The notes beneath the pieces are model-generated. The model was not told the origin of the DNA. It saw only the letters and a program-made list of their open reading frames with translations, and ran no database searches. A DNA stretch of 61,299 nt, the filler included, from Sphacelaria rigidula (taxonomy: Eukaryota): NCBI GenBank assembly GCA_964200075.2. It is 6 parts of 6 records of this genome, joined end to end, with 100 filler letters (N's around TTAATTAATTAA, not from the genome) between each part and the next. Parts side by side here need not be neighbours in the genome. Positions count along the whole stretch, not along the records: positions 20,470 to 30,602 come from CAXNAA020007063.1; 5 more parts are not named here. One strand, written 5' to 3'. Shown here piece after piece: positions 1 to 61,299 of the stretch. Position 1 is the first letter of the stretch. Every line of letters begins with the position of its first letter. Position numbers and translations under genes: made by a program.

Positions 1-3000
1 GTTCCGTGTAACTGATGGATTGCCCAAATGCCATATGTACCTTGATGATGCGGTGTGCCACGACTCCACACCGGCCGAACACGTCGAACAGTTGGCATCA
101 TTCTTCAATCGGTTTGAACAACACAACTTGAAACTCGCACCCTCCAAATCCCGCATTGGCGCCACGAAGATTGAGTTCTTGGGTCATTGCATCACCCCCG
201 AAGGTCGTAGCCCAAACCTCGACAAGGTCGCCGCACTCTCCGATATGCCCATGCCACGGGACATTTCTCAACTGCGTTCCTTGTTGGGAGGTCTAAGCTA
301 CTACAGATAATACTTGCCAAATGTTGCCCAAGGGCTAAAACCCCTCACCACCCTCCTCAAAAAAGGGGTGAAATTTGTGTTCACATTGGAAATGGAAAAA
401 ACCGTCCGCCGCCTCCTCGACACCCTTTCGCGCCCGCCGATTCTCGTCTTCCCCGACTGGTCGGCCGCGGAGCAGGGTTCCCGCCCTTTCCGGCTCCACA
501 CAGATTCTTCCAAAATTGGGTTTGGCTGCACATTAGAACAAGAGCAAGTCGATGCTGCTGTTTGTCCCACTGTCTATCTGAGTCGCACCACTTTTCCGAA
601 TGAACAGAATTGGTCTGTCATGGAACAAGAGGCCGGCGCAGTTGTTTGGGGCGTGCGACGTCTGCGTCGGTATTCGTATGACATCCCGTTTTTGATTTTT
701 ACCGATCATACGTCTTTGGAAAGCCTTGCCAAAATGGCGGAACACAACGCTAGGGCCCAACGCTGGTTCGAAATCCTGTCGTCTTACAACTTTCAACTGA
801 AGTACCGCACAGGTCCCCAGAATGCAAACGCCGACTTCCTGTCACGCTTGCCCACACCAGCTCAATGTATCGATGAATCCGCCATGGGACGTATCACCAA
901 TCCCACCGAAGACATTGTATATTTCATAAGCAGGAATGGGCATAGGGGTCTCTACACACCACTTTCAGATAGAAACGCCGGCTTTAGGCATGGGTGGGCT
1001 GACGACCACAGTCCACGCATCAGTCCTAGGCAGCTTGCAACCTCAATCGTTGTACTCAGTTTGGAATGGACTGTCTACGAATACTGTTGGCTATGATCAT
1101 TTTCGTGCAACTGGCCAGCTCATGGTTTTCGCAGCAGGTGTAGAACCGTCCTTTGCTGACTCCGTCTTACCAGTTCAACTTCGAGATTTGATTTCGAGTA
1201 GGACTCATGGACGGCGGACCGCCGAAACGGCCACCAAATTCGCCGTATCCGGTCCTGACCTTCCTCCCCCTGCCCCCACCACAGTCCCCGATGGTTTTCT
1301 TGCGCCCCCGCAGCCTCCGCGACGCAAGGCCCCCAAAAAATCGACCCCGACCATGCCGCCCCTGCCAACCATAGCCGAAACCACGGCTGTGCCCCCCTCC
1401 AGTGGTGATGATATTGCAAACACCACCACAACACCCTCCACGCTAATCGACGCAGGAGTAGACGTTCACGTTCCGTCTGAGAGTACACCAACTGGTAGGC
1501 TCACCCTTGATTCCGAAATCACCGCTTCGTGCAGACTCCGCCCCGAACCGACCCCACACGAAGTCGACGCTTCAACAGATGGTGCATTCAAGGAACGCTT
1601 GACTCTCTTCTCCCACGCCGATTGGGCCCGGGAACAACAGGCAGAACCTGCTTGTAAATCAGCTATCCAATATCTATCTAAAGCTTGTCCATATCCATTC
1701 TCAGAAACTGATTTTCTTTGCCGGTCGGGAATCTCAAAGCGCCCACACAGGATGAAGTTACTGAACTTTCAAGGAAAGGTATGCTACATACGGATGATGA
1801 TGGTATAGTTCTGTTTGTTCGCCGGCCCACAGCAGCCCTCCCCAGGGGGAAACCTACAAGTCGACATGCCCGCTTGCTAGGTGATGAACACGTCCGCATC
1901 TACGTCCCGATGCTACTGCGCCCATGGGTTCTACACGAATGCCATTCACAGACATCGACTCATTTAGGCGCCATGAGGACCTCCCAGATGTTGAAACGTT
2001 TGCATTGGTGGATTTGTATGGATCAATCTTGTCGTTGGTGGGTGAGGCGTTGTGTTTTTTTTGTCAGGCACGAAAAAACTTCTCGTCAAACTGTTCGTTG
2101 GCCGATTGTTTCCATGTCACTCCCAAACGGGCCTGGTGAAGTAGTTTCGTGGGACTATTTTGGTCCTTTGCCCCTGACGGATAGTGGAAATAAGTATATT
2201 TTGTTGTTTACGGATAGGTTTAGTCGACATGCGATGATGCACGCCGCTCCCCCCAGTAGTTATACCGCGGAAGGTACCGCCAACATCCTTGTCTACATGT
2301 ACATCCCACTGTGGGGTGTGCCCAAACGCTTACTGTCTGACAACGGCCCGCATTTTTCAGGCAAACTTTCAGCCGCCGTCAGTGACCTTTTGGGTGCCCA
2401 TCGCATTTTTACTAGTTCATATCACCCCTCCACCAATGGTGGAACGGAACGAGTGAGCCATACGATGGCACAGATGCTTGCTGCTGTAGCAAATGAGAGA
2501 CAGATGGACTGGGATCTACACCTGCCCCTTGTCCAGATGAACTACAACAATTCAGTCAATGTCGCTACGGGATTGTCGCCGAATGACATTCATATTGGAC
2601 GCATGCCTAGGTTACCTTTAACGGTATTCGAACGCCAAAATACAGGTGGTCATCAGAGTCTGGATTGTGATGTTGCAGAGTATCATTTGTCGGTTAGCAA
2701 TCGTCTTCGTCTTGCACATGAAATGGTACGAGAACAGAACCAAATCAACTTGGCCAAGGTGGCCAGGGCGAACTCGATGTTGGATGATGTGGTGCATAAC
2801 CGCCCGGTGTGGAAGGTAGGCCAATGGGCATGGGTGTATAACGATGTGAAGACCATGAATACAGGGGCTAGCTCGAAATCATCATCTTTGGATAAAGTGT
2901 TGAAGGCGACCCTATCCTTGAATTGGACTGATCCTTGGGAAATTTTAGCTGTTGGTCCAAGCGCTACCGCACCCGACAAGAGTCCGGTGGGAGCGAAAAC

Positions 3001-3790
3001 TTTTGTTTTTAGATTTTCCCACGGATGAACCTGGTTTGAAACTGAAAAATCGCGTCTCGATGCTACGATGCAAACCGTGTATCCCTCCTCATGACTCCTC
3101 TGACATGCCTAAACAACTGCCGGTAGGGCTTAGCCAGTATGTGTTGACCAAGTATGCGATCAAAACTCCGCCGTATCATATGACGGTCGAGGATGCGGAC
3201 GCACCCCTGGAACGCGTTGAGATAGATAGGATTTCGGGTCATCAACTGGTTCGCGGTCGTGGAGGTAAGATAGCGGTAATGTATCAAACACATTGGAAGG
3301 GTATCATGCGTGTTACATAGGAGCGTGAGGTTGATTTGCGTCATTTTCGTCGGGAAATATTGCTGTACTGGGCAGGAGATACCGTCCAACACCGCCCGTT
3401 GAATAAGAGATATCGGGCGATGCCCCAGGGAGCTGCCGTTCGGGAACTGGCGCGTGAACACTCCGCGCGGTTTGTTGTGACAGGATATAGCCTTCTTTCG
3501 CGTTTACAATACGTGCAGTGTTTTCACGGAAAACGATTGCCGAAAGGGGCGTATTTTTGGTATAAGGTCTTGGATTCACTGCGGCGGTTGGGTAAGATTC
3601 ATTTGGTCGATCCTGCATCTGACAACTCCTACACTATCTGTTTCCTTGATGACCCGAGCCCCCTTAAGATTCGCTTGGATGATACGTACTACACCGAGGA
3701 GCCGACCGCTCGGAGGGGATCCTAGTGCCTCCAACGACACGACCAAGGCGAATTCGAAACAGCCGTTCTACGGAACACGGACACCGCTTG
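1..3790 (+). mobile_element. Ty3/Gypsy LTR retrotransposon pol, decayed (RT C-terminal half, RNase H, integrase, chromodomain, Tudor-like tail); 5' part outside the scaffold
   Basis: YLDD at ~38; IEFLGH and LRSLLGGLSYYR (RT); TDSSKIGFG, EQNWSVMEQEAGAVVW and FTDH (RNase H); HECH..H..C zinc finger, WDYFGP, SDNGPHF and NGGTERV (DDE integrase). The RT-RH-IN order identifies Gypsy. Stops at 308, 3318 and 3723 plus several frameshifts. Confidence 0.95.
3216..3340 (+). other. Chromodomain at integrase C-terminus (chromovirus-like), interrupted by TGG>TAG
   Basis: VEIDRISGHQLVRGRGGKIAVMYQTHWKGIMRVT*EREVDL matches the chromo pattern xEVExI..H....G...Y..KWKG....TWE...L. Confidence 0.7.
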
Positions 3791-6425
3791 GGATGCAAAT
3801 CACTCATGATGCCGCATCCGAGTCTGCTTCCCCATTCACCGTGCGTAGTGTACCGCGTTCGAGTCGCTTGTCTTGCACTGTAGCGTCGTTGGAAAACCAT
3901 GTGTTCCCCCCCCCTTCCCCTCGCGCTTGTAGTGGTTGATGTTGTCTTTTTTATCGGTATGTGGTCTTTCGTTTTTGTTTTTATATTTTTTTGTTGTGTT
4001 GTGTTTTGTTTTTTGTTGCTTTGAACCCTGATTTTGTGTTTCGGTTTTCTTTGCCTTCGCGTCAATTGTTTTGATTGTTTTTGTCTTTGTTCTTTTTTGT
4101 TTTTCTTCTCTTCTTTTCTTCTCTTTTTGCCTCGTGCTATGTTTTCGATTTTTTGTGTTCCATGGGTAGTTTTCTTGGTTAATCCTGGGTTCATCTGGCA
4201 AAGTACAAATGACGACCCTTCCATTCCTGACCCCGAGTCTGGAACCTTGAACCTCCGTCCTCCGCGCCGTACATTCACAACCATTCCGTCTACTGGAACA
4301 GTTGCCACGAGTTATGTATTTCTTCATTTTTTCATTGTACGCAGATCTTGTCTTGCTTTGTTATTACATGGTCTTTCTTTCGATTTGTTTGTTTCGATGG
4401 AAGAGTTTCCGGAGCAAGCGCTAGCCATACCTGACGCCCACGTCTGGAATATTTGCGCTCTTGTTCAATCGCTCCGCACGCGAATGCCGCCTCCCTCGTC
4501 GGGACCGGTCATGGCGTGCCTTTTTTCGTGTCATATGTTGTCGGTATTTTTTTTTATTTTTGTCTTTTCGGTTGAGAGTTTTAGGAGCGAGCGCTGCATA
4601 TACCTGACCTCCTCGTCTGGAATAATTGAGCTCTTGCCCAACCGCTCCGTACACGCATACCGCCTCCCCCTGCAGGATCGGTAATGACGTGTCCCCTTTT
4701 TGTGTGCGTACGACGTTGATTTTATATTGACATGGGTTGCCTGAAATGTTTTGATCTTCTTGGCTGAAACGTTTGACCCTGCTTACTTCATACACACGAT
4801 AACTGCTCCCGTTTACAAGGACGGTTGCCACGTGTTGTTTTTCTGCGTTATGTTGCGAATTTTCGTTTTCGCTGTTGCCCAGGGTGCCCCAAATTTTGTA
4901 TTTATTTTGGTTTTGGTTTCCGCGTCTATGTCGGGAATTTCGCCACGAGTGTTCCAACGTTCCTGACCCTCGAGTCTAGAACGCTTGGCCTACTTTTTTT
5001 GCGAATCCTGACGCATGTGACGGAACTCGTTTATAGGAGGGTCACGGGTAATGCGACGCGATGATTTATACTTTGGTAATTGATAAGTTACAACGAGGCC
5101 ACCACTGGCCGCGTCGTACATAGCGGTGTTGACGAATTTTTATTGAAGTCGCGGTAAGATCGGTTGTAAACGCCTCCTCATACGGGACCATCACGTATCA
5201 TGATGAGGTAGATCGCTCTTTCGGAACTGTCCGTTCCGCCATGTCGATACTCGACCGTTGGTACAGCCTACACGCTCAGAGTCCGCGCTCGCTATTTCTT
5301 CTGTCACTTTTACCAGTTTTTGCTTTTAATTACCCGCCCCTGAAATCGGTGGATGGTGTTTTGTTTTTATCAGGGGTTATTGGACGAAGTAACGTGACGG
5401 TACGACCGGCTGTGGGTTTTACTCCAGTTTGTGTTGGCGCCAGTCTCGTTTTAGTCCGAGCGGGCAAATACTGTGAGGAGTGGGCTGTGTTGGTCCTCTC
5501 TGTCCTGTGTATTTGTCGTGGTTCAGAAATGTGTTGGGTGGTCCGCCTCGGAACTACGTAGTAGGCCCGAAGGTTGTGTATAGTCCACCACGTTTCTTTT
5601 GACGTGTACGGACACCTGACCTCACAAACCGGTCAGTTGTTTTGGTATCGTCGTGTGAGAAAAAAAAAAATGCTGTACGACTGGATCATCAACCAGGCGT
5701 CCCCAGCAAGTCGTTGTTCTCACAAACAGGTACCGGCAATTAACTCACGTCAAACGAGTTGATTTGTCCGTATCATTCTATTTATTTTTATTTTTTATCA
5801 TCGTATGGTTTTCGCGGGAAACTACCATTTCCGCGACGAAATCGGCTGTACGTTGCTGGGTTTTGCTGATTGACTGGGACGAGTGATTGGCATAAACTTG
5901 GTTATCGGAGTGATATAATGCCTTGGCGGGCTTGCTTGTTTTTTACCAATGACCTAAAAACAAATCGGACATCCGGAAAAGAGTGGACTATTTATTCATG
6001 ATATAGTTATGGCAGGGTAGGATAAGCGTTTCAATGATGGGTCTCTGATTTCTTGTGGCTATCTCGGATATGCTCACGGCATTCTGAAGACACTGCATTT
6101 TGTGGTATATGGATTGGTTGTTGATTCTGGGTTTAATATATATATATATATATATTTGGATTTGCCATGACCCCGTCTGAAGAGCTCACGGAACATGAGG
6201 ACACCGAATCATTGCATCGGTTCGATTTTTTACTCTCTTTGCTTTGTGCTTGTGTTTGTATTTTCTTGTTTTTTTGTGTTGATCGCCCCTTCCCGTTCCC
6301 CGTACCAAAGAGGACTCGATCTTCAAATAAAGTCTCAGTTTTCTGTGGTATGGGAGAGGTGTGGCTCGATGCAAGTTCGTCCCTTCTGAAAAGTGACTGC
6401 ACTTGAACGATCCAGGGTGGGCTCA

Positions 6426-8566
6426 TGTGATGGTAAATGATCGAGTGCGTGAATCAAACTAGTTCTTTGGGAATTGCCAATGATACCCAGAAACGACCGG
6501 TGGGTATGAACCCAAGATTCCAGTCGAATGTGTGCTTGTGTATACAAGAATTGCATTGTTGAAGCCTTGATCCGGCCCCATGAGTCGGATGAGGATTGTA
6601 CCCGATTAGCCGTGTGTACCTGCTGCTACTACAGCTTTGATTGGCTTGAGGTACAGTGCGTCACGCTGATTTGTATGTGTATGACAAGATTGTATGCGTA
6701 GCTAGGAGCCTTCGAGGGTAATTGTGAGCAGCATCGCCCATGGAGTTCACTTGCGACCCACCAGCCAGAGAAGGACTTACCGTAGAACTAATCACAAGAA
6801 GGACCATCAGCTTTTCATCTGCTCTACGCGGCGTCTCACCTTTCTGGCCGGCAAGCCGTTCTCAAGAAGTGAGTAACGTATATCATAATCCCTTGATGTC
6901 AATTGGTGTTTCCTTTTCCGAAAGAGCTCGGTGCTTACTTTCAATAACAGCTGTCTGCTGTTGACAAGTGCCGTGTGCGAGAGAACCCTCCTGTTTGAGT
7001 TAACGAGTCGAAAACAGGACCAGTGGGTCACATACTCACCCATCTTGGGTGGTGGCTTGCTCTGCTAACGAATACGTCGACATTCATGGGGCTTCAGAGG
7101 TAGCTTGTTGCCTTGAGCTGTACGGTTTTCTCTCTCATTGGCTGCTGTGCACGCATCAGCCAACCGCAATCTTTCGTGTGCGTGTGTTTTTTTTTTCAAG
7201 TACTGTATTTTTGGCCCTTGTTCTTCACTTGATATTTGTGTACACGATTTATCGGTGTAACACACGCGGGTAATTAAACAGATTCTTGGACAGCTGTTTC
7301 TCTTTTACTCGGAGTTGGACATACACTCCGACACGAGCTCGCTGCAGGTCTTCGATGTGTCACACAGTACCCACGTTGGTTTCAGGCAATGGCGACCGAA
7401 CCACAAGGCGCTCCAGGTACAAGCGCACACGCAAGCCCTCTTTTGCTACACAACCAACCACCCCCCAAACATCCCGCGACCGCCCCTGCTTACAGTCCGT
7501 CGATTCTGTATCAACCGAATTGACCGATATGTGTCCCAACACACGCCAATATATGCTTGCAGGTAAAGAGTACGCGGGCTATTTCAATCGCAGCCCGCTG
7601 CGCAGACGATGTTTCTTCCAAACACGGACCGTTGAGCCACCATGCGCACCGAATTATATCGATGCGGCATGATGGACCAGGATGTTGTATGTACACGAGC
7701 ATGATTGAACACGGCGAGGCGCGAGGCTCATGTTACTTGTACACAAGCGCTCGACTCCGTACTGTTGTCACTTTTACACGGCACCAGTGTACACTACAGT
7801 TTGATTGTCTCCCCACCAACACAACTACTGCGGTGCGTACCAACCGCCCAGAATGCCGCGTACCTCCTGCGCTGAAATATTGTTCCGAATTGGAGTACTG
7901 ACAACAGTACAGCACCGTTTGAATTACAAATGGTCTCAGCGGGCAATATATTGCGGACGGTGAGGTGCCGTGCTGTATCATGCGTTGATACTGCTCCCCT
8001 ACCTAAACACAGCCATCTATATTGCAATCTCGATATGATCGCACACGGCGCGGGTATAACGTTGTGTCGGGTGTTTTTCATGGGATCCGAACAAATTGAC
8101 ATCGTACTGCACTGTCGACCACGCCGCTGCACCACGCGAAGATTATATGAACTGTACTGTGCCGCACAGCATTTTGCTGTCTCGTGCTTTGTACGCTGTG
8201 TTTGTACTGCACTATATATTTGTATTACGGTTGCGCTTGTACATTTATTGACTGTACCTGCACGATGATACGTGACCGATCCCCCGACTCGGCTATTTTC
8301 AGCGAACTACGCGGTACTGTAGTAAGTATCGCCAGCCGCGCTGATATTGCCTCTGGACATACGGCATCGGACAGTTTTGTTTTTTCTTCTCAATCTCAAC
8401 ATGTTCTCAACACAGAACTGAGTGGTTTGACGTTGCTGTTCGCTACATTCCATACGTATATCTCTTCATGGCATGCAGGTTTGTCCAATGCGCTATTCCG
8501 CTGGTGACAGTCACTGTATGTCTGTTGATTGTGACAACCTTCGTTTTCCCGTCTCTTGCTGTTACA
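6426..8566 (+). mobile_element. Probable 3' LTR (~2.14 kb) of the Gypsy element
   Basis: Starts TGTGATGG and ends ...GTTACA. Preceded by purine-rich AGGGTGGG (weak PPT). Homology to the reverse complement of 20876-23243 begins and ends at these termini. Confidence 0.65.
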
Positions 8567-10135
8567 ATTTATCCACCAACACACACACAAATGCGGTTTG
8601 TTGTGTGCCTTCGACATGTTTTTTCCCCTTTCGTCTGCACCTGACTGGAAAGGTGGTAGACCTCATGCATGTGCGGAGTGCGCGGAACTACATGTCGATC
8701 GACTGTCGACAGTACCCTGTCACTCTATGCCTTTTTATTTTTGTTCACTCCGCCTCAGTCCTCAACAACTGTGCTGTCTGTCTCCCACGACGAAACGTTC
8801 ACTTTTCAACCTCCGCATCTCTACGTTACCGATCTGGCGCAATTGCGCAAGTGTACGAGCCATGTCTGATATCAACCGCCCTTCGACTCCATCGGAGCAC
8901 GATGTCATGAAGGACGATGCGCTCCCTACAATGATAAAACAACCATACAGCCAACCCAAATCATGCGTAGTGAGACGGCTGGCAACAACGAACCGGAACG
9001 TTTCGATGTTGATGGTAGCGTCGTTGCAGGACGTATTTTCAGGGACGTCAGTGTGGATGAGGACAATCCTCCTTCACATGCTCACCCCACCCCCCTTCGT
9101 GCACACTCCCCTTTACACCAACCAGCCACTCGAAACGCAGGTGGTGTTACCACTTTTCATTCTCAGATGGCATCCCTCCAAGTGAGCCCTGATACTACGA
9201 AAACCTTTTCTGACGATGACCTCCGCACCCAAACCGGTGCCGAACCCTCTGATCGCCCCACTCTGGCTTTTGATACGCCACCCAAATCGGAACAATCCCT
9301 GCCCACGCGTGACGAAACACACGACCGGCTTCGGCCAAACCGCCCAGCCTTGATTCCCCCGCGTCATTTTCTTACAATTTTTCGGTCACGGAACAAAAAT
9401 GGTGCTGGGACCAGATTGATAACAGCAATCTAGCACAGCTTGAACGTGCGTTGAGAGAGTTGAAATTTGCCCGCCTCCAGGCGAGTGAACATGAGGGTTT
9501 TTCAGGGGTGCAAGCGCCTGCGCAGTTCTCCCGTGAGATAAATGTCCATCCCGAGAAAAAGCCAACGGAACAGAGCGAACTAGAGCGCGCGATACCCGAA
9601 TCCACGAAAGCTTTGGAAATTGCGGAGAAATAATGCAAACTGATAACACAAAGCCACTCAGACGCTTCGTATCCTTTTTCTCTATGTTGGCAAACCTGGT
9701 AGTCACAACTCCGTTCGTACGGTCGCTTACACCGCTAACGTTGTCCACCGCCTGACCCACCTGACCTGGCACACTTTCAACCACATGCACCGGCCCATTC
9801 ACAAAACGGTAGATGTTTACACATGAGTGAACCCAGTGCTGCGGCTGAACCCCGCCAGGGCGGTCCTCACACAGCACTGATGCTCACCTCACAACTCGAC
9901 AACCTTTTGGGAACGTTCTACAAGTTCCGGAGATTCCAAATAGTATCCAGTGGGGTAACCCAGGACGCTGTGGCGAAATCACGCCGTCACGATTGAGTAT
10001 ATAGTGGGTCCTGGATGATGACCAGGGGACAAGGGCATTTTATAGATGATGACTCTTGATGTGTAGCCCAGGCCAGATGGTACAGGGTTGCAGAGTTTTC
10101 ACGCCATGATAATGATAAGGTGTTGTAAAGGCTGA

Positions 10136-10235
10136 NNNNNNNNNNNNNNNNNNNNNNNNNNNNNNNNNNNNNNNNNNNNTTAATTAATTAANNNNNNNNN
10201 NNNNNNNNNNNNNNNNNNNNNNNNNNNNNNNNNNN
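10136..10235. other. Artificial scaffold linker N44-TTAATTAATTAA-N44
   Basis: Identical 100-bp spacer with stops in all six frames; recurs five times. Confidence 0.99.
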
Positions 10236-10512
10236 CCGCTCAATCCGGTATTTTCAAAACTCATACCTACGATACCTACGATACCACGGTATTTCGAGAT
10301 TTCGATACCTACCGTACCGGCCCAATCCCGTATTTTGAAATGCCATACATACGATACCTACGACACCAGGATTTTTCGAGATTTCGATACCTACCGTACC
10401 GGCCCAATCCCGTATTTTGAAATGTCATACGATACCTACGCATACCACGTTATGGGATACCCCGGTAAATACCGGGGGTACGCTCGGTACGGTACCTTAC
10501 CTACGGTGCCTG
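10236..10512 (-). mobile_element. End of a hAT-like non-autonomous element with an 82-bp tandem unit
   Basis: 82-bp unit starting at 10262, 10344 and 10426 (GATACCTAC-rich); terminus reads CAGGCACC on the minus strand. Confidence 0.45.
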
Positions 10513-10549
10513 TGCACTCCTTGTGTTGAGGGATCCAAACACGCAAAAT

Positions 10550-10665
10550 GTGTCCATTACTCTTTGCGTTAAGGGCTTCAAAACAACTAGGATGTGTCCG
10601 TCACTCTTTGCGTTAAGGGCTTCAAAACAAGCAACATGTATTTATCACTCTTCGCGTTAAGGACC
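10550..10665. repeat. 44-bp tandem repeat, ~2.6 copies
   Basis: Units at 10550, 10594 and 10638 share CACTCTTTGCGTTAAGGG-like cores. Confidence 0.85.
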
Positions 10666-11049
10666 CCCAAAATACGAAAAATGCATCTCGATCAAGTAAA
10701 AACGGATTTCGTCCGCAGTATTCTTGACATACAACAACGATGTAACTCATCGTACGGGCATGGGGCGATGAGCCTCTGAGTACACCTTCCGATCAATACC
10801 TGGCTCGTGTTGTCAATCGCGGAACCGCAGCGTCTACATAACCAAAGCTACGCTGGAAAGCCCTTGAAGAGAGCTTTCATTTGATTCATATTTCAGTGGG
10901 TGTACTCATGATCTTGCATGCCGTAGTACTGAGATGATTGACCTCGCATCCCTACAAAGCCGAATCAGAAGCCGCCGGGTTTTCGCCGGACCAGGCTCGT
11001 AATCAATCACCAAGCGCGAATCGCCCATCAATCACCAGGCGCGAAGCGC

Positions 11050-12170
11050 CGTGATGTGTTCGGCGAGTCGCATGAAAAGTGAGCTGCATCCTGCTAAGAT
11101 TGTCCTGCCCGAAGCGTACCGATTATTTTTCACATGGATGCCAGCCTCCAATGAGTTGCTTCATTCTCTGGTATCGCCACTTCCAGAAACAGCCACGAGT
11201 TACACCGTCTCATGGGTGTCTCGCCGTTCGATGGGTGGATTCGCGGAAACACTGAAGATAAAAACCAGAGCTTTCCTGAGCAGTGATGTTATATCCCCCG
11301 TCGCATTTGAACCACGTCAAGCCCGGGATGACGATCTAGGGTTTATGAGTATGTGTTCTGCCATCCCTTACAGTGTTATCCAAAGTCATGTATGCAAGTC
11401 TCGCCTTCTTGATGTTCACGACACTCTGGCCCAACTTCATCAGCGCCACCTCATCAAGAACTTCCAGACATGACGGCGGGGGACGGGGGGGTCCCTGCGC
11501 ATTGCATCCTCGAGACCGTGTATACGCGCATACCGCTCAACGTCACGCTCAAACAACACCCATGCGTGCGTGACTCTTGCGATGAATACCCCCCGCTTCA
11601 AGCACTCCGCTGTGTTCAGAATCCAGCAACACCAATATTGAGATAACGAGGACAACGGGCACGCACGCTAGTTCCACTCAACATGAGCGTACCACGGGTG
11701 TGGGGAGGTTGGCACCTGAAGCGCATCAGCGCGCGTTGCTTCTGTCCGTTCTCCTGGGTGATGGAATCGAATACCGAACGACTCTCTTGAAGCACTCCGC
11801 CGTCTACAGGATCAAGAGTAACCTATATTGAGATATCAGGACGAGAGATATCACACCAGATCCATCTAACAGGGACGTGCTTGGGGCATCGGGGCGTCGG
11901 TACTTGAAGCACCTAAGCGCGTTGCTTCCGCCCCTTCTCCTGGGTGATCGAACTGAACACCAATCGACCTACGGAGTGATTTGCCCCCTGCATCAAAATC
12001 CATCGGTACGTTTCCCGGGCGTCTTGGATCTGTCCCTTGACCCCGGCCGCTGCGCTCCCCGAAGGACTCGCTGCAGACACTAGCCTTGAAGCGTCGAATC
12101 TCTTCGTGTTCTTGTATAGGCACTGACTTGGTCTCGATACGCGTATCCTGCTCTGCAGCCGAGCCATTAT
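11050..12170 (-). mobile_element. Possible degenerate Copia-type gag remnant with an internal ~190-bp duplication
   Basis: Minus-strand fragments WVLFERDVERYARIHGLEDAM and KKARLAYMTLDNTV...SSSRAWR resemble a Copia gag N-terminus; duplicated blocks near 11595/11785 and 11715/11905. Confidence 0.3.
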
Positions 12171-12599
12171 CTTAACGGCTGTCCCACAGCACTCGTGGTA
12201 TTACCACGCATCCTCGAGAGAACGCAGCATTATTCTCACGAGGTCGCCCAGCTCCTACGAAACGGCCGACGCGACTTCATCTGGTTGGAGAAGCTGAACT
12301 ATGTTGGTGCGTTTTAGTCGCAAGAAGCATTGGTTACTTCCTAGCTCGTGCGTTGAAAATATTATTGTGTCTTTAATATCATCCACCCACCCAATCCGGC
12401 TCCCGCCGCCACGCACACGCCTCCGTGTTTCGTCATGTGCGTTCTAAGGTCTCGAGATTGAGTTGGAGAAACAGCACGTGGAGGGATACCACAACAGGAT
12501 TGCGTATTTCGGCAGGGTTTTGACTGGGGGTGGTGACAAGGGTGCAGCCGCTGGCTTCGATGATGCCGCTAGGACGATTCGATTGGTAGGAGTGTACGA

Positions 12600-12995
12600 A
12601 CATGGGGATTTCGTGCTGCGCAGGTGAAAGGGAATTGTGAAATCTCGGGGTCGACGTTCGTGTACAGGAGGGATCCCACCACAGTGCAGTCCTCCGAAGT
12701 ATGGGATCTCACCGCAATACCGTCATAACTACTCATCACATGTTCAATCCGCCACACTAGTATCGAGTATTTGCTCGATACCAGCTTAGTGCGGGGTCCT
12801 TGTGTAGTGCAGGTGTACTAGCATCGGGATTTTGTGCTGCGCAGGTAAGGGGATTCTGAAATCTTGGGGTCCACATTCGTGTACAGAAGGAATCAGACCA
12901 TAGTGTTGTCCTCCACCCCTAAAGTACGGAGTCCGCCACTATGTGGTGAAACATGGCTCGTCACTAGTCCCATTCGCCATACTAGTATCAAGGAA
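12600..12995. repeat. ~220-bp degenerate tandem duplication
   Basis: GGGATTT(C/T)GTGCTGCGCAGGT...TTCGTGTACAG...ACTAGTATC at 12606 and again at 12826. Confidence 0.85.
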
Positions 12996-13173
12996 CTGCA
13001 TGCCCTGGACAATATGCGGTCAACAGTTGCAATAGAAAAAGTATAGCCTATTGCAACTATTAACCACATGTTGTCCAGGATGTGGGTAATTTCACCTTGC
13101 CAGTTTAGCGCGGGATCCCTGCATACTCTGGCCATTTTGTCCTGGCAACCCACCGCACGATGCTGGGACCTCC

Positions 13174-13174
<1 letters not shown>

Positions 13175-13230
<56 letters not shown>

Positions 13231-13270
13231 GCCGTTTTGCGGGTATAGTGTGGTGTGGTGTGGTGTGGTG
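13175..13270. repeat. (GT)n and (GTGTG)n microsatellites
   Basis: Direct reading. Confidence 0.97.
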
Positions 13271-13613
13271 TAATTTTGGAGTGGCCTGAAAGGAGATGCT
13301 TTATTTTCATGTAAGTGATGTCCCAAGCCACTTTTTCGTAGTAGAGTACACGAGGGCTGTCCGGTGCTCGGCAGTTTACAGTAGGGAAAGGAGGAACACA
13401 GATTCGAGTAGCCATACGAGGTGAACTTGGCGGTCTTGCTGTTCTATTTACTTTGTTGCGCCACGATAATTCACAGTTCAAGTCTTACTCTCTTTTTTTC
13501 GGTGGTGGTTTGTAAAAAGAGCGCATGCCGATATGTTCGTATATATGTGCATGTGTGTGTTTCAACTTTTGATTCGTATTGGCCTGGATCACGAAAACCC
13601 ACGACCTTTGCAG

Positions 13614-15897
13614 GTTCCGCCCAGCCGATTTCGACATGGATGCAAGTGGTGGGACCCACTCCACGTCCGTCTTGCAAGCCTGTATCGATCTCTTCAAGCG
13701 CTGCTCAGACCCTTCCTCGGCGTGGAGCATGTCGGGCGGGTCTCGCCGAAATATTCCCGTGCCGCCGACGGCTAGGTCGTACTCCGGCGGCGGCGTCGCC
13801 GGTGGTGCGGGCGTCGCCGGTGGTGCTGGTCCCCAGCCAATGTCATTGCGGCGGTCGGTTCAACAGCAGCAACCGCAACGCGCGGCAGTCCTGTCGAAAG
13901 TCGGTACAAGTAAACTGCCGGATGCCGTTGTGAGCTGGGGGCACGACAGCAACAGTAGCAGCAACAACAACGAAAACAATAATAGCAGCAGCAGTAACAA
14001 CGGTGGCAGCAGCAGCAGCAGCAGCAACAACAACAACAAAAACAACAACGATATCAGCAATGACACCAACAACGCTACAAACAGCGGCCCTAGCACCATC
14101 AGCAACAACAACAGTAAGCAGGGCGTGGGTAGTAGCAGACTATCATGGCGAAATCAGTATGCCAGTGAATCGCTCGCACCCCCTGGAGGGATGGCGGCTG
14201 CAAAACATTCTCCTTCTGCAGCAGCAGCAGCAGCGGTAGCAGCAGCGACAGCACCAGCAGCAGCTGTTGCTACTTCCACCGCAGTGGGGTCATGGGATAC
14301 GAAAGAGCCGTGGGAGCATTGGAGGACGGATGACACAACCGCACCGCCCACACCTGCGGCGGTCCACCCGCTGACCTTTCACCACGCCCTCCACGAAAAC
14401 CTCGGCTCTTTCGGTTTGGATTTGCCACGATCATCCGCTGATGATTCGATTAAAGCGGCGGCCATAGGGGTGACCGAATCAGCGGCGCCATTGAGATCTA
14501 TGAAAAGTGAGTTTCCGGAATGGGCTGACCACCAAGTTGGCAACGACGACAACGACTACGACCTGGAACGTACTCTCGGAAGATCGACCGCGGGCACCGC
14601 AACCGCCGCCGCCGCTGCCGCCGCCGCCGCCCCTTGGAGTTCGGAAGCGTGGATGAGAGACGTCCGCACGACTTTCCTCGGCGAAAATGGTAGATCTGGA
14701 TCGCGATCGGAGGCAACAGGGACGGCGGTGGCGGGGAGGACGTCGGTGGAGACGCCGGAGACGCCGGAAGCAGCTGGATCTTCCGCAAGGAGCGGGTCAG
14801 GAGCGAGTGCTGCTGACGGCAGCGGTAGCGGTCCTGGTGGGTCGCCGGCGCCGGTGCCTGGCCGCGGCGGCGGCAGCCGAACCGACGCAGACGCCCGCTC
14901 GAATAGCCCACTCTTGGGATACAAGCGTTCAGGTCAAGACATTGCTGCTGCAAAATCCGCGGCGGCGGGAGCGACAGTTGCAAGTCAACGAGGGATGTAC
15001 GTCTTCAGAGGATGGGCGGCGACGTTGGACGACGTTGTTGCCGATAGCAACGGTGGCGGAGGAGAAGAGGGAGGGGAATCGAGGGCCTCCGCCACCGCCG
15101 TCAACGCCGCCGCTGCCGCCCCCAGCCCCGCCAACACGGCGTTCACCAGCGTTGACTCTTCAACACGAAATGCGCTGGAATTTGATGGCGAAAATGGTCT
15201 CTTGTCGGACCTCGCGGCAGCAGCAGTAGCTGCGATACCAACCGGCGCCCAGGAGTCGGAAGAGACGGGGACAAGAGCATCAGGGAGGACTAGGGTAGAT
15301 GGCGTGTTGGGCACCGCTCGCAGGGAAGCGGCGGCGCACCGTAGCGCTGGTGGCGATAGCTCGGCAACGACGCGAGACAAGAATAGCAGTGTGATGCCGG
15401 GTGTGCTGAGCAGACACGAAATTGATGCAAATGGTTGCTCCGGGGCGACGGTCGTCGGCGGCAGCGGAGGCGGTGGCTTAGACTTTGGAGTTGAAGCAAC
15501 GGACGAGACGGCAACGACGACCGGTACGGCTAGCGAACACCTATCGGTTGAGGACCTTTTCGTGGAACGTTCCATGAATTCATCGATGTCATCTTTGATA
15601 GCTCCAGCGGAAGGAACGGCGGCCGTGTTCCTACCGCAAGCCAACCGGCCTGATCCCAAGAAAAACGAGGACGACTTCAATAATCGTAGTAGTCTACAGG
15701 CCATGAAGATGGACGCTTACGCTAGGGCATTGGTCGGGCTTGTGTTCGGCGGAGACAGGGGCGATGGTGGTGCCGCTCCGAAGGGAGCGAGGGCGGGGGA
15801 AGGCGGAGGCGGCACCAAGGCAGGGAGCGCTGACGATTTACGCGTTTTGCGAACGTGTTTGTTGGACTGCACTATTTCCGACGAGGTTCACCTCAAG
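13614..15897 (+). CDS. Large internal exon (2284 nt) of an unknown protein; Ala/Gly/Ser/Asn-rich and probably disordered
   Basis: 774-codon open frame; acceptor TTTGCAG at 13613; donor AAG|GTTTGA at 15897 (phase 0) splices in frame to 16310. Confidence 0.8.
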
Positions 15898-16309
15898 GTT
15901 TGATGCTAGGCATTCGGTTGTCATTTGTGTGCAGTGACGACGATCCATTTCTGCGTAGTTGTCCGTTGCGATCGAGTGACTCTTGCACGTCACTCGATAG
16001 TCAAGGTGCTTCGTAGGGGGGAATTGTTCGGCCCATCGGAGTCCTTTTCCTGTACCCGATAATTTGAAACCGCCGGGGTTACCGACCCTTGCGTGTTCGA
16101 AGCTGCCATTTTTTGTGGTCCCTCGTACAAGTGAAGGCTTGTGCTTGTACATCACTGCTGTACGTACAATATTTCGAAAGAGCAAAAGACGGTATACACT
16201 ACCAGGTACAACACACAACTCAAATGAAATAAAGCATGTGGTGAGTGAATATATACTCTCGATGTTCGGCGATTGTCTCCTTCATTCTTGTCACCCGCCG
16301 CAAGTCCAG

Positions 16310-16566
16310 GCTTCCTTCAGTTCACGGAGACCTCGACAAAAAACTGTTTATCTTTCCTCCCTGTTCTCCTCCAAACACTTTTGCCGTATTCCCGACGACG
16401 ACCAGATTTTCAAGTCTATTGCAGAAAAATCACTCAATAATGTAGCTCTCGGCCACGACGGCGGCGGTGGCGGCGGCCGCGAATATGTGCTATCGACCGG
16501 GGACCCTTCGGCGCAGCAGTCCCAATGGCAGCGGGATGTGGACATGTGCAAGACTTGCTTTTCGAG
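16310..16566 (+). CDS. Next exon of the same gene (ASFSSRRPRQKTVYLSSLFSSKHFCRIPDD...MCKTCFS)
   Basis: Acceptor TCCAG, phase 0; donor AG|GTGAGA, phase 2. Confidence 0.7.
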
Positions 16567-16947
16567 GTGAGAGCGATGCAAGGGGTGAAATACTTGCGGG
16601 TTTTAAAAAAATGACGAGGGGAGTAGGAGAGACCCCCGCAGCTGCTGAGCGTATCCCGTTGTTTTCGCAGCGAAACAAACACCTTACGGCTCCCTTGTTT
16701 TACACACCGCACCACGGGATACAGGAGAGAGCTATTGGCGGTTGACCCTCCTAGGGCGAAGCTACCTGTCGGAACACTATCTCCCGATCTTGGAGGTCGT
16801 TCCCCCCTATGCTACAGCTGAGCAGTTATCCGTTTGGTTTGCTTGGGTGCCACTTCCCCGATGACAATATTCCTTTCATTCGGTGACTCCTAACCCTTGA
16901 ATGTCACCTGATATTGTTCAACTATTCATTTTTTCATATATTTTCAG

Positions 16948-16996
16948 TGGTGGATCAAGAATCGATACGGGGCATATTGCGCCCGAGGCTTTGAAG
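16948..16996 (+). CDS. Third exon of the same gene (S-GGSRIDTGHIAPEALK)
   Basis: Pyrimidine-rich acceptor TTTTCAG; phase 2 matches the previous donor; donor AAG|GTAATG. Confidence 0.7.
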
Positions 16997-17289
16997 GTAA
17001 TGGTATATGCCCTCTCACGCTGTAACGGCAGTGCGGTTACCGCGAGCACCGAATGTATCAGGACCGTGACTTTTCTTCGGTAAATTCGAATGGTCGCGTA
17101 AAGAAAGAAAGAAATAGGATTTTTTTCACCTGGATGATGACGGTGATGGCGGTGAAAACAATACACCACTTCCTCCGCGCCGTGCAACGGTAACGGAAGC
17201 AGGGGGGAGGTTCTGCCCTTTGGTTGATGACATTTTCTAAACCCCGACTATAAAGTAAGATACACTCTCTCAGCCCCTGATCGCCTCTC

Positions 17290-18860
17290 GGCTGGGGTTG
17301 ATTGTGTCGGGGGAAACCTAAGCCAACCAACGAACAATCGACACTGCTACAAGCGTGGTGGAGAGTGACATTATCTACAGACTAGATTGTATGGTGTGTC
17401 AGGTGCGATGCAACGTACAGACTTGTTGGCGGACCCATCAACAGAGTTGAATTCGAAGCCCAACCCCGCAGCTGTGGAGTTTTACCGCGTACTGAGGCTC
17501 AACCGCGCAGTTGCGGAGTTCACCCAGAGTTGGGGCATCTACAAAGAAAGCGCGCGAATGGAGACGAGGCAGGATTGATGAGGTGCCAAATTGGGCGGAC
17601 TGGAGCTAACGGCTGACGCGGGGTGGGACGCCTGCACCCCTCCCTTGACACTATAATGCAAGGCATGCGTCAAGACAGGTGGACCAGGGGGGAAGTCGGA
17701 ACGGAAGAACATGTTTGCACGTAAAATAAGGAGAGGAAGACCAGGGAGGAGTGCAAGTCAAAGATTGAAGCGCATCGATGTAGATGGAGCTAGAGCTAGG
17801 TCCCGCACGGGGGACCTACTGTGGCAATCTACAACATACCTCCCCCCCTTACGGGAGAGAACAGGACTGGCCATGCTGAGGTAGATTTCCAGAAGTGCAA
17901 GCGGGGTAGGTCGTGACGCCATATGAACGCGGTTGACAAGGAGACGGGGCTGAACTGAGTTTAGTGCCGCGGGATACCGCGTGTTCTACGGCGGGGCGGA
18001 AGAGGGCAGGGAAAGGGCTGTACAACAAGGGGGTTGGGTTCGCGGTCAAGTGGTCCATCATGGAGGCTACGTGGACACAAGCGTTCATCAACGAGCGCCT
18101 CATGTCGATGACATCCACACCAGCAGACGAAAAGAGCGCTGTCGCGTGTGTAGTAAGTAGCCTATGCCCCCACAGACGCATCAAGGTAAAGAGGAGGGAG
18201 ATATATCTTTTGGACTGAGTTGGACAGCACCGTGAATCGGATTCCCAACAACGACTATTTGTTTGTTTTGATGGATGCCGGCGCCAGGGCTGGAGTTTGA
18301 ACAGGAGATGATAGAAGAATAGAGTTGGAGGCATACGGAAAGGATGCCCCGAACAGCGACAGGAATGACAAGTGCTTTACCTCAAGGTATCGGCGATGAC
18401 AGGCTCGTCCTAGTCAACAGGGTATTTTCAACTCCCAAGGTTCGGCGGCGTTGCGAACCGTGTCGCAGGCACTAAACGTGTTGACTACACAATCACCCCC
18501 GGCTTAATGGAAATGTCGCCGTCCACTTTTAATCGCCGAATTCTCCGGACTCTGATCACAACATTGTGTGCGCCACAGTGCGACTCCTTGGTCGGTTTGT
18601 ACGCAACAGACACGGGTGAACCCTCACCGTGTGCAAATTCATGCATGGTCGAGCAATAACGTCTGACACGGACAGTCGACAGCAACTCATGAGGTCTGTT
18701 GTCAGTGAACTTGTAGCGAGCTCCGCCGACGTGCTCCTGAGATCCGCCGAGATAGTGATGCTATGTTGTACTCGATAGGCGCCGTGTACAATTATGATTC
18801 CAGGATGTTGCGATCTAACACAGTTCGAAGAGACCTGTAATGAGTGGAAGATGATGGTCT
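17290..18860 (+). mobile_element. Degenerate RTE-clade LINE: 5' leader and APE endonuclease, probably intronic
   Basis: GVGFAVKWSI...FINERLMSM, KRVDYTI and DSDHNIVCATVRLLGRFVRNR parallel the endonuclease of the LINE at 43640-44480. Confidence 0.8.
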
Positions 18861-19837
18861 AAATTATCTATAATAGCCGACATGACTTGAGCTTAAAGTA
18901 TCCCGACTCGAATGACTTGAAATTACTATTAATGTATATCACTCGGATTCCAATATGGTTGTTTTTGACCACTCGGTTTCTACGCAGTGGATCTTAATCA
19001 TGCGTAACTAGTGGTGAGCCACGACTGACGAGCGTGTCAGCATTGCTGCAGGTATCAACGGCACGAGTCTCGCACGCCTGAGGGCTTTGAAAAAAATAAC
19101 GAAAAACAAGAGATGACCCTGACACTCACCATAATGCATCAGTAGAAGCAGATAGGGACTTCCGACCCCACGGCTACCCGTAACTATCACAAAAGAAGAA
19201 AGCCTGACCGTATTGGCGCCAACCTGACAACGCTACATTCATGAAAAACGTATCCCGAAGAAACAAGGATCAAACCGAAAATAATAGGGCCGCGTCTCTC
19301 ATCCCCCACCGGAGGTACAGTAGTATCTCGTCCAGGCGTGCCGTGGACCATGTACGTCGAGGTGATAACCCATCATATCTTTTTTCCCTCTCACCGCACG
19401 TTTGCTAAGACACGCCGATAGATGAATTTCACTTTCAACAATTGATTGCCCCAACAAGGACCAGTTTTCAGTCTGATCGAGAAGCATTTTCGTCCAGGAT
19501 AGGGTTGCACACCAATTAGCGAAGAAGGGACGATGAAGTTGTACCTACGCCAAAAAAGAGACGTTTTCGTCGTGTAACGCCATCTTTGTCCCTGCGGCGT
19601 GCGGGAGCAAATGATGGACGCACTCAAGTCGACGATACACGGCTACGGCAGATCCACACAGCATTGTTCACACATGGCAGTAGCAGCACAACAGACCACA
19701 CGCCACACAGCACAGCAGTACAGCACTACGCTCGGGGTTACACGCAACTCCACGACGTGGGTGGCGCGGTCAGTCCTGGGGCAGGTGCTGCACCCGCCAC
19801 CGGCAATTCCGTATGGGAGTGTTCTCTCACTTGACAG

Positions 19838-19902
19838 CGGTCAAGGTGGAAATACAACCGATTTTGCCTTGTCGATGGCACTGTTCATTTTCAATGTCGA
19901 GG
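19838..19902 (+). CDS. Possible further exon (RSRWKYNRFCLVDGTVHFQCR)
   Basis: CTCTCACTTGACAG acceptor, phase 0 compatible; GG|GTATGG donor; no homology evidence. Confidence 0.3.
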
Positions 19903-20369
19903 GTATGGGGTGTCTCGAAATACTGCTTGCAGGGCACCGGGTCCGTGGCGAGTGCCTCGAGTACTTACCAACAGCCAAGGTAAGTCTGGCGAGGCGTGAT
20001 ATATTGGGGCTACTCTGGCTACTGGCTGTCGACACCGTGCGCTCGTGTGCATACATGTGTGTGAGCGTAGCCGGCAACTGGGGTCATCGTGACAGAGCGG
20101 GCAAGGAGCAGAAGGCAATATACGAACGTCGCAAAGCCCACCAGACTTTTCGTTTTTGACCGTGTTTCTTTGTCAATTTCTTCAACACTATTAAACAAAA
20201 AGTATTACAAAAATCATGATATTTTTCGAAATAGTGCCCGCCGACAGCCGGGGGGCTTACGTGTCTGGAAATTTTCTCACGGGAAACCCTTGCCGACACT
20301 TTGTGAGAATAACCCGATGATCGGGTATACGAAAAACCAAATCCTGCACACCCATGTAACCCCCCCCCC

Positions 20370-20469
20370 NNNNNNNNNNNNNNNNNNNNNNNNNNNNNNN
20401 NNNNNNNNNNNNNTTAATTAATTAANNNNNNNNNNNNNNNNNNNNNNNNNNNNNNNNNNNNNNNNNNNN
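20370..20469. other. Artificial scaffold linker
   Basis: N44-TTAATTAATTAA-N44. Confidence 0.99.
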
Positions 20470-20875
20470 TATCTTTTACTCGAACCGCACGACTCACACA
20501 ACTTTGGAGACCTCTTGAATGGTGCATTTTTCCACAAACGCACGCCTGTGGGCCAGCGCGCAACATTGTCCAACATTATTCTGCCATTCCATTCAGGCAA
20601 CTGGTGGCAGGAATGTTCCAACATACTACACATGTAAAATTTTCGTCTCATCATCGGAACCGGCGCAGCGAGACATGTTATGAATAAAACCTCACTCTCA
20701 ATCGTACTTCCAACGCTCGATTTCACGGAAACATTGTCAGGTTTGCCGGCAGGATTTTGCACCAATGTGCGAGGTAAGCGTTTTGTCCATTCATGATGCA
20801 GACACACCCGGCCGCTGAAAGCCAGGAAAAGCCTGCTCTCTATCGTATCGTAGATTCTCAATCTCACGAAAACAT

Positions 20876-23243
20876 TGTTAGTAGCAAAGAGACAAGAAAA
20901 CGAAAGTTGTCACAATCAACACATACAGTGACTGTCATCAGCGCAACAGCGCATTGGACAACCTGCATGCCATGAAGGGATATACGTGTGGGACGCAGCG
21001 AACCGCAACGTCAAACCGCTCAGTTCTATCTTGATAACATGTTGAGGTTGAGAGAAAAAAAACACAACTGTCGGATGCCGTATCGTATTTCCAGAGGCAA
21101 TATCTGCGCAGCTGGCGATACTCATATAACGGCACCGCCTAGTTCACTGAAAATAGCCAAGTTGGAGTCTGGGTGACGTACATCGCACAGGTAGACAGTT
21201 AATAAATGTACAAGCACAACTGAAACAAATGTGTAGTGCAGTGCGAAAAGCAGCGTAAAAAGCACCAGACAACGAACTGCTGTGTGGCACAGTACAGTAC
21301 ACATGATCTTCACGTGGTCTAGCGGGCGTGGTCGACAGTGCAGTACGATATCAGTTTGTTCGCATCACATGAAAAAAAATCCGACACAACGTTATGCCCA
21401 CGCCGTGTTCTTATCTATAATCCAATATAGAATACTTCGTTCAGATAGTGTAGCAGTACCAACGCATGCTACAGTACGGCACCTCACCGTCCGCAAGATA
21501 TTGCCCGCTGAGACCACTTGTAATTCAAACGGCACTGTACTCTGGACAGTACTTCAATCCGGAGCAATATTTCAACGCAGGAGGTACGTGGCATTCTGGG
21601 CGGTTGGTACGTACTGCAGTGGTCGTGTTGGTGGGGAGACAATCAAACTGTAGTGTACACTGGTGCCATGTAAAAGTGACAAAAGTACAGAGTCGAGAGC
21701 TTGTGTACAAGTAACATGAGCCTCGCGCCTCGCCGTGCTCAATCATGCTCGTTTACATGCAACACTTTAGTCCGAGTCCATCATGTCGCATCGATATAAT
21801 TCGGTGCGCATGGTGGATCAACGTTCCGTGTTTGGACAAGAGGAGTCGTATGCACAGCGCGCAGCGATTGAAATAGCCCGCGAACTCCTTACCTGCAAGC
21901 CTAAGTCGGCGTGTATTGGGACACATGTCGGTCGATTCGGTTGATACAGAATCGACGGATTGTGAGCAGGGGCGCTTGCGGGGGCGGGTGGTCGGGGGGG
22001 CGTTGAAAACCTACGGGCCCGTGAGGGCGTATCTAAACAAGGAACGTGTGAGCAGCTTTATTACCCGAGAACCGCTCGTGGGTGAAAGAGGACACACCAC
22101 ATCAGATCAAGTGTGCATGAAAACGCTATGCGTTCTCTGTGCAGTGTATAACGTTACCAGAGAGAGCGCATCCGCCACAGTGGGTTGGCTTGTACCGTCT
22201 ATATGACCCGCAGGTTGGGGGGAATATGCTTGTGCAGCAAGAGAGGGCTTGCGTGTGCGCTCATACCTGAAGCGCCTCATGGTTCGGTCGCCACTACTTG
22301 AAACCAATGTGGGTACCGTGTGGCACATCGAAGACCTGCAGCGAACTCGTGTCGGAATGTATGTTCAACTACGAGTAAAAGAGACAACAGCTATCCGAGA
22401 AGCTGTCTTATTACCTTGGTGTATTACACCGCTAAATCGTGTAAACAAATATCGAGTGAACACGGGGCCGAAAATACAAGGTTTTTGAGAGAAAACCGTG
22501 AGCTGGTGTTTGGCTGTGTGTGAACAGCGGCCAACCGAGAAAGAAAAACCGTAGAGCTTGAATGAAACAAGCTACCTCTGCAGCCCCATGAATGTAGAAG
22601 TATAAGCAACTACCGCAAGCAGTAGTGCCGTATACACCGAACGCAAGCAAGCCACACCCTTGTGGGGTGTGGGCAGGCGGTCCTGTTTCCGACTTGCTAA
22701 CCCAAACTATTGTTGCGCTCTCTCAAGACAATAGCCTAGCTGTCAAAGTGGAAACAGCCCCAGAGGCAGCAAACGAGTAACAATGGTGAAAGAGGGTAGA
22801 ACTACAGCACTGCTAAGACTGACGCCAAAGCTGTGGACTCGCGACACTGAAGACAGGAAATCGGTGGGTAGGTGATGAGTAAAAGCTCTTCTTTATATCC
22901 AATGAGGCCTGAAGACTGTAGTCGAGGTTTTCGAGTGGAACAGGGGGGTAGAGCAGCTGTCCATACGTCCGTCCCGCTTACCATCTCGTCAGAATACAAA
23001 ATCACCGTGACGCGCCGTACCTTTAGGTAATCAAGGCTGTAGTAGCAGCAGGTACACGCGGCTAATCGGGTACAATCCATCTACCTTCAACCCGCTGCGT
23101 CAACAATACAAGGACCGAATCCTGTCTCATGCAAACACACATTCGACTAGAATCTTTCCATACCCGATGGTCGATTCTAGGGACCATCTGCATATCCACA
23201 AGGAACTAGTTTTGATTCAAGCACTCAGTCATTTACCATCACA
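20876..23243 (-). mobile_element. Second copy of the Gypsy LTR (solo-LTR-like, ~2.37 kb including a ~200-bp extra segment)
   Basis: Reverse-complement homology to 6426-8566 (e.g. matching ORFs 7794-8135 and 21282-21653); TG...CA ends; no internal Gypsy sequence recognised next to it; no clean TSD. Confidence 0.75.
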
Positions 23244-23629
23244 GCTCAACTTCGAACGCCCATTAAAGACTTACCAGGGGGTACCCCGAAAATTACGAAT
23301 CTATTGGTGCCGACAGTCCCCTTAACCGGCCGGGGAAGAGTTGCTCGACGAGGAGCTGTCATCCTCCCCTTCCTATTCGTGAGCAATCAGGGTGAGCAGG
23401 GGGGTGGTTGTAATCGAAGCTAGCGCTCTGGTACTGCCTGCCGCTATCCCTTTGCTGCCCCCTCCCGCCTCTATTTGCTCTGTAATACATGCTGTTCTTC
23501 TTGCTCTTAAAATATTTACTGCGATTTCTTTCTATAGTACTACATTCCCAAGTCAGGCTACGTTACTCTATCGCCCTCTATACGGTGAGCCAGAAACGTG
23601 GTCTTTGCCCTCCGCTTCTGATAGATGGA

Positions 23630-23760
23630 TAGATTGATTGATTGATTGATTGATTATCTCCCATTAGCTGATTGCAACAATCTAGCCTGTGATCAGGAGC
23701 AAAAACAAATTACGGTAAAATGATTGCAACACTCCAGCTTGTGATCAGAGAGAAAAAAAA
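23630..23760 (-). mobile_element. Short non-LTR retroelement 3' end with (CAAT)n tail
   Basis: Minus strand ...GATCACAGGCTAGAT...TCAGCTAA... then (CAAT)n; related copy at 51660-51790. Confidence 0.55.
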
Positions 23761-24463
23761 AAAATGTTATAGTACATGCCCACCAACGACAAAACGGGGA
23801 ATATGCTAACTGTACTCCAACATCTAGCACTGGGCTAGGGATTGAGTTTCAAAGTTGGAATGTCCTGATATTTTAATGAGTAGTTCATAGCTTTAGAAGC
23901 CCCTCAAGGTGAAACGATCCAGGACAAGGTGTGCAACCCCTACAGAGGCGTGACTCTCCACCGAATTCAAGTTTCATCAGATTCAAATACCCACGACCAA
24001 CTTCAATCACATTACTTACAATTATCTAATCGATCTCAACAACTAAGCCGTTCATCATTGCATCCACCCAGTGTTGCTCATCACTGCCTCCGGACGGGGA
24101 CTTGTACATAATTTTCATACTACAGTGTTCAACACAACACACCTTGCATACCATCTAACTCGATTTCCTAGACAACATGTGCAATCACTCGAAACGCTCC
24201 CCTTTCGTTTGTCTGTTTCTATCGGCCATACAGAAGGCCAAAAGGCCAGGGCATGCTCCTCGTCAGGATTGATCGAGTCCTCGATCACTCGACTTCCTTT
24301 GTTGTTGATACATATCGATGTTATTCTTTTCCATCACGATTTTTCTTTCCCTCAGCTGTAGTGTAGTCGGTGGCGCTGTATTCCTCGCTTGTTCCCTTTC
24401 ATGCGCTGCTGCACGGGTCTCGTTTGCCGTTGTAGTGGAAAGATTTCTTGTCAGCTCTCTGTC

Positions 24464-24836
24464 CTAAGGTTCGAGTTCTGAAAGGTCCCACACTGGACCG
24501 ATCTGGCCGCAGCCTGCACGACCATGATTGACCAGACCTGGGCAGTCGATTTCGTCTTGTGCGTCGTTCGCTGGGCCGTTTCCGCATCGGATGCCGTTGT
24601 AAAGAGGTCGACCGCTAGAATCAGGACCGGGTTCTAGGAGATCGAAGAGTTCTTTGATAGTCCTGGGGCCGAGTGGTGTGTCCACTTCCACGGTGCCAAT
24701 GCCGTGGTCGAATGTACTTTGCATATAGCACCTGCTGCCTACCGAGTAGCTGTCAGCCCAACTGTCGCGTGGATTAGCACCTACGACGTCGATGATCTTG
24801 ACGATGTCCGGGGAGAACGCATCAGCCAGTGTGTCA
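24464..24836 (-). CDS. Exon 5 (last) of the secreted WSC-domain gene; unnamed Cys/Gly/Asp-rich domain
   Basis: Open frame DTLADAFSPDIVKIIDVVGANPRDSWADSYSVGSRCYMQSTFDHGIG...RPLYNGIRCGNGP...CPG...GCGQIGPVWDLSELEP*; CTAAT branch point, AAG acceptor, phase 2 matches exon 4. Confidence 0.8.
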
Positions 24837-25612
24837 CTTCGTGCAGGAGTCGGGGGCGACGTCGGAAATACACATTAGTCCAACGCGCGATTTCCCACAA
24901 ACGCGCGGATCGACAACGATCTTTTTTTCAGTCTTGAAAACTCGAAACGATAGCAATACAAGATGCTCTCGGCATCAACCGGTATCCTTCAATCACACGC
25001 AAGCGCGTACATCCGCGACCGAGAGCTCAATCCCGCAAAACCTCGTGCAACAGCGGCGTAGCACTCTCAAGCCTTGACTTAAACATCAATGTTTTGACTC
25101 GAGATGCCGTTATTAGCTAGGCAGTTGGGATCTAGACTGCCAAGAAGACGGCCCTGCTACTGTGATCGTCCGTATGTAGCGCTACGAAAAATCGACACGT
25201 GTTTGTTTTGTGTAGGGTGGTCATACCTGGTGGACGTCTCGGAAACCGGAGATGGGGAGGGTATAGTCAGTCCGCTGCACAGGAGAAGTAGAAGAGAACA
25301 CCAGGAAGGAGGTTGGGGTTGGTAGTCTACAACAGAAGTACACGGAATTGTCTTCACCAGACCGGATAACGAACTCGTCCGCCTCTAAAAACCCTGAGAG
25401 TGCAACTACATAGTGGAGCCCATGCGGTGTTTCGCAAGGATGGTGAACGCTTGCGGTGGGTAAGACACACCATATATGTTCCAGATGAGTAATTTTGAGC
25501 GGAGGACCCCCGAACATTACCGCTTGTCGACAACAGATCGCGCATCTTTGTCCCTGCTTATAATTGAATATCAAGTCAACAATATATTTGAATCGTTCAG
25601 CTGAAACCTCAC

Positions 25613-25677
25613 CTCGAAGCGTCGGTCGACTCGATACTGTACAGGTTCAGGGCATCATTGCCGCCGCACATCTCGCT
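25613..25677 (-). CDS. Exon 4 of the WSC-domain gene (SEMCGGNDALNLYSIESTDAS)
   Basis: WSC C-terminal CGG....LY motif; CACAG acceptor; AG|GTGAGG donor. Confidence 0.9.
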
Positions 25678-27004
25678 CTGTGCAGTGGAAGATCGACGAG
25701 GCAAAGGGGGGGGGGGAAGCAGACAGATACAAAGAAAAAAAAGAGAATCAGGCAATAATGCATAATTGGGGTGATGGTAGTAGGGGGGGGGGGAGGGGGT
25801 TCAGCGACCGCCATGAGCTGCTGCTGAGAAGACTTTCGATTCAGTTCAGAGGTCAGATTGTTTCACCCTAACACACACGTGAAAATCGCGAAGCACGTGA
25901 TTATAAGTTGGAGGTCGGGGAGGCAAAGGAAGGAACACACCGGCAGGTTCGGCTTACCCTTGCCCTTGACCTTAGAACCGGGTTCAACCCTCAGCCAGCA
26001 GAAGATCTTGCTGCTGCTTACGCGATACGTGACGCAGGCTAAGAATCTCAGGCCGAGATTTGCGCAATTTTTGGAACTTACAGGTAGGAATATATGCTCA
26101 GCTCGAGGAGAAAGTAAGAATTTGATTTCGGGAGGTGCAAGGGGGCCGATCGATGGGTGAAACTCTGCCTCACGGCACTGCATCCCAGAAAGCAAAAAAG
26201 CAAAATGCACAAACATCCCCGAGGGCACATCACCCCCCCAAATCAAGGCGTCTTCTCCCCGAAACCGATCTCACGGTTGACAATTTTCCGAATAAAAAAT
26301 GTCAGTTGCCAAACTTTCCCGCCTGCCCCGCTGCAAGCGTGCAAAAGTATATTTTGCAACGCCATGAGTTGATTTCGACCCGGATACGATCAGTGTGATC
26401 ATGGGTCGTAGGACCTGTGCTGCTTGCTGCTAGAATACCTGCACACCACAAGAGCAGGGGATAGAACTTGCACTATTATACATTGCTTTGTCGATTCAAG
26501 GTGTGAAGGTGTGCGGTGATGAATCTATCCTGCGACGCTCTGAGGGACTTCACGGCTACCAACCCTGAAGGCGAGATTCTGGAGCGGCAATTCTCGGGGC
26601 TGAAGCGACATGTACTTGAGGAAACCTCTCATCGGATCTTTTCTATTTTCTATTTTTTATTTTCTATTTTTATTCTCAAGAGAAAAGTAGAAATCCAGCA
26701 TTTTCGTAATGGAACGTGTTGTGGTTTCAACATACCGTGGTCCCGGATGGGTTTTGTCTTCAACAGTCAAGGGTCAGCTACTCTAGACAGTTTTGTCGTG
26801 AAACGTGAAACATGGAGTGTCGGTGAAAGTAGCATGGGATAGTTTGGTGGCCTCGTCACTCGCAAGAGTCACGGGATTTTTCCTTTCACTCTGACTTCCA
26901 TTGTGGGAAAAAACGTTTTCCGAAACTCTGATGCACTGTACATCGACATGAGAACAACGGCGGACGGCAGCAATTACTGCGACATGTTATCTACGCATTC
27001 ATAC

Positions 27005-27151
27005 CCCGTTGCCCGCGCAAGCGTAGTTGCATTCCGCTCCTTCTCCGTGGCGGTCATACTCCACCACCATCTCGGTTGCGCACCAGCATTCTACCCCAAA
27101 TTGGGTACCAAAATACGGGGCACCTAAGCTAAGGCAGTAGTCGAAGCAAAA
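27005..27151 (-). CDS. Exon 3 of the WSC-domain gene (FCFDYCLSLGAPYFGTQFGVECWCATEMVVEYDRHGEGAECNYACAGNG)
   Basis: WSC core C...C....YFGTQ.G.ECWC...C...C.G; TAG acceptor, GTATGA donor, 147 nt, phase 0/0. Confidence 0.93.
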
Positions 27152-27568
27152 CTATCGGAACACACGACCAGCATTTTCCACGGGGGTGAGGGAGGGGGCG
27201 GGGGGGGGGGGGTGAGCTCAGCCAACAAGCGATACGAAATGAACAGGTGAGGCCGGGGCGATCATTCCGTTTCGATAGACACAGACCCCGAAACTAATGG
27301 ATATTTCGAGGCTGAACTTCGGATTCCGACTCGGACATCGGATAACGAGAAAACCAAAATAGGGCCGTGTACACTTTGAACGAGCGTCACAAATAAAATG
27401 TAGCCGTTGTTGTGCCGATTGGTCAGGAACGACGCACGCACGTTGCAGAAGATCTGTCAACAAGGTCAGGAACGACGAACGCACGTTGCAGAATGTCTGT
27501 CAACAATACACAAGATGGTCTACCATGTACACAAGATACAGCAGTAGTACATGATTAGGTTTGCTTAC

Positions 27569-27659
27569 CTGGGCGTTCATGTTCTCGTCATCAGTCAGCT
27601 TATGACCCAAGATGCGGTCTTGCTTGCTGTCCTTGAAACATCCCACTTCCGTGTAAGAG
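27569..27659 (-). CDS. Exon 2 of the WSC-domain gene (N-SYTEVGCFKDSKQDRILGHKLTDDENMNAQ)
   Basis: WSC N-terminal GCF.D....R.L motif; TGCAG acceptor; CAG|GTAAGC donor. Confidence 0.93.
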
Positions 27660-28396
27660 CTGCATGTCGTAGGAGTGGGAGTGGCACGATTGCATCAGAG
27701 GAAGTGAAACAGCGATTTGATGTGCACAATTTGAGCTTCCATGAAGCCACATTCAGTGGGTGCTTCCAAGCCAAGTGATGCCCCGATAGCCCCCCCCCAA
27801 AACCAGAGCCCATACGGTCACGAAGAAAATGGTCATACAGCGCATGAAAGCTGGTTCCAGAGTGCATAAATTACCTTACACGACATTGGCGAACGTGATC
27901 CCGAGCGCACGAGTTTTCACCTGCTTGAACAAATATTTGACGCATCACTCAACATATTTACGCCCATGCCGAATGATCCGCTTGTCCAGCTGACAATAAT
28001 AATACCGTCATTCTGGTAGGGTTTGTGCACTTGTGCCCAGGTAGTTTCTCATTGAGGTGCTTCTGAATGAGGACATTCCTGTTTCAGATCATTCGAAATA
28101 TTCCCAACCGATTGGAATGCTAATCGTAGCGTATTGTCGCATTTTATATCAGCCATTTCTTCGCTGAGATGGAAGAGTTTCTAGCAATTCAAACGCGAGA
28201 AACCTATTAAGGAACCCTACCGTGGAAATATATGTCTGATCGCACGAGTGCCCTCCTTGGCTGGCATATACTTCGAGCGGCTGAGAAGGTTACGGAGCGG
28301 GTCGCTCAAGCTCTCCAAACAACGGCACGGGTTTGACGCAAAGACAATACAGTAGTAGTGAGGCAACAATAGAGAACAGAGACGCAACCCACTCAC

Positions 28397-28509
28397 TTAG
28401 CAAGTTTGCGGAGGTACCCCCGGGAGACAGCCTCAGCACCGGTCTGGTACGCCAGAAGAGAAGCACCCGTGATAACCGCCGAGGTCGTACTGAATCGGAC
28501 TCCCACCAT
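28397..28509 (-). CDS. First coding exon of the WSC-domain gene: signal peptide and propeptide (MVGVRFSTTSAVITGASLLAYQTGAEAVSRGYLRKLA)
   Basis: ATG at 28509; hydrophobic stretch ending in an AEA (A-x-A) site; AA|GTGAGT donor, phase 2, joins exon 2 to form AAC. The five exons total 789 nt = 262 aa + stop. Confidence 0.8.
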
Positions 28510-29964
28510 GACTATTGCTGCTGAAATTGGTCACGGGCAAATTGATGGGGAGGGAGGAGCAGTGTCAGCACCGCATGTGGCTTGTGGTGTGCTTGTAGGT
28601 TCACGAGTTGGGGTGTTCAGGAATCTCTCTGTTACGGCTTGTTCACCGTGGTCGAAGCCGTCGCGAGTTGTCCCAAACATATGCTAGCTGGTTGACGATT
28701 TATACTTTTGTGCTCGCACATGCGGCCATTCGGTTACCGTCAAACATCCTCTACTATAGGGGATTTCCCAAACGTCACCCTCAGTTCCGTCCGTTTTGAA
28801 CCCTCCATCAGAGGATCTTGGTCATTCGCAATCCTCTAGAGGATATTCAGCGTTAGGGTCTCCCTCAAAGGTCTGTGTCAATTACGAAATTCTCTGGATT
28901 GTTGTCGAAGGCACTCGTGCTACGAACTCGGCCAGCCTAGAGGCGGATTGGTACTTTGGAGGCCCATACGCGAGCGAACACTCAGGGTTGGACCCTGAAA
29001 CTTGGTATGGGCAATGAACAGGGCATCAAACAATTACGGACTTTCTTCTTGGCATTGTATTGATACCTGAGAACCGATCATTACCCTCAACTCATATTCA
29101 GAGTGGATGCTCTGGCATTCCTAACAGGGATTTTGTTTTTGCTTGAGCACACGTCCTGTGCATGCAGCTACCGTACAGCACCCCATTCGAGGAATTCGGC
29201 GGTCTGGTTGGTGAGATCACGCACAAAGCATTCTTACATCTGGGGGGCATTTCGGAACGGAAACTGTCTCAGGGACTAATCGGTTTTTCCTGAAAGAGGG
29301 GATCTTTAGTTGCAACGGACTGACTACGTCGTTGCGATCAAGTGATGTGTAAAATTGATCGTGCAGGTGACAGCTTCCATTGAAGCCACCGCTTCACGAG
29401 CTGGGCGCATTACTCCTCGAACTGTGACGATTTCAAAATCGACGGGAAAGTCAATTGTTTCGGGTCTGACTCTGAATCTGAAACTACGTTCCGAATCTCA
29501 CGAATTTAGTTCATAGATGGAAATATGGTGCTGTACTGGACTGTACAATACCGCGCAGGATAGCACCATACCGTGCAGAACGTGTGGTGCATGCCCTGTA
29601 CTGCAGAGTTTGCGCGGCGTATGTGCTACGTATGGCTATACAATTTGGATGTCTTCAAGTTTGAATATATGAGGATTCTATATCCCGTTAGCTACTGCGG
29701 TACACGCGGTACGAGCATGCTCGATCACAACTGCATAAATATGTACACTCAGCAGGATGTGAAAGGGCAGCGGGCAAAGCGCAGTACAGACAGCGCAGGA
29801 CTATCTGTTTCCCGCCAACAGTTCGACGTGAAAATGACTCGAACAACGCTGCCTGCACTGTCCATGAGTGTGCACGTAAGCCGGCTGTCCACCCTATCCG
29901 GCGTGGTTCCGTTGCCGCGATTCAGACCATTGAAGAAGATGCTCAAGTGTCCAGTAGAAAGTAC

Positions 29965-30065
29965 ATCATACGAGCTGGGCCAGCCTAGAGGCGAATTGGA
30001 AATTTGGAGGCGAATGCGCCGGCCAATACTCAAAGTTGGAGCGTCAAGTTTGGTATGGACAATGC
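29965..30065 (+). repeat. Dispersed repeat related to 33250-33345
   Basis: Shared CATACGAGCTGG.CCAGCCTAGA and AGTTGGA...TCAA.TTTGGTATGGA.AAT. Confidence 0.6.
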
Positions 30066-30602
30066 ATAGTATTGTTGTTCCTTTTCAACGTTATGGAGGC
30101 ATTGTGCTGAAATTATAATTCATCCCAGCGTCAGTTGAAGACGGTCATACTCGAAGGCGTAAAATATGCTGAGACTTGAGAGGGCGGGCGTCCTTGGAAT
30201 AGAGGTCTCCACACCAGCACGGATACCTGGCGCTACAGACCAGCTTTCGCGCGTTTGACAGCCGGATGGGAAAGGATGCCCGTCACTACGAATGCAGAAA
30301 GCGTTTATTGCACGATATGTATCCGCGCAATTGTAAGTTGACACTGTGTGTTCCCAGTACCATAACAACGAGTACCGCAGAACTGACTGTACGATGCGAG
30401 CCACGGCTTGACAGGGCTGGAATACCCGCGATTCATTCGTGCAAAAACAAAATCACAACTCGCGCGCTGTTCTACTATTATGGAACCAAGTGAAAACTCT
30501 GCAAACAGCCAATCACTTGGTTCCATAATAGTACCCTGAAATTGGATTTTCCCGTAGGACCCCAACATTTCGGTTATTGACATCCATATTTTTAGGACAT
30601 GT

Positions 30603-30702
30603 NNNNNNNNNNNNNNNNNNNNNNNNNNNNNNNNNNNNNNNNNNNNTTAATTAATTAANNNNNNNNNNNNNNNNNNNNNNNNNNNNNNNNNNNNNNNNNN
30701 NN
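30603..30702. other. Artificial scaffold linker
   Basis: N44-TTAATTAATTAA-N44. Confidence 0.99.
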
Positions 30703-30867
30703 TGAACCCAAACATCAGGCGCTGTATGGCCATTTTGTTCGTGACACTTTTAGGCTGGTTTTGTGGGGGGGCTATCGTAGCAAGTTTCAAATGTTTGGAT
30801 CAAAGTCTGGCTGCTGCGAAAGTGCTGGCCCATTGCTTGATACCGTGAAAAAAACGCTGCAAGTGCA

Positions 30868-30995
30868 CTACACTGTGCTACGCTGCTACATTGCGCTACG
30901 CTGCTACACTGAGCTACGCTGCTACACTGAGCTACGCTGCTACACTGCGCTACGCTGCTACACTGCGCTACGTTGCCACACTACGCTACGCTACA
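30868..30995. repeat. 18-bp minisatellite (CTACACTGCGCTACGCTG)n, ~7 copies, in a BCKDHB intron
   Basis: Direct reading. Confidence 0.93.
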
Positions 30996-31159
30996 AATTA
31001 GTTCAAGGGAGGAGATGAGTTGATCCTTTGAAGCTGTTGGATTCGTTCCGACGAAGGGGGAGAAGATATAAAAAAAACCCAAAAAAACACGAAATACAGA
31101 AAAGAAGAGATGGAGCTCATTGAACGGCAGTACATATATTATCCCTTTCTTCACGGTAC

Positions 31160-31330
31160 CTGCATTTCGGCAATAGCAGTCTTGCCCATCGAGGCATAGC
31201 CGATCGCAAATCCTGCGATGCCCTGCTCGCACAGAGGGCTATTGAACACTCGGTCGGGGCCGAACTGCTCCCTCAGCCCAACAGTGCAGCGAAATACGCC
31301 CCCGAACGCCACGTCCTCGCCAAATGTTAT
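31160..31330 (-). CDS. BCKDHB: Branched-chain 2-oxoacid dehydrogenase E1 beta subunit, internal exon
   Basis: [57 protein letters not shown] closely matches BCKDH E1-beta; CAG acceptor, CAG|GTACCG donor, 171 nt; remaining exons lie beyond the scaffold end. Confidence 0.96.
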
Positions 31331-32003
31331 CTGACAATCGACGCAAGAGCACCACGGCGGATAGTAACAATTTAAGCGTACACCCACATACAGACACGTG
31401 TCGCTCGGTATTTTTCTTGCCCCCAAAGCGATGCGTTGAGACCGTTTCTCACGACTGGTTTTCGTTGGGGGGGGGGGGGGGGGGTTTGCATGCAACAGTC
31501 AGGGAAAGAAAAAATTATTCGGCCCCCCGGGGGGAAGGGATTTTTGGGCAGTGTTTNNNNNNNNNNTCTGGCGCGTCGCCTTCCTTCTTTTCCCCCCCCC
31601 CAGCGTGGGTTGGTCAGGCCTTCTTTGTCTGGGGGTTGGGGGGGGGGGGGGGGGGGGGGGAGTTTGCATGCAACAGTCAGGAGAAGAACTAATTCTGCGT
31701 CCCACCGGTGAGAAGAGTATTTTGCGCAGTGTTTATCAAAAGCGGTCAATATATTCGAGGGAAATCCCAAGAACTACTGATGTACAGTAGTTTGACGCGT
31801 GTCTTGTGCATGAACGCCTGCAACCAAAAATCTTTTTCCATCGGCGCCGTCGTAGCTCAGCCTTTGCCTCCCCCGCCCCTCCCAAGCTAGCCCGTATTCA
31901 ATTTGATGATTACTTCTTGGCTCGGCCAATTGTAGCTAGAACAAAAGCCTGTTTGCGTTGACAACGAAAAAACCTCAACGCTTCGATCAGTCAATTATCT
32001 CAC

Positions 32004-32807
32004 CGCACTCGCGTCCGTTTCCATGGCTGTGCGCATCGCGGCGTTGACCGCTGTGAAGAGATTCATCCTGGTGCACGGCCCATCCCGGTACGGGCTCTCT
32101 ACGACGCTGCCTTCATCGGCGCTAATGCCATCAGGAACGCTCATCGTGCTCATCCCGGCCGACTTGCCGGCAACAGGAGCAAGGACCGCACAGGTCTCAC
32201 TAGCGGTAGCTGCTCCGATCGTGCTCCTGAAAGCATTCGTGGAGATGCTCCTACTGCCGCCTCCAACACCGGAATCGCTACCGCCCCAAGCGGAGACTGG
32301 GGTCGTTCCACCAAAGCTCACGGACGAACAAGCAGCACGAGCACCGCTAGAAGCAACAGCGGGGTCGAGTGCACCGCTAGCCCTGCTCACCACTGCCGCT
32401 GCCGCTGCCGCCGCCGCACCGTGCGGGATAGCTTGGTCGCCTCGAATCGACAACTCTGAGTTCCCATAATGCAACGCCTGCCTCGTCAAATCATCCTCCG
32501 GTTTCTGTTGTGGCTGCGGGCCACCTCGTCGCTGCTGGGATGACACAGGGATGCTGGATGGACTGCAGAGATCTCCCGACAAACCGTCGGCTGCTACAGC
32601 AGCGGAAACTGTAGCCGACGACGGCCCCCGTCGACGGACTGTTCGTGGTGTGGGATCGCCATAATCGGTCGATAACGGAAGTGCCGAGTCCAACGCTGCT
32701 TCTTGCCCATGTTGCTGTACTTTCTGACCGTAGTAGAGTGGTTTCGTCAAGGCGGGAGAGGGAAAAAGGAGCGGGAAGGGCGGAGGGAGGATTGATGAGT
32801 GTTCCAT
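32004..32807 (-). CDS. BCKDHB: BCKDH E1 beta upstream exon with a long N-terminal extension (5' boundary uncertain)
   Basis: Ends ...MNLFTAVNAAMRTAMETDASA|GTGAGA, phase 0, in frame with 31330; matches the conserved E1-beta MNLF helix. Confidence 0.85.
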
Positions 32808-33292
32808 GTCTTCGATAAGAGCTCAAGGGCCGCCCAAGCTTCCGAAACGACGGTGGATATTGATGATCCTGACCCAAGCGCTTCACTATATGTTGGGATA
32901 CTTGAAAGAGGTACTGATGAACGAATTAGAGAAGGCGGCGGCAGGGCGCTTCACTATGTCTTAGAGTACTTGAAGGACGCAATTGATGGAACAAATCAGA
33001 TAAGACGGCGGCAGAGGCTTCAAACGATCGACGGCGTGACGATCATCACATGTGCTGAAGATCAGCAAGATAGGAACGCGGCAAAATATATATATTCCTG
33101 CGCATCGGTACCCCTGGCAAGCTTAGTGCACTGCAGCGAACTTGTTGTGAAAAATAAAAGAAGCTCTATGCCCAGCACAAGCTCGTACAAAACCTAGCCG
33201 ACTTGAAACACGACCACCATGCTATGTACAACAGAGCAAAAACGCTCACCATACGAGCTGGACCAGCCTAGAAGCGGATCTGTAGATTGCAG

Positions 33293-33554
33293 GCCCAATA
33301 TCACCTCAATTTTGAGAGTTGGACTTTCAATTTGGTATGGAGAATCAACAGGGGTGATCAAATCATGTTGGGACGAAAGGATTTTTGTTTTCCATGGCTA
33401 ACGGACATATTCCTGAAAACTGGATCTTGCCTTTTGTCCTGAACCAATGGGAAAAAATCTTCTCGTCCGAACATATTTGTTTACGATGCCCTGACCATTC
33501 ATTCTCCATATCAAATTCGAAAGTCCAACTCTCCAAATTGAGGTGAGAATGGGC
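33293..33554. mobile_element. ~260-bp foldback (MITE-like palindrome)
   Basis: 33293-33345 is a near-exact reverse complement of 33501-33554; imperfect pairing continues to the centre at ~33420. Confidence 0.8.
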
Positions 33555-35126
33555 GATTCAGAACCGGGGCCAATCAAAATTCGGAAGAGTATTTTGCAGG
33601 CCATATACCAGCCCAGGTATGGTACTTGTGATTTGAATTTTTTGGTGGAAAATCGCTAGGACACATGAAAAAAAAAAGGGATACGCTGATTATTTTCAAT
33701 TTTGCATAATTCAAGGACGTTTGAGTATAGTGAAGACCATTGTTGTCACGAGAACTTGTACTCACCGATAAAATAAAAAAAGAAAGAAAGCCAACTGTTT
33801 GTTTTCAGCATGCCGTTGCGATTCTCTATCATCATGTTCAAATCGCCATTCTCAGAAATGAGCTGAAAAACTGAGAAAAGGGCCAAAGACAAAGTTCATT
33901 TTTCACCAACAAGCCTTCAAGGCATGAAAAAAGTGAAAAAAGAATGAAAAAAAATATCAAAGAGCTGAAGCTCTTTGGTTGTTGTGCCCTAGAGCTTCTT
34001 TATACAAGATCGCAAAGCATAACTCTCACAAAAGGGATGCAAAATCCAGATTCGACACATTTCGTTCCTCTACTCGTGAGATCTAGAGTTCAGTGTGGAA
34101 TCTTGTGTGCGCCATATCTCGAGATGGATAAGGAAGCAGGGGACGGTGAGGGTATCGATAGTTTGCCCGTGCTCCAGGGAATGTCCACACCGAAAGTCAT
34201 CATCATCCGTCGTATGTACCGTACGGGGTTTGATGTAGACTCTAGTCGAGGGCGCAATCTCCGTTCGGTACAGGAATAACTCGACACGGCGTTTCAAGAG
34301 GAAAAAATTTGCCCGGGCTTCTGAGCAGATGGGCACCTTCCCCTTGATTGGACATTTTCAAAGGTGTTCGGATCACGGCCCAAATCGTGTGTCGGTGAGA
34401 TTTGGCGGTGAGGGCTTGAACCCGCCTTCAGGTTGGCCCAGCTCGTTAGCGTGCTCTACTGCATTTATTCCCCGCACCCAGGAGGCGCTCCCCCGACTAT
34501 TCAAATATACTGTACATTTTCTTGATTTTCATCTTCATCTTCTCTTTCAGGGACAGACCGTGCATCAGCAGGTTGCTTTGTTCAGTTCACAGTGATATAC
34601 GCCTGACACCGGGCTGATGCGGAAAACTGGGAGGAAAGCGGTTCTTATGGCTGGCCTAGCTCGTACTGTACACGAATCATTAGTGACTCGACGTGAAGAG
34701 GTAAACGACGTCTGCTGGAGCAAGACCACATTCTTGGCATGTCGCGAATTGCCATTCAAGATACATGCCAATCACTCTGCGCGTGTGTAGACAAGAGATG
34801 TGGAGTGAATCGTTGTGTGCTTGGCGTTTTTGTTGCTCAGTTCGCATTCGAGAACCGTTTCCCACCGTTTCTCCTCGAGGATGCGTCAACGATGAAAAGG
34901 CTGCACGTTCTCCAGCGACCACCGAAACTGTTACTCCCCCGGTGACTCTGCTACTGCAAAAGCGGCGGACGGCGCCAAGCATCAGTGAAAGTGTCATTTT
35001 GATGCAAACAACACCTGCGGAGAGCGGGCGGGCGGGCGGCGAGGGGGGCAGGGGGGGGGGGGGGGTGCTGCTGTTCTACTANNNNNNNNNNCCCCCCCCC
35101 GCCCTCTCCGCGGTCCGACACACCCG

Positions 35127-35180
<54 letters not shown>

Positions 35181-35689
35181 GCTGCTGTTCTATTAATAGC
35201 ATGTTTCTTCCGATACGCTTTGCCGTATGTACTGATGTAGGGATAGACATTCAATGATTTACACTGCTTGATGCAGTACATCCGTGTCGGCACGGAGTAC
35301 TATCCTGCTGCCTTATTCAAGTTGAAAATATCAGTGTGTTAGTTGGATGTCGTCTTTCTTAACGAACAAGGCGCTTCGTGCCCAGACAAATCGTTCCTGT
35401 GCTGTGGCAGACACGGTTGTAGTGTGGTGCTTGTGGACCCTGCGAAACGGTTTGATCTGCGCTGCGGATTGCGTGAACTGCTATACTGTTGCTGTGTCCC
35501 GGTCGGTACACAAGTTTAGACTACCGAAAACGACATCATGGTGTAATGAATGCGTTGCGTCATCTGTAAAATCGACAACGCTCTTTGTGCCAACACCCGT
35601 CACTTCTATCCTGTAGTTTTCGCTGTACTGTGATGCGTTTGAACCGCACGAACACGGAAGGTTTGATCCGTGCTGGGAATTACCGGAAA

Positions 35690-36330
35690 TAGGGAATTCT
35701 GAATGGGAACGGACGTTGTTTGTGGGAACGAAATTCCTTCCATGATCTTCGGAATTGTGAGAAATGGTACGCAACGAACGCACCTTCGAGGGGAACAACG
35801 TCTCCGTGAGATTGAGAGTGAGCCCTGATTGAAGGTGGCTTTGATCATTCGCTGTAACCTAGCCAACTTTTCGTTCCGTGTGTGTTTTTCTTTGCATCCA
35901 TCGTTGGCGTGTGCTCACAGCTGCACGTCGATATCCTACTCAGGGATGTCAGGGGCTCTAGTGGCAAGCCACCACAGGAAGCATATTGAGCCTCGTTGAG
36001 GGGCATTTCGGAACCGAAACGATTCATTCACTTATTGAGCCGCTTTCACTCCCAATCGTATCCTCTACTTTCAATCTCACGAAAACATTGTTGGGGGTCA
36101 TTGTGTTGAATTTCTCGCTTTCGTCCGCATCGGTGGGGAACGATACCCCTGGAAGGCACGTTCGAGGGCACTGGAGGTTCAAACAACCGCTTGGGGGGGA
36201 ACTCCAGTTCCCTCGAAGAAGGTGCTCTCGGGGGTGTGTGTTATTCCTCGCGATTCCGAACACCAGGAAAAAGATTCGTCCCCACGTCCCCACGGAAAAT
36301 GTTCGTTGCCATTTTTCAGAACCCCTGTTC
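35690..36330. mobile_element. Foldback/MULE-like non-autonomous element with long imperfect inverted arms
   Basis: 35690-35830 pairs with 36040-36090 and 36205-36330; the core 35805-36090 is homologous to 52645-52925; end motifs recur at 20690-20880. Confidence 0.6.
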
Positions 36331-37864
36331 TGAGCTGCTGTACTGCCACTGCGGGCCGGTCTGTTCAGAATTGGGGTGGGAACAAAATGCTGTCCACACA
36401 AAGTTGGAAAAGTCACATGATGGTTACGCAGCCGTTGTGTACAACTCCGAGGTCACGCCAACTTCATGTATATGCACAAGTCCAACCTTGTGACATTCAG
36501 GCCACTTGTTATGTAAAAAATAATAATATTAAAAAAGCCGTTTTCTGATAATCGACCGGAAATCCACATATTTTTTTTATTTGTGTGATCAAAAGACACG
36601 TGTTTTTATTATATTTCTTCTGCTGACGCTTTTCAACTGCCCGAAGTTGTCAGAAAATATGAAATAGCTTTGGGCGATTGAAAAACGTTATTGAAGAGCG
36701 TTTGAATCCCGACGCTCATCAACACGAACCATACCCCTTCATTAAGGGTTCGTACTTTCAAACAAATCCCGGGAAAAAAAAAAACACGAGACGAGGAAAA
36801 AAATATGAGATGAGCCCTCCCGGCTCGTGCTCGAACGAGTATTTGATTTTTTTTTTAATACAAGCCGAGATCGACTCATGATTTTTTCTGTCGTATCTTG
36901 TATTTTTCAACCAACACGCGGCGAGAGTAGCATCGCGCACCAGCGCTCAAGATGTTTGTTCCCTTTTGCGTCATCTGCGGGGCTCTCCTGACAGAAATGT
37001 CGAACATCCCCAGCGTCGTTTACACACTAAAACAGACTTTGCTTCGCCATCCCGGCGCACGCGGGATGGCGTCAGGGTTTGAGGATATGTTGGTGTGGAC
37101 CGTGCTGTCGAAAACCTGCAGCACGGACTGTGCTGCCTCATGCAGGTTGTTGTAGGTGTGTCAATTTGCACACAACAACAGGACAGCAGTACAGCGCTTA
37201 TAGTAAAAAAGGAAGCGGACGCCGTGAGAGTTGTGGACAACATGCAATGCAGGTAGTACTAGGGAGTATTGTACTATACCTTCTGTACTGCCGAAATTTA
37301 ACAGGATAAACACATGTCGGTTTGGACCTAGAATTTTGTACAACGGCTGTACTGTAAATAATCTCGACAACGTGCAGCGCAGACAATGTTCATGCTACCG
37401 CATACAACAGGAGGATGCACATGTCAGATTCCACGCAGTAGTGTTCAACGACTGCACTACTCGTAAGTATGATGCGGATAACATAAAGTATAGACAGTAC
37501 CAGGCAGTACCGTACTGCTTGCAATGCCGCGTACGGTAGTATTGGATGCAGATGTCAGTTTGCAGGCAACAGTGGTTTACAATGGCTGCACGGACAATGA
37601 TGTGCACAAGTGCAGTACAGACGGTACTAGACAGTACAGTACTGCCTTTGCTGCCCCATACGGCAGTATAGGATGGAAACTTCAGTTTGCACGCAGTACG
37701 AACTGGGCCGGCAGTCATCGGGGGAGGTCTGTGTTGCACGCCTTCTTACACCAACACAGGAAGCTTGATACGGTGAAGTCTCCAAGTCTTTGTACCCCGC
37801 GTTCGCGTGTACACTCCTTTAGATTCCGCTGACCGTACTTTTGGTACCCTCCCTCTCTTGTGTT

Positions 37865-37899
<35 letters not shown>

Positions 37900-39233
37900 G
37901 ATCTCCCCGAAATATATATGTGGAACCGCAAGAGAAGAGGAGGGGCCGACATTCCTGGTCGTATTTTCCAGCCGTATTTTTTCATGGTATTATTTTTTGA
38001 AACACGATGGGTAAAAACGAACCGTAAAAAACGGTCAGCAGAAGATGCCATCGTGGTAAGAGGGGGTGATCACAATCGGCACGGATAGCTGGCTCAACAG
38101 GCGTGCCAGTAAGGTGGAGAAAGCAGCACCAAGCAGGAGGAACGTCACCGCGCATATCGCAAGTGGCTGCGAGTGAAACCGTCGCTCTGACGATAAGTAC
38201 AAGACGAAGTTGGCACCGTGTTGTCACACATGCGATCCCGCCCTGTCCGTTCGACCTATTATAAGCAATACGGTTTGATATTTGTGTGTGAAGACTGCGC
38301 ACCATCCATAGCATTGACTCCGTGGACAAGGGCTCTGTCGGGGTCGTTTGTCACTCAATCTTTTTAGCGTCACGACTCCGCCGTGAATTGCACGCAGATG
38401 AGTGTGGGACCTCCATCAAGTGCGCTCGCCCTAGATGGCGCACGCAGAACTGTAAGGCCGCCTCCTTTGTCTGAATGACTGTCTGTACCTTCGGGGAAGC
38501 TACACAATACAATTGTAAGACTGTACATGGAAAACAACAGACTCTTTGGCATACACGCAGACTTGTACTTCCGCTAGAGCTCGGAAATGATTTGTCCACC
38601 CATCAACCACTTAAATGGAACATACTGGTTCGGTCATCGAGCGGCGCAGCCGCGAGCCAAAAAGCCCTCCCGGTAGAGGGGGGCCGCCGGAGGCGCCCCC
38701 GGAGGGTCCCGCCGTCCGGGAGGCACGTTTCAACACAAGTTGGCTTCACGAGAGCTAAAAATTACGTTCAATTTGGGCCAATTTTCAAGGGCTGTATGTA
38801 GCATACGTAGCCGGTAATGGCTTATAGAGCCGGTAACGGTAAATAATGGTTTGAAACCATTTTCCAAAATTTTTATATAGCCGTTATGATGATTACCATT
38901 ACAGTGGCCAGTTATAACTGGTTCCATTTCTGAGCTCCAACTTTTGCACATATAATCTAACGAGTTCAGATCATCAAATACTCCGCAAGACCTTGGCGAA
39001 GAGGAAGTGGAGCAATCACAGAAATTTCAACGTACAGACTCTCCAGCAGCATGCTCGAAGTGGGTACATGGAGAAGAATACCAGACTATCCACCCGTGGG
39101 GCTGCAAGACCATCACCTATCCCTGACGCCAAGTTGTGGCACTGTCTCCAGGGGGACGTTGCCCCTTTGCCACGTACGGCGGAAAGGGACCTTGCCAAAT
39201 CGCACTGTGCGCGCTAGAGGAGCTTAGCCCTCA

Positions 39234-39422
39234 GGGCGTGTCCTAGCACATTTTTTTTCGATCGAAAATGTGCGGTGGAGAAGGAAAACTCTGATCTGAT
39301 AGGTCGTTATTTCAACCATCGTCGTTTATCTTGAAGATGATTGAAATCACGACCAATGAGATCGGGATCTTAGTTTTCCACCACACTTTTTCGATCGAAA
39401 TATGATGTGCTAAGACACGGCC
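39234..39422. mobile_element. Tourist-like (PIF/Harbinger) MITE, 189 bp
   Basis: TIRs GGGCGTGTCCTAGCACAT / GGCCGTGTCTTAGCACAT; ~85-bp paired arms; flanks TCA/TTA (near TWA TSD). Confidence 0.75.
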
Positions 39423-40835
39423 TTAGACGACGAGAATTGATCATCTGTTGAATTGGCATCAAGTTCACTTGAAAACATCACGCATGATCCAGATGGACAA
39501 CGAGTACCCTCGCGGCCCCTTGGGGACTGGACTCCCGGAAACATGGGGTTTCGTAGTTGTTTTTGGTTGACCTACACATGTCAAGCGAGTTGGAGCGGGA
39601 ACGTTCAGCGCCAAGGTTAGTGTTCCTCATTCCAACGAAGGCATGCCGAGAACCCTCGGGCAAGGGGGGTGCAAAGCATTCCCTGGGCAAAGTGGGCGTT
39701 GCGAGACCTCAAACCGGGGCCGCAGGCGCCGATTTAGACGAGAACGCGTTTTGCGCACGGTAGGAGCACAACCCACATTGAAGATTCGGATTTCGGTGTC
39801 CGGACTGAAACCAAGTCGGAGAGTCTTACCTATTAACCCTTTTGGGACCAGACCGCCACTAAGACAGGGTTGACCTTATGTTAGTGGAATAGAAGAAAAA
39901 GTCTTCGAGCGACCTGCCCAATCACGGCCAGACGGAATTTGTCGATCAGGTCCGAATCCCCTTTTGAAAGGGGATTGCCCCAACAACGACCGGTTTTGCG
40001 TCTTATCGACGACCAGTGTTGTACAGATCGAAGCCCGGATCAAGATCTGCACACAGGTTCAGAAATGCGGAGGTTCTGGAGGTGGTCGTTAGTCTAATAG
40101 CTCGGTGATGCAACAGACGAGACGCAACAAGGCAACGCGACACCTACACACCCAGTCTCGAAAACACAAACGCACACACACACAACTCACGCGCATTAGT
40201 TCCAGCGGTAGCACTTGTTCATCTACACACGATAGTCTTTGTTTGACGAAAATATGTTTTGTATTGGACGAATGGCGTGTCAAATTGCAATCAAAAACGC
40301 GTCGTTGCTGAGCGTTTGTGTGCGTGCTCAGTGCGCGCGTCTCACAAATCATTGTTTCTCATTAAATTTTGAACAGATGTGAGCACGGTCACGCACAGCG
40401 TGCTCAGCTGATGAGCAGCTACGGCTCGAGCTGTGTGTTTTTGGTTTGCGGGGGAACCAAGTTCCTCAGGCTCAGCTCTGATTGTGTTGAGTTGTGTGGC
40501 AAGCCTTGGCATGTGCCCCTGTCAACGGGACATGCATGTTCCCCTTCGAGACGTCCGGAAATCCCCCTTTCAAAAGGGTATTTCAGGAAGCGTGCTTTGA
40601 CAACACTCTGAAATCCCCCTCCAATGGGAGATTATTGGGCATTTTTTGGGGGTGGTATCGCAGCGACAAATCAGCGGTCGTTTTCGAAAAGGGGGATTTT
40701 GAAAAACGGAAAATCCCCCCTTCGATGAGAAGGGCCTCAAGAAGTGTCCTATATCAGAGTATTTTTCATACGTCGGACGAGCCATCACTCGTCGAGACGA
40801 GTGCACTCGTTGATGTTTTTCGAAAACAAAACGAG

Positions 40836-40935
40836 NNNNNNNNNNNNNNNNNNNNNNNNNNNNNNNNNNNNNNNNNNNNTTAATTAATTAANNNNNNNNN
40901 NNNNNNNNNNNNNNNNNNNNNNNNNNNNNNNNNNN
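40836..40935. other. Artificial scaffold linker
   Basis: N44-TTAATTAATTAA-N44. Confidence 0.99.
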
Positions 40936-41015
40936 GTCTCGAAAGGGATGCGTGGTCAATGGTCAAACGACTAAGGCAAGCAACAAATGAGTACGCCCCC
41001 GCCCCCGCCCCCATA
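40936..41015 (-). repeat. Terminus of a repeat also found at the end of the last scaffold
   Basis: 40945-40994 is the reverse complement of 61250-61299 with one mismatch. Confidence 0.9.
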
Positions 41016-41364
41016 ATTGTGTTAGTTCAGTCAAATGTGAGAAGTCGACGCAGACGCCGTTCAGGGAAGGGGGGTTTGTCCTAGACCGAGCGTTTATGTG
41101 ATGGCTGTCGGTGGTCATTGCAGCATGGGGGTCAAACGCCATGAGATGAGAAGATTCGAAAAATTTGAAAATGGCAAGGTTCAGGCCGGGGGAATAAGCT
41201 GGTGTCGAGATCATTTCCTCTTCTGCTAGAGAGTCCGGTGTATTCTAAGATAATTATTTGGTGACTTCGTCCCCACCACTGTGAGTGAGTAGTCTTACGA
41301 ATGTTCTGTTCTTTTAACAGCTGACTAGTCTGCGTCATATCTATCTTTCGTGTTTCTCTTTTTA

Positions 41365-41617
41365 CAGGGCAGTATACGTTACACATTCACGTTCACGTTA
41401 CGTGACGTGTCACGTAAAAACGTTTTACGTTACGTTAACGTTACATTTTAAAATTTTAACGTTACGTTTACGTTACGTTCATCATGTGAAAAAAAATGAA
41501 CGTTACGTTTACTTATGTTCATCACGTAAAAAAACTAACATCCACGTTACGTTTCGGCCAAAACATAACGTGAACGTAACGTGTAACGCTATGGCACGTG
41601 TAACGTGTATGGCCCTG
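41365..41617. mobile_element. hAT-like MITE packed with ACGT/TAACGTTA motifs
   Basis: TIRs CAGGGCAGTATACGTTACAC / CAGGGCCATACACGTTACAC; no 8-bp TSD seen. Confidence 0.65.
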
Positions 41618-43449
41618 GAAATGTACGTCTCAGTTCGACAGTAACAAATATGAATCCATTGCTCATTATGATATGAATGATGATATTATTTTCCTTTTTG
41701 AAATTATCACGCTTGTCAACATTTTAATCCATTGTTGTTTCGTCCCCAAGTGAAAGAAAGGGCCATTCCCGACTTCGTCACCCTCATCCAGTGAAACTTA
41801 ATTAACAAGGATTGATGTTGAATCTCCAGCTTCACCAATCTTCGTGGTGTAGTGACATTTATACCTGAGTTGGTTGAAGATCTCGGCCTGTTGATTCATT
41901 GTGCTTTGCACGCGTGAGTTGGAACCCCGCCGGTGTCGCCAGATCCTTGTCTACTCCACAACTCACGGATCCTGGATAATCGCAGAGGGTGCGTACCTCT
42001 TTGCGGGAGACAAGACGTCGAGCTTCCACCTCGTATGATGGAGGTTAATGGAGGCTCCATTAGGACTGACCGAGTGGGTAGAGTACGCAAGGCACGAGTC
42101 CTGCCACCACCCAACTGACCGCTGGCTGACACTCAACCAATCAGCGTCACCCATGATGAGTGAGGATGGCGCATACTGTGCGGGGTAATAAGTGACACAC
42201 GACGGAACGTGGGCTCCCTGGTACTACCACGAGGGGATCCAACCACTTTACACGGAGCCCTCGTTCTCATACTCATACAAAGTCATGTGTGTGTGCTCGT
42301 GTATACATAAAGTGATTCGAAAACAAACGGCATATATTCAGCGTCTCGAAGTACCATCGTACCGGCCGCTCGTTCAGTTCCTGGATACCCACCTTCGAAG
42401 AGAGTTTCCTGGGGGAAAAGTTGAGTCTCAACCTCCAAGCAGTGCTTTTCCTTAAGCTGAAAGTCGTTATGCCGAATGATTGTTTTTGTCGAACTAATGT
42501 CCCCCGATCGCGTGGAAGCTATTTCAGTGCCTTTCAACGAGTTCGTAAGCCCACAGCGCTGAGAAAAGCGCCTTTGCTCATCGCTGTGGGCTTACATGGT
42601 TGTTAGAAGGCGCTGAAACAGTTTCAACGCAATCGAGGGGTATTAGGCCGATGAAAGAGACATCGGGCACAGTTACTCCTAGTGTATAGAAAGCACCATT
42701 TGGGGATTCAGAATCATTCTTTTGTCCAACCTCATTTGTCAGGAACTATGTGCCGTGTAGTCCTTTCTGCCGGTACTTGTGGCGGAGAGGATACTGTCGG
42801 TTTGGTCTCAGCAGTGGTACGTGTGCGTTGCGCTCCTGATGCAGATTTTGTTCTTTGATTGTGTTCCTTCGTCCCCTTCTCGACCAAATTCTACTGTTGT
42901 CATCGGTCATAATTTCAGCAGTCGAGCTTACCTCGTCTCCATCATCCAGACGTCGAACTTTGGTTCACCTCTAATGACACGTCAAGCCTTGCTCGTAGCA
43001 TCATGTGAGGACCACCTGTCCCCGCATTTGTATCATGTACGCCGCGCCCTGCTCGTCTAGCTTGTACAACTGAAACCAGCTGGGCCAGAAAATTGCTGCC
43101 AATTCTAATGCCGGCAGATAGGGCTTCGTTTTTTTCTGCGAAGTATAACTCCTACTACTTTGTACTGCTCCGCACCACAGTGGTGTGGGATTGAATGCCA
43201 TCGCGCTGGCATTACTGACTGCATATACGGTGATTAACACCCGTACATTTTCTGCTTCATGGCGATGATATCCCGAACACACCCTGCCCCCGCCGGAGGG
43301 GGCCGCTAATCCGACTAAACATCGCCACCGGCGAAAGCATTGCTGCCGTAGCTCTGAGAGCAGACAGCGGCGTGCGTGTAAGCACAAAGGTCGACTTGGT
43401 GGTGGTCGACGTACGCGGGGTCCGCTGAACCCCACGCAGGAACAACGTG

Positions 43450-46400
43450 GCATGAACCAGCGTAGGCAAAAGAGTGCGTGGAAACGGAGAATAGCTCTCA
43501 AACGCCGGGTCAAATACCAGTAGGAAAAGGACATGGAAAAACGGAGGAAGAGGGGAAGGGAGAGACCAGCCAGGCGAGCCGCCAGGGCTCAGGCTCGCGC
43601 CCGTCGCACCACCGCAAGGGCAAAGTCTCGATCCAAAGAGCTGGTGGTGGCTACTTGGAATGTACGCACCATAGCCGAGAGAGGTTCCAACGGCACACAC
43701 CACGCCGAGGACCTCCTGCTTTTTGCATCCTAATACAACTGTGACTTCGTCGCCCTCCAAACAATCCGGCGCGGTGGACGAACAACCTTCCACGCACTGG
43801 CAGCAGGGTACATCGTTCACTGCAGTGGCCACTGCCATGGAGACGGGGGTAAACCGGGAATGCTCGGAGTCAGCCTCGCCATCAAGGAGTCTATCGCAAG
43901 CACGCTGCGCCCAGAAGCCATCACCCCCGATAACGTGAGTGGTAGGATCCCCAAGGTACGAGTTGCCTTCAGCCATAGAGTCGCAACAACCTTCATCGTA
44001 GGGTGTGCTCCTACTGAGACAGCACAAGGTTGTAGAAAAACCAAGTTCTGGAAAACCATCAGTAGTTCCATCGCTGAAGTGCCCACCAACGAGCACCTGA
44101 TACTCATGATGGATGACAATGCTCGTACCGGAAAAAGAGAAGGAGGAGGCATGGATGACGCTCGGGTATTGGGAGAAAATGGCAGAGAGACCCGGAATGA
44201 TAATGGTGGCCGCCTACTGAAGTGTGCTGCGGAACACAAAATGGCCATCACCAATACACTTTTTCTCACACCAATGCGCGGGGAAAACTCGATCGTATAC
44301 ACATATGCGGGACCGAAGGCCGAACACCGCTGGCGCCTGGAATACATCCTAGTACGTGAGCAAAACCACAGACTCGTCCAAAATGTCACTGTGCACCCCG
44401 AGATCAAGTCGGACCATCGTTTGGTCTCAGCCACCATCCGTCTCCTCGGACGCAACGCTCCCAATCGCCAACCGAAAGCGAGAGACAGGGTTAGGGGAGT
44501 GCGTTTCGACCGCAACGCCCTCGCATCCGACCGGCGCTGGAGAGCGAGTGTCTCCCAGGCCGTTGTCGCTAAGCTCCCGAATATCACAAATCACCCCGCA
44601 GTAATGGACATCAACGATATGGCATATACCTTCGTCGACGCCCTGCGACGGACGGCCACGGATACACTCCCTCGATGCCCCCAGGAAACCCCATCTGAAG
44701 GTTTCAGTGAGTCAACTCAAGCTCAGGATTGTCTTCGAAAGGCGTGGGATCTCAGGGAAAGTGTATGGAAGAATCTGCGAGCAAACCCGAAAGACGCTGC
44801 CGTGAAGAAGCACTGAAGGTACCGGACAAAGCGTTCAAGTAGGTGAAGAACGCTGAGCTGCAGAACTTCGTTCACGAGTTTACAGTCCGGATCGCGGAGT
44901 TTGTTAGCGAGAAGAATCAAGCAGGACTGTACCAGCATATTAAGTCCTTGGAACTGGAAGGGAAGAAGCAGAGCGGCTTAACTTACATCAGGAGCGCGAC
45001 TGGTGAGCTGTTGCGGGACATGCGAGCTATCCTTCAACGGTGGAAGGAATGGTTCGCAACACCGCTGAACGCAACCTCACCTACGATCGACCACTCTGTC
45101 ATCGATCTCATCGGAGAGCTGCCGAAACACACACCACTCGCTGCGGAGCCCTCGATGGAAGAAGTGAAGGAAGCGGTGGGCAAACTAGCGAACGGCAAGG
45201 CCGCTGGGACGGACAACATATGTGGCGAACTGTTGAAGCTCGGCCGCACCGAAGATTCTGCCATCCTCAAGTGCCTCCACGATATCGTGCTGATCCTGTG
45301 GCGTCAGGAAGTTGTGCCGTAAGAGACCATCATCAAGGCACTCTTCAAGAAGCAGGACCCGTACGAATACGACAACTACCGCGGTATTTCTCTCGGGTCC
45401 CACGCGGGCAAGGTAGTGCTCAAGATGGTTGCGACTCGCCTCAGTGCCTACTGTGAGTGGAAGGGAATCGTCCCAGAAGCGCAATGCGGTCTTCAACCTG
45501 ACCGTTCCGCAGTCGACATGATGTTCGTTGTACTTAGACTCCGAGAACTGGCCCGAGAGAAGAATCATCCTCTGTACGTGTGCTTCATCGACCTCCAAAA
45601 AGCATACGACTTAGTAGACCGCTCTCTTCTCTGGAAGGTTCTAGTGCACTACGGTGTACCCACCAAGGTAATTTCCATCACTCGCCAATTCCATGACGGC
45701 ATGCGGGCATGCGTTCGCCTGGACACCGGCGAGACATCTGAGTGGTTTAACGTGAACCAGGGCCTCCGCCAAGATTGTGTACTTTCCCCCGGTCTGTTCA
45801 ACATCTTTTTCGCGGTGATGATGACGGTATCGTTTGACCACTTCTCGATCAATAAAGCGGTGGTCCAGGATTTCATCCGAATCGCTGCAAGGGGCGGGAA
45901 AACCAAGGACGAGCTCAGCGAAGTGCTCTGGGCAATGCTATACGCCGACGACGCTGGAATCCCCTCGTGGTCTCGAGAGAGCCTGGCGAAGATCATGACG
46001 ACCATCGTCGAGGTCTATGCGGCGTTCGGCCTCCTCGTCGCGGAAAAGAAGACGGTCACCATGCGCATGCGCTCCCCGAACATGGAGACGGATACGATCG
46101 AAGTGGAGGCAGCGGGTCAAAGCTACAAGCAAGTTGAGTCGTTCTTCTACCTTGGCGAAAAAATAAGCAGCATCGGTGATGTCACTCCCGAGGTCCACAG
46201 CCGCATTGGCCAGGCCTGGACGTGCTTCTACAAATACAGCAAAGCGGTGTACGACAACCCGTACATCGCCCTCGCCACCAAGGTTTGTCTCCTGAAACTG
46301 AAGTGATGGAGGTGATGCTGTACGGCTGCGTGACCTGGACGATCGCACACGACACTTTCGGCGCGTCACGGGAGGCCCATTGAGGATTCCTGCTAAGGTG

Positions 46401-46638
46401 CATCAATATGCGTACCTCAAGCCGCAGCGCCTGTGACTGCCACATGCTACCATACCACAAGATTCTCGAACGAACAAGCTGCGACTGTATTGAGGCCACG
46501 GTGATGAAGCGAACCCTCCTACACGCCCGCCGCGTTGTGCGCATGCATGATGAACGCCTCCTCAACATTGTCATGTGTGGAGTCATGGTTGGGGGGAAGA
46601 CGAAGGCAGGCCAACCAGCAAGGCGCCTACAGAACTGT
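43450..46638 (+). mobile_element. RTE-clade LINE, decayed APE endonuclease + reverse transcriptase (5' part)
   Basis: VATWNVRT, DDNAR and SDHRLV (APE); GKAAGTDNI, NYRGISL, FIDLQKAYD, GLRQDCVLSP, YADD and FFYLG (RT); several stops and frameshifts; 5' end uncertain. Confidence 0.95.
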
Positions 46639-48385
46639 TGAGGGTGCTAGTCGGGGCCAAAACATATAGGACATTTTTGCAAAGAATGTGAAGGATTTTC
46701 CTGTTGGAAAATCGCACAAGCCAATGAGACGAGAATGATCCGCCCAGTCGAATGGCAAATAAGCGAATGGGCCGCCCGGTCGGTCGGGAAAGAAGTGTAC
46801 AAGGCCATCTGCACCCATGACACGCACACCTCCCTGCTGTATTGTATCACCCGTTCGGTCTGTTCATCATTCATTTTTCATCAAAACTGTGACAATGCAA
46901 CACAGATGACCCACCCTGGGGGTCCCCGTCTGTGTGGGTCGGCAGAGCAGATCGAAAACGCAGTGTACAGGCCAGCAATGCAATGCTGTATATTACAGTA
47001 CGGTGTTGTCTTCTCGCTCCCACCCGTTGCGTTCGTTCCGTTTGTCGACGGGTATCACACATCAAGGATCAGATTACACGAAACCCTCCGACACCACCAT
47101 CCCTTCCTGCCTTCAGTTGCAAAAAAAGCCCTTTGGTTGCGGTAGGCATTCATTTTTTAAGTAAATAGTACGCCCGTACAAACACAACTGACCCATCATG
47201 AGGTGGCTGCTGTCTGTAAATAGACAAAGCCGAAGTGCACCGTACAGTACAGTACAATGTTATCTTCTCTGTGACCCCCGCCGCATTCCTCCCTTCGTCT
47301 GTGGGTATCGTCGAGTATCGGATTACTCCGCTGGAGAGCGTCACTCTTCCCTCCCGCTTCCGTGAAGGTGACGCTTGATCGCCAGGGTGGTGTCTTGTGT
47401 TCATTTTTCAAGTCAAAATATCTAGAGACAGTCTCCTCTTCCTTTCTACAATGATAACCGGCTCGAAAGTTGAACTCTCCGATCGCCTATAGGATAATCT
47501 GGGTTTTGCATTCATTTTTCAAGTGAAACGTATGCCGATACAATATATGCCCGACCCTGGGGTGAACGGACGGTGAGTGACACCTGTCCGTGTATTCACG
47601 AGATACAAGCTCAAGTCGCAGCAGACGGAGGGTGTAGAGGCGGTACGGCGAACATGGTGATACCAATACAATCAACACCATGGATGACGAGGAGAGCACG
47701 ATTCGGTCATCATGGTGTTGTCTATCCCAGTGCACGTCATGCTCTTAACCTTGGGTTCTTTGCGTGGCTCCGTACAGAAACGGCGGAGCTCTCCTCAACA
47801 GAAAATGTCTGAGTGTATCATGTTTGCACATGCGCACGCCCCGAACAAAAGTTATTCCGCGACCGATTGAGACCTTCCCCTCGACGTTTCCCCCGGAGAC
47901 CCTTTTGGCTGTGATTATTTTTCACTTGTATTTATTGGGGTACACCATCGAGGGGTCGGTTTTATCCGGGCGGTTCTCCACGCTTACGTGCACGATTCGA
48001 GCGCCGTTTGTTGCGTTGGGTGCTCACAACCCCAATGCAACGCACTGCAGCGGCCATTTCAGGGTACGTCCCGCGGTCAGACCACTAAGCTGGAAATTAT
48101 ATTCAAATTACATGTTTTTTTCAGGTTTAGGGTGTACGCCTTCAAAGCTGGAAGATGAGGCCGCGGCCATGGGCTGCGTGTGGATGGTCAGCGACAGGAT
48201 GTAGGGTGTGAACAGGGAGGGTGTTGCCTGCGCGCGCGATTAACCCGTCAAGAGATTGGATTGTAAAAGCAAGTGTATTTGGGCGGAGCATCCCAGGACA
48301 AGAAAGGAAAAGGGGAATTTTTGTCTGCGGTCGTTGTGTTTCCTTGAACAGCCCGTTCACTTTTGTTCCCCCGATTAGCACCCCT
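46639..48385. mobile_element. Non-autonomous TIR DNA transposon (hAT-like ends) inserted in the LINE
   Basis: TIRs AGGGTGCTAGTCGGGG / AGGGGTGCTAATCGGGG; AACTGT on both sides; removing it restores the LINE frame RRLQNC-ITDYC; no transposase ORF. Confidence 0.85.
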
Positions 48386-49033
48386 AACTGTATCACGGAC
48401 TACTGCTCGTACCTCGGGATGACTGCGACATCGTGGACGCAGGTTGCCCGAAATGTGTCCGAATGGTCCCGAGTTGTAGAGGAGGGGGCTCACATGTACA
48501 TGGCAACCTGGATAAAACCACGCCACGCTAAGGAACGTTTTGCTGTGCTACCACTAGAGCTCCCCGAGTGCCTACCGAGGACCCTCATAAAGTAACCACT
48601 AGTCCATCGGGAGGTACCCTCACTAGTACGTCTACGGTTTCTCCGAACAGCTGTGGAGGTGATCTATGAGTGTGCCTTAGGTTGTTCTTTGAGTTGCCCC
48701 CCGCCCGGTGGCCTTGCGAATTCCTTTGTGGCATGTCTTTGCTTTTATTTCCCTTTTCTGTCGGTGTGCTTTTCTTAGCAGATCTGAACGGTTTTTTTTC
48801 ACCCCGGTAAGCTCGGGGGAGCTACTTATCATGTTTTTCTCGGCGTCTCCCTTCTTATTTTCATTTCGGTAGGATTTGAGTTGATACCGTTTGTTCGTGG
48901 AATTAGGCTGGAGTCTCTGAAAACATGAGGGAGGACTTAATGTCTCGTAAGGAATATGGTAGTCAGCATCAGAAGCTTTCAGACTTCGTAGTTCTATTTT
49001 TTAGTTTTTCTGGAGGACTATTTTCACTACTAC
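48386..49033 (+). mobile_element. RTE LINE 3' end (C-terminus, 3' UTR, short CTA-repeat tail)
   Basis: CITDYCSYLGMTATSWTQVARNVSEWSRVVEEGA fits the RTE W...A.....W C-terminal pattern; T-rich UTR ending CTACTACT. Confidence 0.8.
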
Positions 49034-49520
49034 TTGAAAGCGCTAGCGCCGGTAGATTTAGGGAGAAAGCGTAGGCCGCGCTCAAACTGCAGTGCTCAAG
49101 TTGGTGTTTTTGGGGTGATACGGGCTCGATACCCCGTTCAGGAGAGTGTTATTGACCTTTTTTGGTCCATTATAAGCAGTTTTCCCGCTCTTCAGCGACG
49201 AAACGGTAGATATTCAGATACATGAAAACGTATGAAATTCTTCACAACAACGATCGAGATCGTGTTTCCTTCCTACACTGCACAGACCTCTGTGTAGCAT
49301 TTTCTGCGGATGGCCTGTTTTTGTTTTTTTCTCGCATAACATTTTACATGAGAACTCGAAAGTGCTAGCGTCGATAGTTTTGGCAAAATAAGCAAACCGT
49401 GCTTAAATCACAATCGCCCAAGTCGGTATCGTGGGGGCGGTACCGGGTAAAGACCCCGTTCATCAGGAGGGTGTTGGTGACCGTGAATGGTCCAAGAAAC
49501 ATAGTTTTCCTGCTTTAGCG
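49034..49520. repeat. Degenerate direct repeat, ~165 bp x2, period ~322
   Basis: GAAAG(C/T)GCTAGCG...ACCCCGTTCA...GGTCCA...AGTTTTCC at 49036 and 49358. Confidence 0.7.
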
Positions 49521-50544
49521 CAGTGACTAGGTGGAATTAAACAAAAGCAATCCTTTTTGAGTCTTCATTTATATTATCCGGATCGACTCGGTCCACCGAA
49601 AATACCGAAAAGGTAGAGCCTGGGGTCGTATTTTCGCAGGACCCCCAAAGATCAGTCAAGCCCGTGAGTCACTCGTTATCGATCGCAGATATATTTTCTT
49701 CCAATATTTGTCAAGAGGTATGAAATATCTCCGGATGCCCATTTTTTCATTTTTCGGCATCCAACAGTCACTGCGATGAGTGGTGGCCAGCAGAACAAAT
49801 TTGGACAATCTTTGAGAAACTAGGAAATTACGGATTCTGCATACTTCTGACGCTGACTACTGTAGTGCTCGCAATTCAGATTCTATTGAGACCAGCAATA
49901 GACATTGCTGGGCGCAATTTGAATCCTACTGAGACAAGAAACATGTATTGGTGGCCGCAGTGCAGATCCTACTGTGATTAGCAATAGACGTTGATGGTCG
50001 CAAGTCAGAGCCTTTTGTAACAGAAAAGCTGTACTGAGAGACAACTTGGCCACCCCATTTCCACGGCAATGACACGTTCCATCGCTAGTCCCGAAACTAT
50101 TTTTACCTACAATAGCTATCGATAGACAGTGATGCCAGTCGATTACGGCTGACAATGACCATTGACAGTCAAATTTTCGGGGCTATTGCAACGGCAGTGA
50201 TCTATTACATATTATATTGTCGAGGGTATACGCACATCGCACCCACAGACAAAATTACTCGAGCGCTTTTGTCCATCAGAGGAAGAAACGTGAGTATCAA
50301 TACCACACCGGCAAAACTCGTAAGATTTTGTCCACACCTATCGAGGATTCCCACAACGTACAACGGCTCCGAATTTGCAAATTCGTGACGTCATATTCCC
50401 ACCCCATATTCACCCGCGGCCTCTCTATCGTACGTCAAAAGAATATAACGTGCTATATACATGGTATATGGCAATGTAGGTGTAGCAGTAGACGACCGAG
50501 ATATCCACCGATAGGCATGAAATACCGCAGTTGATTCCGCTATG

Positions 50545-50940
50545 TATCTATCGATAGCCATTGCCGCTATCAACAGGTTTTGTACGCAATTTATCAATAA
50601 CCATTACCGCCATCAATAGATTCGATACACAAAATATCACTAGCCATCACCATCAATAGATTTGATGCACAGTCTGTCGATAGCCACTGCCGCCATCAAT
50701 AGATTTTGACAGCTATGGGTCGATTTATTCGGCCGGCAGCACCAGTTTTCGGTGTAGGGCCATCGTAGACTGTTACCTGAGTAATAGTGCGGGACAGGGG
50801 TCTATCGATAAACTCTGCCGACGACAATTGGCGAAGAAACTTGTCGATCGACGGCCATTACCGACGACAATATTGACATCTACTGCGGCAGATTATATTG
50901 CTATTGCTATTTCGATAGACGCCGTCTATTGTCCAGGGTG
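50545..50940. repeat. Degenerate ~44-bp tandem array (ATCGATAGCCATTGCCGCCATCAATAGATT), likely a TE subterminal region
   Basis: At least four recognisable units in 50550-50710; related motifs continue to 50930. Confidence 0.7.
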
Positions 50941-51067
50941 TGGTACCTGTATGAACCTTACCTTAAAACAAAGAAAACAGTATGTCCTTGGTTTTGATGC
51001 CTGAAGCCAACCTGACTTTCGGAGTTATAAAATCAGATCAGAAGCATAGTACGATAGGGGCGGGGAG

Positions 51068-51167
51068 NNNNNNNNNNNNNNNNNNNNNNNNNNNNNNNNN
51101 NNNNNNNNNNNTTAATTAATTAANNNNNNNNNNNNNNNNNNNNNNNNNNNNNNNNNNNNNNNNNNNN
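51068..51167. other. Artificial scaffold linker
   Basis: N44-TTAATTAATTAA-N44. Confidence 0.99.
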
Positions 51168-51659
51168 TCTCCATCCTCAACATAGATCATCCGCTGTTTT
51201 CGGGGGGGTTTTTTAACGTCGGAAAAAAATCGACATAGTCGATTTGTTTTTTGTTATATCCCGTCAGTAACGACCCTGAGCGCAGCAGACTGTAGGCACG
51301 CCGTTGAGTGTGGTCTTGCATCGGGTGGCCCTCGACAGTCTCGCGACGAACTCTAACCTACAGATTAAAGCCACTCTTTTCTCAGGAAAACCTTGCTCAG
51401 CATTCCTGTCCAACTGGTCTGCATCTGCACCTGAACGTATAGGTTATTCTCCAAAACTCGGAACGGTCAGCTCCTCGTCCCAAATCAGTTTCGAGTGGGC
51501 AATACGACGGTTATAATGGTCGGTCTTCCGGCAGGCTCACCGACAATACGACGTATTTCCGTCACAAGGTCAGCGTTGCTGATGATCCTCACTCATGACA
51601 CACTAGACATAACAACGGAGAGTACCAACAACGGAAGCTGCTTTGTATTCTGTGCAATT

Positions 51660-51790
51660 ATTAATTTGATTTGATTGATCGATTGTCGCACTTTAGCTGA
51701 CCCCCCAGGGATCCAGCCGTGGTCACATGATAGACGTATCCAAGAGGCGACAAAAAAAACACTCGCTGAAGAAAACAAATAAGCAGAAAA
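51660..51790 (-). mobile_element. Short non-LTR retroelement 3' end with a CAAT-type tail
   Basis: Minus strand GTGACCACGGCTGGATC...TCAGCTAAAG...CAATCGATCAATCAAATCAAAT; related to 23630-23760. Confidence 0.5.
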
Positions 51791-52634
51791 AAAAATGTTT
51801 GGGAAGGGTATACCCCGGAGTGGGGGATTTTCGGCCGTTATGGTGTTCGGTACACGTTCCGGTATGGTCCGTCAGGCTATTAAGCCCTGTTCCGAACAAT
51901 TTGGTATGACTTGGAAGGGTTTTTGCGGATAAAACACCTCGTTTATACTTCTGTTAATACTCGACGTTAGCCGATATACCGTACGAAACACAACCTTCAT
52001 GCGTTGCACTCAGTCTATACGTGGTAGTGGTAGCACGGCGGAGGCCCACAGGCATACACATAGAACGCGCGCATCTCCACCAAGCTGGTGACACTGGTTG
52101 CTGCAGAAAACATGGCACACACACAAAAGCGCTGAGCATGAACCCCAACCCAGTATGGTTTTTTCTAGTAGCTGCACCTAGAACCGCAGTGGCGCTGGAT
52201 CCCTCTAAAGTGACACTCGGGTCCCCAGTTACGACCCTCCAGCAAGAAGGATACCCTCCGATATCACACTCACACGAATTACCGGAACAGTTTTGATTCT
52301 CTTTTATTGCACATACCATGAACTCAACACCCACCCCTTGTCTAAGGATGCTTCTCAGCAATTTCAAGGGGTATCGCAGCCCGCCTCTCTCCCGACACTC
52401 GCCTTACACGTTGATCATCGAACATTGAATCAGCGCGCACGAATCTCGCTGTTGATATTTGTTTAACTTTTCGTAGCTTCGCTTGGCAAACTCATGCTCC
52501 CGTGCTTCGAACGGCGGAAAACCAGGGGGTAAAGCTGTACTACGCCTAGGAGTGGAAAATGATCCGGAGGTAGTTCGAAAAAAAAAAGGTGTACTCTGTC
52601 ACGGGAAAACTATTTATCGTCCTTTCACATTTAA

Positions 52635-52925
52635 CGACGTTTGCGTGAGATTGAGAGTAGTAGAGCCTGGATTGAGAGTGACTTTGACCATTCGCTTTGA
52701 CTTGGCCATTTTCCATCCCGTGTGTGCTTTCCTATGCCTCTATCACTTGCGTGTGCTCACAGTTACACGACGATGTCCTTCTCAAGGATATCAAGGGCCT
52801 CCGTGGCTAGCTTCTACCGAAAGCATATTGAGGCTCGTGGAGGGTCATTTCGGAACTGAAACGAGTCATGCGCTTTTCACTCTCAATCGTATCCTCTACT
52901 CTCCATCTCACGAAACCACTGTTAT
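52635..52925. mobile_element. Copy of the 35805-36090 foldback core with ~45-bp inverted ends
   Basis: CGTGAGATTGAGAGT...GATTGAGAGTGA pairs with TCACTCTCAATC...ATCTCACG; body colinear with 35805-36090. Confidence 0.75.
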
Positions 52926-54268
52926 TTACGGGTTTTTACCCGCTGCGGGACGATTCCCAAAACCCAGGAGCTGCGCCTCATGGCGTCCTTGGCGAGCACT
53001 TTCAGCAAGGATCCCCTTCTGGCAGTCCTCGGCTCCATGAGCGTTGTAGGATCAGCTCGATCGTGGAAATGCCTGGGGGTAAAAGCGGAGAATAGTGTAA
53101 CGTCGATCTTTCAGCACGTGGAATACGTCACTGTACACCCTTCCATGCCTTCCATAAGCGTTGAAAACGTTTCGATAGGAACGTCCTCTAGCTCAACGCA
53201 GGGACAGGGTACTGTAGGCCAGATACTAGTAAGGTTTTCAAGTGCGAATGGGGATGTCTTTGATCACGGGATTAGTATGTTCTGAGTTTTGGAAAATTAC
53301 CTACTTCAGACACTTTCTCCGATAGCCCCCCCCCCCGGAAACAACAAGTAGTAATATCCCGCAGATGGGTTTGTACCGCCGTGTGGACTTCTTGAAACCA
53401 CAGTGGGTTCCATATTGAACAAACTTAGATCTTAGGGGAACATAGAAGCGTAACGACCACATCCATGGTATACAAGTATGTGACACTATGACCGAGGCCA
53501 TGATTGTACATCAGCGAGGCCCGTTGCCCCCGGCTGAACACGGCAGAGCCCGAGCCATAGTTGAGGATCAGCTGAGGACGATGTGTTCGATCCGGGTGAG
53601 ACCTGATCAGAATACAATCGAGGTACATTCACTTGCGTACAACGCAGGCCAAATGAATCACGCAGAACGATCAACTGCAGTCTGAGCAACGTTGTTGTGC
53701 ATGCTGATGTAGCCGTCGCTCGTCCAATGTTGAACGGATTCACGTCAAAACAAAGACTGTTGTATAGTGCATGGAGCTCAAGAGGAGGAACTAGGGTCGC
53801 TGCTAAATACGCGTGCAGCTGGCTTTTGTTGTGCATTTGTTGTTGGGATCCTGGTGTATGTTGCGTTCGTCACGAATTTCGCGCCACGTCTTGAGACCTG
53901 TCACCGGCGGAGAAAAATGGAAGGATCAGACGTTTGTGCGGGTCCGAACGAAAATTATTTTCTCGGTGAGGCTTAATATCCGCCATGGTGAAAGGGACAA
54001 CACGAAATTGCTTCTCGGGCTAAGAGGTTATGTGTGCGCGTCGAAACAGATACCCTTTGAGCCAGAGAGATAATCCCGAGGCATTGCCCCGTCCCCCGGC
54101 CGACCTCCGAGATATACGGGGATGATTGTAAATGATCAATGGGGTACAATTAGTACCCCTTCCCTAAGTCCCGATTATATGGTAGATACCACCCCCGGGA
54201 ATGGCTGGTTCCTCCACCCCTCCTCAAATCACCTTCTCATCCCCGGCCGAATCTTACGCCCTTCTCAG

Positions 54269-54528
54269 GAGCACTGCTACGGTAGTGGTGCGCTTTTTGC
54301 GCAAAATATTGTCTAGTCCAGGGGCTCCTAACGATTCTAGATGTGCACGAGTGTGGGTCAGGGCAATCCCGTTTGCAAACTCATTCGGGACACCCAAGCA
54401 CATTGGAGTAGTTATCCTGGCGTACTCTCACATATTCTCATAAGTAGGGTTTAGCATGATATAAAGGGCTCCTAACAACAATTATAACCTCAAAAATATA
54501 TTTGTGCACCCCTACCGTAGCATCACTC
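54269..54528 (+). mobile_element. Sola2-like MITE, copy 1
   Basis: GAG...CTC ends; ~25-bp TIR GAG(C/T)(A/G)ATGCTACGGTAGGGGTGCAC; colinear with 56043 and 57754. Confidence 0.8.
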
Positions 54529-54552
54529 TCCTCAAGCCTACTTTTTCGGCAC

Positions 54553-54639
54553 CTGATAATGTCCAGCTCGGTAGCATGTTTCGGTAAACCTCGAACAAAC
54601 ACCGCGTAGTTGCTGGCTTGAAGTGTGTCTCGGCTAGAC
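54553..54639 (-). CDS. Exon of an OSCA/TMEM63/TMC-like membrane protein (R-SSRDTLQASNYAVFVRGLPKHATELDII)
   Basis: S.Y.V.VRGLP motif typical of the cytosolic domain following a TM helix; TTCTCCACAG acceptor, AG|GTGCCG donor, phase 2/2. Confidence 0.7.
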
Positions 54640-54709
54640 CTGTGGAGAACGGTCAGCGGGTGCATGTTTTGGTGTGAGGATAGACGCCGCTTATTGGAGC
54701 ATGACAAAA

Positions 54710-54975
54710 GAGCGGTGCTACGGGGAGGGGGGGGGGGCACAAATATTTTCCAAGGTTCGAAATGTGGGAAGCCCAATTTCGCATCCACAAAAATGAATCA
54801 TGAAATATGTGAAAGCACGCCACGATGATCCTTCAATGGGCTGAGGATATCCCGAATGAATATGAATACGGGAGTATCGCTGACCAATATGTTCTTGAGT
54901 AGCTCCTCACTTCAGGAGCCCCCGAATGAAAAAACAAATGGACCCAAAAGTGCGACTCCTAGCATAACATGACTC
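54710..54975 (-). mobile_element. Sola2-like MITE, copy 4 (inverted, more degenerate)
   Basis: Starts GAGCGGTGCTACGG, ends ...ATGACTC; perfect 4-bp AAAA flanks; body matches the reverse complement of the other copies. Confidence 0.7.
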
Positions 54976-55276
54976 AAAAGGCGACACTGTTTCGAACTGA
55001 AATATCAACATGTTTTCAATAATAATGGCATGTAAATAAAGTCGGCGGACTGTGAACATGATTCTCCAACGCTCGACAATAAAGTGCAGGGTAGTGGGCA
55101 TCGGGGTAGACAATGTTTGGCCCCTCAAGAGCAAGAATTTGCCTAGTGAAGGAAGGGGGGCGGAAGGCACGACCGAAAAAGCAACGAAGAGAGAGAAAGA
55201 AACAAAAAGAACAGGGGCCAATCCACTCGACGGGCCATATATCCTGACTCGCGCTGTTGCTGTTCAAGACGAGTAC

Positions 55277-55371
55277 CTGGATGTTTCGTTGATGACCTGG
55301 TCGAGTCTGGGCACAAGGAGGACGAAAATAATGCTGCACAAGATGTCCAAGGCCACGCACACCCCCGCAGC
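55277..55371 (-). CDS. Upstream exon of the same channel-like gene (AAGVCVALDILCSIIFVLLVPRLDQVINETS)
   Basis: Transmembrane-like helix; TAG acceptor; AG|GTACTC donor, phase 2, joins 54639 in frame. Confidence 0.65.
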
Positions 55372-56042
55372 CTAGTTTTATGTATACACACAGGCAGGGT
55401 AAGTATTAAGCGGGGGACAATATGGGGCATCACGTTCGAAATTTATCGCCGTGTACGACCCAACAACTTGAGGAGCCAACACCTGTTCGACGTATAGCCT
55501 CTGCCAGACGATCTGGACAAGAGGACTTTCAACGAGGGACCCCCTTCAGTATCACTGGCCTCGTGCCCGACGAGTCCTTTCTTCTAACTTGGCAGTATCA
55601 CGGAATGATCCAGAAACTGATCACGAGCCAGACAGCAAGGGGTCACACAGATAAGGGTCATCAATCCAGGATCTCCTGTCCCCTCCCACTGCTCTAACCA
55701 TGCATGCGATTATGCTGAAACCTACGGCTTGGTATCATTTGGCTACAGCACCCTCAAAGCGAGTTCAAGACAAACGAACGAATACAGACGTTAGCATACC
55801 GTCCCCTCCCCGCATGCTCAAAACATTTCACCAACTCTTTCAGCAAGCATTAGGCTCTCGGGTTATGTTTGTTTCGCCGGCCCAAACATCAAGCGGCCTT
55901 CCGCCAAGGCAGAAACACTCTTTCCTCTCGTTCGCTACCGTGCTTCAAACGGCAGCCCCGCATTTTGCGCAAGCATTTCACCTGCTATTTTATGGATATC
56001 CACCTGAGGGTGGCCGTGCCATCGTGGTCCAACTGGTGGAAC

Positions 56043-56303
56043 GAGCAATGCTACGGTAGGGGTGCACGTTTTGCGCGAAATCTTGTCTGGTTCAGGGGCT
56101 CCTAATGATTCTGGATGCACAAGAATTTGGGTCAGGACATCCCTGTTTGCAAATTCAGTCGGGATATCCCCAGCACAGTGGAATGGTAATTCTGGCGTAC
56201 TCTCACATATTTTCATAAGTCGTGTTTTGGATGAGATTAAGGGCTCCTAACAATTAAGATTAACCTCAGGAAATATATGTGCACCCCTACGGTAGCATCA
56301 CTC
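56043..56303 (+). mobile_element. Sola2-like MITE, copy 2
   Basis: GAG...CTC TIRs with a perfect 4-bp GAAC target-site duplication. Confidence 0.85.
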
Positions 56304-56727
56304 GAACTGAAGATCAGTTACGACGGAAGAGTACGGGTTCGAATGCCGGCAGATGAGTATATGGGTCTTTTTCTTCAAAGTATCTGATTTTCGTCGTTGA
56401 AAACTTGAGAACATGAGTGGCGAAAAAGCTCGTTTGAGGGGGGTCGACGTGGTGTGGAAGTGGTCATCATCCAACCCACGATACCAAAGTGCAAGGCATT
56501 TCCTGCGGCAGAGATGATTTGATACCTCGAGACCACGCACTCGCCCCGAGGAAGGGGAGGCATTGACGGGGCGTCCTATAAAAAATAAATTCCGATCATG
56601 AAAAGGCCGCGGAAATCGTGAAATTATGATCTGATGGACCCACATCATTCATGTTCTTCAATGACTGCTACTATTACGATAATTATTGCGCGCGACCGGA
56701 AGGCAAGAAGAGAGAAGCTCGTGGTTC

Positions 56728-56731
56728 TTGC

Positions 56732-56793
<62 letters not shown>

Positions 56794-57430
56794 TCTTCAC
56801 GTTGAAGACCGTTCCGATCCCTGCGTAGCGCCTTCGAACTTCCGTATTGGGCATCTGATGTGGACGTCTTCCGTGACCATAGGCTAACTACCCAAAATAA
56901 GGTACAAGGAAATCCAACAGACATAAAATAGGAACCAGACGTATCAACAAACACACGATACTATAAAAAGAGTGGAGGATGATGATCCCAGAAGATTCGA
57001 TGCTAAGGGCGACCAGTCGGAGTAAGGAGATAGAGCTTATCGCCCCCACTCGACACGCTAAGCCAAGCAAAAATAGTATCGAAATCAAGAATCACAGAAA
57101 ACCAACAAATGACAATAAAAATCGCACAGTTCTATCCTTGTACCCCTACTAGACCTGGGTGCGTTACCCACCGGGTTTACGCTGGCCATGCCCTTTCCCC
57201 ATACATATCTACACATGTGCGGGGGGTCTCGAAATCGAGACACACGTGTTACCCGTATGCTCCACTCAAAGACAAAACAGGGTATCCAAACATCCCTACC
57301 GTGTTGAAACATTTCATGTCGGGTTTTTACCGGCCGGGCACATTCCCACCACACACAGACGCTCGAGCGACAGCCGTATGTACGAATATTCTGGGCATAA
57401 CAAAAAAAAGTCGAGTTAGCAAAATGCACC
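56728..57430 (-). mobile_element. Probable LINE/SINE 3' end with a (CAACAG)n(CAA)n tail
   Basis: T-rich UTR-like minus-strand segment ending abruptly in a microsatellite at 56728-56795. Confidence 0.5.
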
Positions 57431-57753
57431 ACAGGGGTACACTTACGGTTGCGGTCAGGCGGTGTAGTATCAACACCAAGAAAAGAATGAGGAAAAGGAA
57501 CGGGCTTCCAAAAGCAGCGTGCTGACTAGTCGTCGTAACCACGGACCCGCCCGGCGATTAATCAGCACACTGTTTCTAGACGCGTGTTCCTTCTCTCGCT
57601 TCTTTCCTTGGTATCGATAAGATCCGCCCTCAGGGTTAGGATAGCTTCCAAGGGTCGGACGAATTGATGATTCGTCTGGAACTTACCTTATTTTAGTGTG
57701 ATTGATTCGTACGTAAACGTACGAATCAATCGTTAGGCTTTGTTTTCAGCACT

Positions 57754-58010
57754 GAGCAATACTACGGTAGGGGTGCACTTTTTTCGCGAAATTATGTCTA
57801 GTTTGGGGGCTCCTGACGATTCAAGATGCACAAAAATATGGGTCAGGACATCGCCGTTTGCAAAATCATTCGGAATATCCCCAGCACATTGGAGTAGTAA
57901 TCCTGGCGTACTTTCACATATTTCAATAAGTCGCATTTTGCGTGAGATACAGGGCTCCTAACAATTCTAACCTCAGAAAATATTTGTGCACCCGTACCGT
58001 AGCATCACTC
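57754..58010 (+). mobile_element. Sola2-like MITE, copy 3
   Basis: Same TIRs and body; flanks CACT/CGTT (2 of 4 match). Confidence 0.8.
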
Positions 58011-58827
58011 CGTTGCAGCCCATGTACGCGCAGCCCAGGCAAGTGAAATGGCGCAAAAATTGCGTGGAGACCTTTTTGACCAGCGGTCAACTTTTCCCTG
58101 TCTTTCGAGCAACCAGGCCTGAAAAAGGTGGATTCGGTGATTCGAACCGGCGATGATTTCTCCGAACCGTGATAACTTTTTCAATCGAAAACATGCGGCA
58201 GAAAGGCACGAAAGGGAACCCACTGGACTCTTACCTCCCGAACCGCCTCACCAGATGCCATCGCGTTCACAGAACCACGCAGATCGCACACGGCTCATTC
58301 TCAGCTACCATCGCAACCCCGCATCATACAGCACGAGTTAAATACAGGGCTACATATGCTACAGCGGTTGGGAACTGACACTATCACCCTCTTCGCATGA
58401 TTTGATGCTGTCAGCTGGTAATACTTGAGCGTCTTCCTTTTTAGTGGGGGTCGGCGATGGAATTGTGTGTTACTGTAGGGTGAGCGCCCGAGTTGCGTAG
58501 ACGCTCATGGACAGTACACCCAGTACAAAACGGCACGTTGTTGAAATCGTTTTTACATCCTACTGTCTGCACCGCACTTCGTTTGAATCGTTTTCACATC
58601 TCACTGTACGCAGGCAGTACGGGCAGTACAGTGTGTGATACTGTACTGCACGTTGCTTGCTTCGCCACACTCGCCGCCGCTATTTTTCGCTCGGGGCTTT
58701 CGAACTCGCTCGGACCGAAACCGCGCAAAGCAGACGAATTCCATCGAACCAATCCCGCCGCTTTCCTTTCGTTCGAACGATGTCTTTGATGAGGCATGCC
58801 CTAAAAGTGTTACAAAAAACAATAGAA

Positions 58828-59500
58828 GGTATCCACTTGGAATCTGAATTTCATCTGGGGTATTCATCTGCAAATCCATCTGAGGTATCCATCCGGGATC
58901 TCAAATTCACCTGAGGTATCCATCTGGGATTTCAATTTCATTTGGGGTATCCATCTGGGATTTCAAATTCATCTGGGATATCCATCTGGGATGCATAACT
59001 CGTGCGGGATATCCATCTGGGATTTCAAATCCATCTGGGGTATCCATCCGCGATTTTACATCGATCTGGACTGTCCATGTGGGATTTTACATCCATCTGC
59101 AGTATCCATCTATGAGCTTTCATCCATCTGCGGTATCCACCTGGAATCTCGAATCCATCTGGGGTATCCATCCAGGATTTAAAATTCATCCGGGATATTC
59201 ATCTGGGATTTCGATTTCATCTGGGATATCCATCTGGGATGCATAACACGTTCAGGATATCCATCTGGGATTTCAAATCTATCTGGGGGATCCATCCAGA
59301 ATCTCATATTCCCCTGAGCTATTCATCTGGGATTTCAAATTCATCTGGGATATCCATCTGGGATGCATAACTCGTGCGGGATATCCATCTGGGATTTCAA
59401 ATCCATCTGGGGGATCTATCCCAAATCTCAATTTCATCTGGGGTATTCAACTGGGATCTCACGTCATCTAAGGTATCCATGTGGGACATGCGTGTCCATC
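58828..59500. repeat. 29-30-bp tandem array (GGG(A/G)TATCCATCTGGGATTTCAAATTCATCT), ~22 units
   Basis: Direct reading; an ~88-bp block at 58952 recurs at 59324; inverted degenerate units at ~60020-60215. Confidence 0.92.
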
Positions 59501-60835
59501 TGCAAGGTAAACCGCTATCTACGACATGAACGTTGATCGGACATATTCATCAGGGATGGTAGTCTGGGAGATCTTACAACCCACTCGGGATGTCCATCTG
59601 AGACGTTCATATTAGTGCATGGATATATATTCAGGACGTCCATTTGGGGCGCTGATGTGGATTGTCTATCGCGGGAGTGTCCCAGATCGACATCCATCGA
59701 GGACTTGGGCGCACATCTAGAACATTTCACCTGCTGAAACCAGTTTGCCGTGTGACGATTTTCCAGGATGCAGGTTACCGCTGAAAACTGAACCCGACCC
59801 AACACACCGACCGTAACGGTCGCGCTGACCCAAATTCATGGTAGGCACATCTCTAGGTTAGCGTGTGCTGGTAAAGCACCGTGCAGTCAGTGTTCCCGAA
59901 TAAAGCATACATGGTGGCTAGAGAATGCAGGAAGAGGGCAGTGTGCACCGTACGCCCTTAGGAAATACGAGCACCTCTCGGTGATGGCATGCTGGCAGAA
60001 AGTCATGCTTCTGTATACGCAGAGATGGGCGTCTCAGATGGGCATCCCAGGTGAATTTCAGGTCCCACATGGATCTCCCGGGCGGATGAAAAGTTTCAGT
60101 TGGACGTTTCAGATGCACCTAAGATCTTGGATGGATATACCAGACGGGTGCCATGTACCAGCTGGAATATGTCCCAGATCGGCGCCCGTATCCCAGACGG
60201 ATATCGCAGGTGGATGCTTACACGACAATGCGAATGTATGCTTCTCACTTACACACACCCATCCTCGGAATGAATCACTAAGCTCAACAGATTAACGCAT
60301 CTCTCATCCAATACATCTGACGTCGAGCGTTGGACAATTGACGATCAGCACTCCCGCGACCCGGTCGACTTTTTTCCCAGCTACTTCGAGTTTCATTTAC
60401 TCGCGCGCCCACGCTTTCGGACGATGGTAAGGAGGAAACAGAGTGTTGGAGTGTTGGAGTCGGGATTCTAGACGGCCAGGCCTCACAACTGAGTGTCGAT
60501 CGACCACTTCAGACCAACCCCGTGCGGGCGTTGCTTCTTGATTCCCATAAAATCAGCCGCACCTAAAGCAATGCTTCACCCGTCAGTCCCCTGATATGCC
60601 TTTTTGGTGATTTCGCGCTTCGGTTCCTGAAGGTTAACCCTTTTGGAACCCATTGACAATTTTTGTTTTGTGAAGCGGCATCATTTTGAGTTGATCATCA
60701 TTTTGACTTGAAAATGACTGGAAATGATACCGATTCACAAAAATAAAAATCTTCAATGGGTTCCATGAGGGTTAATGATTAATAGGCGGCCCAAGAGCAG
60801 GTACAGCATCACAGTGGATAATAAACACAGGTACA

Positions 60836-60880
60836 TGTGTATGTGTGTGTGCGTGTGTGTGTGTGTGTGTGTCTGTGCGT
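60836..60880. repeat. (TG)n microsatellite
   Basis: Direct reading. Confidence 0.9.
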
Positions 60881-61224
60881 GACCCACAGCGGCAGGCCAA
60901 ACGAGGGTACACCTTGGGTGTGCATGCCTGTATGCATGTCACCGGCAACAGCAGGCGAGGGATAACAAGAAAAATGTTGCGATTTTTTGCTTCACTCTGT
61001 TGCCTCTCTTGAAAAACTTTCACTGCTCTAGCGACCAAAAGGGTGTAAATAATGAATTCTTGGGTCTGATCTTGCCTTCTCAGGCAGCGTTGGGTGCAGC
61101 ACCTGAGTGCTTCACCTCCACTCGGTCGTTCGACGTTGAAGCGGGTGACATATCATATATCCACTCACTGGAAAACAACACCGTTCACCTTTGCTTGTCG
61201 CCTGAGGCCAACTGGTATGGGAAA

Positions 61225-61299
61225 TTATTTGGGGGGGAGGGTGGGGGGGGTACTCATTTGTTGCTTGCCTTAGTCGTTTGACCATTGACCATGCATCCC
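61225..61299 (+). repeat. Repeat terminus at the scaffold end, inverse of 40945-41015
   Basis: G-run then TACTCATTTGTTGCTTGCCTTAGTCGTTTGACCATTGACCATGCATCCC. Confidence 0.9.

Follow-up and report, generated by a model that had tools for sequence, protein, structure and literature searches.

The last exon of a spliced gene of the brown alga Sphacelaria rigidula encodes a domain that, as far as the libraries searched here show, represents a family with neither a name nor a solved fold. This family is mainly bacterial, in lineages that are mostly marine and associated with polysaccharides. According to our best reading, which we regard as about evenly poised between acceptance and doubt, the algal domain would be an extracellular bacterial module, probably glycan-binding, that was acquired horizontally and fused to a WSC domain. 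Hereafter, the window is the whole stretch of DNA that was analysed (61,299 nucleotides, filler included), while residue numbers are those of the encoded protein, P0001 (“unnamed protein product [Sphacelaria rigidula]”).

When P0001 was aligned to the window with tblastn, six blocks were recovered, and solving the junctions between them yielded a gene of six exons on the minus strand, the five introns of which are all (5/5) bordered by GT-AG (Table 1). The joined translation of the six exons corresponds letter for letter to P0001 (288 aa), in which the leader is followed by a WSC domain, a linker and, at the C-terminus, the unnamed domain of ~120 aa. The leader (residues 1–38) is best taken as a signal peptide and, judging from its sequence, P0001 is probably secreted; no transmembrane segment follows the unnamed domain in P0001. 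The WSC domain (PF01822) covers residues 43–123 (E 1.6e-16), encoded by exons 2–4, and aligns with positions 2–82 of the 82 positions of the Pfam profile, at 60.7 bits for a cut-off of 27.8 bits. Beyond this gene, no Pfam-recognisable ORF was found on its contig of 10,133 bp.

The minus-strand frame 24467–24874 is open over 136 aa and includes SWADSYSVGSRCYMQSTFDHG...YNGIRCGNGPANDAQDEIDCPG...GCGQIGPVW, with four cysteines in the core; it reads ...NPRDSWADSYSVGSRCYMQSTFDHGIG...YNGIRCGNGPANDAQDEIDCPGLVNHGRAGCGQIGPVWDLSELEP before the stop codon. The motifs of the core, from W191 to W281, are WxDSYSV, FDH, YN(D)I(Q)CGNGPxN, DE, CPG and GCxxIGPxW. The domain rich in polar and aromatic residues, with its motif string and its four cysteines, that had been described in the original prediction is thus present in this frame, and the interval then proposed for it (24464–24775) does lie inside the last exon, but the real exon extends up to 24836. 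The prediction also opposed a domain encoded by one intron-free exon to an intron-rich WSC part, which agrees with the solved gene. Moreover, the unnamed domain, wholly contained in exon 6, begins two residues past the junction of intron 5, as expected from its suggestion that the domain had been shuffled onto a WSC module. In itself, however, a single exon of 373 nt is no evidence of transfer.

Table 1. Features of the Sphacelaria rigidula gene, in positions of the window (aa: residues of P0001).
Feature	Position	Strand	Content and basis
Exon 1	28397..28509	-	start codon and hydrophobic N-terminal leader, aa 1-38; GT-AG solving, spliced contigs
Exon 2	27569..27659	-	WSC domain, first part, aa 38-68
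Exon 3	27005..27151	-	WSC domain core, aa 69-117
Exon 4	25613..25677	-	WSC domain end, aa 118-139
Exon 5	25197..25274	-	Ser/Thr/Pro-rich linker, aa 139-165; annotated form
Exon 6	24464..24836	-	entire unnamed domain, aa 165-288, and stop codon (24464-24466)
3' UTR	24300..24463	-	at least this far; spliced contigs continue beyond the stop codon
Unnamed domain, family profile	24470..24832	-	aa 167-287, local HMM envelope; includes the N-terminal extension PDIVKIIDVxGxNP
Unnamed domain, conserved core	24488..24760	-	W191 to W281, with C201, C249, C263 and C274 (361 non-redundant copies)
Codons 246-248	24590..24598	-	G-I-R in the window; D-I-Q in the family

Transcript contigs were obtained from four public runs of one study, presumed to be RNA and labelled with the organism name of the DNA; ~4% of their nucleotides depart from the window. 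The joints 25274|25613, 25677|27005 and 27151|27569 are found in the four runs, the joint of intron 1 lies at ~27656|28397 in the spliced contigs, and a single contig of 1374 nt crosses all six exons. As for intron 5, three of the four runs feature the joint 24836|25227, while the fourth one has a loose end at 25227; in the transcripts, exon 5 is therefore 25227–25274, with a donor 30 nt earlier, and is 30 nt shorter than annotated. Finally, the contigs are unbroken over 24300–24836. The gene is expressed and, because spliced contigs join its exons, it is a real, spliced, algal gene and no contaminant from bacteria.

The extent of the family was examined with HMMER across 1.84 billion representatives, which returned 475 proteins at E<=1e-3 (representatives of clusters at 50% identity), 375 at E<=1e-10 and 82 at E<=1e-30. 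Since 475 representatives match and 16 columns are invariant, it is excluded that the frame is coding by chance. No known family could be assigned to it: Pfam-A returned none for the 136-aa frame at E<=10, NCBIfam gave nothing for P0001 at E<=1 and left the domain uncovered in three other members, no Pfam model lies over the unnamed domain in any of 90 individually listed proteins, and the family profile has no match among PDB sequences at E<=10. With phmmer, the only PDB matches were designed tetratricopeptide repeat proteins (full-sequence E 3.3e-5), which we rejected: the score is the sum of 8–12 stretches, each of at most 4.3 bits and none significant alone, and the structural model is not helical. 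The open-access articles that were searched contained nothing on the unnamed domain.

Structural models were computed with AlphaFold2 for the domain of the window (123 aa, alignment of 121 sequences; pLDDT 95.1, pTM 0.88) and, independently, for a bacterial stand-alone member, P0088 (133 sequences; pLDDT 94.8, pTM 0.88). According to DSSP, the two models display only short strands and helices, in the same order. Foldseek found no PDB match at E<=1e-3 for either model (best E 2.9 and 2.5), VIA-align retained none of 48,161 representative chains at Z>=2, and the ESM Atlas provided no usable match for the window domain and only chance-level scores of 0.78 for P0088. Neither model appears structurally similar to the known folds of carbohydrate-binding modules (CBMs), i.e., beta-sandwiches or beta-trefoils. 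Phospholipase A2, expansin/DPBB and thrombospondin type-3 repeats, suggested by the Cys, Asp and His motifs, were discarded too, no solved chain fitting the models. Altogether, no solved relative of the domain is visible, even though the lack of a match is no proof of a new fold, and the family had rightly been predicted as uncharacterised, since nothing covers it in Pfam, NCBIfam, PDB sequences or folds.

In bacteria, the domain behaves as a mobile module, which occurs alone, in tandems of two to four copies or at either end of proteins endowed with CBMs or glycoside-hydrolase-like domains. With a local profile, 220 copies were detected in 187 proteins, 161 of which have one copy, 21 two, three three and two four; single copies are C-terminal (70), N-terminal (56), internal (23) or essentially alone (12). 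Partner domains were counted at E<=1e-5. Among 90 proteins, they are F5/8C (16), WSC (14), CBM6 (6), malectin (5) and DUF5060 (2), along with one case each of GSDH with CBM60, SGL and tyrosinase with PKD, while 48 of these proteins show no Pfam family whatsoever. In 97 further proteins, CBM6 (10), CBM35_2 (7), F5/8C (5), malectin (5), Big_7 (3), DUF5060 (3), Collagen_bind_2 (3), DUF4832 (2) and a T9SS tail (2) were found, to which ricin-B, GH42, dockerin and Hint add one case each. Finally, the partners in 78 proteins from named bacterial genomes are F5/8C (17), Big_7 (8), DUF5060 (6), Collagen_bind_2 (5), CBM35_2 (3) and CBM6 (2); for instance, a 1101-aa protein of Microbulbifer variabilis bears the domain C-terminally to an enzyme-like body made of DUF5060 and Collagen_bind_2.

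When prokaryotes were scanned with one genome for each species, 162 stretches were confirmed, in line with the bacterial homologs announced by the original prediction. The best 79 of these 162 loci, which are the top-scoring half and no random sample, belong to Pseudomonadota (52, of which 27 are Granulosicoccaceae), Myxococcota (18, Sandaracinaceae and Nannocystaceae), Actinomycetota (5, Acidimicrobiales), Chitinivibrionales (2) and Bdellovibrionales (1); the other Pseudomonadota among them include Arenicella, Microbulbifer variabilis, M. echini, Cellvibrionaceae, Burkholderiales and Lysobacterales. We take Granulosicoccaceae and Microbulbifer to be bacteria living on or degrading seaweeds, and bacteria carrying the domain beside sugar-binding modules are presumably common on kelp surfaces. 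Once the ORFs overlapping the host gene were removed, no conserved gene neighbourhood emerged around the 79 bacterial loci, the commonest neighbour being a LysR regulator (9/79), with all others at four or fewer. A check of domain partners and polysaccharide-utilisation context had been proposed along with the prediction: CBM-type partners are indeed frequent, but no such context was found. The lack of a bacterial neighbourhood pointing to a substrate counts against the glycan-binding reading.

Among named eukaryotes, the carriers are the brown algae Sphacelaria, several Ectocarpus species, Pylaiella, Nemacystus and Cladosiphon, the WSC-plus-domain layout recurring in the orthologs of the latter four genera, and the diatoms Seminavis robusta and Epithemia clementina, the latter two bearing out the diatom homologs that had been suspected. 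The protein of S. robusta (“expressed unknown protein”) has two copies and a hydrophobic tail. One unnamed MMETSP transcript is a further match, viral contigs show three loci only, and the last protein search, by a method that requires shared words, added no further brown-algal order. The patchy spread that had been anticipated, instead of a broad vertical distribution across eukaryotes, is thus what we observe, named eukaryotes being limited to brown algae and diatoms, which do not form one clade.

Sixteen columns are invariant across 78 bacterial host proteins. In 361 non-redundant copies, the most conserved positions are W191, D193, S194, Y195, S196, C201, Y202, D208, H209, T218, G221, P236, Y244, N245, D246, Q248, C249, G250, N251, G252, P253, N255, D259, E260, C263, P264, G265, R266, G270, G273, C274, G278, P279 and W281. 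Outside brown algae, D193 is conserved in 96% of the copies, D208 in 94%, H209 in 90%, D259 in 94% and E260 in 99%, which leaves these Asp, His, Asp and Glu residues, originally put forward as catalytic or metal ligands, as conserved candidates for such roles. An identity of ~50% across phyla, together with 16 invariant columns, fits an active or metal site better than it fits most CBMs, and in this respect counts against a binding role.

Positions 203 and 229 covary perfectly: Cys occupies both positions in 314 of the 361 copies and neither of them in 47, while no copy (0/361) has it at one only, a pattern that we read as a putative third, dispensable disulfide. All brown-algal copies lack this pair and have M203 with F or Y229, the combination M/F being found beyond the algal clade in P0081 only; they also all have L266, where 94% of the other copies have R. 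The window's own copy shows G246, where 346 of 361 copies have D, R248, where 349 of 361 have Q, and D236, where G is usual. The transcript contigs of the same-named organism encode D246 and Q248, and over exon 6, 10 codons differ non-synonymously and four synonymously between these contigs and the window. G246 and R248 may correspond to a difference between strains, alleles or paralogs; they may reflect a relaxed or altered constraint on the window copy and, considering G246, R248 and L266, the algal copy may work differently or be impaired.

From a functional perspective, the product of exon 6 would be a compact, disulfide-stabilised extracellular domain of ~100–120 aa, in which the invariant aromatic residues W191, Y195, Y202, Y244 and W281 would bind a glycan, with D193, D208, H209, N245, D246, Q248, N251, N255, D259 and E260 as putative polar or acidic contacts, possibly with Ca2+. 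We favour a binding module because of the mobile position of the domain, its tandem arrays, the company of CBMs, its accessory place on enzyme-like proteins and the five invariant aromatics, and we consider glycan binding, taken on its own, as having roughly an even chance of being right. Together, the WSC and unnamed domains would then form a bivalent wall protein, either cross-linking or sensing wall polysaccharides.

The main alternative, unlikely in our view yet the most serious one, would cast the domain as a very small enzyme (e.g., a hydrolase, lyase or esterase) with a polysaccharide or glycoconjugate as its substrate. Its active site would be made of the Asp, His, Asp and Glu residues, while CBM32, CBM6, malectin or WSC would only target the substrate. 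Such an enzyme would account for the invariance of the 16 columns over at least five phyla and for the retention of D193, D208, H209, D259 and E260 at 90–99%, and it finds some echo in the many proteins where the domain is the sole one other than known binding modules, and in the 48 of 90 proteins without any Pfam family. This alternative is at odds with the tandems of two to four copies devoid of other domains (26/187 proteins), which are typical of binding modules, and with the presence of the domain on bodies that are themselves enzyme-like (DUF5060/Collagen_bind_2, GSDH, SGL, GH42-like, DUF4832). Moreover, ~100 aa with little regular secondary structure in the models is small for an enzyme, and these models match no enzyme fold. 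Regarding the hosts, most of them consist of binding modules plus the domain, an architecture that a targeted small enzyme would share, and which for that reason counts against the binding reading.

A role in protein–protein or cell-surface adhesion (dockerin/cohesin-like or adhesin, perhaps Ca2+-dependent) instead of glycan recognition looks improbable. The acidic loop NDIQCGNGPANDAGDED, rich in Asn, Asp and Gly, resembles Ca2+-binding loops, cadherin-like, Big and dockerin domains do occur among the partners, and a diatom protein, P0067, with two copies and a hydrophobic C-terminal tail, suggests surface display; yet carbohydrate-binding modules prevail among the partners, the gene neighbourhood shows no recurrent partner protein, and the dockerin, cohesin and EGF/TSP3 folds remain unmatched.

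To return to the favoured bacterial module, its origin was studied through trees inferred with FastTree (395 copies) and with a quick IQ-TREE analysis under LG+C20 (101 copies), all unrooted and based on ~125 columns. Brown-algal copies form a single clade of 21 rows (17 named, two with WSC and two short and unnamed), supported at 97 (FastTree) and 98 (IQ-TREE), with a stem of 0.39. This clade is included in a larger one of 85 rows (support of 96), along with Myxococcota, Acidimicrobiales and unnamed proteins of bacterial type. Its nearest rows (support of 85, SH-aLRT) are three unnamed metagenomic sequences, P0075, P0081 and P0106, which carry CBM6 and/or F5/8C. P0075 has a signal peptide of bacterial type, whereas P0081 combines a lipobox-type leader (…LISC) with an F5/8C domain and appears to be a bacterial lipoprotein. 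In the metagenome scan, the contig of P0081 itself was not recovered, the best match reaching 46% across the whole protein, so that its bacterial origin rests on the lipobox-type leader and the architecture. Diatom copies are located elsewhere in the tree, among Gammaproteobacteria and unnamed malectin-fusion proteins. On a subset of 44 rows, holding brown algae and diatoms together was rejected by the AU test (35.6 lnL units worse, p-AU 0.0095); the tested group was chosen after the first tree, even though it is still the natural hypothesis of vertical descent.

Regarding horizontal transfer, the recipient clade is nested among bacterial sequences with support, vertical descent among the eukaryotic carriers is rejected and the gene is integrated in the host genome, as seen from its five GT-AG introns, the fusion to WSC exons and the spliced contigs. 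The horizontal acquisition that had been proposed from the sequence thus gains a brown-algal clade, supported at 98% and nested among bacterial sequences, and the rejection of a joint clade with diatoms. The original prediction had also listed three findings that would speak against it, i.e., no bacterial homologs, a broad vertical spread or a characterised family, and none of them (0/3) was observed. The scenario that we favour is a transfer from a bacterium to an ancestor of brown algae, before the split between Sphacelariales and Ectocarpales, with one or more separate events for diatoms. The M/F state of P0081 suggests that the donor may already have lacked the 203/229 disulfide. The bacterium-to-alga direction is favoured because of the nesting, the AU result, this disulfide loss in P0081 and the far greater bacterial diversity; as the trees are unrooted and short, the direction is one that we infer. 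The ancestor of at least Sphacelariales and Ectocarpales would then have gained a bacterial domain devoid of one of its three disulfides, and this domain would have been joined to the WSC domain at an exon boundary, giving a secreted two-module cell-wall protein. According to a preprint (bioRxiv 10.1101/2024.02.19.579948), ~1% of brown-algal genes derive from horizontal transfer, mainly from bacteria, carbohydrate and cell-wall functions being the most prevalent, a pattern that the WSC-fused domain fits.

The domain might instead be ancestral in stramenopiles and inherited vertically in ochrophytes, with bacteria as recipients and the observed nesting as a rooting or long-branch artefact. Such a history would be compatible with an unrooted tree in which both named eukaryotic groups are ochrophytes, and many carriers are bacteria associated with algae (e.g., Granulosicoccaceae, 27/79 loci), which would offer opportunities for alga-to-bacterium transfer. 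We nevertheless see only a slim chance for it, given that the AU test rejects one clade of brown algae and diatoms (p 0.0095), that bacterial copies are spread over at least five phyla and are far more diverse in sequence and architecture, and that brown-algal copies are a single clade on a stem of 0.39. Likewise, the three-disulfide state, which looks ancestral, dominates in bacteria and is also found in diatoms, while the derived two-disulfide state is common to brown algae and only a few proteins of bacterial type. As for the exon being bacterial contamination or a mis-assembly and no algal gene, the short contig (10,133 bp) and the 63–66% identity to Myxococcota and Acidimicrobiales proteins weigh next to nothing against its place as the last exon of a five-intron GT-AG gene whose other exons encode a WSC domain, the spliced contigs joining the six exons in four runs and the orthologs of same layout in Ectocarpus spp., Pylaiella, Nemacystus and Cladosiphon, which makes this explanation scarcely conceivable.

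Protein modules, a good number of them without a name so far, underlie both marine polysaccharide turnover and the attachment between seaweeds and microbes. The present domain is noteworthy in being abundant, strongly conserved and confidently modelled yet without a fold match, beside bacterial sugar-binding modules; as such, it offers a concrete and cheap way to define a new family of binding modules or enzymes. It is also one more documented example of the fusion of a bacterial domain with a WSC module already resident in the alga, a type of event thought to shape the brown-algal cell wall. More tentatively, and with doubt prevailing, it might represent both a new fold and a new carbohydrate-active family (CBM or minimal catalytic domain), shared as a tool of the interface between algae and bacteria. 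If so, it would let bacteria like Granulosicoccaceae and Microbulbifer grip or modify the wall polymers of algae; brown algae and diatoms would each have acquired it separately for their own walls, and the two-disulfide algal form with L266, as well as the G246/R248 allele, would be lineage-specific retunings of ligand specificity.

As a working analogy, the domain can be compared to LecB/PA-IIL, small Ca2+-dependent bacterial lectins of ~115 aa with acidic loops rich in Asn and Asp that recognise sugars; it matches no solved chain in sequence or fold, and the comparison is one of analogy, not of membership. The likeness is broader with the non-catalytic CBMs of bacteria (CBM32/F5-8C, CBM6, CBM35, malectin, ricin-B/CBM13), which are extracellular too, have a similar size (~100–120 aa), lie at either terminus, alone or in tandem, are joined to binding modules and to glycoside-hydrolase-like bodies, and display conserved aromatic and polar residues. 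In contrast, no Pfam CBM model recognises the unnamed domain by sequence, and its conservation is much above what is usual for CBMs. Furthermore, the CBM32, CBM6, CBM35, malectin and ricin-B types are beta-sandwiches or beta-trefoils, whereas the model of the unnamed domain has little beta-sheet and no solved match.

Within brown algae, the N-terminal half of P0001 is a genuine WSC domain, as in the WSC proteins that one article counts among brown-algal cell-wall proteins (PMC8307928), and an expansion of five WSC orthogroups in brown algae is described in the preprint mentioned above (bioRxiv 10.1101/2024.02.19.579948). Unlike in these WSC proteins, the partner in P0001 is neither a mannuronan C5-epimerase nor a transmembrane sensor tail, but an unnamed domain of bacterial type. 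Finally, the wall genes that brown algae gained horizontally (PL41 and possibly ManC5-E and GT23) are likewise of bacterial type, extracellular, associated with carbohydrates and found in several orders. Yet PL41, ManC5-E and GT23 are enzymes of known families, while the exon 6 domain has no family or known function, and PL41-type transfers were kept stand-alone, whereas the exon 6 domain was fused to a resident WSC module.

In contigs assembled from four public runs carrying the same organism label, the spliced transcripts of the P0001 gene (minus strand; encoding the 288-aa S. rigidula protein with a WSC domain and the unnamed C-terminal domain) join position 24836 to 25227, not to 25197, and therefore lack the 30 nt, or 10 linker residues, at the 3' end of annotated exon 5 (25197–25226). 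Either this exon has an alternative donor, it seems, or its annotated donor is wrong. Contigs also cover the intron 5 region (24822–25186), with a depth of 6–16, compared to 100–550 on the exons. Their likely source is a fraction of RNA that is unspliced or retains the intron, or else DNA carry-over.

The contigs of the four runs, whose organism bears the same name, diverge from the window by about 4%. Within exon 6, which holds the whole unnamed domain, their codon differences with respect to the window are mostly non-synonymous (10 vs. 4 synonymous); at 24590–24598, the run contigs encode the family-consensus residues D246 and Q248, while the window has G and R.

The window itself is not one genomic stretch but consists of six separate contigs of 10,135 to 10,132 bp each, with spacers composed of 44 N, TTAATTAATTAA and 44 N, and the sequence beyond the spacers is no genomic neighbour of the contig bearing the P0001 gene. 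That contig measures 10,133 bp, in agreement with the length recorded for the contig of P0001. Retroelement remnants, at 311–3025 and 45323–46303, are located on two other contigs, while an exon-like ORF on the contig that follows is probably a piece of a 2-oxoacid dehydrogenase E1-beta-type gene. Moreover, the 10-N gaps are adjoined by poly-Pro-coding C/G runs, which look like assembly-gap flanks.

Features of the contigs and spacers making up the window
Feature	Position	Strand	Remark
RT-RNase H	311-1093	+	retroelement remnant
Integrase zinc-binding and core domains	1712-3025	+	retroelement remnant
Spacer	10136-10235
Spacer	20370-20469
Contig with the P0001 gene	20470-30602		10,133 bp
Spacer	30603-30702
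Exon-like ORF, transketolase pyrimidine-binding domain	31154-31498	-	E 2.2e-10
10-N gap	31557-31566
10-N gap	35082-35091
Spacer	40836-40935
Reverse transcriptase RVT_1	45323-46303	+	retroelement remnant
Spacer	51068-51167

Regarding related proteins, the Ectocarpus protein that combines WSC with the domain shares its 90% cluster with P0289 (Ectocarpus siliculosus CBN75093.1, 175 aa), for which the source gives the label "oxt". Our guess is that this label was probably inherited from a WSC-containing xylosyltransferase; it is no description of the unnamed domain.

Finally, in four metagenome contigs (L091, L092, L094 and L100), tblastn alignments stretch about 125 domain residues across 740–790 nt. 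Judging from this spacing, the domain is probably split by introns in these copies, which would then represent eukaryotic carriers in environmental data, whereas the brown-algal copies are encoded by a single exon.
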